DNA from: Candidatus Zixiibacteriota bacterium
GTDB lineage: Bacteria; Zixibacteria; MSB-5A5; GN15; JAAZOE01
Direction of reading: 5' to 3'
Assembly: GCA_043819555.1 (NCBI GenBank)
Contig: JBDREQ010000003.1
Span: 96,001 to 160,000, forward strand
DNA: 64,000 bases
The notes below the pieces were generated by a model. That model searched no databases. It was not told where the DNA came from and was given only the letters and a program-made list of their open reading frames with translations. The position numbers and the translations under genes are program-made. Positions 1 to 64,000 of this stretch are shown here, in pieces. Within the stretch, counting starts at the first letter, position 1; each line of letters starts with the position of its first letter.

Positions 1-2
1 AA

Positions 3-881
3 TTGCTTTTTGAAAAACGAAAGACTGTTGCCCGACGCATCTTTGACAGAATCAACTTTATAAAGATGAGGCAGGTATAGATTCATTCCTCGAGGATCCG
101 TATCGGACGCGAATACAATGCGGCAGGATGCCTCCAATCGTCCCGATTCCTTGAGAGTAATATCAATTACGGTAGTATCAACATTTATCGGTTTGGATAT
201 TAAAAACTCGTCCAATCCATAACCGGCAACCATATACGGCCGGTTGTCCAGTTCATCATAGACATACAACCGCAGCTGCTCATCGATGTCGGGAGACAGG
301 CGGGTAACCAGAAGTTTATCATTATCAAGCGCGGCATCGATCCAGATCGGTGGAGGATTTGCTTCTGCTTCAGACCAGACGCCCAGTTCGCATCCCAACT
401 CATTTCCGAAATACCTGTCAGCCGCCTTCTGTTGATAAGTCAATTTATGATAATCGCGGCCATTGATTTTATCTTTTGACCATTGAGTCGAATCCACTTC
501 AAATAATTGCGGGATATTTTTGCCGCATATATAGGCCGTTGTGAATTCAATATTCGCCGTGCGGCCAAAACGCATGTACCAGAGATTATCCAGTGATATT
601 GAATCGAGAATAACAACTCGACCCCGACCGATAAAACAAAAATCATAATGCGGATCGTTATTTTTCCTGTGATGCAGCTCGCCTTCTTCAAATATATAGC
701 GCACCTTATCGGAATAATCGATGACAATATTGTTTATTGGAACGCTCTCGGTTTTCTGACCGAACCGTCCATTGATTTCCGGGAATTTTGAATATTCGTC
801 GGCATGGGCAATCGAAGCAGTAAATAAAATCAATGCTGACAGAAATGGGCATATATGACTTAAGAAAGATATACTATTCAA
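3..881 (-). CDS. Secreted hypothetical protein, N-terminal part (runs off window edge); possibly an M1-peptidase-like protein
   Basis: Not in the ORF track. Read by hand: open frame from TTG at 881 (GAGG upstream) to the window edge, with a signal-like N-terminus (LSALILFTASIAHA-DEY). Confidence 0.6.
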   Translation of the reverse strand, partial: MNSISFLSHICPFLSALILFTASIAHADEYSKFPEINGRFGQKTESVPINNIVIDYSDKVRYIFEEGELHHRKNNDPHYDFCFIGRGRVVILDSISLDNLWYMRFGRTANIEFTTAYICGKNIPQLFEVDSTQWSKDKINGRDYHKLTYQQKAADRYFGNELGCELGVWSEAEANPPPIWIDAALDNDKLLVTRLSPDIDEQLRLYVYDELDNRPYMVAGYGLDEFLISKPINVDTTVIDITLKESGRLEASCRIVFASDTDPRGMNLYLPHLYKVDSVKDASGNSLSFFKKQ

Positions 882-899
882 ATGGCTGGCCTCAAGTTA

Positions 900-1526
900 C
901 TATTTAATGGCATCAATCACGAATGAAACACCAATATAAAGCAAAAACAAGGCGCATATGCTTATTAAAATATAGTATGGTTTTCCGGCCAGAAGTTTTT
1001 TCCCGGCGGCGATTAAAAACGAGACAAAACTATACCAAACCAGATCCGATAATATATGCCCAAAATAAAAGACGATGGGACCGGCGATTCCGTGTGAAAG
1101 AGATTTGCTCATCAAAGCCGACCCGACTGTCGCCCACCAGACAAACCAATAGGGATTTGACAGCGACGCGGTAATGCCCTTGCCGACCAGAAGCCCTGAA
1201 CTTGAACCGGGTTTATTTGCGTCAAACGAAATTTTCTTTCGGATGATATCGTACATCATCATCCCGCCCATTAATATCAGCGCTATTCCACCCAGAAGTC
1301 CTATGATTTTGAAGGCCGTTGCTGATGAGAATAACTCGAGAAGTCCAAATGCGAGAGCAAACACTACTGCCAACTCGGCGATAGCGTGGCCAATAATCAG
1401 AATCGGACCCGACCAGAATCCTTTGCGAGTCGCTTCGGCAATATTAACGGTCAGAAGTGGCCCCGGCATTAACGCCCCGGAAAACCCAATCCCAAATGAC
1501 ATAAAAAACAACGCGATTAAACTCAT
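900..1526 (-). CDS. LysE family translocator
   Basis: N-terminal GFSGALMPGP, SLSNPYWFVWW motif, about 6 TM helices. Confidence 0.85.
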   Translation of the reverse strand: MSLIALFFMSFGIGFSGALMPGPLLTVNIAEATRKGFWSGPILIIGHAIAELAVVFALAFGLLELFSSATAFKIIGLLGGIALILMGGMMMYDIIRKKISFDANKPGSSSGLLVGKGITASLSNPYWFVWWATVGSALMSKSLSHGIAGPIVFYFGHILSDLVWYSFVSFLIAAGKKLLAGKPYYILISICALFLLYIGVSFVIDAIK

Positions 1527-1600
1527 GGGAAGAATATACGAAAGAAATCAACGGGCAGTAAACAGGAAATGTCGGGGTGTGACCTGACGGTCTTTATAAT

Positions 1601-3139
1601 TTATTCGGAATAATAATCCAAAAGCTCATCCAAAAGGCCGTCGATGTTCTGGACTTTGGCCTCGCGAGTAACGCTCACGCCATCAGATTCGAGGACTTTG
1701 CTAGCCTTGGGGCCTATGGAAAAAACTTTGGCGTTTTGAATAATATCATCCGCTTCCTCTTTGGATAAATTATGATACAATCCCTTCATTGTCGAACCGG
1801 ATGTAAACAAAATCGCATCGGGAGGATATTCCAGTAACTTTTCCTTTAGCCCATCCGGCCAGGTGGGATAATAAGTTTCATAAGTCGTAAGTGGCAAAAC
1901 TTCCGCGCCCAATCCGGGAAAAGCCTTCTCAATTAACTCGTCGGCCAGATTCCCTCGAACTCGAACTACGGTGGTGTCATTCAAATCAATCGCCTTCGGC
2001 ATCTCATCGACTAATATATTTACCGTTGCTATCGAAGGCATAAAATCGATTGGCAGACGATATTCTTTTAATAAACCTGAAGTACCCTCTCCAATAGCGG
2101 CAATCTTAAATCCTGCCAGCGTTCGAATATCATCGAATTTCTCGGTAAACTTATCCATAAAATATCGCACGCCGTTTTCGCTGGTAAAAATCAGCCATTT
2201 ATCATCGTTTTGAATATATGAAAAATCCGCCCAGCCCTTTTCATCGTCAACCGCCCGCGTCGCGATTGTCGGATATGGCAGAGGTTCGGCGCCCAGTTCA
2301 CGCAATCGGCGATACAAATCCCCGGCCTGCACCGACGCTCGCGTCACCATAACCCGCAAACCAGGAAGAGGACGGCCAGTAAACCATTTCAGATATGGTT
2401 GGAGATCGACGACTCCGCCCAGAACAAACAATGCCGGAGGCTTAACATTTTCGTTTTTAACGATTCCGGGCAAATCTTTCAAAGTTGCCGTAAATACTCG
2501 CTGTGACGGAAAAGTCCCCCGTTCGATAATCGCCGCCGACATATCAGGATTCATGCCATTCTCAATCAATTGCTCAGTGATATTCGAAATCTCATTGACG
2601 CCCATATAAATCACGACCGTGCCGTTTTTGATTTTGGCAACCCAGTCCCAGGGAACGGTTGATTTCAATTTGTCACTGGATTTATGGCCGGTCAAAAACA
2701 AAACCGATGAAGCGCGCTCGCGGTCGGTGCAGGGAATACCGGCATAGGCCGGCCCGGCAATTCCCGAGGTGACGCCGGTAATGATTTCAAATTCAACGCC
2801 ATGCTCTTTGAGATACTTAGCTTCTTCGCCGCCCCGGCCAAATATCAAAGGATCGCTGCCTTTGAGTCTCGCTACCGATTTTCCCTCTCGAGCCAGCTTG
2901 AGCAGAAGCTCGTTAATTTTCTCCTGAGGAACCGGATGATCCCCTGCCTTTTTGCCGACATAATATTTCTCAGTCTCTTCGGGAATATTGATGATAAACT
3001 CGGGACAAACCAAATTGTCGTACAATACCGCGTCGCAACTACAAAGTAGTTCCTTGCCGCGGACGGTAATCAATCCGGGATCGCCGGGGCCCGCGCCAAT
3101 CAAATATACTTTTCCGGTTTTGCCCATAGGCATTATCAA
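1601..3139 (-). CDS. cobA: Uroporphyrinogen-III C-methyltransferase / uroporphyrinogen-III synthase fusion (CobA-HemD)
   Basis: VYLIGAGPGDPGLITVRG, RLKGSDPLIFGRGGEE; C-terminal HemD domain (VMVTRA, IFTSENGV, SIGP). Confidence 0.93.
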   Translation of the reverse strand: MIMPMGKTGKVYLIGAGPGDPGLITVRGKELLCSCDAVLYDNLVCPEFIINIPEETEKYYVGKKAGDHPVPQEKINELLLKLAREGKSVARLKGSDPLIFGRGGEEAKYLKEHGVEFEIITGVTSGIAGPAYAGIPCTDRERASSVLFLTGHKSSDKLKSTVPWDWVAKIKNGTVVIYMGVNEISNITEQLIENGMNPDMSAAIIERGTFPSQRVFTATLKDLPGIVKNENVKPPALFVLGGVVDLQPYLKWFTGRPLPGLRVMVTRASVQAGDLYRRLRELGAEPLPYPTIATRAVDDEKGWADFSYIQNDDKWLIFTSENGVRYFMDKFTEKFDDIRTLAGFKIAAIGEGTSGLLKEYRLPIDFMPSIATVNILVDEMPKAIDLNDTTVVRVRGNLADELIEKAFPGLGAEVLPLTTYETYYPTWPDGLKEKLLEYPPDAILFTSGSTMKGLYHNLSKEEADDIIQNAKVFSIGPKASKVLESDGVSVTREAKVQNIDGLLDELLDYYSE

Positions 3140-3855
3140 TCATCTCCGCCGAATTCCAGAGTCACCGGTCCAGCACCGGGATCCTCATGATTTTTATCTT
3201 CCGGTTCTTCGTCTTCGACCGGTTCCAAAAGCTTATCCAATTCGTTTTCGAGGTCGGCATCATTTTTATTTTTTATCAATGTCTTCCAGTCGGCGCTCAG
3301 AAATCTGTCAAGACTGGCAAACCGTTCTTTGGTATCATTACCCCACTTAACATGAACTTTTTTGCGGAAGTCCGCGGCCAATTGCATGATGCGCGACCAG
3401 TGATTGGGAAAGATATTTTCCATAATAAGGCGCAGATGCGCCGCCAGAAAAGGAGCCTTACCATCGGTTGATACCGCTACTGTCAGGGCATCGCGTTTGA
3501 CCATAGCCGGAAAAATAAAATCGCACAGAGGTGGATTATCAACGACATTCACCAGCGTTTTTCCCTCCCGGCAATCATCATATACACCCCGGTTAACCGC
3601 TTCGTCATCTGATGCCGCGACAACCATGCCGTAATTCGAAGCCTCCGGAGATTCATATGTTCTATTGTGAAGCTTCAGCTTCCCTTTGGATGCGTAATAT
3701 CCAATTTTATCGAGCGGCTCTGGTGCAACAACTGTGATATCGGCTTCAAAATCCATGAGAAGCTCAATCTTCCTCAAAGCCACTTTGCCCCCGCCGACAA
3801 CCAAAAACGGGCGCGATTTCAATGTTATATTTATCGGAAAATATTTATTAGCCAT
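3136..3855 (-). CDS. sirC: Precorrin-2 dehydrogenase / sirohydrochlorin ferrochelatase (CysG N-terminal-like)
   Basis: LVVGGGKVALRK, VNVVDNPPLCDFIFPA, AVSTDGKAP; ATG at 3855 chosen for its GGAG RBS. Confidence 0.9.
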   Translation of the reverse strand: MANKYFPINITLKSRPFLVVGGGKVALRKIELLMDFEADITVVAPEPLDKIGYYASKGKLKLHNRTYESPEASNYGMVVAASDDEAVNRGVYDDCREGKTLVNVVDNPPLCDFIFPAMVKRDALTVAVSTDGKAPFLAAHLRLIMENIFPNHWSRIMQLAADFRKKVHVKWGNDTKERFASLDRFLSADWKTLIKNKNDADLENELDKLLEPVEDEEPEDKNHEDPGAGPVTLEFGGDD

Positions 3856-3857
3856 TG

Positions 3858-5087
3858 TCAATTCTCCATTTTTTCCGCCCGTGCTTCAACGCGGGATTTT
3901 ACCTGAATCATTCGGTCCATCATTTGCCTTGAAATCCGGTCAAAGACCGCCTTTGTTTCATCCGGCATTGAATTCAAACCGCCCAATGTTTCCAGACGTA
4001 TTTTCTCAAACGCCTCAGCCAGTCCATTATAACCCGGCTCATGGCGAATGTGCTCGTACCAGTACATAAATTGTTCCAACCGATTTTTGATTAATTTTTC
4101 CGCGTCCGGGATAGCCCGCCTCCGATTCGCCTGCTGTCCTTTTAAGAAATCACGAACGGCATCCAGATCATATATTTCAAGACCATCATAATTTGCTTTA
4201 ACCTCGACATCACGCGGAACAGCCATATCGGCAATCACCATTTTCTTATCAGGATGATCATCGAAAACCGCTTTTAATATGCTGTCATCAATAACCGGCT
4301 TATCAGAACCGGTACAGGATATAACAACATCAGATTTTGTTATCAAGTCCGGCAGATGATTAAATCCAAACCCTTCCGCGTTATAATGTCTGGCAAATTC
4401 TTCCGCCTTATCCCGTGTGCGGTTGGCAAATAAAAAATTATTATAACGCAATCGATGCAATCCCGAAGCCGCCAATGAAATCATCCTGTTTATTCCAACG
4501 AAGAGGATCACCGGATTATCGAATGCCTGCAGTTTAATCCGGAGCAAATCAATCGTCGCGCTCGAAACCGAACAAGCGCCTTTGCCCAGTTCTGTTTCAG
4601 TCCGCACCTGTTTGCCAATCCGAAAGGTTTGGTGTATCAGCCGGTGCAGTACTTTGCCGGTCGATTTTACCGAGCAGGCCGATCGGTATGCGTCTTTTAT
4701 CTGTCCGAAAATTTGATTTTCTCCAATGACCATCGATTCAATTCCGGCGGCAACGCGAAAGATATGGTCAACCGCGTCTTTATCTTTTGATAAATAAAAT
4801 TTATCTTTTAGGCTGGTTATGTCTATATCCCTGAAATTGCGGTAAAAATCAGAAATTATTTTGAAAGCATCATCCTTATCGCCGGCGATAAAATAAAACT
4901 CAATTCGATTGCACGTTGAGACAATCATTGATTCTTTGATTTCCGGTAATTCAACAAAAACGGCATTAGCCGCCGCCAAATCTCCAATATTTATCTGCAG
5001 CGGTTCGCGCTCTTCAAGTGAAGACGTCGTATGATTGATGCCGCATAAATACAGCCGCCAGTTGCAGGGAATCATAGTTTGGCTCAT
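3858..5087 (-). CDS. hemA: Glutamyl-tRNA reductase
   Basis: GINH...STCNRIEFY, GIESMVIGENQIFGQIK, DMAVPRDVE; start moved to ATG 5087 (AGAGG RBS). Confidence 0.92.
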   Translation of the reverse strand: MSQTMIPCNWRLYLCGINHTTSSLEEREPLQINIGDLAAANAVFVELPEIKESMIVSTCNRIEFYFIAGDKDDAFKIISDFYRNFRDIDITSLKDKFYLSKDKDAVDHIFRVAAGIESMVIGENQIFGQIKDAYRSACSVKSTGKVLHRLIHQTFRIGKQVRTETELGKGACSVSSATIDLLRIKLQAFDNPVILFVGINRMISLAASGLHRLRYNNFLFANRTRDKAEEFARHYNAEGFGFNHLPDLITKSDVVISCTGSDKPVIDDSILKAVFDDHPDKKMVIADMAVPRDVEVKANYDGLEIYDLDAVRDFLKGQQANRRRAIPDAEKLIKNRLEQFMYWYEHIRHEPGYNGLAEAFEKIRLETLGGLNSMPDETKAVFDRISRQMMDRMIQVKSRVEARAEKMEN

Positions 5088-5094
5088 TTCCTCT

Positions 5095-6789
5095 TTATAA
5101 TACCGCCGCCTCGTATCCGCCGCTGATAATATCGACCGATTCAAAACCGGCCTGTTTCAATATCACCGCCGTCTGATATGAGCGAGGTCCGCGCTTGCAG
5201 ACTATAACTATTTTACGATTTTTGTCAAGCTCATCGATCCGGTTTCGCAGTTCATCGAGAGGAATATTCAAATAATTATCTTTTCCGCAAATATCCCACG
5301 GTTCGGATTCAATCTCAGCAGGCTCCCGGACATCAAGCCAGATACAATGTTCCTTTGATTTTTCTGAAAGATCGACCGGAGATATGAATGCAATCCCTCG
5401 GATTTTTGCCAATGCCATCGCCGCCAAATGATGGAGAGGATCCAATGCCTCAGAATAAGGCGGGGCATACCCATGCTCAAAATCCAGTACCGATTCCAGA
5501 GTAGCATTGTGCTGCAATAGAGCCGACATGCTGTCCACCCGTCGGCAAATATCTCCACAACCGGCCGCCTGCAGGCCGAGAACTCTATGAGAATCCGGCT
5601 CAAAAACCATCATCGCCTTGAATGTTTTTCCTTCGGGATAATAATCCGGCTTATCCGGGAATGTCCCCAGAACAAAATCAGCCTTCAACCCACAATTCTC
5701 GGCGACTTGCTTCGTTATACCGCATGATCCGACATTGCAGTCAAACAGCTTAATCAAAAACGTTCCCAGTGAACCGGGATATGTCATTTGATTGCCGACA
5801 ATATTTTCCGCAATGACCCGCCCATGTCGATTGGCCAGCGAGCCCATTGGAATATAAAAGGGTTTTTTTGTAATTTGATTTATTGATTCGATACAATCTC
5901 CGCCGGCATAGATATTGGCATCCGAAGTCCGCAGGTTTTCATCAACTTTGATGCCACCCGTTTCACCGATTTCCAGACCGCATTCATTTGCAAGCAACAC
6001 ATTTGGTTTGACACCCAGGCACAAAAACAAATAATCGCACGAAATGGATTCTTGCCTGGCGATATAAACAACCGGGTTGCCATCATCATCCAGATCAACT
6101 TTTTCGACCGTCGTGCCGGTTAGAAGTTCAATATCCTGGCGAGCCAGTTCACGTTGAGTGATTACCGCCATCTCATAATCGAGAGCATCTGGTAAAATTT
6201 GATTTTCTTTTTCCATCAGAACCGTTTCGATGCCCCATAGTCCGCCGCAGGTCTCGGCCAATTCGCATCCGATAAATCCAGCGCCTATTATGATAGCTTT
6301 TCCTACCTGACCGGTTTGAGCCATCTTGCGAAAGGCGATTGCATCGAACGGTCGCGTAAACGATCTGATTTTTTCAGATGCTGCCACCGGAAATGGCGGA
6401 GGTTTCGTATTAGCTCCTGTCGCCAATACAAGATATTTATATTCGTGTTCAAACTCTTCACCTGAATCCAATAGCTTAACCAAAGCTGTTTTTTCATCTC
6501 TGTTTATTTTGATGACTTCGGCCCTGGTAATCGCTTCGAATCCTTTGGAATTTTTAAAAAACTCGGGCGAGCGAACGACACCGTAAGAAGTAGCTACCAA
6601 TTGCTTAAAATTATCGATATCCCCCGATGCGAAATAAGGGAGACCGCACGATCCATAAGACATTATTTCCTCTTTTTGATAAAGAGTGATGCTCAGGTTC
6701 TTATCTCTTCGTGCGAGAGTCGCCGCCGTCTTGGGTCCGGCGGCAACGCCGCCGACAATGACCACATCCGAATATTTATTTTTGCTCAT
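5095..6789 (-). CDS. FAD-dependent CoA-disulfide/persulfide reductase with C-terminal rhodanese domain (Npsr-like)
   Basis: GGVAAG, SYGSCGLPY redox Cys, GAGFIG, YAPPYS; rhodanese DVREPAE...VCKRGPRS. Confidence 0.88.
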   Translation of the reverse strand: MSKNKYSDVVIVGGVAAGPKTAATLARRDKNLSITLYQKEEIMSYGSCGLPYFASGDIDNFKQLVATSYGVVRSPEFFKNSKGFEAITRAEVIKINRDEKTALVKLLDSGEEFEHEYKYLVLATGANTKPPPFPVAASEKIRSFTRPFDAIAFRKMAQTGQVGKAIIIGAGFIGCELAETCGGLWGIETVLMEKENQILPDALDYEMAVITQRELARQDIELLTGTTVEKVDLDDDGNPVVYIARQESISCDYLFLCLGVKPNVLLANECGLEIGETGGIKVDENLRTSDANIYAGGDCIESINQITKKPFYIPMGSLANRHGRVIAENIVGNQMTYPGSLGTFLIKLFDCNVGSCGITKQVAENCGLKADFVLGTFPDKPDYYPEGKTFKAMMVFEPDSHRVLGLQAAGCGDICRRVDSMSALLQHNATLESVLDFEHGYAPPYSEALDPLHHLAAMALAKIRGIAFISPVDLSEKSKEHCIWLDVREPAEIESEPWDICGKDNYLNIPLDELRNRIDELDKNRKIVIVCKRGPRSYQTAVILKQAGFESVDIISGGYEAAVL

Positions 6790-6835
6790 ACACAAATCAG
6801 GGGTTGAATATGACAACCCCTCTCATGCTTAATAT

Positions 6836-6863
6836 AAAAACAGGCGGATGAACCGCCTGTTTT
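6836..6863 (-). terminator. Intrinsic terminator after dsrP
   Basis: AAAACAGGCGG-atgaa-CCGCCTGTTTT hairpin with T-tract on both strands. Confidence 0.75.
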
Positions 6864-6877
6864 CTTACTTTTTATTT

Positions 6878-8038
6878 TTAGGCTTCAGCCAAAGTTTCTT
6901 TTACCGACAAAGCGATTTTATATAAGGCAGTAACAATTAAAAATCCGATCGCGTACACGCCCAGGGTAATCATCACCTCCGGCAAAGTTGGAGTATATTC
7001 GGTTACGGTCCCCAAAGGATTCGGCACAAAGCCGGTGACGACCATTCCCATGCCTTTATCAATCCAGATCGAGAAGAAAATTGCCACACTGGCCACCGCC
7101 AATATGGTGTGGTTCTTTCTGAATTTTGGAACGAGAACGAGTATCAAAGCCAAAACCGCCAGGAATACCGAGAACCACATCCACGGAACGAGCGCATTAT
7201 TTTCGCCCAATCCCATAAACATATATTGGAAATGAGATGTATGTTCGGGGATATCGCTGTAGAATGCGGTAAACAATTCCATCAATATTAAAAAGACATT
7301 CAGGCTCATTGTATATGCAGCAATCACTCCCAGCTTATTTATCGCCTTATCTCCGGCGTCAAACTTGGTTAGTTTTCGCAATAACAGGCACACTATAATA
7401 AGCAATGCCGGGCCGGAGGCGAATGCCGATGCCAAAAATCGCGGCGCCAGCACTGCCGTCAACCAAAAAGGCCGAGCCGCCAAACCGGAATACAAAAACG
7501 CCGTAACCGTATGAATGCTGACCGCCCAGGGTATCGATAAATAAATAATCGGTTTGACCCATTTCGGCGGGGCGATTTGCTTTCTTTCCGCACCCAGAAC
7601 CGTCCAGCTTATAATGAGATTCAAAACAAGATACCCAGATAAGACAATCGTATCCCAGAACATCATCGAGCGGGGAGATGGATGCAAAAAAACATTGACA
7701 ATTCTGAACGGCTGACCCATATCGACGAAGATAAAGGTCATGCACATAATTACGCTCGATACGGCCAGAAACTCGCCCAATATTGTGATCTTGCTAAAGG
7801 CTTTGAAATCATGCAGGTAGTATGGCAAAACCACCATGACAGCCGATGCGGCGACGCCAACCAAAAAAGTAAACTGAGCGATATAAAATCCCCAGGTCAC
7901 ATCGCGGCTGAGACCAGTGACGCCCAGTCCTTCGCCGAACTGATGCAAATAAGCCAGTACGCCACCGCCAATAACAATCATTAAAAAGGCGACCCAGGAC
8001 CAATACCTTCTATCTCCATGTAATGCTTTTTCTAACAT
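6878..8038 (-). CDS. dsrP: DsrP, NrfD/PsrC-family membrane subunit of DsrMKJOP
   Basis: TGLSRDVTWGFYIAQFTFLVGVAASAVMVVLPYY, WAVSIHTVTAF; operon position. Confidence 0.95.
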   Translation of the reverse strand: MLEKALHGDRRYWSWVAFLMIVIGGGVLAYLHQFGEGLGVTGLSRDVTWGFYIAQFTFLVGVAASAVMVVLPYYLHDFKAFSKITILGEFLAVSSVIMCMTFIFVDMGQPFRIVNVFLHPSPRSMMFWDTIVLSGYLVLNLIISWTVLGAERKQIAPPKWVKPIIYLSIPWAVSIHTVTAFLYSGLAARPFWLTAVLAPRFLASAFASGPALLIIVCLLLRKLTKFDAGDKAINKLGVIAAYTMSLNVFLILMELFTAFYSDIPEHTSHFQYMFMGLGENNALVPWMWFSVFLAVLALILVLVPKFRKNHTILAVASVAIFFSIWIDKGMGMVVTGFVPNPLGTVTEYTPTLPEVMITLGVYAIGFLIVTALYKIALSVKETLAEA

Positions 8039-8045
8039 AATTCCC

Positions 8046-8828
8046 TCACACCAAATAATAGACTTCAGGTTGGGTTCCCAATTGCGCCTTGCGTCTTATC
8101 GAAAAACGTGAGCGCAACAATTCGCGAACCTTTGATTCCGGGTCTTCCAGATCACCAAAGACGATGGCATCGTTCTTAGCGGCTTCCACACAGGCCGGTA
8201 TTTTACCTTTGGACAACCGCTCTTCGCAGAAGGTGCATTTTTCAACGACGCCGCGGGTTCTCGTAGGAAACTCGTTATTTATTTTCTTGATATGAGGACG
8301 AGGATCACGCCAGTTAAAGCTCCTCGAACCATACGGACAGCCGACGATGCAGTAGCGGCATCCGATACAGCGGTGCCAGTCCATCATGACAATCCCATCC
8401 GATTCGCGCTTCCAGGTCGCCTTGGTTGGGCAAACTTTAGTGCATGGCGGATTGTCACAATGATTGCATAGTACCGGAAATTGGGCGTGATGAAATTTCT
8501 CATCGATATGCTCGTGATTCTGTTCATGAAATGCCTTATGAAAATCTTCCATCCAGATCCACTTGATTTCTTCTTTGGGATTTCCGAAATCAGGGACATT
8601 GTGAGCTTCATGACAGGCTCTGGCACAATCTTTTATATTATCATGGTCAAGACATTTCTGCATATCAATTACCATCGCCCACCGCGTGGCCGTCAATGGA
8701 TTCTCCTGAGGCAGAGAACTCTCAATAACTTGCTCGGTTTCCTGAGCTACGACCGTCAAAGGTTTGGCAGCAGCGCCAAGGGCGGCCAATCCGGCAAATT
8801 TCAAAAATTTCCTCCTGTCAACACTCAT
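8046..8828 (-). CDS. dsrO: DsrO periplasmic Fe-S subunit
   Basis: Tat signal DRRKFLK; CNHCDNPPC, CIGCRYCIVGCP, EKCTFC. Confidence 0.93.
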   Translation of the reverse strand: MSVDRRKFLKFAGLAALGAAAKPLTVVAQETEQVIESSLPQENPLTATRWAMVIDMQKCLDHDNIKDCARACHEAHNVPDFGNPKEEIKWIWMEDFHKAFHEQNHEHIDEKFHHAQFPVLCNHCDNPPCTKVCPTKATWKRESDGIVMMDWHRCIGCRYCIVGCPYGSRSFNWRDPRPHIKKINNEFPTRTRGVVEKCTFCEERLSKGKIPACVEAAKNDAIVFGDLEDPESKVRELLRSRFSIRRKAQLGTQPEVYYLV

Positions 8829-9211
8829 TGGCCCACCTCCTCCGGAACAGTGTGACAGTCCCAACAGTATGGATCTACTTTCAGATATGTATGACATTTC
8901 TCACAGAAATTCTTCTGGCTGGCATGGCAGTCGAGGCAGGTATGAGTCAGGCTCATATTGTACTTTTGTCCATCTTTAGCAGTATAAACTCGCTGTCCAT
9001 CGCGCACAACCGCTTCTCGCCATTGATTCAAAAGATCCATGTGAAACGATCTCATATATTCGGTATCCTCCACGCAGGCATTACCCTTAACCGGTTTTTC
9101 CAGTTCCGGAACATAATCGGCATCGCCTTCCGCGAAGTTGTACCACATCGGGAAGGTAATCAGAACTAAAAAGATAACCAGGCCGATGAATACTTTGCCG
9201 GAATCATACAT
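8825..9211 (-). CDS. dsrJ: DsrJ triheme cytochrome c
   Basis: Three CxxCH motifs (CLDCH, CEKCH, CWDCH), MRSFHMDLLNQWR, N-terminal TM anchor. Confidence 0.95.
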   Translation of the reverse strand: MYDSGKVFIGLVIFLVLITFPMWYNFAEGDADYVPELEKPVKGNACVEDTEYMRSFHMDLLNQWREAVVRDGQRVYTAKDGQKYNMSLTHTCLDCHASQKNFCEKCHTYLKVDPYCWDCHTVPEEVGQ

Positions 9212-10832
9212 TCTCACCACCCTCCTTTCCGTTATTAACAAATTCATCTCCACGCAAATCGGTCGTGCGATTCTTTTCGCCTGTCATCACGAGGGCGTTG
9301 CCGACCAGTTCGTGCACTGCTCCAACCTGAACTTCCGGCACCCAGTATTCCATCAAAGGAGCCAGAGTTGCCTTATCAATAGCGCATATGCACGAGAGTA
9401 GGTTAACGCCGTGTTTTTCATGAACATATTTGACGGCATTGGCGCGGGGCAATCCGCCCCGCATCCGCATCTCTATATTTTCATCGGTTCCAATGCCGGA
9501 ACCGCTGCCGCAGCAGAATGTCTGCTCACGAATGGTATTTTCCGGCATTTCATAAAAATGATTACAGACGTTATTGAGAATATATCGCGGCTCGTCCAAA
9601 AGACCCATCGCCCGCGCCGGATTGCACGAATCGTGATAAGTTACTTTCCACTGATCGTTGCGGCTGGGATTGAGTTTAATCTTATTGTGTTTGATCAAAT
9701 CCGCAGTAAATTCGCAGATGTGAACCATTTTGGTGGTTTTGGCGTTTTCGAAAACCGTTCCGGTAATCGGCGAACGCGGTACTTCAAGAAAATCCGCCGG
9801 GCCGTTCATCGTATCCATATATTGATGGAGAACACGCCACATATGACCGCATTCTGCGCCTATAATCCACTTCACGCCAAGACGTTTTGCTTCGGCATAT
9901 ATTTTCGCGTTTAACCGCTTCATCATTTCATTGGAATGAAAAAGACCGAAGTTCCCCCCCTCGGACGCGAAGGCGCTGAGAGTATAATCGAGTCCGATCT
10001 CATGAAACAACGTCAGGTAACCCATGAATCCAAAATAGTGCGGATCACCGAAGTAATCGGCTGAGGGAACAACGAAAAGGATTTCGGCGCCTTTCTTATT
10101 TATCGGTGCGTTAACGCGGATTCCTGTGTTTTCTTCGATATCATCAATGGCAAAATCGACGCTGTCTTTAAAACCATGCGGCTGAATCCCAAGGTGGTTA
10201 CCGGTCCGGAAACAATTTGCGGCGGGGGTTGAAATCCAGTCGATATCAAGTCCCAAAAGATTCAATAGCTCCCGGCCAATCATTGTTATCTCGGCCGTGT
10301 CAATTCCATAAGGGCAGAAGACCGAACAACGCCGGCATTCCGTACATTGATAGAAATAGAAAAACCATTCCTTAATAACATCGACCGTCAGTTCTCGTCC
10401 GCCGCCGAGTCTTCCCAATATTTTCCCGGCCGCGGTAAAATCGTTGCGATAAATCGACCGCAATAATTCCGCTCGCAAAACCGGCATATTCTTAGGATCG
10501 CCGGAGCCAATATAGAAATGGCACTTATCAGCGCACGCTCCGCAGCGGACGCATATATCCATAAAAACCTGCAGCGACCGAAATCGTTTGAGACGATCGG
10601 CAAGGCCTTTTATAATAATTTCTTTCCAGTTTTCCGGAAGCTGCCAGTCATCATTCATCGGTTGCCATTTGCGAACGTTGGGCAATCCCAAATATCCCGT
10701 ACTTGACGGCTGAGCGCCATAATTGAAACACCCTCTTTTTATTTCCGTCTTTTCATCGCGCCAATCACCGCCGGGAATGGAATATTTGATGCCTTTAGCC
10801 AGCTCTTCCGGTTTTATCAATTTTTCCGCCAT
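9204..10832 (-). CDS. dsrK: DsrK, HdrD-like catalytic subunit
   Basis: CVRCGACADKCH, CTECRRCSVFCP, ECGH, HDSC, CCGSGSG (CCG domain). Confidence 0.96.
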   Translation of the reverse strand: MAEKLIKPEELAKGIKYSIPGGDWRDEKTEIKRGCFNYGAQPSSTGYLGLPNVRKWQPMNDDWQLPENWKEIIIKGLADRLKRFRSLQVFMDICVRCGACADKCHFYIGSGDPKNMPVLRAELLRSIYRNDFTAAGKILGRLGGGRELTVDVIKEWFFYFYQCTECRRCSVFCPYGIDTAEITMIGRELLNLLGLDIDWISTPAANCFRTGNHLGIQPHGFKDSVDFAIDDIEENTGIRVNAPINKKGAEILFVVPSADYFGDPHYFGFMGYLTLFHEIGLDYTLSAFASEGGNFGLFHSNEMMKRLNAKIYAEAKRLGVKWIIGAECGHMWRVLHQYMDTMNGPADFLEVPRSPITGTVFENAKTTKMVHICEFTADLIKHNKIKLNPSRNDQWKVTYHDSCNPARAMGLLDEPRYILNNVCNHFYEMPENTIREQTFCCGSGSGIGTDENIEMRMRGGLPRANAVKYVHEKHGVNLLSCICAIDKATLAPLMEYWVPEVQVGAVHELVGNALVMTGEKNRTTDLRGDEFVNNGKEGGENV

Positions 10833-10834
10833 AT

Positions 10835-11827
10835 TCACTCCTTATCCAGAGGCATATTGGCATCCCTCATGACTTCCCGGAACTCATCTTCCCACTCCTC
10901 GTAGGTATGAGTTTTAACTTTGGGATTCCAGGGATTAATATGCCGTTTGGCGCGATTGTTGTTAGCCAGGTTGCGGGTTGGACTAAAGAATACTCCGGCA
11001 AAATGCATCAGTTTGGAATAGGGGAAATAGGCCAATAGAATACAGACGAGGAACAGATGGATATAAAATACCGAGCCAATCCCATCTGGAACAACCGGAT
11101 TAAATGTTAAAAGTCCGGTGACCATCTGCTTGACATAGACTATATCAATCTTGTAAAAGTGTCTCATGCAAATTCCGCTGGTCGCTATCGAGAAAATCAG
11201 ATAAAGCGGAAAATAATCGGCTGGGAGCGAAATATACCTCACCTGAGGAATCATCACCCGGCGCAAAAACAGGAATATTACGGCGCCGACCATGATTAGA
11301 CTAGTCAGATATAATTCCGGAACGCCGATTTGGAAAAATCCATCAAGAGCCTGAATCGGTTCTACAAAAATCGGCGCGGGTTCGGTAAAGAACCGAAAGT
11401 GTCTCAAAATGATTATTAAAAAACTGTAATGAAACGCCAGTCCCGCGGCCCAGAGCCATTTATCCGAGCCGTAAACAAGATTCTTACCTTCATGTATTTC
11501 GGTTTTAGTGTTGCGGAAAAGCGACCGAAAGAAAAACACTTCCGCGAACATTCGTGCCACGACCTGCCAGAAAGTGAATGGCGCCTCGAGTTTATTATGA
11601 TTTATCCACGGCAGTGATTTCTGTTGACCGCAGGTTGTGGGAATACGAAATGGAACTGGAGCCCCGGCCCATTTCAATACTCGCGTGATCACGCCGAGCA
11701 CAAACACGGCAATCGATGTATAGGGTATTATCACCCCGAATAAATACTGCCAGTTTAAGATACCGGCTCCGACAAATACTGCCGCTATCAGAAATATGAC
11801 TATAAAAAGTGAGCTCAAAACATGCAT
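10835..11827 (-). CDS. dsrM: DsrM, NarI-like cytochrome b
   Basis: PFRIPTTCGQQKSL, FRSLFRN, YFPYSKLMH, SPTRN. Confidence 0.95.
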   Translation of the reverse strand: MHVLSSLFIVIFLIAAVFVGAGILNWQYLFGVIIPYTSIAVFVLGVITRVLKWAGAPVPFRIPTTCGQQKSLPWINHNKLEAPFTFWQVVARMFAEVFFFRSLFRNTKTEIHEGKNLVYGSDKWLWAAGLAFHYSFLIIILRHFRFFTEPAPIFVEPIQALDGFFQIGVPELYLTSLIMVGAVIFLFLRRVMIPQVRYISLPADYFPLYLIFSIATSGICMRHFYKIDIVYVKQMVTGLLTFNPVVPDGIGSVFYIHLFLVCILLAYFPYSKLMHFAGVFFSPTRNLANNNRAKRHINPWNPKVKTHTYEEWEDEFREVMRDANMPLDKE

Positions 11828-11889
11828 AGGCGACAGCCTCCCTTCCCATGATTTACCGTTAGTTTTGATGCTGTCATAAACGTTGCTTT

Positions 11890-12408
11890 CTATTTAATCC
11901 CGTTTTGCTTGTTGATTTTTCGAATAGCCATTATTCCGGCATTGCTTTTTAATTGGGCGTACTTAAGGTTATATATCTTTTCCCGACATTGTGAATAACT
12001 ATCAAACGCCAATAGCGCTGTCCGATCAATATCGGATTCAATTTCCAAATACTCCTGAAAAACCTTGTCGTTCGGATTCTGCTTTGATAACTCTTCGAGT
12101 ATTGCCATTTTAAGAAAGAATATAAATCCTGCCGCCTCCGCCGCAGAAAAATCCTGAACAGCTCTGATTTTATTGATGTTTTCACAGGATTGATAAATCT
12201 CGTCCCAGTTTGGAGAGCCAATCAGATTGTCATAAATATTGGCAATTTCGTGGTTGATCGTCGCGCCAACCGGGTTGGCAAATTTATTCTGTTCCTGAAA
12301 AAAGAAATTCGCACCGTCAGGCGGGTAAGTTTTCGCAATCTCCGAAAACCATCTTTTGAGTATCGCCGCTCTCTTTTTTTTCAAAAGAGTTTTTAGCATT
12401 TCGACCAA
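11890..12408 (-). CDS. dsrT: DsrT (RsbRD N-terminal-domain protein)
   Basis: TYP...FANPVG, IRAVQDFS, AFDSYSQCREKIY; immediately upstream of dsrM. Confidence 0.9.
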   Translation of the reverse strand: MVEMLKTLLKKKRAAILKRWFSEIAKTYPPDGANFFFQEQNKFANPVGATINHEIANIYDNLIGSPNWDEIYQSCENINKIRAVQDFSAAEAAGFIFFLKMAILEELSKQNPNDKVFQEYLEIESDIDRTALLAFDSYSQCREKIYNLKYAQLKSNAGIMAIRKINKQNGIK

Positions 12409-12440
12409 TCACCGCAAAGGGTTTTTAGAAAACGCTGAGT

Positions 12441-12492
12441 AAAAAAAATTCGGGGGCATCGTAAAAAATCAAAGCGATGATGTCCCCCGAAT
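12441..12492 (-). terminator. Probable intrinsic terminator after dsrC
   Basis: TTCGGGGG...CCCCCGAA stem followed on the minus strand by T8. Confidence 0.65.
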
Positions 12493-12505
12493 AAGTCAGC
12501 AATAT

Positions 12506-12823
12506 TTACACACAACCGGTCGGTTTGGCCAAACCCGCCACTTTACAGGCGCCCTTGGCTGGCCCCGATGGAAATAGCTCATATACTTTCTTCAACGGAA
12601 AACCGGTCTCTTTACATAGCTTCCGAATCATAGGAGCGATGCCGTATTTGGCATAATATTCACGAAGATAATGAACGAGTTTCCAGTGTTCTTCGGTAAG
12701 TTCCTCTACGCCTTCAGTGCTGGCCAGAGCGTATGCAACCTGCTCGTTCCACACTTCAGGCTCTTCCATAAATCCGTCTTCATCGACTTCAATTTTTACA
12801 TCTTTCCATTCAAATGTTGCCAT
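12506..12823 (-). CDS. dsrC: DsrC sulfur carrier
   Basis: VDEDGF, LFPSGPAKGACKVAGLAKPTGCV with both C-terminal Cys. Confidence 0.97.
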   Translation of the reverse strand: MATFEWKDVKIEVDEDGFMEEPEVWNEQVAYALASTEGVEELTEEHWKLVHYLREYYAKYGIAPMIRKLCKETGFPLKKVYELFPSGPAKGACKVAGLAKPTGCV

Positions 12824-12877
12824 TTTCTTGCCTCCGTTAAAATAAAATTACTCTATACTAATTCACGTTTATTCCAG

Positions 12878-14557
12878 TTAGTGCATTTCCAAATATCCGC
12901 ACGGGCAGTTTTCCGAGCATTTCTTACAGCCGTTGCAGTAATCAAGTTTGAATTTGTATTTTTCGCCCTTGACTAAAGGCTTAATAACGGCATTATCCTG
13001 GCACAAACTCCAGCAATTACCGCACTCAAAACATTCACCGCAGCTCATGCACCGCTTTGCCTCGCCGATCGCCTTTTCCTCGCTCCAGGTCTTGACTATT
13101 TCCGCATCTATACTTTGGAATCTTTCTTCAACCGGAATAGCATCGATACCGGTCCGTTCCAGCTTCTCATAAAACGGGAGATACATCTTTTCATACAAAA
13201 TTTTGGCTTGTTCCGGAGTCTCAACTTTTTCCCCGGTTATCGCCCCATGAATCGCCTCTGCGGCCAGACGGCCCTGTGCTATAGCCTGCACCGCCAGTCC
13301 CAAATTAATGTTGTCACCGCCGGAATAGGTATCATCGAGTTTGGTCTTGCAGTTATCATCTATCTTAATCCAGTCACGGCCTTCAATCAAAGCCTCAAAT
13401 CCGGTGAAATCCGGAGCCTGACTAATGGCGGCAATCAAAGTTGTAAATTCCAGTTCATAAGTGTCGCCTTCAATCGGGACTGGACGGCGACGACCAGAGC
13501 TATCCGGTTCGCCCAATTCCATCCGTTGACAGGTCATCGATTTGGCTGTTCCGTTATCAGATTGAATAGCGATTGGAGCCGCCAGATATACAATCTCAAC
13601 ACCCTCTTCCAACGCGCCTTCAATTTCCTCATCGATGGCCGGCATTTCTTCGCGCGTCCGACGATAGAGAATTGTCGCTTCCGCGCCCAAACGACGCGAA
13701 ACACGAGCGGCATCAATGGCCGTATCTCCGCCGCCTATAACCACAACTTTATTACCGATATCAACTTTTTCTTCCATATTGACCCGGCGTAGGAAATCTG
13801 TACCGGTCCAGACGTTTTCAGCATCTTCGCCGTCAACTCTGAGTTTCAAACCTTTATGGGCGCCGATACCGATAAAGATTGATTTATATTCTTTCCGCAG
13901 ATCATCCATGGAAATATCAAGACCGATTTTGGTGTTAAGCTTTAATTCCACTCCCAGATCGAGAATTCTCTGCATCTCGGCATCCAGAACAGACTGGGGA
14001 AGACGATAATCGGGAATGCCATAGCGAAGCATTCCGCCTGATTTGGGAAACGCTTCAAAAACCGTTACCGGATAACCGCGCCGCGCCAAATGATAAGCGC
14101 AGGTCATCCCGGCCGGGCCCGAACCGATGATGGCGATTTTCTCAGAACGTTTTACATCAGTCAACATTTTCGGAACCAGCTTTTTCTCTAAAGCAAAATC
14201 ACCCAAAAACCTTTCAAAACTGTTGACGCCGACCGGCGCTTCCAAAGCGGTTCGATTACAATCTGTTTCGCAGGGATGCGGACATACGCGGCCGCAGGTG
14301 GACAGGAAGGGGGTCGTCTCCAGAAAAATGTAAGCCGCTTCCTCTAAGGCCTGTTCATATGGTTTTTCCAAGGCTTTGGCCCGGGACACTGTCATCAATG
14401 CCTCGCGAATCCGGTTATGATTGGGGCAATTGCTGATGCATGGAGGAATCTTGGATATCTGTTTTGGCCGGAGCGGTGATGTTTCGACGCTTGATCCTCC
14501 GGATGAAAACGACCGACCCTTAATTCCTTTTTTCTTCGTTTTGACTATTTTAGCCAT
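12878..14557 (-). CDS. dsrL: DsrL NAD(P)H:acceptor oxidoreductase (DsrL-2 type)
   Basis: GltD-like: CGRVCPHPCETDCNR, GSGPAG, GGMLRYGIP, GGGDTAID, YRR; C-terminal RCMSCG and ferredoxin CNGCKKCSENCPCG; lies between dsrN and dsrC. Confidence 0.92.
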   Translation of the reverse strand: MAKIVKTKKKGIKGRSFSSGGSSVETSPLRPKQISKIPPCISNCPNHNRIREALMTVSRAKALEKPYEQALEEAAYIFLETTPFLSTCGRVCPHPCETDCNRTALEAPVGVNSFERFLGDFALEKKLVPKMLTDVKRSEKIAIIGSGPAGMTCAYHLARRGYPVTVFEAFPKSGGMLRYGIPDYRLPQSVLDAEMQRILDLGVELKLNTKIGLDISMDDLRKEYKSIFIGIGAHKGLKLRVDGEDAENVWTGTDFLRRVNMEEKVDIGNKVVVIGGGDTAIDAARVSRRLGAEATILYRRTREEMPAIDEEIEGALEEGVEIVYLAAPIAIQSDNGTAKSMTCQRMELGEPDSSGRRRPVPIEGDTYELEFTTLIAAISQAPDFTGFEALIEGRDWIKIDDNCKTKLDDTYSGGDNINLGLAVQAIAQGRLAAEAIHGAITGEKVETPEQAKILYEKMYLPFYEKLERTGIDAIPVEERFQSIDAEIVKTWSEEKAIGEAKRCMSCGECFECGNCWSLCQDNAVIKPLVKGEKYKFKLDYCNGCKKCSENCPCGYLEMH

Positions 14558-14634
14558 GTTGAACTCTCTTGTTGAATATTATAGTATTTTTTGTCTTTAT
14601 ATCGACCGACAAAAAAATGCGATTTCCTTTACGT

Positions 14635-16065
14635 TTATGCGCACATGGCGCAATTCCGGCTCGTCCCCAAACTACCTCGGTCATTCTTTGATTTCCGAGA
14701 GTAATCACGGGCACGGGCAATAAATTCACCGGCCCATACAGGAACGCCATCAGCATGAATATGCGAATAGCACGCCAGACAATTTCTATATAATAAACCG
14801 TCGCGCCCATTACCCAAACCGACGCCACGGCTAAGATTCAAACAACTATTGACCTCGGAGCAACCCGAACTTACACCCGAATAATGAAACTCATGTCCCC
14901 GAATGGTTTTATCGACAGGGAAGAAGGGATTAGGTTTTTCGACCTTGAATTCCGTGTAGCCGTGCCCGACCGGTTTGACTTTCATCTCCAAATCAATCGG
15001 AAAAATTCCGGACATTAAATGCGTGTCATCATCCCATTTAATCGAGTGGCACAGATAGATCAAGCCACCGCATTCGGCATAAATCGGCATATAATTCTCA
15101 ACCGCCGATTTCACCGACTCCATCAGCGAATGATTCTGACATAACTTATCAGCCTGGGTTTCGGGAAACCCACCGCCGATATATAGCCCGTCGATATCAG
15201 GCAGAGTCAAATCAGCCAGTGATGAAATCGGAATTAGGTCGGCTCCATGACTTTCCAGAGCCTCCAGATTTTCAGGATAGTAAAAAGTAAAGACCGAATC
15301 GCTGAAATATCCAATCCGAATATTCTGCCGAGGCGATTCGGGATGTTCGTCTTCAATGATTTTCATTGGTGGTGCGGATTTAGCGATCTTGATGAGTTTA
15401 TCAATATCAATGTTTTTCTCGGCAATTTCGGATAATTTCGAGGCTACTTCAGTCCGTGACATGAATTCCGCAGGAGGAATAAGCCCCAGATGCCGTCCCG
15501 GTATCAACTTTGAGTCATCGCCTAATTTGGGGATAACGCCAAGAATCGGAATGTCACAATATTTCTCTATAGTATCTTTGATAATCTTTTCATGGCGGGA
15601 TCCGGCGATTCTATTGAGAATAACCCCGGCAATATTGACATTGCCGTCAAAAACCTGACAACCTTTAATTAAAGCGGCCAGAGTCCGGGTAGTTTTCGTT
15701 GCATTTACAACCAGTACCAGCGGAGCCTGCAATAATTTGGCAAGCTCCGCGGTACTGTGAGATCCTATAACGTTCTTTCCGTCGAAGAGGCCGCGATTTC
15801 CTTCAATAATGGATAAATCATACCGCTGCGCAAACCGCCCAAATGATCTTGCGACATTTTCAGGTTTGACCATCCAGGTATCAAGATTACGGCAAGGAAC
15901 CCCAGCGCAATTTGATAACCAGGCAGAATCAATATAATCGGGGCCCTTTTTAAAAGGAGCAACAGTCAGCCCTCTTAATCGAGCGGCCGTTATGACACCC
16001 AGGCTGACTATCGTTTTACCCGAATCGCCGGAAAAACCGGCGATTATTAAACGTGCGGCATTCAT
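14635..16065 (-). CDS. dsrN: DsrN, cobyrinate a,c-diamide synthase-like siroheme amidase
   Basis: GDSGKT, FKKGPDYID, EGNRGLFD, YAECGG, GHEFHYS; directly after dsrD. Confidence 0.92.
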   Translation of the reverse strand: MNAARLIIAGFSGDSGKTIVSLGVITAARLRGLTVAPFKKGPDYIDSAWLSNCAGVPCRNLDTWMVKPENVARSFGRFAQRYDLSIIEGNRGLFDGKNVIGSHSTAELAKLLQAPLVLVVNATKTTRTLAALIKGCQVFDGNVNIAGVILNRIAGSRHEKIIKDTIEKYCDIPILGVIPKLGDDSKLIPGRHLGLIPPAEFMSRTEVASKLSEIAEKNIDIDKLIKIAKSAPPMKIIEDEHPESPRQNIRIGYFSDSVFTFYYPENLEALESHGADLIPISSLADLTLPDIDGLYIGGGFPETQADKLCQNHSLMESVKSAVENYMPIYAECGGLIYLCHSIKWDDDTHLMSGIFPIDLEMKVKPVGHGYTEFKVEKPNPFFPVDKTIRGHEFHYSGVSSGCSEVNSCLNLSRGVGLGNGRDGLLYRNCLACYSHIHADGVPVWAGEFIARARDYSRKSKNDRGSLGTSRNCAMCA

Positions 16066-16094
16066 ACCCTTAGTTCCCTACCCAGATAAGGGAA

Positions 16095-16340
16095 TCAGTC
16101 GTTTGCGGCGCCTTCCCGGTGAGGAAGCTCTAAAAAACTGCCACCAAAATACGTATAAACGCACTTGCCTGAATTGACAAGTTCTTTGATAGCTGCTTTA
16201 CACAGCTTCTTATCAACCTCATCGCTATAAATTTCGGTCATGGCTTTACTCAGGTCTCCCGGTTTCAATTTCTTGATGCCTTGTGCCTCAGTGACCATTT
16301 TAAGCATGGCATCTGCAATTTCTTCAACGGTTTTCGCCAT
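16095..16340 (-). CDS. dsrD: DsrD
   Basis: About 81-aa protein directly after dsrB; KAAIKELVNSGKCVYTYFGGSF winged-helix-like C-terminus. Confidence 0.88.
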   Translation of the reverse strand: MAKTVEEIADAMLKMVTEAQGIKKLKPGDLSKAMTEIYSDEVDKKLCKAAIKELVNSGKCVYTYFGGSFLELPHREGAAND

Positions 16341-16349
16341 GTTCAAACC

Positions 16350-17420
16350 TCAATATGTTAAATGTGTAGAACGCTTATAAGTTAAACCGGCGTGCTTGAA
16401 GTCATCGATGTGCACTTTTTGGAACTCGATGCCGGACATACGGAAGAATTTCGGCCATCCGATTCGTTCGATCCACTCGCCCATGCGTTCATACTTATTG
16501 GCATTGGCCGCCCACAGTTCAACAATTTTCCTGATGGCATCGGTAACTTCCGGCCAACGCGGTGGATTGTTGGGCAGGAATGGGATAGCCAGTTTTGAGA
16601 ACATCGGTTCGTGGCGGGCATTAGAAACCTTGCCGCCAAGCCAAATCGAAACACCATCGTTGAGCGGGTCATTCATCGGCATTGCCGGACAAACTGTGTA
16701 ACAGTTGGCACAAAACATACAACGGTCTTCAATTACCTCAACCGAAGGATTTCCGTCAACCGTTGCCGGACGAATCGCCGCCGTCGGGCAGGAAGCGCTA
16801 ACACTTGGGATTTCACACATCTTTTTCACTTTGGTATGATCAATTTTCGGTGGACGACGGTGAATTCCAAGAATCGCGATATCCGAACAATGTACCGCGC
16901 CGCACATATTCAAACAGCAGGCCAGAGCAATGCGCAGCTTGCCGGGGAGTTTCATGTTTTCGAAGTACTCATGCAGATCATCCATCACAGCCTTGACAAT
17001 GCCTGAAGCATCAGTAGCCGCCGAGTGACAGTGCACCCAACCCTGAGTATGAACGATACTGGAAATGGAGTTGCCAATTCCGCCAACCAAGTGTCCCAGA
17101 GCCTTAACGTCGGCTATCAAAGGATCAATATTACCTTCCTTGGTCAAAAGGAATTCAACATTATGACGACTGGTGAAACGAAGAAAACCATCGCAATATT
17201 TCTCTGCCAAATCAGCATATTTGCGAATCTTATCGGTGCTGATCAAACGAGGTGAAGCGACACGGACACTAAACAATTTGTCGCCCGTCTCAGAAACATG
17301 TACCATAACGCCCGGCTTCAAAACTTCATGATAAAGCCATTTGCCGTAGTTTTCCTTAATAATCGGCGGCAAGAACTTATCATATTTTGGCGGGCCAATA
17401 TCTGTTAATCTTTCAGCCAT
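16350..17420 (-). CDS. dsrB: Dissimilatory sulfite reductase beta subunit
   Basis: [57 protein letters not shown]. Confidence 0.98.
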
Positions 17421-17478
17421 TTTTCAAAACCTCTATATTAGAAAGGTTAAAGTCTTGTTTACGTGGAGCGAAAATCAA

Positions 17479-18687
17479 TTATTCCTCACCCTCATCACCA
17501 TCATCTTCTTCAAAGTACTCTTCATAGAAGACATATGGATTTTCGCGCGGATGAGCGACCATTTCCGGAACCGGCTCGAGTCCGATTTCCTCAAGGAAAT
17601 TGCCCAAACCAACACGCTGGATGAATTCACCAATCCGCTCACGAGCTTTACCTTCTTCACACCATAGGTCGTGCATGGTTTCAACCAGGTCTTTTAAGTC
17701 GGTGTAAGGCGGTTCAGGTTTCCAGAACGGAATTAATACTGACGACAATAAAGCGCCTTCGACAATCGGCGCTTTCGAACCAAGCAGGACACAGGCGCCG
17801 CGATCTTTTCCGGGACGCAGGGCTTTGGGCATGGCGTTGATGCAATGCATACATTTGACACAGTACTCGTCTTGAATCTTCAGCTCTTTGCCATCCCAAT
17901 CCATACACTTTCCGGGACAATTAGCGACAACATCCCGCTGAATATTCATCCCGGCATCGGCATACTTCTTAACCTCTTCCTTGTTCATCTGGATGGCATC
18001 GCGCCAGGTGCCAATGATGGACATGTCGGCGCGGGCAATCGAAGCCACACAGTCATTAGGACAACCGGACATCTTGAACTTGAATTTGTACGGAAACGCC
18101 GGACGGTGAAGCTCATCCTGATAATGCATGGTCAAGTCATAAGTTAAAGCCAATGTGTCATAGCAAGCCCACTCGCAGCGAGCCGGGCCGCAACAGCAGC
18201 TTGGGGTACGAACGTCGGAACCGGATCCGCCAAGGTCAAATCCGGCCTTGGTCAAATCCTCAAAAACCGGCTCCAATGCTTCCGTGCGGCATCCCAGGAA
18301 TACGATGTCGCCGGTCGAACCATGCATATTGGTCAAACCGGAACCATGTTTGTCCCAGATATCGCAAAGCGTACGCAGAGCATCTGCGGTGTAGAACCAG
18401 CCGGATGGCTGATTAACTCGAATTGTGTGGAAATGAGAAATGCCTGGAAATTGCTCCGGCACGTCGGAATAACGGCCGATTACGCCGCCGCCATATCCCA
18501 TAACGCCGACGATTCCGCCATGTTTCCAGTGGCCGATTTTCTCATTGTAGGACAGTTCTAAAACTCCGAGTAAGTCGCGGGCCATAGGGCTGTTTTTGGC
18601 AGCCGTCTTAATTTCTTTTACAAAACTAGGCCACGCCCCCTTCTCGAGTTCGTCCAATTTTGGGGTGTTGGGGATTTGATCCGCCAT
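17479..18687 (-). CDS. dsrA: Dissimilatory sulfite reductase alpha subunit
   Basis: [53 protein letters not shown]. Confidence 0.98.
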
Positions 18688-18767
18688 TATGACTCCTTAT
18701 CTACTTGTGTTATTGGACTGTATAAAAAAGTTTCTATTTTCCACCCATAGTTTCTATAAATCCGAGA

Positions 18768-18785
18768 TTGTGCTTTTTTTCACAA
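18768..18785. promoter_or_regulatory. Rex-type operator in the dsrA leader
   Basis: TTGTGCTTTTTTTCACAA compared with consensus TTGTGAAnnnnTTCACAA. Confidence 0.6.
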
Positions 18786-18847
18786 TATCGAACATTTTTA
18801 CCCGAAACAGGACCAAAAAAATGAAAATCCGCTTTTCTTCTTCAAAC

Positions 18848-18877
18848 AATATAACCCAAATCCAGCGGCCAAGTCAA
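18848..18877 (-). promoter_or_regulatory. Putative sigma70 promoter of the dsrA operon
   Basis: Minus strand TTGACT-18nt-TATATT in an AT-rich intergenic region. Confidence 0.45.
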
Positions 18878-18884
18878 GCAGATT

Positions 18885-18902
18885 TTGTGAAAAATTTCAT
18901 TA
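18885..18902. promoter_or_regulatory. Second, weaker Rex-type operator next to the putative -35
   Basis: TTGTGAAAAATTTCATTA. Confidence 0.45.
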
Positions 18903-19096
18903 TCTTTAAAAGTGAACCAACGTTTGAAATTATAATATTTTTTGTTGAAAAGTTATTGTAACACATTATTATTCTGTGATTTATAAATAATACGACAGTT
19001 TTTAGCCATCTTATATGAAAGTCCTGAATCCCCGTCTAAAATCAAAAAGATGGTATGATTATCTATTCTCCGTAAATCATCGTAAAACCGGATAAC

Positions 19097-19130
19097 AAAA
19101 TCACCCTCCGAAAAATATTCGGAGGGTGAT
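19097..19130 (-). terminator. Intrinsic terminator after qmoB
   Basis: ATCACCCTCCGAA-aaata-TTCGGAGGGTGAT perfect stem, followed by TTTT on the minus strand. Confidence 0.75.
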
Positions 19131-19165
19131 AAGAAATACGGTTATTTTTAGTCCTATTTTGCCAA

Positions 19166-21421
19166 TTACATGCCTTTATATGGATTTGGCCCGACCTCTT
19201 CTATTGTCTCCAAAAAGTCATTGAAGATTTTTGGAATCTTATGATAATCGGAAAGGGCCAGCTCATGAATCTCCACGCGATCTTCTTCCAGTACCAGTTG
19301 CTGAAGTTTCTCGCGGACATTACTCATACGAGTATTGGCAAGTTCACTACCGCGGATAAAATGACATTGATAATCATCACCGCGCCGACATCCGATCAAT
19401 ATGACTCCGTCGAATCCCACCGACAGGGCGTCACCGACCCAGATTGAGTTCATAGATCCGAGACACCGCAGAGGAATGATGCGCACCATGGAGTTATACT
19501 GCAAACGTTTCAGCCCCGCCAAATCAATTGACGGCATGGCATCGTTTTCGCACACAAAGGCCAGAATTCGCGGTTTTTCCTCGAATTCATCGGGAATATA
19601 CACTGACTTAATCATCGATGATATCATATGCACAGAGTAATTCTTAAATGAAATTATCCGTTCCGGACAGGCGCCCAGACAAATCCCGCATCGACGACAA
19701 CGGAACGGATTTGGCTGAGGAGTTCCCTTATCGTCCTCGTCCAGCGTACCGAAAGGACATTCTTCTGTACACCGCTTGCACTGGGTACACTTCTGGAAAT
19801 TGAAATCCGGGTATGTTATATCACCCGAACGCGGATGAATCGCACGGCCCTCAGAAATGGCGTTGACCGCCTGAATCGATTTCATTGCCGCCCCATAAGC
19901 GTCATTGGCCGACGATCCGAAATCCATTGGCGCCCGAACCCCTCCGGCGGCAAAGATAGCCGTCCTTCTCGTTTCATACGGGAAACAAATGAAATGCGAA
20001 TCAGGGAAACCATACTTCAACGTCGGCAAATCGGTACCCTGGCGATATGTCAGGTTAATGATCTTCGCGCCTTCTTCTGCTCCCGCGGCTTCTTTCTTGC
20101 CGTCATCGGTCGTTTTGTCCTCAGCGGGTTTTTTCTCGCCCTCTAAACCTTTTTCAGATTCACCTTCAATAGCCGGCGCAACATCGTCAACCTTAGTTGT
20201 CGGAACCATGCCGGTCGCGAGAACCAGCATATCAGCCTTAACGCGAATATTTTCACCCAGCAGAGTCTCTTCGACATCAATCCGTATCTGACCATTTTCC
20301 GCGACCACCTGGGCCACTTCGCCCTTGGTCAAAAATATCCCATCGTCGTTTTGAGCATGAGCGTAAAACATCTCAAACTGGGCTGGCGACCGAACATCTT
20401 TATATATCACGTACACCTTGGCATCGGGATACATCTCGCGCACATACATCGCCTGCTTCAATGACACTCGACAGCAAACCGCCGAACAATAGGGGAGATG
20501 ATCCTGGTCGCGCGACCCGGCGCATTGAATAAAAGCAACGCTCTCGACCGCTTTTCCATCCGACGGTCTTTTGATCGCGCCCTGCGAAACCATCTCTTCC
20601 ATCTGGATATTAGTCACAATATCCGGTGATGAGCCATATCCCAGATGAGTCAGCTTTTTAGCTTCGTACGGCTTCCAGCCGGTGGCCAGAATAATCGAAC
20701 CGGCCTTCAACTGCGCCCCGCCGTTGCCGTTATTCAAGCTGACATCAAACATTCCCGGTTGTCCTGCCGTTTTGGCGACAGTCGTTCCGAGATAAATATC
20801 GATTTTATCATGCGCCTCGACATCTCTGATAAGCTGTTTATATCCGGAATCCTCAAGGCTTTGATATGGCGGATTTTTCGGAAAAACTTTTTTGAATTTC
20901 GTTGCCCATCCGCCCAATTTATCCTCTTTCTCGACCAGCGTCACCTTATGTCCGGCGTCAGCCGCCGCGCGAGCCGCAGTCAAGCCGGTAATGCCTCCGC
21001 CAATTACAAGGATGTCTTTGGAAGTGTCGTCGGTGAATGGTTCCGGAACTTCCGCGACCTTCATTGCCGCCACGCCCATCCGAACCTGATCTTCGCCCAA
21101 CATTTGCGTATCTTCATCATTTGGCTTTTGGCACCAGGCCACCTGCTCGCGCAAATTAGCCCGATGCGTCAATTTATCCCGCCCAAATTCAAACAATTCC
21201 GGGAATACCCGCGGAGAACATGCGCCAACAACGATGCGATTCAATTCTTCTTTCTTGATATCATCGCGGATAAACTGGACGCCTTCCGGACTGCACAGGC
21301 AATCATGGCCTTTGCATACCGCTGCGCCCTTCTCGGTTCCGGCCGCGAGAATTTTCTCTACATCGAGGGATTTGCCGATGTCACAACCCTTACAAACAAA
21401 AACTCCGATCTTTGCTTCCAT
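19166..21421 (-). CDS. qmoB: QmoB (HdrA-MvhD fusion)
   Basis: ACSPR, NLREQ, GGGITG, QCAGSRD..HLPYCSAVCC, CTQCKRCTEECPFG, C-terminal MvhD domain (CENDA, RCLGS, DDYQCHF), GPNPYKG. Confidence 0.92.
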   Translation of the reverse strand: MEAKIGVFVCKGCDIGKSLDVEKILAAGTEKGAAVCKGHDCLCSPEGVQFIRDDIKKEELNRIVVGACSPRVFPELFEFGRDKLTHRANLREQVAWCQKPNDEDTQMLGEDQVRMGVAAMKVAEVPEPFTDDTSKDILVIGGGITGLTAARAAADAGHKVTLVEKEDKLGGWATKFKKVFPKNPPYQSLEDSGYKQLIRDVEAHDKIDIYLGTTVAKTAGQPGMFDVSLNNGNGGAQLKAGSIILATGWKPYEAKKLTHLGYGSSPDIVTNIQMEEMVSQGAIKRPSDGKAVESVAFIQCAGSRDQDHLPYCSAVCCRVSLKQAMYVREMYPDAKVYVIYKDVRSPAQFEMFYAHAQNDDGIFLTKGEVAQVVAENGQIRIDVEETLLGENIRVKADMLVLATGMVPTTKVDDVAPAIEGESEKGLEGEKKPAEDKTTDDGKKEAAGAEEGAKIINLTYRQGTDLPTLKYGFPDSHFICFPYETRRTAIFAAGGVRAPMDFGSSANDAYGAAMKSIQAVNAISEGRAIHPRSGDITYPDFNFQKCTQCKRCTEECPFGTLDEDDKGTPQPNPFRCRRCGICLGACPERIISFKNYSVHMISSMIKSVYIPDEFEEKPRILAFVCENDAMPSIDLAGLKRLQYNSMVRIIPLRCLGSMNSIWVGDALSVGFDGVILIGCRRGDDYQCHFIRGSELANTRMSNVREKLQQLVLEEDRVEIHELALSDYHKIPKIFNDFLETIEEVGPNPYKGM

Positions 21422-21424
21422 GGC

Positions 21425-22702
21425 TTACCTCCTTACCCCGCAAGTTAAAGCTTTCAGGGCCGCTCCGGTCGCGTCCATAGTTGTTGCCGAAACATCATAA
21501 GGACGGCTGGCGACTCCGGCACCGAAAATGCCGTTGTCATTATCCGGGGCGATAAATCCAAAATCATCGAGCCTGGTATCAAGAGGAGGCGGATTATCAA
21601 CCGCGTTGGGAACCATGCCGGTCGCCAAAATCGCCATCTCAACTTCCGTACGAGTAATCTCCCCCGTAAGAGTATTTTCCGCTTCCAGAATAACGTTTCC
21701 ATTTTCAGGGTTTTCCGTGACCTTGGCGACTTTGCCGCGATGGAAGTGCATTTTTTCATCTTCCTGCATCTTAACATAAAAATCCTCGAGCCGGCCCGGT
21801 GAGCGAACATCAATATAAAATAGGTGAATATCAGCCTCAGGATATTGCTCACGCACATAAGTTGCGTGCTTCATTGAAGCCATACAACAAATCGCCGAAC
21901 AGTAAGGGAGATGGTTCTCATCGCGCGATCCGGCGCATTGCACAAACCCGATCGTCTTGATTTCGCCGCCATCCGACGGACGGGTGATTTTTCCCTCGGT
22001 TGGGCCGTCCGGTGCCGCCAAACGCTCCATCATGACGTTGGTCAAAACGTTTTTGACTTGGCCAAAACCGAGATTGTCGATCTTAGTCGCATCGTACGGT
22101 CTCCATCCGGTTGCCCAGACAATCCCTCCTACTTCGACCGTTACCATTTGCTCTTTCATATCCAGATCAATCGCGCCGTATTCGCAAGCATCGACAACCT
22201 TTTTCATCCGTTCATCAGAAGCGAATTGCGGGTCAATAACAAAGCGCGGGGGGTAGGCCAGCATATGCGGCATGTAGATTGCCTTTGATTTTTTCATACC
22301 CTGGTTGAACTCATCGTCGCGTTCAATTTCACAAACCTTTTCGCATTCACCGCAGGAGGTGCATTTTTCGTTTACAAAACGAGGATTGAGCTTGATCGTA
22401 ACCGTCAATTTGCCAGGCTGACCGCTGATGTCTTCAATATCGGCCAACGTCAATACCCGAATATTGTTGCTGGCGCGAATTCGTTTGAGGTTTATTTCGA
22501 TTCCGCAGGTGGGGGGACACAGCTTGGGAAAATACTGGTTCATTGCCGCCACTCGTCCTCCGAGCGTCGGTGATTTTTCCACAAGTATGACCTGCTTACC
22601 CGCTTCGGCTGTTTCGATGGCGCTGGTCAATCCGGCGATACCGCCGCCGACAACCATGACATCAGCCGCGAGCTGATTTTCGACAGGCTTAATCTCTGCC
22701 AT
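21425..22702 (-). CDS. qmoA: QmoA (HdrA-like flavoprotein)
   Basis: GGGIAG, LGGRVAAMNQYFPKLCPPTCG, QCAGSRDENHLPYCSAICC; 425 aa, directly upstream of qmoB. Confidence 0.9.
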   Translation of the reverse strand: MAEIKPVENQLAADVMVVGGGIAGLTSAIETAEAGKQVILVEKSPTLGGRVAAMNQYFPKLCPPTCGIEINLKRIRASNNIRVLTLADIEDISGQPGKLTVTIKLNPRFVNEKCTSCGECEKVCEIERDDEFNQGMKKSKAIYMPHMLAYPPRFVIDPQFASDERMKKVVDACEYGAIDLDMKEQMVTVEVGGIVWATGWRPYDATKIDNLGFGQVKNVLTNVMMERLAAPDGPTEGKITRPSDGGEIKTIGFVQCAGSRDENHLPYCSAICCMASMKHATYVREQYPEADIHLFYIDVRSPGRLEDFYVKMQEDEKMHFHRGKVAKVTENPENGNVILEAENTLTGEITRTEVEMAILATGMVPNAVDNPPPLDTRLDDFGFIAPDNDNGIFGAGVASRPYDVSATTMDATGAALKALTCGVRR

Positions 22703-22771
22703 AAGCTACTCCTTGGTCTTGGCCCAAGATGTTGGGTCGCTGTATGTTACAGACGTTATGTTTATCTGAGA

Positions 22772-22789
22772 TTGTGAAATATTTAACAA
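22772..22789. promoter_or_regulatory. Rex-type operator upstream of qmoA
   Basis: TTGTGAAATATTTAACAA, one mismatch from TTGTGAAnnnnTTCACAA, about 70 bp upstream of the start. Confidence 0.7.
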
Positions 22790-22914
22790 ACATATGCAAA
22801 AAAAATCGGTCTAATTGCGTTAAACCTTTATATCCTATTCCAGAACCCGAATAAAAACAGTTTTTCCCAGTTTGTCAAGCGATTTGAAAGAGAGGGATAA
22901 ATTGTAAATTAAAA

Positions 22915-23141
22915 GTAGAGCGGGATCCCAGTGATCCCGCCAAATAACTGAAACCAGGCCCCGCCTGTCTAGAGAGGGGTGCCTGCAGGGGAGGGGTGTG
23001 TTTAGTTTTGTAGCGACAATCCTTGGATTGTCGTCTGTCATCGCGAGGAGCGAAGCGACGCGGCAATCTTATTTAAGCATTGTAGGTCGAAACCCTTGCG
23101 GTTTCGACAAACCGTAGAGAACGAGCCCAACGGGCTCGTTC
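22915..23141. repeat. Cluster of REP-like palindromes (four GTAG-headed hairpins plus a GTCATCGCGAGGAGCGAAGCGACGCGGCAATCT element)
   Basis: GTAG+hairpin at 22915, 23010, 23082, 23114; element at 23036-23069 recurs at 44385. Confidence 0.75.
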
Positions 23142-23155
23142 CAATTATCTTCTGC

Positions 23156-24364
23156 TTATTCATTTTCCCATTTTAGTATTGGTAAATCTGGGAAAGATTC
23201 TTGCACCCATTCAATATCTCGAGGGACTACTGAAACTTCAACTTTATCTTTTTCAACTCTCCCGGAAATTTTGTCATATGGACTATAGATCATTAAACAA
23301 TTACTATGATCAACCTTTTGATTGTTATTTGGAGCCAATAATTCTAATAAATTTGGGCCCGGCTGCTCTTTTTCGATCTTGCTAACTATTCCTCGTAAAG
23401 ATTCACCCTTTTGTAAGACATGAACAGTTTTTTCATTTGAATGTTCAGTAATCTTATCAGATGTATCCTGAATTATTTGTACATTATCTACCATAGCCGT
23501 TATCATTTCTTCATAAACATAAATAAATTCAATCGCACCCGGAATCCACTCCCAATTTTGTGTTCGCAATATGGTTTGGAGAGATATTTGCAAACAAAAT
23601 TCTACAGCATCTAATCTCCAATTTGCTGGATGTCCATAAGGTTTTCTTTTCCATTCTAATTTGATTTTGTCGGAATCGTAGGGTTTGTAAATTGATGGAA
23701 GGAATTCTTGGAGGGTGAGAAATTCATGAGGTTTTATTCCAAATGCAGAAACTTTTAGTGCTTGTGTTACATCAGTACTGCCGACAGGTAAATCCCTCAA
23801 ACCTTTGTTATTCTTAAAAGAATAAAATAGTGCAATTCCTATATATTCTAATGCCTTTTTATAATTTTCATTTTCGAATTCTTGTATTGCCGAATTGAAA
23901 TAACCTTTTATATCATTATCTCGTATCATATCCACTTCATCAATATCGTTCAATGATTTACCCAGTGAAATTGTACATATTTCATTAATTCTTGTTATTG
24001 TCTTAATTCCCACATCAAGCCACTAGGATGAATCTGGAAAGCTTCCTGTATGCTTGATCCCCACACGTACACTATTTAATTGTGTAAAATAACTTATATG
24101 CGATTCCATATTTGGAATTTGGTTTTTTAATGCTTCAAAATAACTCAAAAAAGTTTTCTTTTGGGGTAATTTGTCTTCATGGTGGGCAACTCCGGCAATC
24201 GCAAGTTCGGTGGCGTCATGAGCAGTCAGAATATTATGAGCAACTATGTACTTGTCAGGATTTTCAATTTCAATTGATTCAATAGTTCCTAATAGTGATT
24301 TTGCCATAAGGAGCCTATCGATTACTTCCTGCGATATGTTTTTTCTATTCATATAATACTCCAC
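23156..24364 (-). pseudogene. AT-rich HEPN-like gene interrupted by one in-frame TAG (ORFs 24023-24364 and 23156-24013 are one frame)
   Basis: ...GSFPDSS-TAG-WLDVGIKT... continues in frame; RxxxxH motif (RVGIKH) just before the stop. Confidence 0.65.
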
Positions 24365-24476
24365 AATAATGTAATCTGATATCCAATATAGGGTTCAAAG
24401 TGATTTTAATAAATATAATAATCAATATTTTTGCCGGGTGCCACAGCTTCCGTTGGCTTAGTTCAGCTTTGTAGCT

Positions 24477-24507
24477 TTGTAGGTCGAAACCCTTGTGGTT
24501 TCGACAA
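24477..24507. repeat. GTAG-REP, direct repeat of 23080-23110
   Basis: TTGTAGGTCGAAACCCTTG(C/T)GGTTTCGACAA, 30 of 31 identical. Confidence 0.85.
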
Positions 24508-24774
24508 TAATTCATTCACCATATTTCCCATCACCTATTTTATCATGGTTGACTCCCCAATCCCGGCTATATATTCCTTTCTCAAAATAACTCAACAAAG
24601 ACGATTGCTCATACAAAAACGGATCACTAACCATACCATGTTGACCGGGTTATAATGGATATAATCTATATGGACATTTAAATCTTTTTGATTTCTAATT
24701 ATATGATCCCAAAAACGATACTGCCAAACCCGGCCGCTATCATCGTTATTCCGGACTCTATAATTTGCTGGGCT

Positions 24775-24820
24775 GGTGGCCCATCTTAAAAAATAGGCGA
24801 AGCGTTTTTTTTAAGATGGG
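24775..24820. repeat. Long hairpin (REP-like and/or terminator of the 24870 gene)
   Basis: CCCATCTTAAAAAA...TTTTTTAAGATGGG; the head GGTGGCCCATC recurs near 46129 (TGTGGCCCATC). Confidence 0.5.
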
Positions 24821-24869
24821 TTCCCGCTTTGAAACGATTGACTATAACTCCAAAATTTTTATAAAGCCA

Positions 24870-25466
24870 TCAAAATGCTATCAATGTGACCATCAGGTTG
24901 ATATGGGCGTGGTCAAATTCGACTTCGGTGTTAGTGGAATCGTCAACTGATTTGGTTTTGCCGAATGAAAAATAAGCGCCGGCCTGAAAATGGGGGGCAA
25001 ACTCGTAACCTGCCCCAAACAGCATCCCAAAGCCGGGATCGTTGGACCCGGATACCGTGATATTGTCCTTTTTGAACTCCAATTCAAAATTATAGCCGCC
25101 AACTCCTACCGTGGTGAAAAAAGAAGAGCCTTTGGCGCCATAATAATGATACCAGGCCACACCTCCGAACCCCTGTGTAGCGGTGACATTTTTAAGATCG
25201 GTTTCATAACCGGCAACATTGCCCTCGAGAACCAGCATATTGTATTCATCCCATGCGTAGCCAAGAAGAAGGTTGACTCCCAGGCCAGCCTTAGTTTCTT
25301 CGAAAGCCAGATTCAAATCCGGAATGAGTTCGGTTTTCCATTTGCTCGCCGGGGAGAATCCCAATCCTCCGCCGAGGACAAAACCTTTGCGGTCTCCATC
25401 AAAACCAACCGCGGTGGAACACAAAATTAGTGTGACGAGTAGCAGAAGATAAAAGTTTTTTTTCAT
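24870..25466 (-). CDS. Outer-membrane beta-barrel protein
   Basis: Signal peptide MKKNFYLLLL, alternating Gly/aromatic strands, C-terminal Phe; GGAGG RBS. Confidence 0.75.
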   Translation of the reverse strand: MKKNFYLLLLVTLILCSTAVGFDGDRKGFVLGGGLGFSPASKWKTELIPDLNLAFEETKAGLGVNLLLGYAWDEYNMLVLEGNVAGYETDLKNVTATQGFGGVAWYHYYGAKGSSFFTTVGVGGYNFELEFKKDNITVSGSNDPGFGMLFGAGYEFAPHFQAGAYFSFGKTKSVDDSTNTEVEFDHAHINLMVTLIAF

Positions 25467-25707
25467 AATTCCTCCCTGGATTTTATAAATTGTTATATTC
25501 AGTTTAGGCTTCAATCCCGCTATAGTCAAGTTTATGTTTTATATCAGATAATTTTCATCCCCAGGTGCCCCCACAGCTTGCTGTGGATTAGGTCATTTTT
25601 CCTCTCAACCCACCCTTAATTCCGAAATCCTCCACTTGATTGAAAGAAATTAAAATCTCAATCATTGGAAGTATTATGACTAAAACTCAGATCATCCAGC
25701 GGCAGCC

Positions 25708-25795
25708 AAAAACAGGCCCCCGCCTGTGTCATTCTCGAGAGCGGAGCCCCTAATGGGCGCAGCCCCTTGGGGCGATGCGAATCGGGAATCCAGAC
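25708..25795. repeat. REP-like element (GTCATTC...GGGAATCCAG class)
   Basis: TGTCATTCTCGAGAGCGGAGCCCC...CGAATCGGGAATCCAG; the leading CAGGCCCC(C)GCCTGT is also at about 22955. Confidence 0.5.
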
Positions 25796-26295
25796 AGCGA
25801 TGTTATTTTCCTAAATACCCGCTTTCGCGATTAGGACAAAAGGAATGCCACCATGCTAATAAAAACCACCGATTTTATGTCGCTGAACCTAAAAATGACA
25901 GAACAAAGCCAATTTGCGGTAACCAATAGTGAAACATTAAATTACAAGGATTTTTGAAATCAATATGTGGATAACTTATGAGAAAATAATCAAAATCAAT
26001 AGCAAATTTGCAGATCACCGTTCCGAGCGCAAACGAGAAGCCCGACATTGAGCTTTCGTGTTGTCTTAAATGAATCCCGGAAACAATCTCTCCAGGCGGA
26101 ATCCCAATCAAAAAATGGGTATGTTTTTTTGAAATGAACCCTGCTTAATTTTCTTTGCAAAGACGGTAAAGACATTTTCTTATTTCCCCTAAATCCTTGC
26201 AATTGGTACTATTGATTTATATTTTCAGAGCATGCAATAAAATTGACCGGGATATTAAAAATTGAATAGACCGTTTTTATTGTGAGGAGTCATCT

Positions 26296-27408
26296 TTGGA
26301 AATACGTCTGATTGCCGAAGGCGAAGAAAAGCTTTGCAATGATTTTCATAATCGAATCTATAAAAATAACCGTTCTTTGCATCAATGGAAATGGGAATTT
26401 GTTCTCAATAATTATAACCAATCGATTCCGTTTGCGGTTGCCGTGGACAAAGATAGAGTCGTTGGAACCCAGTCTTTTATTCCGATTCGTATGATTGACA
26501 AAGATGGAGTTTACTGGACTGCCAAATCCGAAGAGACTCTGGTTGATCCCGATTACCGCGGCCAAAAGCTATTTGAAAAAATGTATTCCTTATTATTTGA
26601 TTACGCCAAAGAACATGAGTTCGCGTTCATATGGGGTTTTACTCCTGCAATCAAAGCGTTCAAACGGATGGATTTTTCTATTCCCGGCAACGTGGAACAA
26701 ATTTTTATCCCTTTTATGAATAAATCTATCTCAGCGATGATGGATAAAGAATATCACAATTTACCCCAAAGTATGAAGAATAAAATTAAAATTGCAGTAT
26801 CCCGGACGGCCGGTATTCCGGCGCAGCTATTCAGTTCCATTAAGATTGCCTTGAATAAAAATCAAAACATTAATAGTTTAGATATTAAAACGTGGGATAG
26901 CCCGGATGTTCAATCTGGAGAAGTCTGCGAGCGGTTCATAGAAAAATGGGGTGGCACTACTATTTATCGCGACTCCAAGTATCTTCATTGGAGGTTATTT
27001 GATAATCCTTATGTGAAAAGCGTAGTAAAAGCCATTTATAATAAAGATAAATTGCTTGGCTGGGTAGCATATACTATGGCCGACGATGGTATGGGTTATC
27101 TGGTGGACCTAATGGTCGCCGACGATGATGCTGAGTTTTCACTCATAGACCAAATCAGGGCTTTATTGCTCGAAGCCATTATTGGCACCCGAAATATGGG
27201 AGCTACCGGAATACGCGGATGGCACGTCAATAATCATCCGTTTGATAACCTCACTTGCAAAATCGCGAAAAGTGTCGGGTTTTATCATTTCAAACGCGGA
27301 CATGCCGTAGTAATATATAATTGCGAGGCCGGAAAAAAGCGAGTTTCATTCGATAAATTCGACGACTGGTTTATCAGCAGGATTTACACCGAAGGAGTAA
27401 TCGGGTAG
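26296..27408 (+). CDS. GNAT family N-acetyltransferase
   Basis: TLVDPDYRGQKLF acetyl-CoA motif, WGFTP, RDSKYLHWRLFDNP. Confidence 0.8.
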   Translation: MEIRLIAEGEEKLCNDFHNRIYKNNRSLHQWKWEFVLNNYNQSIPFAVAVDKDRVVGTQSFIPIRMIDKDGVYWTAKSEETLVDPDYRGQKLFEKMYSLLFDYAKEHEFAFIWGFTPAIKAFKRMDFSIPGNVEQIFIPFMNKSISAMMDKEYHNLPQSMKNKIKIAVSRTAGIPAQLFSSIKIALNKNQNINSLDIKTWDSPDVQSGEVCERFIEKWGGTTIYRDSKYLHWRLFDNPYVKSVVKAIYNKDKLLGWVAYTMADDGMGYLVDLMVADDDAEFSLIDQIRALLLEAIIGTRNMGATGIRGWHVNNHPFDNLTCKIAKSVGFYHFKRGHAVVIYNCEAGKKRVSFDKFDDWFISRIYTEGVIG

Positions 27409-28814
27409 TGATCTTGCCGGAAGTCGCCTATATTCAAAATCAAATATCCAACCATATTTCACTATTTTTCAATCTAAAAGGAAAAAACTTGTTTGAAAGT
27501 GGCTATATCCGCTTTCTCCCTTATGAAAAAGCAATAACTACCCAGGACAAAGTAATCGCAATTCCATATGACATTGAGGTCCCCCAGCATCAGGAAAAAC
27601 CATATACTGTAAAATTCAACAACACAAAACTTACTCTTTGGAATGGAATCAGTAATCCTTCTGAGAATACTTGGGAAGCGATTCCCGGTGACTCAGCTCC
27701 ATTGTGGTATCGAAATCAGCATGGTACTCTGATTCCGGCGTGGAATTTGTACGGCAATTTATTTCATCTTCTGACGTTTGCCGAAGAAAAAGGCTCAACT
27801 TCAACAGATTCACACGGAAGATTTGCGGCCGCGTTCAGCCCGAGATTAAATTATAACCTGCTGGAAGTACCGGCATTTAATGAAGCAGTTGCCGCCATTG
27901 TAGCTGCGTACGCCGGACTATGCGAGAATGGTTATCCTTTTCTCAATTTGAATAACATTTTAAAACCCCCGGTTATCGTTTTATCACACGATTGCGATAT
28001 ACTGAGAGGTAATGATATCTGGACTCAGACTGTGCGAGGGGTTCGAATATTTCTGCCATTAATCAGGTTTAGGCTGCCTGCGATTAACAATATATGGTGG
28101 ATTATTAGAAACGCCTTTACGCCTCGCAGATACTATTTCGATAATGCAGCCGGCATGGTCGATCTGGAAAGATGCTTTGGATTCAGTTCGACTTTTTATC
28201 TTATTAATGGTAAGGGTGGAAGATTTGGCGCTCGAAGCGGGTTTAGGATTATCCCGGAATTATTAAATCACATCCCTCCGGGATGTGATACCGGGATGCA
28301 TTACAATTATGATACTTTTCTAAACGATAAGAAATTCCGGGCTCAACTCGAACAACTCACCAGTATTGAAGATTTAAAAATAGTAAACGGCAGAGCACAC
28401 TATCTTAAATTCGATCCTGAAAAATCATTTACTTTTATAGCCAAATATGGAATTTATTTGGACGAATCTTCCGGCTATGCCGATCGAACCGGATATCGTA
28501 ACGGTATTGCCGGGTGCTTTCAAGTTTACGATACGATTCAAAAAAGGCCCTTGGATATCTGGGAATTACCCATGACAATTATGGATTCTATGTTTGTCGG
28601 GCAATATTGCAGTCAATCAATCAACAAATTCAATCAGCTATTATATCATCTGAGCTGTGTTGGAGGAGCCTTAAGTATTAATTTTCATCCGGGTCAATTT
28701 TTCAATCCAGAATATAAACAGTTGATTGGCATATATCACAAAATGCTAATTGAAAGCCGGATATTAGGGGCAGTATCTATGACCGCTCGTTCACTTATGG
28801 ACCAAATTCGTTAA
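27408..28814 (+). CDS. Polysaccharide deacetylase-family protein
   Basis: DSHGRF, LSHDCD, STFY, GMHY, RAHYLKF, GYRNG, ELPMTIMD, FHP. Confidence 0.7.
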   Translation: MILPEVAYIQNQISNHISLFFNLKGKNLFESGYIRFLPYEKAITTQDKVIAIPYDIEVPQHQEKPYTVKFNNTKLTLWNGISNPSENTWEAIPGDSAPLWYRNQHGTLIPAWNLYGNLFHLLTFAEEKGSTSTDSHGRFAAAFSPRLNYNLLEVPAFNEAVAAIVAAYAGLCENGYPFLNLNNILKPPVIVLSHDCDILRGNDIWTQTVRGVRIFLPLIRFRLPAINNIWWIIRNAFTPRRYYFDNAAGMVDLERCFGFSSTFYLINGKGGRFGARSGFRIIPELLNHIPPGCDTGMHYNYDTFLNDKKFRAQLEQLTSIEDLKIVNGRAHYLKFDPEKSFTFIAKYGIYLDESSGYADRTGYRNGIAGCFQVYDTIQKRPLDIWELPMTIMDSMFVGQYCSQSINKFNQLLYHLSCVGGALSINFHPGQFFNPEYKQLIGIYHKMLIESRILGAVSMTARSLMDQIR

Positions 28815-28855
28815 CGAAGAATGACAGGTGCCATTCATGCTTACCGCAGAAATCG

Positions 28856-29791
28856 CTAAACATATCTCATTCGCCTGTCTTTGCGGCGGATTAGTTCGTT
28901 GGCATATTCCTGGCCCAGCCATGATGCATTGTATTTGACCCATTCAGAAAACTTGGTTGGTCCGGTCGGTTCTGATTCAACAAATAACAGATTGCTCATC
29001 AAACCGTCGACTTCCGCGCGAGTGATAATGACGTCGTTTTTAAATTTGCTAATAAGTTGGCCCGTAAAACATGCCACAGCAGGAGGGATAGATAAAATTG
29101 GTTTATCAACACCTATAGCACTGGCAATGACTTTAACCAACTCTCGATATGTGAAAGTCTCGGGTCCGAGACAATCAATAATCACATTCTCTCGACTTCC
29201 GCCCGATTCGACCGCGATTTTGGCCAGATCGTCGACGAAAATGGGCTGCAATTTATATTCGCCATCGCCAAAAATGCCAAAGACCGGGAATTTCCTAAGG
29301 AGCCAGGCAATGTTGTTTGTTAATATATCCTCTCTGCCAAAAATCAAAGTTGGTCTCAAAATGGCGTACGATATTCCCGTATCTATCAGAGCTTTTTCCA
29401 GAACCGCCTTGCCTCTGAAATATTCAAGACGCGAATCCTCAGAAGGATTGGTGACACTGACATGAACGATCCGCTCAACCCCGGCCGCTTTAGCCGCCTC
29501 GAACAATTTTATGGTATTCTCAACCGCATCTGCATGTTTAAACAACTTGTGATTGAATCTCACCCAGTAAGTATTATACAGGACCGACACAGCCTCAAGA
29601 GAGTTTGTCAAATCCTCTGGATGGTTAAAACCTAAGGGATAAGCCCGGATTTTTCCTCCAAAAGAATTATCCCTTTCAGGAGAATTAGTCAATGTAATGA
29701 CTTCGCATCCTATGTTTAGGAGATGCCGAGCAATATATTTTCCCGTATATCCAAAAGCCCCTGTAACTGCGTGTATTTTTCCCTCATTCAT
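28856..29791 (-). CDS. NAD(P)-dependent epimerase/dehydratase (atypical SDR)
   Basis: VTGAFGYTG, YFRGK, LRPTLIFG, QPIFVDD. Confidence 0.85.
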   Translation of the reverse strand: MNEGKIHAVTGAFGYTGKYIARHLLNIGCEVITLTNSPERDNSFGGKIRAYPLGFNHPEDLTNSLEAVSVLYNTYWVRFNHKLFKHADAVENTIKLFEAAKAAGVERIVHVSVTNPSEDSRLEYFRGKAVLEKALIDTGISYAILRPTLIFGREDILTNNIAWLLRKFPVFGIFGDGEYKLQPIFVDDLAKIAVESGGSRENVIIDCLGPETFTYRELVKVIASAIGVDKPILSIPPAVACFTGQLISKFKNDVIITRAEVDGLMSNLLFVESEPTGPTKFSEWVKYNASWLGQEYANELIRRKDRRMRYV

Positions 29792-29803
29792 TTTGTATCC
29801 GGC

Positions 29804-30286
29804 TTATTCAAACCTGTTATCGGCCTTATTATCATCTTGCCTGTCAGCTTTATCAGACAACCAGCCGGTGCGCACGTCAGTTTCTTCATCGAAAGATGGA
29901 GTATATGGCTTAATATCTAATAGGGGTGTGCCGTCAAGCATGTCGATATTTTCTATATGCAACATATTCCCCTCGATTTTAACAAGTTTCACAACCGACA
30001 AACCAATCGCATTGGGTCTCCGGGGTGCGCGAGTGGCAAACAGCCCCCGCTCTACATCATCCAAATACGGAATGACTTTTAATTTGTATCCGGTTGACCG
30101 ATGCAAATGATACAGCAGAATTATGTGCGAAAATTTATCAAGATCGGCCAATCCTTCGATATAGTTTTTAAATATTTCAATCGTCCCCTTGACGTCTTTG
30201 CCCTTACCCGGTTGAATCGGAGTTCCTTTTTGTTCTATAAAAGGTGTATGAATAATTCCAATTGGTTCGAATTCTATCTTATCCAT
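29804..30286 (-). CDS. tsaA: tRNA m6t6A37 methyltransferase TrmO/TsaA
   Basis: PIGIIHTPF, GLFATRAPRRPNAIGLS, DMLDGTPLLDIKPY. Confidence 0.92.
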   Translation of the reverse strand: MDKIEFEPIGIIHTPFIEQKGTPIQPGKGKDVKGTIEIFKNYIEGLADLDKFSHIILLYHLHRSTGYKLKVIPYLDDVERGLFATRAPRRPNAIGLSVVKLVKIEGNMLHIENIDMLDGTPLLDIKPYTPSFDEETDVRTGWLSDKADRQDDNKADNRFE

Positions 30287-30289
30287 ATT

Positions 30290-31000
30290 TTAATCATCCC
30301 CCTTCTCACCATAATATATAATTGCCGTTCCAAAAGTCTGCCGATGAGCCTGGACATTGATAAACCCGCATTCTTTCATCAATGCGCAAAATTCATCAGG
30401 CACGGGAAAAGACTCAACCGATTTATCAAGATATTTATACGCCTTATAATCGCCCGACAAAATCCCCCCGATAACTGGCATGATTTTACGAAAATAAAAT
30501 TTGAAAAGTTCCGCCATAATCTTGTTCCCGGGAATCGCCGGTTCAATTATAACCAGCCGTCCTCTCGGAACCAGCGCTCGGATAATCTCCTGCAAAGCAT
30601 CTTTCTTCTCAATAATATTCCTGATACCAAACCCGATCGTTACGGCATGTACCGATTTGTCGGCGCAGGGTAATATGAGGGCGTCGGCTTGACACAAAAC
30701 AAGATTTCCCGAACCCGACAGATTCAATCTTTGCCCGGCAATACGAAGCATCTCTCCGGCAAAATCAATCCCGATGAGATTTATATTTTCTTGATAACTA
30801 TCTCCCAGAATTTTCAAAAAATCGCCCGTGCCACAGCATAAATCCAGAGCCGTCTTACCCGACAAATCCCCCAAAAGCCTGACCGCCTTTCGCCTCCAGC
30901 GCATATCATTAAATCCTGAAAGCAATCGATTCAATAAATTATAACGGGGGCTAATCCGATTGAACATTGTTCTGATATTTTGTCCGTGACTGTCGGCCAT
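30290..31000 (-). CDS. menG: Demethylmenaquinone methyltransferase (UbiE/MenG)
   Basis: MFNRISPRYNLLNRLLS, LDLCCGTGD, IGFGIRN, AYKYL. Confidence 0.88.
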   Translation of the reverse strand: MADSHGQNIRTMFNRISPRYNLLNRLLSGFNDMRWRRKAVRLLGDLSGKTALDLCCGTGDFLKILGDSYQENINLIGIDFAGEMLRIAGQRLNLSGSGNLVLCQADALILPCADKSVHAVTIGFGIRNIIEKKDALQEIIRALVPRGRLVIIEPAIPGNKIMAELFKFYFRKIMPVIGGILSGDYKAYKYLDKSVESFPVPDEFCALMKECGFINVQAHRQTFGTAIIYYGEKGDD

Positions 31001-31152
31001 AGATTTGAAAGTAACAATTAGTTGCGGCGAGGGCAAGCTCTTCAAAATAATTTGAAAAAACGAAAAATAAAGACAACCCTGAGTGTACAAATTTCGTCTA
31101 AAAAATACAAACATAAAAGATAGAGCGAGCTTGTTACCAAAGGAGGCGAAGT

Positions 31153-33702
31153 ATGCGGGTACGCAGGCAAGTTATAACGATTCTCGCTCTGTCAACCCTT
31201 CTTCTAATCGGCGCTGTATCAGCCGATGAAACCGAGAAAAAAGAAAGAACCATCCCGGAATTAAAAGCGTATCGAATTAATCCCCATCCCCCAAAAATTG
31301 ACGGCTTTCTTGATGATGAAGTTTGGAAATCAAAAGGCGTCGAGTTTGCGCGGGAATTCAAACAGCGCGTTCCTGAAGATGGCGCCGCGGCAACCGAATC
31401 GACTACTGTCGCCGTTGTCTATGATGATGATGCCATCTATTTCGCTTTCTGGAATTATGATTCGGAGCCGGAAAATATCGTCAGGCAAATGGTCCGCCGG
31501 GACAGGATCGGACAGGCCGATAATCTGGGCATCGTTATCGATCCCCACCACGATCATCAAACCGGTTATGAATTTGTGGTCAGTTCTTCAAATACGCAGT
31601 TTGATCGAACTTATTTCAATGATTCCTGGAGCGATCAGTCGTGGAATGGTGTCTGGGAAAGTGAGGTGCAGATACAGCCCTGGGGATGGTCGGCTGAGAT
31701 AAAAATCCCATACCACTGTCTGCGCTTTGCAGAAAAAGATGTTCACACATGGGGTGTTAATTTCAATCGCTGGATCTATCGCAAGATGGAGGATGTTTAT
31801 TGGTCGCACTGGCCACAGGGCGATAACGGCATTATTTCAAAAAACGGGCATTTGATCAACCTGGTGAATATTAAACCGGCCAGCCATTTTGAAATTATGC
31901 CGTTCACCGTGTCAAGCGCGGAATTATCGCCATCAACACCGGGTAATGACGGCAAAAGCACCTACGCCAATACAGGAGTGGATATCAAATACGGATTGAC
32001 CTCGAATCTGACTTTGGATGCGACAATTAATCCCGATTTCGGCCAGGTCGAACTCGATGCTCCGGTTCTTAATTTATCTGCCTTTGAGACCTATTATCCC
32101 GAACGAAGGCCGTTTTTCATCGAAGGCTCAAGTATGTTCAGCACTCCGTTTGATCTGTTCTATTCCCGCCGCATCGGTCGTACACCGCGAGGATACGCAA
32201 GCGATGATTCCTTACTCTATTCAACCGAGCGGCCAGATGCCACATCTATAATTGGAGCGGCTAAATTGACCGGAAAACTATCAGGAGGTACATCGCTGGC
32301 ATTCCTGACTGCCCAGACAGCCGAAGAACAGGAAGAGATCGGTATCGGTTATAGCAGGATAATCGGATATGATGATGACGGAAAACCAATAAGAGAATAC
32401 ATAGAGACTCGCCGCGAAAAACAAACTATCGAACCAACCGCCAATTATTCCGTCCTCAGATTGAAACAGGATATCTTGAATAATTCATATATCGGTTTGT
32501 TGGCGACTAATGCCAGCCAGAGTAAAAGAGATCCGGCCAACACCGGCGGCGTCGATTGGCGTCTGAGTACAAATAACAACAATTGGGGCACCAACGGCCA
32601 GATGGTGTACAGCAAAATCGATGGACAGAAGACTGGTTTTGGATTTTGGGGTGAACTTGAGAAATTATCGGGTAAGCATTGGCGCGGCAGCGCTTATGTT
32701 ATGATTATGGATCCCTATCTTAATCTCAATCATCTTGGGAGGAACAATACCAATGGCATAAGAGAAGGTGGCATGTGGGTTCAATACCGTACTGATAATC
32801 CCTGGTGGATTATCCAGCGTACATGGAATAATTTCAATATGTATGCCGGCTCTACCTATGATGGTTATAATTATGAAAAAGGCGGCAATGTCAATTTCAG
32901 CATTCAGTTTATCAATTATATGTCGCTAAACGGCGGGGTTGGCGTCCAGGCCGATGAATATGCTCCCTGGGAACTGCGCGGAAACGGTATCTGGGAATGG
33001 CCCAACAATCCGACCTATAACTGGTGGGCCAGTTTTAACACCGATTCCCGCAAAAAACTTTCGTTTAATGTAAATCCCGGAAGCGGCACCGATCGCGAGG
33101 GCCACTGGTGGGCCAATTATATCGGTTTCAATTATAAGCCGGTTAGCAACTTCGATATATCCCTTGGTGCCAATGTCAACCGCGACGTCGGAACGACACA
33201 TTTTGTGAGCAATGTGCCTGAAGTTTTGGAGTCCGGCGAAGTAGTGATGACATCCGTATTCGGCAATCGCCATCAGGACAGCTTTACACCCAGATTAACT
33301 TTCAATTTTGTCCCCAGTCCGAAACTGTCGGTTCAATTTTCGGCCCAGACACTGATATCATCGGTTTCACATGATGATTTCAGATATTACAGAGGCGGAA
33401 AAGAATATCAATATCTTAAGAAAGTCGATGATCCAACTACAGATGAAGATAATGATGAAGTGGCCTTGTATAATTCATTGAAAGCATCTTCGAATTACAA
33501 TTACTCAGCAATCAACTCAACTTTGTTGCTGCGCTGGGAATATATGCCCGGCAGTACATTGTATCTGGTCTGGACCCGTTCGCGGCCGGAAATTGATCGA
33601 GATGTTAACAATCTTGTAGTTTCCCGCGATTTGAAACGGCTATTCTCCGGCGACGATGATAATCTCTTTCTCATAAAGGCCTCATATTGGTGGAATATAT
33701 AA
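31153..33702 (+). CDS. Secreted/outer-membrane CBM9-like plus DUF5916 protein
   Basis: Signal peptide; PKIDGFLDDEVW, WSAEIKIPY, LDATINPDFGQVE, ERRPFFIEG, LFYSRRIG; ends IKASYWWNI. Confidence 0.8.
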   Translation: MRVRRQVITILALSTLLLIGAVSADETEKKERTIPELKAYRINPHPPKIDGFLDDEVWKSKGVEFAREFKQRVPEDGAAATESTTVAVVYDDDAIYFAFWNYDSEPENIVRQMVRRDRIGQADNLGIVIDPHHDHQTGYEFVVSSSNTQFDRTYFNDSWSDQSWNGVWESEVQIQPWGWSAEIKIPYHCLRFAEKDVHTWGVNFNRWIYRKMEDVYWSHWPQGDNGIISKNGHLINLVNIKPASHFEIMPFTVSSAELSPSTPGNDGKSTYANTGVDIKYGLTSNLTLDATINPDFGQVELDAPVLNLSAFETYYPERRPFFIEGSSMFSTPFDLFYSRRIGRTPRGYASDDSLLYSTERPDATSIIGAAKLTGKLSGGTSLAFLTAQTAEEQEEIGIGYSRIIGYDDDGKPIREYIETRREKQTIEPTANYSVLRLKQDILNNSYIGLLATNASQSKRDPANTGGVDWRLSTNNNNWGTNGQMVYSKIDGQKTGFGFWGELEKLSGKHWRGSAYVMIMDPYLNLNHLGRNNTNGIREGGMWVQYRTDNPWWIIQRTWNNFNMYAGSTYDGYNYEKGGNVNFSIQFINYMSLNGGVGVQADEYAPWELRGNGIWEWPNNPTYNWWASFNTDSRKKLSFNVNPGSGTDREGHWWANYIGFNYKPVSNFDISLGANVNRDVGTTHFVSNVPEVLESGEVVMTSVFGNRHQDSFTPRLTFNFVPSPKLSVQFSAQTLISSVSHDDFRYYRGGKEYQYLKKVDDPTTDEDNDEVALYNSLKASSNYNYSAINSTLLLRWEYMPGSTLYLVWTRSRPEIDRDVNNLVVSRDLKRLFSGDDDNLFLIKASYWWNI

Positions 33703-33729
33703 CACGCAACACCATGTTCGCTCCAACAG

Positions 33730-33760
33730 ACCCTCAAAGTTTTTACCCTGAGGGTTTTTT
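33730..33760 (+). terminator. Intrinsic terminator
   Basis: ACCCTCA...TGAGGGT followed by a T-tract. Confidence 0.6.
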
Positions 33761-33790
33761 AATTTATGGAAATTTGGAGGATATTTAAGA

Positions 33791-34648
33791 CTATTCTTTC
33801 CAACCCATTGGCTTTCGATGATAATCCTGAATCATTTGCCATGCTTCTTCCGCCGTCGAGGCATAGCGGAATAAATCAAGATCATTGGCATCGATAGTGC
33901 CTTCATTGACAAGAAAATCAATATTAATCAATTGCGCCCAGAAATCTTTGCCAAATAAAATAATGGGTATACGCCTGGTCTTATCAGTCTGGACCAATGT
34001 CAGAGCCTCAAATAATTCATCAAGAGTACCAAATCCGCCGGGAAAGGCGACGAGGGCTTTGGCCCGCATTAAAAAATGCATCTTTCTTACGGCGAAATAT
34101 CGAAATTGAAAGCATAAATCGGGAGTTATATATTGATTGGGCCTTTGTTCCATTGGCAGGGTAATATTCAAACCAATTGACTTGGCGCCGCAATCGTGGG
34201 CGCCCCGATTGGCGGCTTCCATAATGCCGGGTCCACCTCCGGTGACAATTACGAAATCGGCCCCATGAGAATTCTGAGATTCGCGCGAGACCAGCTCGGC
34301 AAACCGGCGGGCTTCGTCATAAAAACCTGATTTGGCTTCGATGCGCCGGGCAATGGACAGTCTTTTTAGAAGTTTAGGATTTCGCGGTTTATCTTTGAGT
34401 TGTGCTTCAATTTCTTTAATTTTTTTACTGCATTCTTTGGGTTCGGCGATGCGTGTGCCGCCAAAGACGACAATCGTTGAGCGAATATTATGTTCGAGAA
34501 GAGACAATTCAGTTTTGGCCATTTCCAATTGCAATCGTACCGGACGAAGTTCATCGAGCATTAAAAAATCGGAATCCTCAAATGCCAGACGATAGGAAGG
34601 TTCTGTTTCCCACCATTTATCTTTCCCGTTTTTCTTTTTACCTGTCAT
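33791..34648 (-). CDS. LOG family protein (TIGR00730)
   Basis: TGGGPGIMEAANRGA, FRYFAVRKMHF, FPGGFGTLDELFE. Confidence 0.92.
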   Translation of the reverse strand: MTGKKKNGKDKWWETEPSYRLAFEDSDFLMLDELRPVRLQLEMAKTELSLLEHNIRSTIVVFGGTRIAEPKECSKKIKEIEAQLKDKPRNPKLLKRLSIARRIEAKSGFYDEARRFAELVSRESQNSHGADFVIVTGGGPGIMEAANRGAHDCGAKSIGLNITLPMEQRPNQYITPDLCFQFRYFAVRKMHFLMRAKALVAFPGGFGTLDELFEALTLVQTDKTRRIPIILFGKDFWAQLINIDFLVNEGTIDANDLDLFRYASTAEEAWQMIQDYHRKPMGWKE

Positions 34649-34716
34649 AGTCGAGTTTTTTCCATAATTATTAAGAGTTTTCAGCCTAATAGATTTTTAA
34701 TCCAAACCTTTTCTTA

Positions 34717-35490
34717 TTAATCGGTACTGGAGACCACTAAGTCAACCTCTTCGCCGGGCAAAAGTTCAGTGCCCGGATCCTCAGATTGTTCCAAAACCGT
34801 TTCCGGCAAATAGTTTTCATTGACAATCCTTGTAACTAATCCAATCGCCAACCCCTTTTCTTCAAGCCGCTGGGTGGCTTCATCAAGCGACAAACCTATT
34901 AAACGAGGCACGAACACAGTCCGCTGATACGGTCCCTGGTTGACCATTAAATTGACTTCGCTGCCATAGGGAATTTTTTTTCCGAATGCCGGGAATGAAA
35001 ATACGACGACCTTTTCGGGCAGAGAATCGGCGCTGGTCCATTCAATGTCACCCAGAACGAATCCTTCCGCCTCAAGATTTAATTTGGCCTGCCGCACCGA
35101 AAAACCTCTCAATTCAGGAACCTCGACGGCTTTCTGCCCCAGCGAAATGACTACTTTCACAATCCGTCCCGCTTTTACCAGAGTGCCTCCCGATGGAAAT
35201 TGCGATAGTATCGTCCCGGTCGGTTTATCCGGATGATATTCTTCGGATGTAATTTGCAAAGATAAATCGGCTTCCATTAATATCGGTTCGGCTTCGACGA
35301 CTGTCATACCCTCGATATTGGGAAGTGAAAACTCATTGCCGTGACGGGTAACGATTGGCATCACAAAAGAGTTTAGTATCAAGAACAAAATATAGAAAAT
35401 TATCAGTGTCGCAATTACCCTCGTTGTTATTTTCCCCCACTTGCTATTTGTCCACGGAATTTTATTATCCAGATATGATTTTATCGACAT
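34717..35490 (-). CDS. Membrane-anchored triple PASTA-domain protein
   Basis: One TM helix followed by three repeats (LPNIEG, VPELRG, VPRLIG). Confidence 0.88.
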   Translation of the reverse strand: MSIKSYLDNKIPWTNSKWGKITTRVIATLIIFYILFLILNSFVMPIVTRHGNEFSLPNIEGMTVVEAEPILMEADLSLQITSEEYHPDKPTGTILSQFPSGGTLVKAGRIVKVVISLGQKAVEVPELRGFSVRQAKLNLEAEGFVLGDIEWTSADSLPEKVVVFSFPAFGKKIPYGSEVNLMVNQGPYQRTVFVPRLIGLSLDEATQRLEEKGLAIGLVTRIVNENYLPETVLEQSEDPGTELLPGEEVDLVVSSTD

Positions 35491-35559
35491 AATGGAAAAC
35501 GATGCCTCACCATTGATTTGCCATACTTATTATACCAATAAAGCATGTTAGGGATTTTT

Positions 35560-36930
35560 TTAATTCGCGCCAAGCCTTTTCTTAAGTCTGACACAAAAGG
35601 CGCCATCCAAGTTTTCAATGGCGGGATAAGTTTTTGTAAAACCTCGTTCATTGATCAATTCGGGGGGAATGAATCGGCTGGGAACATCAACGGTAAAATC
35701 GCGCCGCTCCAGTAAAAATTCCTCGATGATAGAATCATTCTCATCACGAATTATTGTGCAGGTTGAGTAAACCAGAATCCCTCCCGGAGCAACCATATCG
35801 GCGGCATGCCTGAGAAGGCGAGCCTGCAATTCGGCCAGTTTCAACGAATCGCCGCGATCCTTCATCCACCTCAGATCGCTATGTTTGCCCACGACTCCCC
35901 AGCCGCTGCAAGGTACATCGATTAGAACCCGGCTGCAGGCCGGTCCTTTGAAATCAAAGACATCACAGACAACGGGAATTATATTGGTCACACCCAATTT
36001 TTTTGCATTAGCCAATAACGTTTCTAATCGATTGAAATTTATATCGACCGCGGTTATTCTACCGCGATTATTCATAAGAAGCGCGGCGTACGTCGCTTTC
36101 CCTCCCGGCGCGGCGCAAAAATCTATAATCTCATCATCCGGTTGAGGATTTAAAAGCCTTACGGGAAACCCGGCTGATTCATCCTGAACATAAACTCGGC
36201 CTTGTCCGATTAATTCCTTTTCCAGAGGAATCCCCTGCTGTTGAATATAGAAATAATCCTCGAGATAAGTTCCCCGGCTATAGTGAATATTATTTTTCTC
36301 GAAAAGCTCGATGAGATTTTCAGAGCTATAATTGAGACCATTGATTCGATAAGTCAGTTGTGGCGGTTGATTACCTCGGCGCAAAACATTTTCTGCGTGC
36401 GTCATTCCAAATTCATTGATGCAATACTCGACAAACCAGTCGGGGTAACTATAATAATTGGCCAGATACTCAGCTGGAAATTCCCGCCGTTCGGGGAATA
36501 TCACCTTTTCCGGTGAACGCAGGTAATTTCTTAAAATAGCATTAACAAATGAGCCCCGCGATTGATGAACCAATCCCCGGGCGAGGTTTACCGATTCTGA
36601 GACCGCCGCTCCGGGGGGGATGCGATCGGTGTAAATCAATTGATACAATCCAAGTCGAAGAATGTTTCGGGAAACTCTATCAAGTCGAGCGTTAGGCCGT
36701 TGAAGGTAAAACGAATACGTAAAATCAAGCCGCCGTTTCATTTTTATTACGCCGTGACAAAGTTGTCTCAGAAAACGGCAATCAAGATCAGTAAAATCCG
36801 AACCTTCGACAACATGGTTAATAGCGTTATCGCTATGCCATCCTCTTTCGAAGACCAGCCCCAGTGCATGAATACAGGCTGCCCTGACGGGATCATATTT
36901 TTTACCTCTTTTTTCTTGAGGATTAGTCAA
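35560..36930 (-). CDS. rsmB: 16S rRNA m5C967 methyltransferase
   Basis: NusB-like N-terminus, VQDES, DFCAAPGGK, DVPCSG, YSTCT. Confidence 0.92.
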   Translation of the reverse strand: MTNPQEKRGKKYDPVRAACIHALGLVFERGWHSDNAINHVVEGSDFTDLDCRFLRQLCHGVIKMKRRLDFTYSFYLQRPNARLDRVSRNILRLGLYQLIYTDRIPPGAAVSESVNLARGLVHQSRGSFVNAILRNYLRSPEKVIFPERREFPAEYLANYYSYPDWFVEYCINEFGMTHAENVLRRGNQPPQLTYRINGLNYSSENLIELFEKNNIHYSRGTYLEDYFYIQQQGIPLEKELIGQGRVYVQDESAGFPVRLLNPQPDDEIIDFCAAPGGKATYAALLMNNRGRITAVDINFNRLETLLANAKKLGVTNIIPVVCDVFDFKGPACSRVLIDVPCSGWGVVGKHSDLRWMKDRGDSLKLAELQARLLRHAADMVAPGGILVYSTCTIIRDENDSIIEEFLLERRDFTVDVPSRFIPPELINERGFTKTYPAIENLDGAFCVRLKKRLGAN

Positions 36931-37030
36931 AATGTCTCCATTTTGTCCCGGCTTAAATGTCCGGAGTTGCTGCTTAAACTAAGGCGCTCATTAAAGTTAT
37001 CGGCTTATTTCCTCGTTTGTTAACGCCAAA

Positions 37031-39556
37031 TTACATTAATGCGCTCAACGGATCAAGGTATATTCCATCATCGTTTACATAACCCATCTTCGCACGATGA
37101 AAATGAAATGATGATATTTGGCCCGCATCAAATAATTCCAGCGCCTCAAGCACTTCGCTGGGTTTTGCGTATCCACCCTGGCCAAGCCCCAATTCCATTT
37201 CAATTATTGCTTTCGGTATTGAGTCGATCAATTCCAAATGATAGATTGCCCGTCTTATCTCAACCGCTTTTCCACCATCTTTGGTTGTCCTTATGGCGAT
37301 AATCGAATCATTTTCCAACAATTTTCCAATTGCACCACGCAAAGAGTCCAAGTCTTCAAAATCGCCGCTTATATGATAATTGGCGCGATTCAGTAGCGTC
37401 GAAATGGCGGGAGCTTTCGAAAAAATCTGTTTATATTCCCTGATAAAAAAATCTTCCGGCAAAGTTTGTGATAACGCATCCAAATGGGACTTAAGACAGC
37501 TTCCTTCGGTTTGAATATCCAGATACTCCGCGTCGGAACTATATCCGTGAGGCAATGGCGGACCAAAAGACAGTTTTTGATGAGGATGAAAGCCCTGGCT
37601 ATAAACAACAGGCAACTGCGCTCTACGAATCGCGCGCTCAAAGACTCTGTTATTTTCGAGATGCGATAAAAACCTGACCAATCCTTTCTTACCCCATTTG
37701 ATTCTTAGTTTGCCCCTGGCGGGACTGACCGAAGACGCGGCCGCCGTAATTTTGCGTTTGCGGCGGCCATACATATCGGAATCATTTTCCGTAACCGTTT
37801 GAGACTCCTGGTTATCTCCACGTTCAAGAACTTGAATAGCGTCGGCAGATGATTTTGCTCTTTCCTTCTGAAGTTTTTCTTTTGATTGGCCTCGGTCTAT
37901 ATGATCCCACGGAAGCTTAGCCGAAAAACTCATAGCCTGGGCATAGGCATTTATGTTTAGATTCTGATTTTCGAAAGCAGCATGCCAAATTTCAGGTTGA
38001 AAATACTCTGACCATCCGTCAAAGCGAGCTCCATTCTTATAGGCATCTAAAATAACTTTTCCCAGTCTTCGATCGCCCCGGCCAATGACGCCTTCAAGAA
38101 ATGACAACTGGGGATTTCTAAATTTAAGATTTACTTCTCGTGCCCGAATGCTCCGCCTGATTATTTCCTGTTTTCTCTGAATTTCATCTGGGGGACATAT
38201 TTCATCCCATTGATAAGGCGTATGTGCTTTTGGAGAAAATGGCGAAAGCGTCACATTTATCCGTTTTTGGCCTCTGAATTTTCGACCCAAATCGGCGACT
38301 TTCATTATCAAATCCGTGATGCCATAAATATCGTCATCAGTTTCAGTCGGCAACCCTATCATAAAATAGAGTTTTACCAGTTGCCAGCCTTTTTCAAACG
38401 CGATCTGGCAGGCATTAAGCAAATCTTCTTCTTTAATGTTTTTATTAATGACCTGGCGCATTCGTTCGCTGCCGACTTCGGGAGCGAACGTCAAACCGGT
38501 TTTATGCGATTCACTCGCGGCTTCAGCCATTTTCCTGGTAAAGCTCGCGGGTCTAAGAGAAGGAAATGAGACCGATACCTTGTGTTTTTCAAGGTCGGCC
38601 GACAGCGAGACAATCAAATCCTCAATACCCGGATAATCGGTGCTGGATAACGATAACAACCCGACTTCATCATAGCCGGTGATAGCAATATTTTTTATCA
38701 CCTGTTTCTTTATTTCCGGAATCCTGCGGACCCGAACCGGCTTATAAATTTTCCCGGCCTGGCAAAAACGGCAACCCTGAGGACAACCCCGCATGATTTC
38801 TACGGCGATTCGATCATGAGTCGTCTCCGTCAGCGGCATAATGGGCAATTCGGGATAATATTCGGCTTTTAATTCGGGAGCATGACTGGAGACGATTTTT
38901 TCCGGAATACCGTCGATAGTAGGCTTCAAGCTTACAGCATCGTAGAATGAAGGAACGTATATTGATTTCAAATCGGCTAGTTGCCGCAGGCGCTCCCTTC
39001 GAGGCTGGCCCTTTCCAGAAATTAACACCTCCAAAAGTTTTGGCATTTGTTCTTCGACTTCACCGATATAAATAAAATCGAAAAAATCGGCCATTGGCTC
39101 GGGATTAAAGCAGATTGGCCCTCCGGCGGCGATTAATGGATGATTGTCATCTCTGTCGCTCGCCAATAAGGGAATTCGTGCCAGATCCAGCATGGCCAGG
39201 ACATTAGTATAGACCATTTCATACGACAGGCTGAAGCCAATTAGATCGAATTGATTTAGCGGCCGGTGAGATTCCAAAGTAAAAAGAGCAATGTCTTCCC
39301 GGCGCATTAAATCGCCGGCGTCAGGAGCGGGAGTGTAAACTCGTTCGCAAAGAACATCATTACGATCATTGAAGAGATGATACAGGATTTGACCGCCAAG
39401 ATAAGACATTCCGACTTCATACATATCCGGATAGGCAAGGGCTATTTGGAATTTTCCGGATGGATTTTTTTTTATCTGACCGATTTCACAGCCGATATAT
39501 CGGGCGGGTTTTTCCACGAAGGGGAAAAATTTTTTCTCGAGTTGTTCTCTCAACAT
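37031..39556 (-). CDS. B12-binding radical SAM protein (TIGR03960) fused to a TIGR03936/DUF2344 domain
   Basis: VEKPARYIG, YPDMYEVGMS, RGCPQGCRFC, FAPEVG; C-terminal RFLSHLE...YSQGFHPH. Confidence 0.88.
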   Translation of the reverse strand: MLREQLEKKFFPFVEKPARYIGCEIGQIKKNPSGKFQIALAYPDMYEVGMSYLGGQILYHLFNDRNDVLCERVYTPAPDAGDLMRREDIALFTLESHRPLNQFDLIGFSLSYEMVYTNVLAMLDLARIPLLASDRDDNHPLIAAGGPICFNPEPMADFFDFIYIGEVEEQMPKLLEVLISGKGQPRRERLRQLADLKSIYVPSFYDAVSLKPTIDGIPEKIVSSHAPELKAEYYPELPIMPLTETTHDRIAVEIMRGCPQGCRFCQAGKIYKPVRVRRIPEIKKQVIKNIAITGYDEVGLLSLSSTDYPGIEDLIVSLSADLEKHKVSVSFPSLRPASFTRKMAEAASESHKTGLTFAPEVGSERMRQVINKNIKEEDLLNACQIAFEKGWQLVKLYFMIGLPTETDDDIYGITDLIMKVADLGRKFRGQKRINVTLSPFSPKAHTPYQWDEICPPDEIQRKQEIIRRSIRAREVNLKFRNPQLSFLEGVIGRGDRRLGKVILDAYKNGARFDGWSEYFQPEIWHAAFENQNLNINAYAQAMSFSAKLPWDHIDRGQSKEKLQKERAKSSADAIQVLERGDNQESQTVTENDSDMYGRRKRKITAAASSVSPARGKLRIKWGKKGLVRFLSHLENNRVFERAIRRAQLPVVYSQGFHPHQKLSFGPPLPHGYSSDAEYLDIQTEGSCLKSHLDALSQTLPEDFFIREYKQIFSKAPAISTLLNRANYHISGDFEDLDSLRGAIGKLLENDSIIAIRTTKDGGKAVEIRRAIYHLELIDSIPKAIIEMELGLGQGGYAKPSEVLEALELFDAGQISSFHFHRAKMGYVNDDGIYLDPLSALM

Positions 39557-39559
39557 AAG

Positions 39560-39584
39560 AAAAAACCCCGGCATGGCCGGGGTT
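39560..39584 (-). terminator. Hairpin/terminator after the 61-aa gene
   Basis: AACCCCGGC-atg-GCCGGGGTT followed by a minus-strand T-tract. Confidence 0.6.
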
Positions 39585-39588
39585 CGAG

Positions 39589-39774
39589 TTAGCCGTAAAT
39601 TTCGGCTTCGTTACATTTGCAAACCCCGACAGGTTTATTGGAAAATCTCCAATTACCTTCTTTTTTCTGCGCGCGCACCAGCTTTATGTGGCTGATTTCG
39701 TTCTGACAGATAGGACATATATCAACCTGTTTTTTCTTGTTGGCTTTGTCCGCAAATGACTGCTTCTTTGCCAT
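39589..39774 (-). CDS. Small basic Cys-containing protein (possible zinc ribbon)
   Basis: GAGGAG RBS; MAKKQSFADK...CPIC...CKC. Confidence 0.7.
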   Translation of the reverse strand: MAKKQSFADKANKKKQVDICPICQNEISHIKLVRAQKKEGNWRFSNKPVGVCKCNEAEIYG

Positions 39775-39994
39775 GACTCAGATTCTCCTCTATTACTATT
39801 TCAGTTTTCTCAAGTTTTAATTTCTCAATTCTCAAAACGGCCATTAATTTAGTCGATTCTTTTATAATTTTCAACCCCTTACTGCCGGAAAATTCATTTC
39901 CGCTAGCCTCAAATTCCTTATCGGCAGAAATATAATCTTTTTTGTGCAGGGCTTCAAGAGCCCGGCAATAAGCTTTTTCCTCAAAACTCAGCAT
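39722..39994 (-). CDS. Hypothetical protein
   Basis: Operon position; helical, TPR-like; overlaps the downstream gene by 53 bp. Confidence 0.45.
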   Translation of the reverse strand: MLSFEEKAYCRALEALHKKDYISADKEFEASGNEFSGSKGLKIIKESTKLMAVLRIEKLKLEKTEIVIEENLSHGKEAVICGQSQQEKTG

Positions 39995-40006
39995 AATTCT
40001 ATACGC

Positions 40007-40633
40007 TTATCCCAGCCTTTGGGTTTTAAGTTCTTTCAGTTTTTTCACGTAAGGATCGACTTTATACCCTTCCATTTGAAGGAAATATATAACCGAGGCG
40101 GCCATATGCTGATAAATGGTATCGGTTTTCGACTCTGCTGATTTTATGATATCGTTTAGGCAGGTTAGTATATGGCCATGCTTCTCAATCAAATTATCCA
40201 TTTCCAAAGTTTCCCGGCGGAGCATTAATTGGTACCGGTCATTCAAAGAAACTCTCTCCTCGCCTTTTTTAAGCGTCAATTTGAATGATCCCTGACCAAG
40301 TGATTTTATCCAGATTTTTAACTCTTCTGCGAGCTTTTGATAGCTTGTTTCTTCTTTATGGGCCAGTTCGCTGTACAGTTTACTAAGAAGTTTTGCGGCT
40401 CGAGATTTTTGAGTGGGCAGGGATTGAATCGTTTCCAGCCAGCTCTTTTTCTCGCATAAAAAACTCGCCAATTTTTCTTCTGTCAAGATCCCTTGGCGGC
40501 ATTCTTTATAGATATCATCCAACTGGTTCAGTCCGATTAAAAAATCAATCTGCGCCGATTTTTCGGCAAGCATATCATCCAGTAACTGTGAGATCTGGCG
40601 CTCCAGTTTATCTATGGTCTGAATATCGCTCAA
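40007..40633 (-). CDS. Hypothetical alpha-helical protein
   Basis: 208-aa ORF overlapping the stop of the DUF4388 gene by 4 bp. Confidence 0.65.
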   Translation of the reverse strand: MSDIQTIDKLERQISQLLDDMLAEKSAQIDFLIGLNQLDDIYKECRQGILTEEKLASFLCEKKSWLETIQSLPTQKSRAAKLLSKLYSELAHKEETSYQKLAEELKIWIKSLGQGSFKLTLKKGEERVSLNDRYQLMLRRETLEMDNLIEKHGHILTCLNDIIKSAESKTDTIYQHMAASVIYFLQMEGYKVDPYVKKLKELKTQRLG

Positions 40634-41478
40634 GACTTTTCTCCGGTTCCCAGACGGGAATCAAAAGTTCGTTCCATTTTATCGGATAGATAATCTTCAA
40701 TCAATTGACTTAGGTGATCAACCATGCCTTCAAGCCGATCTGATCTATGTGAAGGGTTCTGAACTGGACATATTAATCCGGCAAGCTTCAATGTTGCCAG
40801 GGTTTTAAGGATATGATAGGAATCCTGGGAAGAAGCCTTAATAATATCTTCTATACTTCTATGACCATCAATTAAGGCCAGGATATTCCATTCGTTTGGC
40901 TCCAGCGTAACCTCTCGTTTCTGGTTTTGTTCAGAAGGCGCCAGAGCAAAAACGACTGAAAAATCAGGCAAAAATTCTTTAACCCGCGTCAATTCATCAA
41001 GCCGGCGCATTCCTTCCAAAACGATATTCTCGGTAGAAAGACTGACCGTAATCTCTTCCTCGGTGGGGAATTGATTTTCATAAAACTTAAATGATCCTCG
41101 ATCCCATTCCATCAGCGAATAGATTAATTCCTCGACCTGATTTCGCACCACCTGTTCCAAATCGGCACGGTCAATATAATTTCTTTCGATCAATATCTGG
41201 CCCAACCGCCGCCCCGACGTTTTGTCAGCGGCTTGAAGCGAAATAGCGTCATCCAACTGTTCCGACGTTAATCGGCCGTTTTCAACCAGCATCCTTCCAA
41301 CATGATAGGTTTTGCGAGGCCCGTAACCGTATACTACTGAGCCCTTTTTAAAGTATACCATGACGATGTCATCATCGCGCTGAATACCCAGCGTGCCGGT
41401 CTTTCGGCTGGTTGAAACCAGTTGAAAAATCTCAGGCAGGGTAAATCGTTCTATATTTCCTTGTAAATCTAAATCCAT
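40630..41478 (-). CDS. DUF4388 (PatA N-terminal-like) protein with MshEN-like repeat
   Basis: LQGNIERFTLPEIFQLV...KTGTL, RRLGQILIE, WDRGSFKF, LEGMRRLDE. Confidence 0.85.
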   Translation of the reverse strand: MDLDLQGNIERFTLPEIFQLVSTSRKTGTLGIQRDDDIVMVYFKKGSVVYGYGPRKTYHVGRMLVENGRLTSEQLDDAISLQAADKTSGRRLGQILIERNYIDRADLEQVVRNQVEELIYSLMEWDRGSFKFYENQFPTEEEITVSLSTENIVLEGMRRLDELTRVKEFLPDFSVVFALAPSEQNQKREVTLEPNEWNILALIDGHRSIEDIIKASSQDSYHILKTLATLKLAGLICPVQNPSHRSDRLEGMVDHLSQLIEDYLSDKMERTFDSRLGTGEKS

Positions 41479-41602
41479 ATCCTAATTTCCATCCCAAAAT
41501 TTTATAACTTAACAATATAAAACTTCCCAGACAATTGTCAACGGTATTCAATTTTATAAATGTGATTTGCGATTGTCAAAATGATGATTATTTAAATCCT
41601 GA

Positions 41603-41932
41603 TTATGACAGGTGATTTTTCATAGTCCCGGCAGTAATATCAAAATGAGAGCAATTCCAAACTGGCAATCCCATGGAAAACAATATCAATTGAGGGGATT
41701 GGTGGGAAATTTGGGTTCGTTCGGCGATGTCCAGAGATAGTTGACGGTCTTCCCGAACCAAAACAATCCAGAATTGAGCTTCAGGTTCAGCCGCCATGAA
41801 TTTTTTAAATTCTGACAATGCTGAGCCTGATATCGGGCAAACCGTAGAATGCTTAAGTAAAAATACCGGTCCAGCCTGGCTGGCTTCCAATATCTTCTCA
41901 AAATCATCTTCTGATTTATATTTGTTTATCAC
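41603..41932 (-). CDS. ytxJ: Bacillithiol-system thioredoxin-like protein YtxJ
   Basis: LKHSTVCPIS, HQSPQ, SHFDIT. Confidence 0.85.
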   Translation of the reverse strand: MINKYKSEDDFEKILEASQAGPVFLLKHSTVCPISGSALSEFKKFMAAEPEAQFWIVLVREDRQLSLDIAERTQISHQSPQLILFSMGLPVWNCSHFDITAGTMKNHLS

Positions 41933-42111
41933 GTCAATTTCTCACTAATTCAGACTTTAAATATGAAACCCATGTATATATATATATTCCGCCATGAAAA
42001 CAATGATTGTTTTTGGAGCTGGGAATATCTATATTTTATAAATATCGCTCGCTAGGACGTATCTTATATGAAAATCAAGAGGAAAGAGTTCTAAACCCAG
42101 GCGGGGAAATT

Positions 42112-43437
42112 ATGAATAAATCAAAATGTGGAAAAAGTAAAACGAGAATACAATCACCTTTATTGGCAGTTGTTTTCACGCTCCTCTTAACTAGTATCAT
42201 TTTTATTGGTACCGTGACCGCCAATAACACCGGCAGCGCTCTTCGCGCTAAGGTCGATATGCCGATCGGGCCAATCGCCCTGCGGATAATCGAAGGCGCC
42301 CTTGAACAGGCAATTGAGAACGACGATGATATTATTATCTTTGAACTGAACACACCCGGCGGACTTGACGCGTCGATGAGACCAATCTGTCGCAAGCTTC
42401 TTAACGCCGATATTCCAACTGTGGTTTATGTCTCGCCTTCGGGGGCTCGAGCCGCCTCGGCGGGACTATTTATTACGTATTCAGCGCATATTGCGGCCAT
42501 GACACCGGGGACTAATATCGGAGCCGCGCATGTTGTCAATATGGGCGGTGAAATAGATTCGGTTATGTCAGAAAAAGTACAGAATGATGCCGTCGCCTAT
42601 ATTACCTCAATCGCCAAGAAAAGAAACCGGAATACCTCCTGGGCCGAGGCCGCGGTGCGTCAAAGCGTTTCGATTGATGCCGAAGCGGCCCTGGATTCAA
42701 ACGTCATAGACATCCTTGCCAAAGATTTTGAAGATCTACTGAATCAATTAGACGGGCGAATTGTTTCAATGCCCAACGGTGAAGATACTCTCGCGGTCGC
42801 GGGCGCGGTTGTCAAAGATTATCACATTTCCTTCAAAAATAGATTCTTGAGTATAATAACTAATCCGACCGTGGCCTTTATCCTGTTTAATATTGGCTGG
42901 CTTGGTTTGATGGTTGAGCTTTATAATCCGGGTGCGATTTTACCCGGAATCGTCGGCGGCATAAGTCTGATTTTGGCTTTCTTTTCGTTTCAGCAATTGC
43001 CGATTAATTATGCCGGATTGGGGTTGATTATCTTCGCTGTGGTTTTGTTTATACTCGAGATAAAAATAGTTAGCCATGGAGTCTTGGCGATTGGGGGTGT
43101 AATATCAATGCTTTTGGGATCATTTATGCTGATTGATTCACCCGAACCGTACCTACAAATTTCAATGGTTGTCATCATCACGACGGTATTGGCGATATCC
43201 GCGTTTTTCCTTTTTATCGTCGGGTTTGCCATCAAAGCTCATCGGCGAAAAATCGCAACGGGGCAGGAGGGAATCGTCGGCGAAATCGGAGTCGTCCGCG
43301 ATGGAGGCATGATTTTTGTCGAAGGCGAGCTGTGGCGGGCTGATTGCGAACAGGAATTAAATCCGGGTGATAAAGTGGAAGTTGAGAAATTTGAAAATAT
43401 GCGCTTAAAAGTAAAAAAACTGGGAGGTGAAAGGTGA
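42112..43437 (+). CDS. nfeD: NfeD membrane-bound ClpP-class serine protease
   Basis: [28 protein letters not shown] bundle, C-terminal OB fold (VEGELW). Confidence 0.92.
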
Positions 43438-44201
43438 ATATCTTCAGTTCAGGAATATTGACGATTATCTTTTTCGCGGTCATAATAATTGCCTATGCCG
43501 TACGAGTATTGCGAGAATATGAGCGAGGCGTCGTGTTTCGCCTTGGACGTCTAATTGGAGCCAAAGGACCGGGTCTGATTTTACTTATTCCGGTTATCGA
43601 TAAAATGGTCAAAGTATCCCTGCGGGTGGTAACGATGGACGTTCCCGAGCAGGATGTTATCACGCGCGATAATGTCACCGTCCGCGTCAATGCCGTCGTT
43701 TATTTCCGGGTTATGGATCCGATCAAAGCGGTCATTGCTGTCGAAGATTTTCTGTACGCGACATCGATGATTTCACAAACTACACTGCGAGCCGTTCTGG
43801 GTCAGGTTGATTTGGATTCGCTGCTGTCTGAGCGGGACAAATTAAATGATCAGCTCCAGAAAATCATCGACGAAGACACCGAACCGTGGGGCATCAAGGT
43901 TACCAAGGTCGAAGTCAAAAATGTCGATTTGCCTCAGGAGATGCAGCGTGCGATCGCGCGGCAGGCTGAAGCCGAACGTGAACGGCGGGCCAAAGTTATT
44001 CATGCCGAAGGCGAATTGCAGGCGGCGGAAAAACTGCTTTTGGCCGCCCGGGAAATTTCAAAAAATAAAACAACGATTCAGCTCCGCTATCTCCAGACTT
44101 TGACCGAGGTCGCCGCTGAGAAAAATTCAACGATAGTATTCCCTCTGCCGATTGACCTCCTTGAAGCGTTTTTGCCCAAATCTAAAGATGATACCGAATA
44201 A
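43434..44201 (+). CDS. SPFH/stomatin (slipin) protein
   Basis: [42 protein letters not shown]. Confidence 0.93.
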
Positions 44202-44225
44202 ACAAGTCAGATAAAACAAATCCGC

Positions 44226-44255
44226 AAGGGTCGGGAATCCCCCGGCCCTTTTTTT
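44226..44255 (+). terminator. Intrinsic terminator after the SPFH gene
   Basis: AAGGGTCGGG...CCCGGCCCTT followed by a T-tract. Confidence 0.7.
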
Positions 44256-44293
44256 GTACTCTTTTTTTATACAGTAAATAATCCAACTTTTTT

Positions 44294-44605
44294 TAGGGAT
44301 GGAACCCAACGGGCACCTGCCAAATCTGTTTATCTTTTTGTGTAGCGACAACTCTCGAGTTGTCGTCCTAAAATCATTATCCCGTGTCATTGCGAGGAGC
44401 GAAGCGACGTGGCAATCTAATGCTAAAGCCTGCGGAAAAATGGGTATTGTGCCTGGCAGACGTCCTCGTCTGCTGGAAAAATGGGTTTGTTTCCTCAGAT
44501 TAACGTTTTTGGTCATATCAACTCGATGGTGATTACGACAGGCAAAGGCCTGTCTTCCATTAATCCTTCCCCTCTGGAGAGGGGTGTCCGGCGGGGTGTG
44601 TTTTG
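44294..44605. repeat. Second REP-like mosaic
   Basis: GTAG-CGACAACTCTCGAGTTGTCG (44342), TGTCATTGCGAGGAGCGAAGCGACGTGGCAATCT (44385-44418), GAGAGGGGTG...GGGGTGTGTTT as at about 22970-23003. Confidence 0.75.
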
Positions 44606-44759
44606 TCTATTCGCCTGCACCATCATACATATGCGGATAATTTCGGATAATACACCGGATTGATTGGGAAAATGTGGATGCGACTATGCGGGGATCCATC
44701 TGTTTTGTAAAGTAAAATCAGCAGACAATTTGGAACTGCTGACAGAAGAGAATTCCCAC

Positions 44760-45281
44760 TCAGTCCTTTGATTTTCCATTCTTTCTAAAAGAAAGAAAAT
44801 AACTTGCGATAAATAAACCAGCACTAATAATCAGAGTTATTATTACATAACTAAAAGGATACATACCCGCCAAATTAGTATCTACTGAATCAATAACTCG
44901 CCCAATTATAAATAATCTTGAGATGCTTTCCATTAGGGCAATGCCCATTATAAAAAGAACAAAACCTAAATGCGTTTTCCACCAACTGCGACTATTGTTT
45001 CTAAATGAACTCCAAGCCCAAATAGTGCATGTTATAATATTTAAAAATGCAAATGCGGCATAGCCGATTTTCCCATTTTGTGAAACCATTTGAAGAATTC
45101 CTATTTCATTGAAATTTAGCAGAAGATTACTTATCCCGTAATTGTAAAGAGAAATATTAAAAAAACTCGGTATTGGACGTGAAAAAAAAGCGTTCATGTG
45201 ATCATATAATAATATTATTGCGATGATTAGAAAAAATGCCAATTTTATGTATCTCATTTTCATTGTGTTCATTCCTTTCAT
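44760..45281 (-). CDS. AT-rich hypothetical membrane protein
   Basis: About 4 hydrophobic segments; start uncertain. Confidence 0.55.
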   Translation of the reverse strand: MKGMNTMKMRYIKLAFFLIIAIILLYDHMNAFFSRPIPSFFNISLYNYGISNLLLNFNEIGILQMVSQNGKIGYAAFAFLNIITCTIWAWSSFRNNSRSWWKTHLGFVLFIMGIALMESISRLFIIGRVIDSVDTNLAGMYPFSYVIITLIISAGLFIASYFLSFRKNGKSKD

Positions 45282-45361
45282 TAGCAGATATAGGAAATAA
45301 TTCTAATCTGCATAACGAAATTCTTTACTCTAACAAACCAACTTTTTACTTAATACAATAT

Positions 45362-45772
45362 TCAGTACTTCTTTATCTTTCCATTAAATGTAATAAAGGT
45401 CAAAGATACTCGCTCTTTTTGTCTTATCCATATCACGCCGTGGCTGTCAATCAGGGTATCACCCTTCATGATGTATTTTTCTTTATTATTTCTGAGATTT
45501 AAATTGTGATGTCCTTTTAATGCTTCATAATCTTCTTGGGATATTTTACCGACGATGACTCCGACATCTAAAATAATTGTATCGCTACTTGCCGTATATC
45601 CGCCCTGAAGAACCAAATCACCAATCAATGTTGTGTATTTGCCACGAACCCTTAGGTCAAACCACTCATAGGGAGCATCTTCTTTTGCATAAGTACCTGT
45701 GACTGGGTCGTTCGAACAGCCGAAAAGTATCAAAACAATGGTCAACGAAATGACAATATGCTTACTCTTCAT
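45362..45772 (-). CDS. Hypothetical lipoprotein
   Basis: MKSKHIVISLTIVLILFG-C lipobox; GAGG RBS. Confidence 0.65.
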   Translation of the reverse strand: MKSKHIVISLTIVLILFGCSNDPVTGTYAKEDAPYEWFDLRVRGKYTTLIGDLVLQGGYTASSDTIILDVGVIVGKISQEDYEALKGHHNLNLRNNKEKYIMKGDTLIDSHGVIWIRQKERVSLTFITFNGKIKKY

Positions 45773-46190
45773 TTCGATTACCTCTCTCATTTTGCTTAAG
45801 TCTTGTATAATTTCAGTCCAGCATCATTGCCAAAACTCAAGAATCATTTGTCCAACTTCAAACATAGCTTCAGGCCATTTACTAAAATCTGTACGTCGTC
45901 AAACGATCCAGACAAAGTTTGACTTAATCTAAAACATAATCTGTCTAATGACAATTACCTTTTTGTATACTTTTTTGCCCTATTCTTTAATTCGTTGTCT
46001 TTGTTCGATTATTATCGCCAATTCTTTACTTCAATCCCATAAATTTCATCCTATAAAACCTCAACTCCCCATCCTTCTCCGCATCAACCTGCAGCCACAA
46101 CACACCATAACGGTCAACGTAATTGTCTGGTGGCCCATCCGAAAGGGGAGAACCATTGATTGAACGGACCCATACCTGGGTAACAAAATA

Positions 46191-46330
46191 GCGAGGAGGC
46201 CTTTAGCCGACGTGGCGATCTGTTCTTGAGACCCAAAAACAAGAGATTGCCCCGCTCATTACACTCGCTCGCAATGACAGTGATTATTTTTGGTTTTGTA
46301 GGGATGGAGCCCAGCAGGTTCCGGCCCGAC
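46191..46330. repeat. REP-like element pair
   Basis: GCGAGGAGG...CGACGTGGCGATCT ... AGATTGCC...CTCGCAATGACA (both arms), then GTAGGGATGGAGCCCAGC similar to 44294. Confidence 0.7.
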
Positions 46331-46443
46331 AGTTGTATTATTTCTTATGAATAATCTGCCTGTTTAATTATCGATATAGCTATTGTGCCAAGCGGCGTAA
46401 TCGTATAGATTTGGCAGATTGATGAACGGACGATAATATATTT

Positions 46444-47355
46444 ATGAGCGAGAATCATTCTCATAGCCATCATACCAGCTCAAAAAAGATCGGATGGACG
46501 ATCTTATTGAATCTGGTTATCACGGCGGCGGAATTCATCGGCGGGATATTTTCTGGTTCGCTGGCTCTCTTATCCGACGCCGGGCATAATCTGTCGGATG
46601 TAATAGCTTTGGTGCTGGCCTGGCTGGGCGCCAAAGGCGCGGCGATGAAACCGACCAAGCGCTCAACGTATGGTTTCAAACGGCTCGAAGTAGTCACTGC
46701 TTTTATCAACGCCGTATCGCTGGCGGCAATCGCTGTCTATATCATTTTTGAAGCCTTCCAACGATATAACGATCCCCAGCCGATTGACAGCGCCATAATG
46801 CTATCGGTGGCGGGAATCGGTCTTTTGGGAAACCTGTTTTCCGTCTGGATTCTGCATCGGGGCAGAAACGAGACATTAAATACCCGGGCCGCTTTTCTCC
46901 ACATGCTCTATGACGCCATCTCATCGGTGGCGGTAATAATCGGCGGCATAATAATTATGTTTTCCGGCTGGTATCTCCTTGATTTAATCCTGTCGGTTCT
47001 TATCGCAATTATGATTTTGTGGTCGAGCTTCGATATTCTTAAGGAAGCCTCCGGGATTTTCATGGAAGCGGCACCGCGAGGCATCGATACCTATGAAGTG
47101 GAACAGGCCATATCGGATTTGCCCGGAATAAAAGGCGTGCATCATACTCATATCTGGTCGATATCCAGCTCGCAAATTGCGCTATCGTGTCATATCGTCC
47201 TGAACCATGCGGATTACCAGGATTGTACTGTGATTATTGGGAAAATACATAAACTGCTGAAAGATAAGTTTGGAATTAACCATGCAACGATTCAGCCCGA
47301 GGGAGAATTTTGTCCCGAATCATCGAAATTTATTAATCCGGATGAGGCAGACTAA
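46444..47355 (+). CDS. Cation diffusion facilitator (CzcD/ZitB-like)
   Basis: His-rich N-terminus, SLALLSDAGHNLSD, TYGFKRLE, AFLHMLYD, HATIQPE. Confidence 0.92.
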   Translation: MSENHSHSHHTSSKKIGWTILLNLVITAAEFIGGIFSGSLALLSDAGHNLSDVIALVLAWLGAKGAAMKPTKRSTYGFKRLEVVTAFINAVSLAAIAVYIIFEAFQRYNDPQPIDSAIMLSVAGIGLLGNLFSVWILHRGRNETLNTRAAFLHMLYDAISSVAVIIGGIIIMFSGWYLLDLILSVLIAIMILWSSFDILKEASGIFMEAAPRGIDTYEVEQAISDLPGIKGVHHTHIWSISSSQIALSCHIVLNHADYQDCTVIIGKIHKLLKDKFGINHATIQPEGEFCPESSKFINPDEAD

Positions 47356-47361
47356 GAAAAA

Positions 47362-48726
47362 ATGGGCCGCATAATTGAAATAGATATTGAGGATTTGGCT
47401 TACAATGGCAAATCGATCGGATACGATAACGGCAAAGTAACCTTTGTCAAAGGGGGACTTCCCGGGGAAAGGGTCGAAGCTCGGATTATCAAAAACAAGA
47501 GAAATTATAATCAGGCCAAATTATTGCGAGTTATTACCAAGGCCCCCGAACGGATTGAGGCGGTCTGCAAACATTATGATATATGCGGCGGATGCATCTG
47601 GCAGGATTTGGAATATTCTCGGCAGCTATATTATAAACGGCGGCAGGTAATAGCATGCCTCAAGCATATCGGCGGTTTCAAGGACATTAACGTTGAGGAG
47701 ATAATTCCTTCCCCGGATGTTTTCTTTTATCGCAATAAAATGGAATATTCATTTCATGTTCTTGCTACTCAAGGTGGGCAGGAACAATTTGTTTTGGGCC
47801 TGCACGAGCGGGGGCGCTTTGATCACATTTTTGATATTGAAGAATGCCACCTGCAATCGCAGTTGTCCAATCGCATTGTGAGGAAATTGCGGGAAATAAT
47901 CGGGGAATTATCGATACCGGTTTATGATTTGATTGTTCATCAGGGATTTATGAGGTTTGTAATTATCAGGGAGGGGAAAAACACCGGGCAGGTGATGGTA
48001 AATATCGTTACCAGTGAGGGGAATTTTCAAAGTAAGGATGAGTTTACATCTCGGCTTATTGAAGCCTTTCCGGAAATAACGACAATGGCATGGACGGTAA
48101 ATCCGGGCAAATCGAATATTGCCATCGGCGAGATCCGAGAGATATTACATGGCCCCGGATATATTTATGAAGAGATATTGGGAAAAAAATTCCGAATAAA
48201 TCCGGGGGCGTTTTTTCAAACCAATAGCCGTCAGGCCGAAGCTTTATATCGTTGCGCGATTGAGTTGGCCGATATTAAAACCGGTGATACGGTTCTTGAT
48301 TTGTATTGCGGGGCGGGAACGATTGGAATATGCGCGTCGCAAAACGCGCTTGAAATTGTGGGGATTGAAATTGAGGAAGAATCTGTTGCGGCGGCTGTGG
48401 AAAACGCGAAAATAAATAAACTGGAAAATTGCTCGTTTCATTGCGGTTCGGTCCGTAAAGTCATGCTTAATAATAACCTTAAAAATAAATCATTTTCGAC
48501 GATTTTTGTGGATCCGCCTCGAGCCGGTATGCATCCAAAAGCTCTAAAACGATTGATTGAGATTGGGGCCGCGCGGATTGTCTATATTTCCTGCAACCCG
48601 GCGACTTTTTCGAGAGATGCCGCAGAAATTATCAATAACGGTTATAATCTGGTAAAAATTTCTCCTTTTGATATGTTTCCTCATACGATGCATATCGAGC
48701 TAGTCTCCCTATTTGCGGCTACTTAA
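47362..48726 (+). CDS. rlmD: 23S rRNA m5U1939 methyltransferase
   Basis: TRAM domain, C..CGGC, YRNKMEY, FFQTN, DLYCGAGTIG, DPPRAG, YISCNP, DMFPHTMHIE. Confidence 0.93.
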   Translation: MGRIIEIDIEDLAYNGKSIGYDNGKVTFVKGGLPGERVEARIIKNKRNYNQAKLLRVITKAPERIEAVCKHYDICGGCIWQDLEYSRQLYYKRRQVIACLKHIGGFKDINVEEIIPSPDVFFYRNKMEYSFHVLATQGGQEQFVLGLHERGRFDHIFDIEECHLQSQLSNRIVRKLREIIGELSIPVYDLIVHQGFMRFVIIREGKNTGQVMVNIVTSEGNFQSKDEFTSRLIEAFPEITTMAWTVNPGKSNIAIGEIREILHGPGYIYEEILGKKFRINPGAFFQTNSRQAEALYRCAIELADIKTGDTVLDLYCGAGTIGICASQNALEIVGIEIEEESVAAAVENAKINKLENCSFHCGSVRKVMLNNNLKNKSFSTIFVDPPRAGMHPKALKRLIEIGAARIVYISCNPATFSRDAAEIINNGYNLVKISPFDMFPHTMHIELVSLFAAT

Positions 48727-48838
48727 TCGTTTATCGTCCAAAAAATTATATCAAGTCCACCTAATAAATCAAGAACCGGTCTATAAAACCCGATAATCAA
48801 TAATATAGAATAATATCCTGTAAGAGGTCAGCCGTTTA

Positions 48839-49015
48839 ATGAATGATGATATTGAAAAAATTCCCGGTTTTGGCAAGATTGATTTCCCAAATAGCCTCCT
48901 TGATATCTTCCGCGATGAATTAAATAGTCTGCGTAAAGAGGACGACGGCGATCGATCTCGTTTATACGATCAGGCGGAATTTATTGGCATTCAGATTATA
49001 AAAGGCGAAAGATAG
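48839..49015 (+). CDS. Unannotated 58-aa protein coupled to the SMC-like gene
   Basis: MNDDIEKIPGFGKIDFPNSLLDIFRDELNSLRKEDDGDRSRLYDQAEFIGIQIIKGER; AAGAGG RBS; its TAG abuts the next ATG. Confidence 0.6.
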   Translation: MNDDIEKIPGFGKIDFPNSLLDIFRDELNSLRKEDDGDRSRLYDQAEFIGIQIIKGER

Positions 49016-51121
49016 ATGTCCTCAGGTCTATACATAAAAACAATCAGGTTTGAGAACTTTGGGCCGTTTAATGATTTGAACCTGTCTTTTGAACCTGGAA
49101 TCAATCAGGTTATTGGATCCAATGAGAGCGGTAAAACAGCGCTGATAAATGGGATCGTGACGGCTCTTTTGATACCCGCCGGGAAGTTTGATAGTATAAA
49201 GAGTCCGAATAGACTGTTATCTTCCAGAAGCTGCCTTGGGATTGTCATATCAAATCATCAGTTAGAATATATGCTTATCAGAGATTACGCGAATAAGACA
49301 GATAAGCTGCTTTTGGAAAACGGGGAAGAATATATTGGCGAATTTGTTGAGGGACAACTGGCACGCATATTTGGGAAGGGGTATTTATCCAGACTGTCTG
49401 ATTTAATTTGTTTTTCTTCTTACTCGCCTTCTGTGGTTGAAAATGCGGGGCCATTATTGCGGTATATTATGGAAGAACCAGTATTTGTTAATTATGACCC
49501 GGCAGGGATAGATAAAAAAATACAAGATGAAATTGAAAATCTTGAAAATGGTACAGGCGACGAATTAGATAGTCTGCCATGTATATCTGATAAAATAAGT
49601 GAGCATTTAAAAAAGATAACGTCAATTGAGACAAGTCTCAATCAACTTTACAGTAAAAATGAAGAATTGGAGCTGATCCGCTCCAAGACTCGAGAGCTCG
49701 GCACCGAAATTTCACAATTAAAATCCGAGATTGAAGGGGCGGTTGAGTACGGTCGAATCAATGGTCAGCTGGTTGATTTACAGGCAAGATTGGAAAGTCA
49801 TTTATCAATATATTCGCGCGCATCGCAGGTTGCCGATGATCTGGATCGCGTTGATAAGGAGATTAATAGGTTAAATATTCCCGATGCGGATGAAATGGAA
49901 GGCTTTTGCTGCCATAAGGAAACCCTTGAAGGAGTTATTGACGTGGCCAAAGACAAAATGGACAATTTAATTATTTTGAGGAATAACTCCGGGCGGGAAT
50001 TTGTCCTGACTTCGTTTCTTTTAGCATTATTATGTCTTGGATATGTATTTCAAATAATGGGCTATGCAAAAACCGGTTTTATATCGGGATATATTCCGAC
50101 GGCAATTTTGCTGATATTGGGATTCTGGTTTTTAAGATTGGGAAAGTATTTATTCCACCAGTCGAGGAAAACCAGGGCGACTATAAGATTCCGTGCGGAA
50201 GTTGCGCGTCTTGATGAATTTTATCGCGCTATTAACCGCAAATTTGGATTGGGTGCGGCCGATCCGGTAGAGGTTTTGCAGGGAGAGTTACGGCGAAAAC
50301 AAATATTGGAAATGAGTTTTGAAAACTTATCCGGGACGATTGGCCATCTATCGCTGGAAAAAGGCATGGGATATCTCGCCGAGATTAAGGGGAAAATGGA
50401 ATCAGAGTTGGCCGAGCTGAATCAAAAACTATCATTGGTCAAGAAATATGGCCCTGTCTCCAATAGAATTTCGGAACTGGATGAAAACTTGACAGCCCGG
50501 AAAGTGAGATTGAAGGCCCTAAATGAGAGAAATTCCGCATTAACTGAAGAATGCCGGAATATGGCCCGGCTCAAATCAGAACTTAAAGAGCTGGATGAGA
50601 AAATTGAAAGGCTTAAAGAAAAGTTTAAAAATCTCAATGAAAAGATTGAGGTATTGAAAATTGCCCGTTTGGCATTGCATCGCGCTTCCGATCGCATTAT
50701 TGAAGGTACGTATGAGGAATATACGAATCGTGCCTCTGAATATATAAGGCTTTTGACTTCGGGCCGATATGATGGCATTCGTTTTAGAAGAGAAATACAT
50801 ACATTCGAGGCAAAATTAAATCGATCTCAATCTTGGCAGGATGTGTCGCAATTTGAGTCTTTATCATTTAAGGAAGTGGCCAATTTGAGCATATTCCTGT
50901 CGATGGTTTCATCCAATCATAGAGTCAGACCATTGCCGATATTTTTTAATCAGGCTGATTCACGATTTGATATTGAAAGAAGAAGTAAGTTTTATAAAGC
51001 CTTAAATCAATTGTCTTCCTCGCGGCAGGTTATTTATCTGGGAACAGAAACGATAGACGTATTGGAAAACTCGCATTCGATTAATTTAAACTTGTCAAAT
51101 GTCCAATCCGCGATTGCCTAA
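49016..51121 (+). CDS. Rad50/SbcC(YhaN)-like coiled-coil protein with two TM helices and degenerate C-terminal ATPase motifs
   Basis: IRFENFGPF, Walker A GSNESGKT, long coiled coils, LTSGRY, RQVIYL. Confidence 0.75.
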   Translation: MSSGLYIKTIRFENFGPFNDLNLSFEPGINQVIGSNESGKTALINGIVTALLIPAGKFDSIKSPNRLLSSRSCLGIVISNHQLEYMLIRDYANKTDKLLLENGEEYIGEFVEGQLARIFGKGYLSRLSDLICFSSYSPSVVENAGPLLRYIMEEPVFVNYDPAGIDKKIQDEIENLENGTGDELDSLPCISDKISEHLKKITSIETSLNQLYSKNEELELIRSKTRELGTEISQLKSEIEGAVEYGRINGQLVDLQARLESHLSIYSRASQVADDLDRVDKEINRLNIPDADEMEGFCCHKETLEGVIDVAKDKMDNLIILRNNSGREFVLTSFLLALLCLGYVFQIMGYAKTGFISGYIPTAILLILGFWFLRLGKYLFHQSRKTRATIRFRAEVARLDEFYRAINRKFGLGAADPVEVLQGELRRKQILEMSFENLSGTIGHLSLEKGMGYLAEIKGKMESELAELNQKLSLVKKYGPVSNRISELDENLTARKVRLKALNERNSALTEECRNMARLKSELKELDEKIERLKEKFKNLNEKIEVLKIARLALHRASDRIIEGTYEEYTNRASEYIRLLTSGRYDGIRFRREIHTFEAKLNRSQSWQDVSQFESLSFKEVANLSIFLSMVSSNHRVRPLPIFFNQADSRFDIERRSKFYKALNQLSSSRQVIYLGTETIDVLENSHSINLNLSNVQSAIA

Positions 51122-51166
51122 AAATTCGCTTTATTTCCTCTTGTCATGTGATTATATTTAATTTCT

Positions 51167-51658
51167 ATGGTAAAAAAGAGTATTCAGTCTCCCTGGCGTT
51201 CAGAATTTATTTTGGGCGAAAAAGAGAAGGGTTGTCCTTTTTGCACTTTGGCAAGAATAAAAAGGCCGAGCTTTAAGAACCTATTATTGTATCAGACCAA
51301 AAAAAGTTATATCGTGATGAATAAGTTCCCCTATACGGGCGGGCACCTGCTTATTGTCCCTCGGCGCCATGTCGGGGTGCTTGAACGATTGACTGATTTT
51401 GAATCAACTGAAATGATGCAGCTCTGCCAATTATCGCTGAAAGTAATTAAGGGAAATTTGCGCCCGAATGCGTTTAATCTCGGTATGAATCTTGGGCAGG
51501 CGGCTGGGGCGGGAATACCTCGTCATTTGCACATGCATATCGTTCCGCGATGGATTGGCGATTCCAATTTTATGCCGATTGTAGGAGAAACTCGAGTTCA
51601 TTCAGTACCAATGGAACTAATTTATAAAACGTTATTCAGGGGATTTTCCAAATTATGA
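51167..51658 (+). CDS. HIT-family nucleotide hydrolase (Ap4A hydrolase/phosphorylase-like)
   Basis: CPFC, NKFPYTGGHLLIVP, GMNLGQAAGAG, HLHMHIVPRW. Confidence 0.9.
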   Translation: MVKKSIQSPWRSEFILGEKEKGCPFCTLARIKRPSFKNLLLYQTKKSYIVMNKFPYTGGHLLIVPRRHVGVLERLTDFESTEMMQLCQLSLKVIKGNLRPNAFNLGMNLGQAAGAGIPRHLHMHIVPRWIGDSNFMPIVGETRVHSVPMELIYKTLFRGFSKL

Positions 51659-53271
51659 GCCCGAGGCGGATGCCCAATAAGAACGAGCTTTTGCGATTGC
51701 AGAGATTATATCGTACCGATAAGCGCATTGCTGAGGTTTTAGGTAACGGTGTAACAGAACATCTGATTGCCTACTGGCGGCGCAAAAAAGGCATATCCAA
51801 TTATAGTTTTCCCAAATTTTCCGACAAAGAAATCCGGGAGATTTGGGATCGGTTTGGAGATGATTTTCATGCCGGGCTGGAACTGGGTATATCTAAGGCC
51901 GCGTTTTATAACTGGCGACGAAGATATAAGATAATCAAAAAACCCGAGGCTTTGAGACTGGAGCAGCTTTCGCTTGAATTATATACTCGGGATAATCGGA
52001 GCCGTTCTCGATTGGGTAAGGGGCGGCAGTCGATTATTCAAAAAATGGTTTCACAAAAGACTGGGGAAAAGGAAATCCAATGCGGGCAGGAATATGAAAT
52101 TGAACCGGATTTGGTTATTTTCGATCGGGAGGGATGGGATATCGTTCGGAAATTTCATGAACTTGGGATTACTTATGTTTGGAATTCCGGGCGCATAGTT
52201 ATTGCGCTGGACAATATGACTGAAAATCGGAACCAGGCCGAGACGGCTTCAACAGCAAAAATTGTCCGTGAATTTGTTCGCTTTCAAAATATTACCGGGT
52301 TTTGTGATATTGGTGAGGGTGATTTGTGTCTGGCGGTTTTGGAAAAGGGATTGCTTTTGCCGGGTCAATTGGCGCTGGGTAATTGCTTTCCATTGGCGGC
52401 AACAGGAGCTATCGGAGCGCTTTCTTTAAAAATGAATGGAAGCGAAATATCGGGAGTATTATCAACGGGCAAATATAAATTTAATGTACCCGAATCAATT
52501 AGGGTGAATTTATCCGGCCGCCTGCCCAGGTCAGTGTTTGCCCGCGACGTGATCCATCATATTATCTCAAGTCTTGAGAACGGGAGCTCTGAGAATAAGA
52601 TTATTGAGTTTTATGGCAGTGCGGTTGATCGTTTGTCTGTTTCCGAACGATTTACTCTGTGCGCCTTGAGTTCCGCAACTGGAGCGATAGGGGCAATATG
52701 TCCTTATGATGCAACGATCCGGCGGTATATAAATTCAAGGGTTCAGAAGGCGTTCATACCCATACTGGCCGATCGAAACGCCGCATATTCAGCTGAATAT
52801 ACGTTTGATGTGAATTCAATTAAACCCTGTGTGGCGGGCAGCAAATCGTTTAATAAAATCAGACCGATTGAGGAATTAAACGGGATTCCGATCCAATCGA
52901 TTTTTATTGGCGGTTCAGTTAACGGTAAATTTGATGATTTAAAAATTTCCGCAGAAATATTGAAAGGCAAAAAAATAGCTCCGGATGTCAGGCTCTTAAT
53001 CCAGCCGGGCTCGCGCGCAGTTTATCTGGAATCAGTCAAGAAGGGAATAATACGGGCATTTATTGAAGCGGGGGCGGTAATTGTTCCTCCAGGATGGAAT
53101 AACTCGATGAGCCAATCCAACTATCTGGCCGATAACGAAAAAGGTCTTTCGACTGACTTTATTGATATTTCTGATTTGGAGAAACAAATATATTTTGTAT
53201 CTCCTGCCACTGCTTCGGCTTCGGCTTTGACGGGAAGAATTACCAGTCCGGCGGGGTATGTTAAATTATAA
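51655..53271 (+). CDS. Tandem-HTH protein fused to a degenerate LeuC/aconitase large-subunit fold
   Basis: N-terminal TDKRIAEVLG...IAYWRRKKGI and LGISKAAFYNWRRRYKI; LeuC-like EFYG, ERFTLC, SPATASASALTGRI. Confidence 0.75.
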   Translation: MSPRRMPNKNELLRLQRLYRTDKRIAEVLGNGVTEHLIAYWRRKKGISNYSFPKFSDKEIREIWDRFGDDFHAGLELGISKAAFYNWRRRYKIIKKPEALRLEQLSLELYTRDNRSRSRLGKGRQSIIQKMVSQKTGEKEIQCGQEYEIEPDLVIFDREGWDIVRKFHELGITYVWNSGRIVIALDNMTENRNQAETASTAKIVREFVRFQNITGFCDIGEGDLCLAVLEKGLLLPGQLALGNCFPLAATGAIGALSLKMNGSEISGVLSTGKYKFNVPESIRVNLSGRLPRSVFARDVIHHIISSLENGSSENKIIEFYGSAVDRLSVSERFTLCALSSATGAIGAICPYDATIRRYINSRVQKAFIPILADRNAAYSAEYTFDVNSIKPCVAGSKSFNKIRPIEELNGIPIQSIFIGGSVNGKFDDLKISAEILKGKKIAPDVRLLIQPGSRAVYLESVKKGIIRAFIEAGAVIVPPGWNNSMSQSNYLADNEKGLSTDFIDISDLEKQIYFVSPATASASALTGRITSPAGYVKL

Positions 53272-53312
53272 AACTTTAGAATCAATCTCAGGCTAAACAA
53301 CAACCAATTAAT

Positions 53313-53771
53313 CTAAAAAAAATACCTGATTCCGATAGCTCCTTCGATATCAACCTCTGTTTCAGGATTCAAGTCAAGAACCGGAACTAATTCAAAGAAG
53401 ATCCCAAGAGGAGTGTTGGCCGGCAGATATTCCAAGCCAACCGGTATTCGTATGCCGACAATATCATCGGCCGGGCCTTCGGTGAATTTTATCCTACCGC
53501 CAATTCCAAAGTAGACAGGGAGTTCACCCTTTTGTACTTTTATAGCGGTGAAATTATGAACCAGGTAATCAAGGTGGAGGTGGAATGAATTTTGTTTATC
53601 AAGGGACCAGGCGGCGGCTGTAAAGGCTGTTTTTTCACCGGTCCAAAGCTTGAAAGATGGACCGGTTGGTTCACCCATAATAATGCCCAAACCAAAATCC
53701 CCATCTTTTGATATTGCGGTTCCAGAGGATATTAAAAATATCAAAAAAAAGACCGCCATTATTTTTTTCAT
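53313..53771 (-). CDS. Small outer-membrane beta-barrel protein
   Basis: Signal peptide, FGLGIIMGEPTG, GIRIPVG, ends GIRYFF. Confidence 0.75.
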   Translation of the reverse strand: MKKIMAVFFLIFLISSGTAISKDGDFGLGIIMGEPTGPSFKLWTGEKTAFTAAAWSLDKQNSFHLHLDYLVHNFTAIKVQKGELPVYFGIGGRIKFTEGPADDIVGIRIPVGLEYLPANTPLGIFFELVPVLDLNPETEVDIEGAIGIRYFF

Positions 53772-53848
53772 TTTGGGTACTCCGTTTTATTTAGCCAAAC
53801 GAGAAAATTTATCCTTATGCGGAAATTTAGTTTATTGAGGGATGTGAA

Positions 53849-54703
53849 TCAACAAATTTTCATGTTATCGATAAGGCGCACCGGACCGATTTTGACGGCC
53901 AGTGATATAATGGCATTCTTTTCGATTATTCTTACCACTCGGAGAGAATTCATTTCAGTGAACTCGATGTATTCTATATTTGCCAAAGGAGCCATTTTTG
54001 AAATAACTCTCTTCATCCGATTTTTAATTACAGCGACATTTTTCTCACCAGAGAGGTACATTTTTTTTGCCTGAATTAATGAGAGGTAGAGAGAACGGGC
54101 TTCTTGCCGTAGAGTGGGATTTAGGTAGCTATTCCTTGAAGACATGGCCAGGCCATCTTTCTCTCTGACAGTTGGGCAAATGATAATTTTTGTCGGCCAA
54201 TTAAGATCGGCAGTCATTTTCTTTATAATCATAGCCTGCTGATAATCTTTCATGCCGAACATGGCGAAATCGGGCTGAGTGATATTAAATAGCTTGGCCA
54301 CGATTGTAGTTACACCGCGAAAATGACCCGGGCGTTGTTTCCCTTCCAGCGAAGCGGTTAAATATTCGACATTCACATAGGTTTCGAAATCATCGGGGTA
54401 TATATCTTTTAAGCGGGGAATGAAGACGATTTGTCCCCCGGCATTTTTGACCTTTTGTATGTCCCCTTTTTCATCGCGGGGGTAAGTTTTCAGATCTTCA
54501 TAAGGCGAGAATTGCTCGGGATTGACGAAAATTGTTGTGACAACAATATTGGCTTTTTTCAACCCTTTTTTTATCAGGGAAATATGGCCTTCATGCAGGT
54601 AACCCATCGTCGGGACGACTGCGATTGTTTTTCCGGCGCGGATTGTTTTTTTTGAAAAAGCGCACAGGGATTTGATGCTGCGGATTATTTTAAAATTAAT
54701 CAT
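53849..54703 (-). CDS. panC: Pantoate-beta-alanine ligase
   Basis: VPTMGYLHEGH, FVNPEQF, FGMKDYQQ, GLAMSSRN, RLIDN. Confidence 0.96.
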   Translation of the reverse strand: MINFKIIRSIKSLCAFSKKTIRAGKTIAVVPTMGYLHEGHISLIKKGLKKANIVVTTIFVNPEQFSPYEDLKTYPRDEKGDIQKVKNAGGQIVFIPRLKDIYPDDFETYVNVEYLTASLEGKQRPGHFRGVTTIVAKLFNITQPDFAMFGMKDYQQAMIIKKMTADLNWPTKIIICPTVREKDGLAMSSRNSYLNPTLRQEARSLYLSLIQAKKMYLSGEKNVAVIKNRMKRVISKMAPLANIEYIEFTEMNSLRVVRIIEKNAIISLAVKIGPVRLIDNMKIC

Positions 54704-55533
54704 TCCATGAAAGATTCTTCTTCGCTTGGATAGTTTCCTGATTTGACGTCCTCCACAAATTGCCGGGCGGATTTGGCGATTTCTTCGGCGACATTCGCAT
54801 AGCGTCGCACAAAGCGGGGTTTGAATTCTTCATAAAGTCCAATAATATCATTAATGACGAGGACCTGGCCGTCACAATGAGGTCCGGCGCCAATTCCGAT
54901 AGTTGCCATTTTGACCTGTTTAGTGATTCCTTCAGCCAGTGGGGCGGTCATGAGTTCCAGTACACAGGAGAAACAGCCGACTTCATCGAGGGCAAGGGCC
55001 GATTCGATAAAATAATTCCTTCCTTTTTCACTACGTCCCTGGACGCGGGCGCCGCCGATGCGGTTTATCGATTGCGGTGTTAGACCGATATGACCCATTA
55101 CGGGGATTCCCAATTCGATAAGTTTTTTAGCGGTCGGCACGATTTCAAGACCACCCTCCAATTTGACCGCTTCAGCTCCAGCCTCTTTAAGGAAACGGCC
55201 AGCATTGACAATCGCGGTTTCCTGGGAGGATTGATACGACATAAAGGGCATATCGGCAATAACGAGCGTTCTCCGTGAGGCGTCGGCTACAGCGCGGGTG
55301 TGGTAAAGCATTTGTTCCATTTCGGCTGAGAGAGTATTATTTTTGCCGTAAATAACCATATTCAGAGAATCGCCGACTAAAATGGAATCAACTCCATTGT
55401 CCTCCAGGATTCGCGCGGTGTAATAATCATAGGCGGTTAAAACGGCGAGTTTTTCGCCTTTGCGTTTCTTTTGGAAAAAGGTTCGAGTCGTTACTTTATT
55501 ATTATTTTTCATTACAGACATGGCAGTGTTCAC
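54700..55533 (-). CDS. panB: 3-methyl-2-oxobutanoate hydroxymethyltransferase
   Basis: LTAYDY, ILVGDS, DMPFMSY, VKLEGG, HIGLTPQ, IGIGAG; true start may be 55521 or 55512. Confidence 0.96.
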   Translation of the reverse strand: MNTAMSVMKNNNKVTTRTFFQKKRKGEKLAVLTAYDYYTARILEDNGVDSILVGDSLNMVIYGKNNTLSAEMEQMLYHTRAVADASRRTLVIADMPFMSYQSSQETAIVNAGRFLKEAGAEAVKLEGGLEIVPTAKKLIELGIPVMGHIGLTPQSINRIGGARVQGRSEKGRNYFIESALALDEVGCFSCVLELMTAPLAEGITKQVKMATIGIGAGPHCDGQVLVINDIIGLYEEFKPRFVRRYANVAEEIAKSARQFVEDVKSGNYPSEEESFME

Positions 55534-55538
55534 CGATC

Positions 55539-56201
55539 CTATAATACCCGGTTATCGATATCCCCAGCGGGGGCGTAGTACATCGTTTGCGGTTGCGGTT
55601 TTTTTATTTGTTCAATTAAATCATCCAGATGATGGGGATTCTTGACAAAATCGATGTTATCGGTTTTGACAACGAGAAGCGGGATATCGGCATAGTGAAA
55701 GAAGAAGGAATTATATGCTTCATTAAGTTCATCAATATATTCGGCATTAATTGGTTTTTCAACGGATAGGTTTCTTTTGCGAATCCGTTTAAGTATAACA
55801 GAAGTTGAAGCCTGCAGATAGATTACCAGATCCGGCCGGGCAATATCTCGCTTAAGAATCGAGGCCATTTTTTCATAAAGGGCGAATTCCCGTTCTGATA
55901 ATGTAACTGAGGCGAAGAGGGCGTCTTTTTCAAAAATATAATCGGCGATTATGTGCTCGACGAATAAATCGCGTTCGATCAGAGATTGAAGCTGCTTAAA
56001 GCGGGACAGGAGAAAAAATATTTGGGTGGGGAAGGCATATCGTTTGCGGTCGCTATAAAAATCAGCAAGAAAAGGATTATTAAAAACCTCCTCAAGCATA
56101 AGATCGGCGTTGATCTTTTCCGCCAGTAATTTAGAGAGGCTGGTTTTTCCGACGCCGATTACTCCTTCGACGGCGATGTAACGAGGAATTCCGTCAGGCA
56201 C
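55539..56201 (-). CDS. Deoxynucleoside kinase
   Basis: IAVEGVIGVGKT, NPFLADFY, QIFFLLSR, PDLVIYLQA; GTG start with GGGAGG RBS. Confidence 0.92.
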   Translation of the reverse strand: MPDGIPRYIAVEGVIGVGKTSLSKLLAEKINADLMLEEVFNNPFLADFYSDRKRYAFPTQIFFLLSRFKQLQSLIERDLFVEHIIADYIFEKDALFASVTLSEREFALYEKMASILKRDIARPDLVIYLQASTSVILKRIRKRNLSVEKPINAEYIDELNEAYNSFFFHYADIPLLVVKTDNIDFVKNPHHLDDLIEQIKKPQPQTMYYAPAGDIDNRVL

Positions 56202-56697
56202 CAGAAGCCTCCCTGAATAAAACAACACCCTGATCACCGAGATCATCAATCAAATTTATCAGTGGCCGATGTTCAATCGGATCAATGATATCGGGATCGA
56301 TTTCTTTTAAGGGAATTAGAACAAATGCTCTTTGTTTCATGCGCGGGTGCGGAATTTCGAGTCGGTCGTTTTTGAAAACTCTTTCACCAAAAAGAATTAT
56401 ATCAATATCGATGACGCGATTGACATAATAACCTTTCCTTCTCCTTCCCAGAGATATTTCGAGCCGTTCGGTGAAATCAAGAAGTTGTCCTGGCTTAAGC
56501 GTACATTCCAGTTTGACAACTTTATTTAGAAATTCAGGGCAATTTTCAGGGCAATCGAGGGGAATGGAGCAATAAATCGATGATTCCGCCAGAAGTTTCA
56601 GTCCCATGGTTTCGCCAAGTTTTGCGGTTGCCCTCTTTAGATAATCGGCGCGATTTCCGAGGTTTGAGCCGAGAGATAAATAAACAATTTCACTCAT
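56194..56697 (-). CDS. folK: 2-amino-4-hydroxy-6-hydroxymethyldihydropteridine diphosphokinase
   Basis: YLSLGSNLG, RVIDIDII, PHPRMKQRAFVLIP. Confidence 0.95.
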   Translation of the reverse strand: MSEIVYLSLGSNLGNRADYLKRATAKLGETMGLKLLAESSIYCSIPLDCPENCPEFLNKVVKLECTLKPGQLLDFTERLEISLGRRRKGYYVNRVIDIDIILFGERVFKNDRLEIPHPRMKQRAFVLIPLKEIDPDIIDPIEHRPLINLIDDLGDQGVVLFREASGA

Positions 56698-57091
56698 GGT
56701 TTTCCTCCGGAGGAAGGAGTTTTTCCGGGGCAGGCTGGCGCCGCGTCACTTCTACTTCAATGTAGTCAATATTTCCATTTATGGGAGGCATAATTTTCCG
56801 AGTTTTTATGGTTACTTCAATAACATCAAAGGCGTTTAAAATTTCGTCGGCCAGATATCCGGCCAATCCTTCCAAGAGGGAAAATGATTTGTTCTGGACG
56901 ATTTCCGCAATAAGCTGATAAACCGCGGAATAGTCAATAGTATCTCCCAATGCATCGGTTTTTCCCGGTTGAATAAGATCAGCCAATAATTCACAATCTA
57001 CTTCAAAGCGCCGCCCGGTTTCCTTTTCCGAGGCGGAAACTCCATGATACCCATAAAACGACATATTGACAAGCCGTATTCTATCCATCAT
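56690..57091 (-). CDS. folB: Dihydroneopterin aldolase
   Basis: FYGYHGV...E, DTIDY, LLEGLA. Confidence 0.93.
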   Translation of the reverse strand: MMDRIRLVNMSFYGYHGVSASEKETGRRFEVDCELLADLIQPGKTDALGDTIDYSAVYQLIAEIVQNKSFSLLEGLAGYLADEILNAFDVIEVTIKTRKIMPPINGNIDYIEVEVTRRQPAPEKLLPPEENHE

Positions 57092-58250
57092 CTGATTTCC
57101 TCGCTTTTTGGAAGAAGCCGCCTGCGACGGAGATTGCTTTTTCATAAACTTCGCTTTGAGGAGTTAATGAAAAGCGGATATATCCTTCACCGTTTTCTCC
57201 AAAGGATATGCCAGGCAAAGCCAAAATACCACATTTTAAGTAAAGGAGGCGGCAGAAGCGTCTTGACTGCTTGCGGCCGGGCAATTTGGCCCAATAAAAA
57301 GGTCCCTGCCGAATCTGACCCGGCATTATGCGAAGTTTGTCACATAGTTGATCCGCCAAATACCTATTATGCGCATACATTTCCTTCAACTTGTTTAATC
57401 TCTCTGAATAATCGCTAAAGGCTCCAGTGGCACGATTAATTTGCCCTGATGATGGATATATTCCGAATCGCGACGCAATATGTTTAAGCGCGGAAATCAA
57501 AGCAGGCTGACCGATGGCAAAGCCTAACGATGGAAAGGAATTTGCGAAATTGTACGAATATGAATACAATTCCAGGCCGACTTTGCGTCCGCCGGGAACT
57601 GAAAAAACAGACGATGATTGTTCGTTCTCAGCAAGACCCTCGAAGGCATGATCCAATATAAGAATTAGATTATTTTTACCGGCCATGCGAACAAGTTTTG
57701 TCAAATCTTCCTTCGTTATTGATTGTCCGGAGGGATTATGCGGCGAATTTAATACCATGCCTCGGGCGACTCGAATCAAGCTTTCTGAAAACCCGGAGAG
57801 AGCGGGCTTAAAACCATTTCTTTCAAGGATATGATAAGGAACCGCTTCAGCGGAAGATATCGCGGCAGCGGCACGGTAATGCCAAATACCGGGGTCGGGA
57901 ATGAGAAGCAAATCGCCAGGGTTTAGATATGCCAATGAAAATAAAACAAGGATTTGACGAATGCTGCCTCCGATATATATTTCTTTGGCGGGATTGATTT
58001 TTGTCCCAAATCTATTCTGGTACCAGTCGGCTGTTTTCCGGTATAAGCTGTCAAGGTCAGTTTCAGTACTGGTATTCAAACCCTCTGGCTCGCTTTGAGA
58101 ATCTGGAGAACTTATCCATTCAAATCGGGCCAGATCCAATATTTCGTGCCTGATGAATTTTCTCTTTGATTTGTGCGGCAGAAAATCATCCACGACCGAA
58201 GGCAGATGATAAATCCGGTCAGCTTTCTCAAGAACGAGCTTTCTAATCAT
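57081..58250 (-). CDS. Class I/II PLP aminotransferase fold (DapL-like), catalytic Lys apparently absent
   Basis: LNPGD.LLIPDPG, LNSPHNPSG, PGISFGENGEGYIRFSL; SYSYNF where SxSK is expected. Confidence 0.7.
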   Translation of the reverse strand: MIRKLVLEKADRIYHLPSVVDDFLPHKSKRKFIRHEILDLARFEWISSPDSQSEPEGLNTSTETDLDSLYRKTADWYQNRFGTKINPAKEIYIGGSIRQILVLFSLAYLNPGDLLLIPDPGIWHYRAAAAISSAEAVPYHILERNGFKPALSGFSESLIRVARGMVLNSPHNPSGQSITKEDLTKLVRMAGKNNLILILDHAFEGLAENEQSSSVFSVPGGRKVGLELYSYSYNFANSFPSLGFAIGQPALISALKHIASRFGIYPSSGQINRATGAFSDYSERLNKLKEMYAHNRYLADQLCDKLRIMPGQIRQGPFYWAKLPGRKQSRRFCRLLYLKCGILALPGISFGENGEGYIRFSLTPQSEVYEKAISVAGGFFQKARKSDDG

Positions 58251-58939
58251 TAAAGTTTTTCCTGCCTTTTGTTTTTTTGGAGTATCTTGTTTCGCTGGTC
58301 AGTTTTACATGATTGCCTGATAGCCAAGAGTCTGTTCACTTCTGAATCCGTTAAATAGTCAATATCTCCCAACTGCCGGGAAAGATATAATATTTTTGAA
58401 TTATGTTCAACTACTTCGAGCAGATTAAGCGCCGATTCTAAATTTTCGCCGAAACAAACCAACCCATGGTTTTTCAATATAATTGCGTCGCATTCTTCAA
58501 TAAACGGAGAAAGAGATAGAGCAAGGTCATCTGTTCCGGGAGTCGCATATGGGGCCACCGGGATCTTGCCCGCCGAAATAACGGTTTCAGGCAAAATGTA
58601 ATTGTGATCCGATAATCCGGCGACTGAGAGCGCGGCAGTAAATGGCGGATGGGCATGAATGCAGGCATTAATATCACCTCGATTATTATATGCAAAAAGA
58701 TGCATTCTATATTCCGAGGAGGGTTTTTGTTTTCCTGAAATTTGATCTCCAACTAAATTAAGAGTGACCATATCTTCGAAATCAAGTAATTCTTTTCTTT
58801 TTCCGGAGGAAGTAATCATTATATTTTTCGATTCTAACCGCACAGAAATATTTCCTTCGCATGCAACAATTAGCCCCTTTTCATATAGAATACGTCCGAT
58901 ATTGGCGATTTTTTCGAATGCGAGCGATAATATTGACAT
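58250..58939 (-). CDS. Class II aldolase/adducin family protein
   Basis: EGNISVR, PSSEYRMH, IHAHP, LKNHG. Confidence 0.9.
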   Translation of the reverse strand: MSILSLAFEKIANIGRILYEKGLIVACEGNISVRLESKNIMITSSGKRKELLDFEDMVTLNLVGDQISGKQKPSSEYRMHLFAYNNRGDINACIHAHPPFTAALSVAGLSDHNYILPETVISAGKIPVAPYATPGTDDLALSLSPFIEECDAIILKNHGLVCFGENLESALNLLEVVEHNSKILYLSRQLGDIDYLTDSEVNRLLAIRQSCKTDQRNKILQKNKRQEKL

Positions 58940-59042
58940 AAAACTCCCAAGCTTTACACATTTAAATAACCCATTATACTACTGAAAGTCAAGCGATTAT
59001 ATGAATTTGGGGAGCTGCAATACCCATTGTCCTAAATCAATG

Positions 59043-59169
59043 GGCAGATTAGGCGGAAAAAACGTCAAGAAAATAAGGCAGAAATTGCGTCGCATAATCT
59101 GCGAATTGATAAAAAATACTTGACAAGCCATTTGTCAAATAGTAAGTTACAGGTGAGCATAATCTGCGA
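59043..59169 (+). promoter_or_regulatory. Sigma70 promoter flanked by repeated GCA-N5-TGC operators
   Basis: TTGACA(59120)-17nt-TAAGTT(59143); GCATAATCTGCGA at 59092 and 59157; an inverted variant at 59043. Confidence 0.65.
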
Positions 59170-59241
59170 GAATCTACATTGAGTTTAGTCATTGTTCTTT
59201 ATTTTGATAATATAGTTATACCAATTTAGGAGGAAGGTACC

Positions 59242-59553
59242 ATGAAGGTATCAAAGATGACTCGGATACTGTCTTTTGTATTCTTGTTGTTTGCATTCTT
59301 GGTTTTTTATCCCGGAGTCACCAAAGGTGAACACCCTTGGGAAGAAAATAATTTTAATTCTGGAGGCCCAATGGTTAAGCCACCGCTCGTTATTGTAGAT
59401 TCGTTATTAACGGAAGAAATCGACCCAGATGAACCGGATCCGGGTGATGATCCGCCGGTGGTAGAAGGAACATCAACTACAGGTAATTGGTGGGATAGTC
59501 TTTGGGATTGGATGACAGGCAGTTCGGCTGGCAATAATCCGTCAGCAAGTTGA
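59242..59553 (+). CDS. Small secreted acidic protein / putative propeptide
   Basis: Strong AGGAGG RBS; Sec signal ending TKG; mature part starts EHPWEE; Pro/Asp-rich; WWDSLWDW. Confidence 0.75.
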   Translation: MKVSKMTRILSFVFLLFAFLVFYPGVTKGEHPWEENNFNSGGPMVKPPLVIVDSLLTEEIDPDEPDPGDDPPVVEGTSTTGNWWDSLWDWMTGSSAGNNPSAS

Positions 59554-59619
59554 TAGACATGCGCACATTTTAATTTAATGTGTAGAGTCTATTTGAACTA
59601 ACTTCAAGAGGATGCAAAA

Positions 59620-62553
59620 ATGGACAGTACCTCACAACATACGGCAAGTCTAAGCCCAAGGCTGTTAGAAATTGAGAGTCTATTCAAACAGCAAAAAACA
59701 AGGCAGGCATTGTCGGCGTTGGAAAAGCTGGCTCAGGTTGAATATTCACCTGAGGGCTTGGATTTGGGGCTATATTCTTTATTGCTGGCAGAGCGCGATT
59801 TTTGCGACAGCGATTATCAAGCAATGCTTAAAAAATGTCGGGTGGCGTTAGATGAACTAGGTAGAACTAATCTCAACAATAGAATTGGCAGAATTCAGTA
59901 TTTGGTTTATTTGGCTCATTCATCGCTTGGTGATCTAAAAGCCGCCGAACAGGCATCGCGCGATTCTCTGGCTTCGTATCGGCGGGTAAACGATAATGCC
60001 GGTATTATTGATGCCTATAATGCCTTGGGCAAGATTTATTTTATCCGATCCGACTATGGTACAGCGGCAGAATATGTCAATGAGGCAATCAATTACTCGC
60101 CTCCGGATTCAAAGAAAGCGGTACAGCTATTAGGAAATCTTGGGAGAATTTATCTATTAACTGGAGATTTGGATAAGGCCCAGGAAAATCTTGAAAAATC
60201 ACTAAATATGGCCAAAAAGTTGGAACTGGTTTCGTCCATTGTTTCGAAACAACTATCATTGGGCTATCTACATATAAGGAGAAGGCATTTTTATCAGGCC
60301 GGAATTGAATTAACCGAGGCGGATAACTTAATTCGCGAATTTGGTTTTCAGAGAGAGAGGGTTATTTCGCTTGAATATCAAGGCGAATTATGCTTCGAGA
60401 AACAGGATTTCGTGGCCGCCAAGAATTACTTAGAAGAAGCGATTTCGATGGCCAATGAATTGGCTCCGCAGTCTTCGTTGATGAGTCAGTGTTTACGTCG
60501 TTTGGCTGAAACGGAATTGGAACTGGGGAATGGTGATTTGGCGATGCGTCACGCACAAAAGGCCTTAAATTTAGCAAAAGAGATTGGTGAAAAGGCTGAA
60601 ATTGGAATGTCTCATCGGGTAATTTCCGCTGTATTCTTATCGCGCAATGAAACCGCAGATGCCAGGCGGCACAGTTCAATGAGTATCGATATTTTGCGCG
60701 AGGTTGGTGATAACTTTGAATTAGGCCGTTCGATTATTCAATATGGCGCCATTCCGCTGGCGGGAGTGAGTATCAGCGACCGCAAGTCGATTCCGTTATT
60801 GCGTGAAGCGGAGAAGATTTTTACGGTTCTCGGCGATGATTATTATGTTTCGCGGTGCCGCTTTGAGCTGGGAAGTTTATGCCACCATTTGGGAAAAAAC
60901 GGTGAGGCGCTTGAGTATTTAAACCTATCTTATGAAGGATTTCGCAATGTCGGTGATAAATCAAGGGCGAAAACCGTAAGCGATTTTCTGGATTCATTAT
61001 CTAGGAACGCCGTTAAAAAAGCGCTTTCAAATAAGAATGAATTCAAAATATTTAGTAATCTTATTTCCGGTTCAGAATTTGAGAATATAAAAAACGATCA
61101 ATTGGAAAATTTGCTTGAAATATTATGTCGAAAAATCTCTGTTGACCGCGGTTTGATTATTGATTTATTCGAAAACTGTAATCCTCAGATAAGCGCCGCA
61201 TACGGATTGGAAGAATCAGATTTTGAATCGGTAATATCAGGATTTTCGGAACTTATGGAAGAGGACCTCATCACTGACGAACCAATTTTGATTTTGGACG
61301 GATCCAATGGAGCCGAGTTTATGGAATTGGTTCCGTTACGGGAAAATGATATTTCCTGTTTGATTGTTTTGCCGCTGACATTTGCCTCAAAAGTAATTGG
61401 TTATATATATCTTGATCGATTGAGTCAATCGCCGGGAAAAGGTATCAATCCGTTTAGTCAAAATGATATTAACTTTGCAGTCGGGTTTGCTGATTTGGTT
61501 GCGTTTAAAACGACGGATTTGCAGAAAGAGAAGCTGTTGGCAGATAATTTACGTCTGAAGGCTCAGTTATTGGAATCCTGTACGTTCCCAAATATTATTA
61601 CTCAATCGCGATTGTTTATGGAGATATTAGTACGCGTTCAGCAGGTGGCGAATTCCAATATGGCCATTTCCATCACGGGAGAAACCGGAACGGGGAAGGA
61701 TTTATTGGCCAAAGCTATACATTATAATTCGTCCCGACGCGATAAACGATTTATATCAGTCAATTGCGCGGCATTGCCGGAATCTCTTTTAGAGTCGGAG
61801 TTGTTCGGGTATAAAAAGGGAGCGTTTACCGGTGCAGATCGCGATAAACCCGGCCTGTTCGAAGAGGCTGACGGCGGCACATTTTTCTTAGATGAAATTG
61901 CCGATATGCCTTTATCACTTCAAGCCAAAGTGTTGCGCCTTTTGGAGAATATGGAAATTACCCGCCTGGGAGATACGCATCCGCGAAAGGTTGATGTCCG
62001 GGTGATTTCGGCGACGAATAAGGATTTAAAAAAGGAGATGGATCTTAGGCATTTCCGGAGTGATTTATATTATCGATTATGTGCTTTGCATTTTTCCATT
62101 CCAGCCTTGCGTGATCGCAAGGAAGATATTCCTGTTTTGGCAGAGCATTTTCTTGATGGCGGTAATTGCCAGATTATGCCGGATGCGATGAAATACCTAA
62201 TTGATTATGATTGGCCGGGGAATGTTCGAGAACTTGAGAACGAAATCAAAAAAACGGTACTTTTGGCTAACAATGAGGGGCCAATAACTGCCGCTCTGTT
62301 ATCGCGGAGAATTCTTGGTGAGGATCAGATTAATGTAATGAGTATTCCGAACGAAGAGGCATATTTTACCGAGGGCATCTTTTCGCTATATGACTATATT
62401 GCTGAATTTGAGAAGCGATTTATTGTCAAGGCCTTAAAAGAGCAACGTGGGATTAAAAAGCGGGCGGCTGATTCTCTGAAAATACCGGAATCAACGCTGC
62501 GTTTAAAGCTGAAACAATATGATATCGACCCAAAGAGGATTGATATAAATTAG
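59620..62553 (+). CDS. Sigma54 enhancer-binding protein with TPR array, GAF, AAA+ and Fis-HTH
   Basis: About 450 aa of TPR repeats; GYIYLD GAF; GETGTGKD, ESELFGYKKGAFTGA, FLDEI, WPGNVRELEN, C-terminal HTH. Confidence 0.92.
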   Translation: MDSTSQHTASLSPRLLEIESLFKQQKTRQALSALEKLAQVEYSPEGLDLGLYSLLLAERDFCDSDYQAMLKKCRVALDELGRTNLNNRIGRIQYLVYLAHSSLGDLKAAEQASRDSLASYRRVNDNAGIIDAYNALGKIYFIRSDYGTAAEYVNEAINYSPPDSKKAVQLLGNLGRIYLLTGDLDKAQENLEKSLNMAKKLELVSSIVSKQLSLGYLHIRRRHFYQAGIELTEADNLIREFGFQRERVISLEYQGELCFEKQDFVAAKNYLEEAISMANELAPQSSLMSQCLRRLAETELELGNGDLAMRHAQKALNLAKEIGEKAEIGMSHRVISAVFLSRNETADARRHSSMSIDILREVGDNFELGRSIIQYGAIPLAGVSISDRKSIPLLREAEKIFTVLGDDYYVSRCRFELGSLCHHLGKNGEALEYLNLSYEGFRNVGDKSRAKTVSDFLDSLSRNAVKKALSNKNEFKIFSNLISGSEFENIKNDQLENLLEILCRKISVDRGLIIDLFENCNPQISAAYGLEESDFESVISGFSELMEEDLITDEPILILDGSNGAEFMELVPLRENDISCLIVLPLTFASKVIGYIYLDRLSQSPGKGINPFSQNDINFAVGFADLVAFKTTDLQKEKLLADNLRLKAQLLESCTFPNIITQSRLFMEILVRVQQVANSNMAISITGETGTGKDLLAKAIHYNSSRRDKRFISVNCAALPESLLESELFGYKKGAFTGADRDKPGLFEEADGGTFFLDEIADMPLSLQAKVLRLLENMEITRLGDTHPRKVDVRVISATNKDLKKEMDLRHFRSDLYYRLCALHFSIPALRDRKEDIPVLAEHFLDGGNCQIMPDAMKYLIDYDWPGNVRELENEIKKTVLLANNEGPITAALLSRRILGEDQINVMSIPNEEAYFTEGIFSLYDYIAEFEKRFIVKALKEQRGIKKRAADSLKIPESTLRLKLKQYDIDPKRIDIN

Positions 62554-62579
62554 ATTGAGATTTGATAAATAATAAATAA

Positions 62580-62615
62580 AAAAGGGGCCCGTCAAAATTC
62601 CGGCGGGTTTTTTTT
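62580..62615 (+). terminator. Intrinsic terminator
   Basis: CCCGTC...GGCGGG followed by a T-tract. Confidence 0.6.
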
Positions 62616-62659
62616 GAATCTATCAGTCTGGAAAAATCTATGAAGGGCCAGGAGTAATC

Positions 62660-64000
62660 GTGAAGAATTTATATTGCGTTTTTTTTATAGTAATTTTTAC
62701 GTTTTCCTTATCTCTTGGAGACGATTTATATAAAGTTAAATTGAGAAATCAGGCCGATGCGGAATATATGAATTCATCAGAAGTCGTATCAATAGCCGTA
62801 CTTTCCCGGGGCTATTTGATTATTGCTGATAAATTGCAATCCGCCGCTTTGGAATCCCAAGGCATAGAAATATCGTTGATTGAAAGTGATGTTGAAATCG
62901 ACAGACTGGTTTTTGACATGCGGTACGATAAAAAGGGTTATGGCGTAGATGATGTTGTGTTTGAGGAAGAGGGAATTTGCATCTTGCGTCGAGATGTGAA
63001 CGAGAAATCGATTACAGGCAATGAATTTGATTTTATGCCGATTTCGCAAGCGGATTTGGTTTTTACATATATTGAAAGCGTTGAGATCAATAAAGATAAG
63101 TTATTATTTCCTCCCGGACTCGATGATTTAATAGATTCGGTAAGCAGCTCAAGATTATTTGCAGTTACGCGGAATCTCCAAAATTTGGGAGAACGAGTCG
63201 CCGGTTCGGCGGGTAGTGTTGATGCTCAGGCGTTGCTTTTGGAAAGATTGGATTCCTTTGGGTATGATTCGTTATATCTGGATGAATTTACGGCTTATAT
63301 ACAGGGAGGCAATAAATCCTGCCGCAATGTCATTGCTGTCAAGCCGGGCATTGTAATGCCTGAAGCCAAAATAATCATCGGCGCTCACTACGATGCCGTT
63401 CCCGGTTCTCCGGGAGCCGATGATAATGGATCGGGGACATCGGCGGTTATAGAACTGGCAAAAATATTTAAGAATATTGAGACGAATATAACGTTTATTT
63501 TTGCCCTTTTTGATGCTGAGGAATGGGGTTTGTATGGGTCTCATCATTACGCGAGTAATGCATACGCTAATGGCGAGGCAATTGTATTTATGATTAATCT
63601 TGATATGATTGGCGCTAAGAATAATGATGAAGACATGGTCAGGATTTATCATGGGGATGATTTGAAATATATCAATGTTATTCAGCAACTGGCGGATTCA
63701 TTATTAAATTTTGAAGCTTCAATGGCGGGTACTTCATCCCGCTCTGATCATTATAGTTTTCAATCCCTGGATTATGACGTATCATTTTTCCAGGAATGGG
63801 AGTTTTCGGAAGTTTATCATACTTCAAGTGATAATACCAATCAAATGGATTTTGGGTATATGGCGCAATTAGTGAAGATCGCTTTGGCGACGGCCTATAC
63901 GGTAGATCGTTTGGCATCGCCGAATCGGTCAGTGTCGGTTACGTATCCTAAGGGGTTGCCATTATCGTTTGTAGCGGATGAGTTGTCTTCGTTTGATATT
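62660..64000 (+). CDS. Secreted M28 family metallopeptidase (partial, runs off window edge)
   Basis: Not in the ORF track. GTG with AGGAG RBS, signal peptide; IIGAHYD, GADDNGSG, DAEEWGLYGS, NLDMIG, SDH, YHT. Confidence 0.88.
   Translation, partial: MKNLYCVFFIVIFTFSLSLGDDLYKVKLRNQADAEYMNSSEVVSIAVLSRGYLIIADKLQSAALESQGIEISLIESDVEIDRLVFDMRYDKKGYGVDDVVFEEEGICILRRDVNEKSITGNEFDFMPISQADLVFTYIESVEINKDKLLFPPGLDDLIDSVSSSRLFAVTRNLQNLGERVAGSAGSVDAQALLLERLDSFGYDSLYLDEFTAYIQGGNKSCRNVIAVKPGIVMPEAKIIIGAHYDAVPGSPGADDNGSGTSAVIELAKIFKNIETNITFIFALFDAEEWGLYGSHHYASNAYANGEAIVFMINLDMIGAKNNDEDMVRIYHGDDLKYINVIQQLADSLLNFEASMAGTSSRSDHYSFQSLDYDVSFFQEWEFSEVYHTSSDNTNQMDFGYMAQLVKIALATAYTVDRLASPNRSVSVTYPKGLPLSFVADELSSFDI

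Follow-up and report, generated by a model that had tools for sequence, protein, structure and literature searches.

A conserved pair of a small signal-peptide ORF and a TPR-containing sigma-54 activator gene in Zixibacteria, and its possible place in a signalling circuit

In a 64,000-nt stretch of the genome of a Candidatus Zixiibacteriota bacterium (the window), the gene for a small protein with an HPW motif and the gene for a sigma-54 activator with a TPR sensor form a conserved unit on the plus strand (59242–62553). The pair is conserved, the motif is predicted to dock in the TPR groove, and a palindrome of the pair's promoter recurs at a single-copy small RNA locus. On these grounds the two genes are read as ligand and receptor in a three-part circuit of HPW signal, TPR activator and small RNA, a reading to which we give a slightly better than even chance.

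The two genes and their conservation

The HPW small-protein gene (59242–59553, plus strand) encodes 103 amino acids from an ATG start, as read from the ORF translation, and the ribosome-binding site AGGAGG lies 8 nt ahead of the ATG (59228–59233, plus strand). GGAGG-type sites also precede the start codons of the small ORF in those related loci that were inspected. The N-terminus reads MKVSKMTR, followed by an uncharged stretch of 14 residues and by PGVTKG, with EHPWEENN directly behind. By simple sequence criteria residues 1–29 (59242–59328) form a predicted signal peptide; a K/R-bearing n-region is present in 31 of 31 members of the small-protein family and an uncharged stretch of at least 14 residues in 30. 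The W-acidic motif EHPWEENN (residues 30–37, 59329–59352), identified from the translation and the homolog alignment, is separated by a Pro/Asp-rich linker from a Trp-rich amphipathic segment, WWDSLWDWM (residues 83–91, 59488–59514). The first-pass annotation had described a 103-aa ORF with a strong ribosome-binding site, a Sec signal with a mature N-terminus EHPWEE, a Pro/Asp linker and a WWDSLWDW motif. Start and ribosome-binding site were confirmed, the Sec signal was upheld by the simple criteria, and the linker and WWDSLWDW (residues 83–90) are read in the translation. The small protein also has a conserved C-terminal hydrophobic segment, to which the ligand–receptor model gives no role.

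An alignment of 31 homologs of the small protein has just two invariant positions, P32 and W33; E30 is kept in at least 90%. The context of the Pro-Trp pair is acidic (E-H-P-W-D/E): counted over nine residues starting at the motif, the net charge is −2 or more negative in 25 of the 31 sequences. The conserved HPW-type motif anticipated earlier is borne out, with Pro-Trp as its only invariant part. It follows the predicted signal peptide directly in families f1–f5 and f9, and lies 10–35 residues past it in distant families and in paralogs. Pfam assigned no family to the 103-aa protein, the ESM Atlas gave no usable match, and a single-protein search returned just two close homologs plus a truncated call of the protein itself; the family became visible through synteny alone. 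Public annotation has the small ORF begin at residue 44 and so omits both signal peptide and motif, which partly explains why such pairs escape notice.

After a gap of 66 nt follows the activator gene (59620–62553, plus strand; 977 aa), with the domain order TPR-GAF-AAA+-HTH. According to Pfam and the homolog alignment, the TPR sensor domain spans residues 1–480 (59620–61059), in which Pfam recognized only generic TPR families (TPR_12 in four stretches) and TPR_MalT. It is followed by a GAF domain (residues 495–628, 61102–61503; PF01590, E 7.5e-7), the AAA+ sigma-54 interaction domain Sigma54_activat (residues 659–824, 61594–62091; PF00158, E 1.5e-67) and a Fis-type HTH_8 DNA-binding domain (residues 927–967, 62398–62520; PF02954, E 5.7e-10). 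AAA_lid_14 is also present, and the GAFTGA loop and a Walker A motif (GETGTGKD) are readable in the translation. A Pfam search of the activator revealed no receiver domain (Response_reg), and no histidine kinase was found nearby, either by Pfam on five proteins or in the translations of flanking ORFs. These coordinates and domains confirm the earlier description of a 977-aa enhancer-binding protein with TPR and GAF input and no REC domain 66 bp downstream of the small gene; for the proteins and translations covered, the claim that no kinase is nearby held as well. The same genome encodes RpoN (contig C57; PF04552, E 2.2e-57), so that an AAA+ domain with GAFTGA, a C-terminal HTH and sigma-54 itself, the marks of a bacterial enhancer-binding protein, are all present. 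About 17 sigma-54 activators are encoded in this genome. In enhancer-binding proteins of the NifA/FhlA type, a GAF domain directly precedes the AAA+ sigma-54 module and a Fis-type HTH lies at the C-terminus. The activator has the same GAF-AAA+-Fis-type HTH order and differs from this type by the 480-residue TPR array ahead of the GAF domain and by its dedicated small exported partner gene. In a groundwater metatranscriptome run, a single 218-nt contig matched 60056–60268, inside the activator gene, with 100% identity; it is uninformative on transcription units and starts.

The first-pass annotation had proposed to ask whether a signal-peptide ORF always lies upstream of homologous activators. 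In families f1, f3 and f4 all 30 of the 30 related loci have, immediately ahead of the activator gene and in the same orientation, a small ORF with a signal peptide and [DE]-x-P-W; the gaps measure 3–106 nt. Such an ORF was likewise present at five of five distant orthologs (families f5, f9, f13, f14 and f20) and at four of five paralog loci. A second cassette of the same genome, on contig C9, also has the upstream small ORF, and as many as five paralogous cassettes, each encoding an HPW protein of its own, occur in a genome. Of the 285 genomes of the phylum, 279 contain the TPR part of the activator. At one locus (L062), a signal-like segment, the sequence GHPHGD and the TPR activator are read as one 893-aa frame; this frame, whose motif is without Trp, may have arisen from faulty assembly of a GC-rich genome.

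The genes around the pair are less constant. On the same strand the activator gene is followed by a gene for a secreted M28 peptidase (62660–64000, continuing past the end of the window; full length 943 aa, PF04389, E 1.8e-38) and then by a gene for a 945-aa paralog. The M28 peptidase had been counted earlier as the third member of the module, a view that did not survive the comparison of loci: an M28 gene comes after the activator in no more than 4 of the 20 regions compared, those of the own genome and of three relatives, which together represent two genera of one family. Elsewhere the activator is followed by a lipoate-ligase-like gene, a TonB-dependent receptor, a PorV/FadL-like gene plus a lipoprotein, or others. 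The M28 peptidase is thus a neighbour outside the conserved unit. As a separate candidate we considered the TonB-dependent receptor, PorV-like gene and lipoprotein, which lie downstream in 9 of 20 regions; they have their own TTGAC-type promoter and were rejected for want of a link to the circuit. An OPT oligopeptide transporter is encoded by 270 of the 285 genomes, among them members of families that lack the cassette, and hence gives no linkage signal. A search for SBP_bac_5 yielded one weak match.

Predicted docking of the HPW motif

Co-folding, as proposed in the first-pass annotation, placed residues 30–39 of the small protein (EHPWEENNFN) in the TPR groove of the activator, and of the small protein only these residues take part in the interface. 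The ipSAE was 0.81, the median of three runs (0.78, 0.82 and 0.81), against 0.01 for the best of three controls. The runs share at least 40% of their contacts, and the pLDDT of the partner is 38–41. The calibration mark of the method, reached by 116 of 157 solved complexes against 2 of 215 mismatched pairs, fits only roughly here because our own alignments were used. The TPR residues predicted to touch the motif are invariant (N134, N173, L212, S213, I249, E252 and Q290) or near-invariant (R176 and R245). Some of the groove varies together with the motif. In three HPWQ paralogs R176 is replaced by Q, Q and T, and at those loci of family f3 that have D or N in place of the motif His, L180 is R or Y. 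These changes come from few, related lineages and may therefore be single events. The model thus predicts that the HPW motif docks in the concave TPR groove of the activator.

A comparison of the TPR profile with PDB sequences gave LGN/Pins at E 8e-20 and kinesin-light-chain TPRs at E 5e-13 to 1e-8, while RapJ (4gyo), a receptor of the RRNPP group, reached only E 1.6e-5. By sequence the TPR part therefore resembles RRNPP receptors less than it does the LGN/kinesin-light-chain type. Kinesin light chains hold a Trp flanked by Asp/Glu in a concave TPR groove, as described in passages of PMC6214655. The predicted HPW complex resembles this arrangement: the TPR subtype is the same by sequence as that of PDB 3zfw, and a Trp with flanking Asp/Glu in a disordered chain would lie in a concave groove, with Asn residues of the groove touching the peptide in the model. 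Similarity to the solved kinesin-light-chain/W-acidic complexes may in part inflate the co-fold score. The two cases differ in that the HPW receptor is a transcription factor and kinesin light chain a eukaryotic motor adaptor; moreover, unlike the W-acidic cargo motifs, HPW has Pro before Trp, and His or Asp/Asn before Pro.

Promoter, operators and a candidate output RNA

Upstream of the pair lies a predicted operator of two abutting CGCA-N5-TGCG palindromes (59077–59103, listed without strand), recognized from the sequence and a palindrome scan: GGCAGAAATTGCG (59077–59089) with one mismatch and CGCATAATCTGCG (59091–59103), which is exact. It is followed by a predicted sigma-70-type promoter (59120–59148, plus strand) that comprises TTGACA (59120–59125), a spacer of 17 nt and TAAGTT (59143–59148). 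The −35 hexamer sits within the perfect palindrome TTGACAAGCCATTTGTCAA (59120–59138) and occurs at the equivalent position in 31 of 31 related loci and in nine of nine distant or paralog loci. TAAGTT is a weak −10 hexamer compared with the E. coli consensus, and a simple promoter scan did not list it; we infer the promoter function of this segment from its conservation. A downstream operator, AGCATAATCTGCG (59156–59168, likewise without strand), has one mismatch to the palindrome and lies at or just past the predicted transcription start. The geometry of these elements is nearly fixed. The upstream palindrome ends 16–18 nt before the −35 hexamer in 30 of 31 related loci and 26 nt before it in the remaining one; the downstream palindrome is absent from L015, and in the other 30 of the 31 loci it begins 28–31 nt past the −35 hexamer. 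In all 31 loci CGCA-N5-TGCG flanks the sigma-70-type promoter of the pair, and the Fis-type HTH_8 of the activator is its presumptive reader.

The two-gene unit is closed by a predicted intrinsic terminator with hairpin and U-run (about 62580–62615, plus strand). Its fold of −16.9 kcal/mol (z −2.9) supports the terminator that the first-pass annotation had placed ahead of the M28 gene, although it was absent from the output of a simple terminator scan. A hairpin between the two genes (59563–59583) was no better than shuffles (z −1.56), and Rfam gave no credible family match in 58800–64000 of the window. No conserved −24/−12 element was detected near the cassette, either in 260 nt upstream on the plus strand or in 600 nt upstream on the minus strand, nor in the 2.2 kb downstream of it or in the whole 17-kb regions.

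Such an element is found at another locus that shares the palindrome. Exact CGCA-N5-TGCG sites are not enriched in the genome (32 against 28.5 expected), and paired sites alone are informative; in non-coding DNA they occur at three loci only, namely the promoter of the pair, a locus on contig C14 and one on contig C7. On C14 two sites are followed by the sigma-54-type promoter GGCATG-N4-TTGT, about 220 and 100 nt further downstream, and then by a terminator-ended small RNA of 88 nt (C14:27743–27831). The RNA is 96% identical across five genera, against 66–80% for the flanking genes, and 11 of 12 pairs of its terminator show compensatory changes. Of the 151 genomes of the class, 94 carry it, each as a single copy. 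The layout of sites, promoter and RNA is repeated in 19 of 20 loci from families f2–f4 and, with at least one exact site, in six of six loci from f5, f9, f10 and f20. The −12 element of the RNA promoter is TTG(T/A) as compared with the canonical TTGC, and the TTGT of this locus explains why a genome-wide scan for canonical promoters missed it. That scan, for GC at −12 with upstream palindromes, produced three candidates, all of which lie inside long open frames and were judged to be due to chance.

All genomes that carry the RNA come from families that have the activator. No copy was found in families f6, f16, f17 and f18 (0 of 25 genomes) or in f7, f8, f11, f13, f14 and f15 (0 of 27 genomes), the latter being families with TPR-activator homologs. 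Rfam offered no credible match at the C14, C7 and C9 loci, and for the RNA of locus L083 none at E up to 1, Qrr included. We conclude that this small RNA, with its sigma-54-type promoter and the operator palindrome, is a likely output of the activator.

Proposed circuit and its relation to known systems

According to our model, the sigma-70-type promoter bracketed by the CGCA-N5-TGCG operators would transcribe the small gene and the activator gene jointly. The small protein would be exported via its Sec signal peptide, leaving EHPW(D/E)(D/E)N at the mature N-terminus in this lineage, and the motif would bind the concave TPR groove, most probably after its release and re-import as a peptide. 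Occupancy of the TPR domain would be relayed via the GAF domain to the AAA+ ring; the Fis-type HTH would then bind CGCA-N5-TGCG and switch on the sigma-54-type promoter of the 88-nt small RNA, and the activator would also feed back on its own promoter. Export, processing and uptake of the small protein, the sign of the response and the assignment of the palindromes to the TPR activator rather than to another regulator are the inferred parts of this scheme. A point against it is the compartment problem, a cytoplasmic sensor being paired with a ligand that has a signal peptide. The stronger version, in which Zixibacteria would practise true peptide cell–cell signalling across two membranes, with a re-imported EHPW-acidic peptide, a TPR/sigma-54 read-out and a Qrr-like RNA, is tentative, and we put it at somewhat less than an even chance.

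The compartment problem disappears if the activator captures the precursor in the cytoplasm, before export, by the fit of its HPW motif in the TPR domain, and thereby gauges Sec clearance of a dedicated substrate. Secretion-coupled regulators of comparable logic are FlgM/sigma-28 and the TPR chaperone–coactivator pairs of type III secretion. The predicted docking is equally valid for a precursor, a signal peptide is conserved among the 31 homologs with the motif directly behind it in f1–f5 and f9, and the fused frame at L062, if real, puts motif and sensor in one compartment. That frame may be an artefact, though, and lacks the Trp; in distant families and paralogs the motif lies 10–35 residues past the signal peptide, and as many as five paralogous cassettes per genome with their own HPW proteins fit specific signals better. 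Overall we regard the sensing of secretion state as rather unlikely. The two products might also have no physical link at all, the exported protein being merely co-transcribed as a product of the regulation or an unrelated envelope protein, and the docking a false positive derived from known TPR/W-acidic complexes. A co-fold tool can pass on likeness to solved complexes, the TPR resembles kinesin light chains by sequence, and the partner pLDDT is low. This explanation is nevertheless improbable: the pairing persists throughout the phylum and in paralogs while neighbours change, the docked residues include the sole invariant ones of the small protein and the TPR residues touched are the invariant ones of the sensor, and all three controls remained at or below 0.01.

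That the palindromes at cassette and RNA locus are read by another DNA-binding protein, with the sigma-54 target of the activator lying elsewhere, is unlikely in our estimation. The genome has some 17 sigma-54 activators to choose from, and the RNA is unlinked to the cassette both here (C14 against C3) and in most relatives. On the other hand, the distances of the sites from the sigma-54-type promoter are typical of activator sites, the same motif brackets the activator's own promoter with fixed spacing in 30–31 of 31 loci, the RNA is confined to activator-bearing families, with none in f6, f16, f17 and f18, and near the cassette there is no further conserved sigma-54 promoter. The module of the first-pass annotation, in which the adjacent secreted M28 aminopeptidase would mature the exported pro-protein to the active peptide, we consider very improbable. 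The gene does adjoin the pair on the same strand in the window and carries a predicted signal peptide, but a terminator separates it from the activator gene, its association with the activator is limited to two genera of one family, and an aminopeptidase would trim a motif that is already at the mature N-terminus.

The preferred circuit of HPW signal, TPR activator and small RNA invites comparison with the RRNPP(A) pairs of Bacillota (Rap-Phr, NprR-NprX, PlcR-PapR and AimR-AimP), described in PMC10075063. As there, a small signal-peptide ORF adjoins the gene of a cytoplasmic TPR receptor, paralogous pairs occur in one genome, and the ligand is a short linear motif predicted to lie in the receptor groove. 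In contrast to those systems, the host of the HPW pair is a diderm of an uncultured phylum, and the output consists of GAF, AAA+ sigma-54 and Fis-type HTH modules instead of an XRE HTH or a phosphatase/anti-activator surface. The first-pass suggestion of an RRNPP-analogous module wired to sigma-54 in a diderm thus stands as regards the pairing, the motif and the predicted docking, but not for the M28 peptidase; with a TPR domain nearer to LGN and kinesin light chain by sequence, the resemblance to RRNPP is probably one in the mode of working and not in descent.

On the output side the nearest parallel is the Vibrio LuxO/sigma-54/Qrr system (bioRxiv 10.1101/2021.07.01.450815). As there, the main output of the sigma-54 activator would be a short, conserved, terminator-ended regulatory RNA with a sigma-54 promoter and upstream activator sites. 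Unlike LuxO, the TPR activator has neither a receiver domain nor a phosphorelay, its input being a TPR-GAF module; and in contrast to the four or five Qrr RNAs of Vibrio, the C14 RNA is single-copy and without a match to Qrr or any other family in Rfam.

PMC10075063 treats genetically encoded peptide signals that act on cytoplasmic TPR receptors as a hallmark of Gram-positives and of the mobile elements they carry. A literature search found no published account of a cassette of an HPW small protein and a TPR activator. No paper on Zixibacteria together with sigma-54 was found, and the papers listed for Zixibacteria and quorum sensing were off-topic by title or abstract; on enhancer-binding proteins the search led to a PEP-CTERM paper and to a sigma-54 regulon survey, whose matching passages mention no TPR activator, Zixibacteria or small RNA. 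Together, the pair and the small RNA appear to make up a hitherto undescribed signalling circuit of a bacterium with two membranes. It offers concrete handles, namely the ligand EHPWEENN, the pocket N134/N173/R176/S213/I249/E252, the operator CGCA-N5-TGCG and the output RNA, all of which are approachable in vitro or in E. coli without culturing the organism. If the model is true, the logic of TPR receptor and peptide would extend to a diderm, uncultured phylum, wired to sigma-54 and a small RNA; in its stronger version, RRNPP-style input and LuxO/Qrr-style output would be joined in one core, phylum-wide circuit with paralogous private channels.

The small HPW protein, its activator and their neighbours

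The ORF list of the window (G000:C3:96001–160000; G000 is the own genome) places a 103-aa frame at 59242–59553 (plus strand), with AGGAGG located 8 nt 5′ of its ATG. Its translation starts with MKVSKMTR and an uncharged stretch, followed by PGVTKG|EHPWEENN, a Pro/Asp-rich linker and WWDSLWDW. No Pfam family matched this protein, and its closest homolog is in a record named as a candidate division Zixibacteria genome. The public gene call starts at residue 44 (60 aa) and therefore misses both signal peptide and HPW motif. For two relatives, complete calls of 101–103 aa exist. Across 31 aligned small proteins, P32 and W33 are the only invariant residues, and E30 is conserved in at least 90%. Apart from these positions, the proteins consist of the signal peptide, a linker rich in Gly, Asp and Pro, a segment of hydrophobic and aromatic residues, and a variable tail. 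A K/R-bearing n-region was found in 31/31 proteins and an uncharged stretch of at least 14 residues in 30/31.

The activator (977 aa, 59620–62553, plus strand) begins 66 nt 3′ of the small ORF. Pfam assigned TPR_12 and TPR_MalT repeats to residues ~65–480, GAF to 495–628, Sigma54_activat to 659–824 (E 1.5e-67) and HTH_8 to 927–967, with AAA_lid_14 between the latter two. GAFTGA is readable in the translation, and the Pfam scan revealed no receiver domain. The ORF list and Pfam agree with the first-pass annotation of a signal-peptide ORF with a strong ribosome binding site, followed after 66 nt by a TPR-GAF-sigma54 activator without REC. Expression data consisted of a single 218-nt metatranscriptome contig, which lies within the activator gene.

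With residues 1–480 of the activator, its TPR part, as query, matches were obtained in 279/285 genomes of the phylum (E up to 1e-5). These fall into three groups: full-length frames of ~980 aa in the four families belonging to the same order (E <1e-68 in nearly all genomes, a few weaker), matches of E ~1e-40 to 1e-60 in most of the other families, and, for families f6, f16, f17 and f18, nothing beyond weak matches. The first-pass annotation had predicted an upstream signal-peptide ORF with an HPW-type motif beside homologous activators, and this held widely. At 30/30 loci returned by the TPR search, a small ORF (88–124 aa) of the same orientation lies directly 5′, separated from the activator gene by 3–106 nt; each product has [DE]-x-P-W behind a signal-like N-terminal segment. 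In five genomes, one from each of five distant families, the small ORF was present at 5/5 orthologous and 4/5 paralog loci. The remaining paralog locus (L062, G277:C20, oriented 1003–3684) combines a signal-like segment, a GHPHGD motif variant and a TPR activator in one stop-free 893-aa frame; either a natural fusion or, the genome being GC-rich, an assembly artefact could account for this.

Behind a hairpin with a U-run (~62580–62615, plus strand; −16.9 kcal/mol), the M28 peptidase gene assigned by Pfam runs on the plus strand from 62660 past the window end, in agreement with the layout first described. The complete peptidase has 943 aa, and a 945-aa paralog adjoins 3′ (L003:661–6361). Both tandem secreted peptidases carry long C-terminal extensions ending in paired GDANGD..VNVGDAV repeats, which we take to be dockerin-like in appearance. 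We compared 20 regions of 14–19 kb, one from the own genome and the others from 19 relatives. The activator is followed by an M28 gene in no more than 4/20 regions (own genome, G001, G011 and G002; two genera), and the peptidase, proposed earlier as a member of the module, is therefore a local neighbour outside the conserved unit. A TonB-dependent receptor is located downstream instead in nine regions from families f1, f3, f5, f9 and f20 (loci L068, L072–L076, L078, L080 and L081), most of which also contain a lipoate-protein-ligase-like gene, a PorV/FadL-like barrel gene and a large lipoprotein. The receptor (CarboxypepD_reg and Plug domains) has a TTGAC-type promoter of its own; L078 has only receptor and lipoprotein of this cluster, and in the own genome the cluster is not next to the activator.

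Predicted docking of the HPW motif

As suggested in the first-pass annotation, the TPR domain was co-folded with the mature small protein (residues 30–103), using alignments A3 (26 rows) and A2, respectively, and the model places the HPW motif in the TPR groove. Scores were 0.78, 0.82 and 0.81 compared with 0.01 for the best of three controls. The runs share at least 40% of contacts, with a partner pLDDT of 38–41. The calibration mark is reached by 116/157 solved complexes and 2/215 mismatched pairs, figures that transfer only roughly to this pair because our own alignments were used. The confident partner interface is restricted to residues 30–39 (EHPWEENNFN), which in the model contact TPR residues 22–27, 58–61, 94–98, 131–141, 165–180, 205–216, 245–252 and 285–291 along the groove. 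Invariant columns in this predicted interface are N134, N173, L212, S213, I249, E252 and Q290, and in a table of 42 cassettes interface positions are constant in the paralogs as well. The three paralogs with HPWQ have Q, Q and T in place of R176, and f3 loci with D or N instead of His have R or Y in place of L180. These substitutions weakly hint at change in step with the motif, as only a small number of related lineages carry them.

In sequence comparison, LGN/Pins (E 8e-20 to 1e-16) and kinesin light chains (5e-13 to 1e-8) gave the best matches to the TPR profile; RapJ matched at 1.6e-5 only. PMC6214655 describes a concave groove between TPR2 and TPR3 of kinesin light chains that binds 'W-acidic' motifs (Trp flanked by Asp/Glu), a close analogue of the modelled HPW docking. 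This likeness calls for caution, since the co-fold model may partly be recalling kinesin-light-chain/W-acidic structures.

Shared promoter sites and a conserved small RNA

TTGACA precedes the small gene at 31/31 loci and also at 9/9 distant or paralog loci. Allowing at most one mismatch, a CGCA-N5-TGCG site ends 16–18 nt before TTGACA at 30/31 loci, and a further site starts 28–31 nt after it at 30/31. In the window, the sites are at 59077–59089, 59091–59103 and 59156–59168, TTGACA at 59120–59125 and TAAGTT at 59143–59148. No conserved sigma-54 promoter was found on either side of the cassette. From these sequences we read the cassette promoter as sigma-70-type, bracketed by putative operators. 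The −35 hexamer itself lies within a perfect 7-5-7 palindrome, TTGACAAGCCATTTGTCAA (59120–59138), which could serve as an additional site for a DNA-binding protein. Relatives from f1 and f4 retain TTGACAA-N5-TTGaTAa of it.

Genome-wide, the exact palindrome is not enriched (32 sites vs 28.5 expected). Paired non-coding palindromes occur at only three loci of the own genome: the cassette promoter, C14:27485 and 27606, and C7:16118 and 16170. In a DNA search against five relatives, a ~100-nt stretch of the C14 region is 92–95% identical, compared with 66–80% for the flanking genes. The alignment shows two palindromes followed by GGCA(C/T)-N6-TTG(T/A) and an 88-nt RNA (C14:27743–27831). This RNA is conserved at 96% identity among five genera, and a hairpin with a U-run forms its 3′ end. 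Its fold has −32.6 kcal/mol (z −5.8), the terminator shows compensatory changes in 11/12 pairs (29-row alignment), and no Rfam family corresponds to it.

A covariance model detected exactly one copy in 96/121 genomes of the order, and a broader model, applied to genomes at least 90% complete, one copy in 94/151 genomes of the class (f1 5/5, f2 2/2, f3 40/41, f4 10/10, f5 16/17, f9 5/5, f10 4/4, f20 10/11, f19 1/3). The broader model returned 0/25 in f6, f16, f17 and f18, families without a strong activator match, and 0/27 in f7, f8, f11, f13, f14 and f15, which have TPR-activator homologs. Upstream of the RNA in f2–f4, a −24/−12 element is present in 20/20 regions and an exact palindrome 138–150 nt 5′ in 19/20; among f5, f9, f10 and f20 regions, 6/6 have at least one exact site and 5/6 have two. 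The RNA is mostly unlinked to the cassette (195 kb apart in G002, 6.6 kb in G185).

Directly after the RNA, a weaker partial second copy with ACTGAGGTGGG and a hairpin is located at G000:C14:27837–27905 (L083:938–1006); the RNA model scored it at E 0.004 in the own genome and ~3e-4 in G002 and G011. At the C7 locus (L084, G000:C7:15921–16182, minus strand), the two exact sites are followed ~95 nt further on by an RNA-like element (16032 to 15921) that is conserved in G001, G011 and G009. Its promoter reads GGCAyG-N4-TTTG in G011 and G009 and TTGCAC-16 nt-TATATT in the own genome and G001. We consider the element a candidate second regulated small RNA.

A second cassette of the own genome, outside the window (L085, G000:C9:126226–129744), comprises an ORF of 121 aa, with a signal peptide and DEHPWGDEN, and the gene for a 752-aa TPR sigma-54 activator that starts 2 nt further on; CGCA palindromes are absent. 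After this activator lie a terminator and a sigma-54 promoter, AGGCACAAACCTTGCT at C9:129037, then ~95 nt with a GC-rich hairpin at their end (129121–129141) and a gene for a 170-aa exported protein.

A possible peptide-responsive circuit

One operator motif is thus common to the activator's own promoter and the region 5′ of the sigma-54-type RNA promoter. The simplest reading of the sequences is that the TPR activator would bind CGCA-N5-TGCG. This layout resembles the Vibrio LuxO/sigma-54/Qrr RNA system (bioRxiv 10.1101/2021.07.01.450815). A search of open-access full text and bioRxiv found no published description of the cassette.

Two routes could bring the HPW motif to the cytoplasmic TPR sensor. 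The sensor might capture the precursor in the cytoplasm before export, or a released HPW peptide might be re-imported. An OPT transporter is present in the own genome; being ubiquitous in the phylum, it is uninformative for re-import. Since paralogous private pairs exist, we favour re-import over precursor capture, though not strongly.
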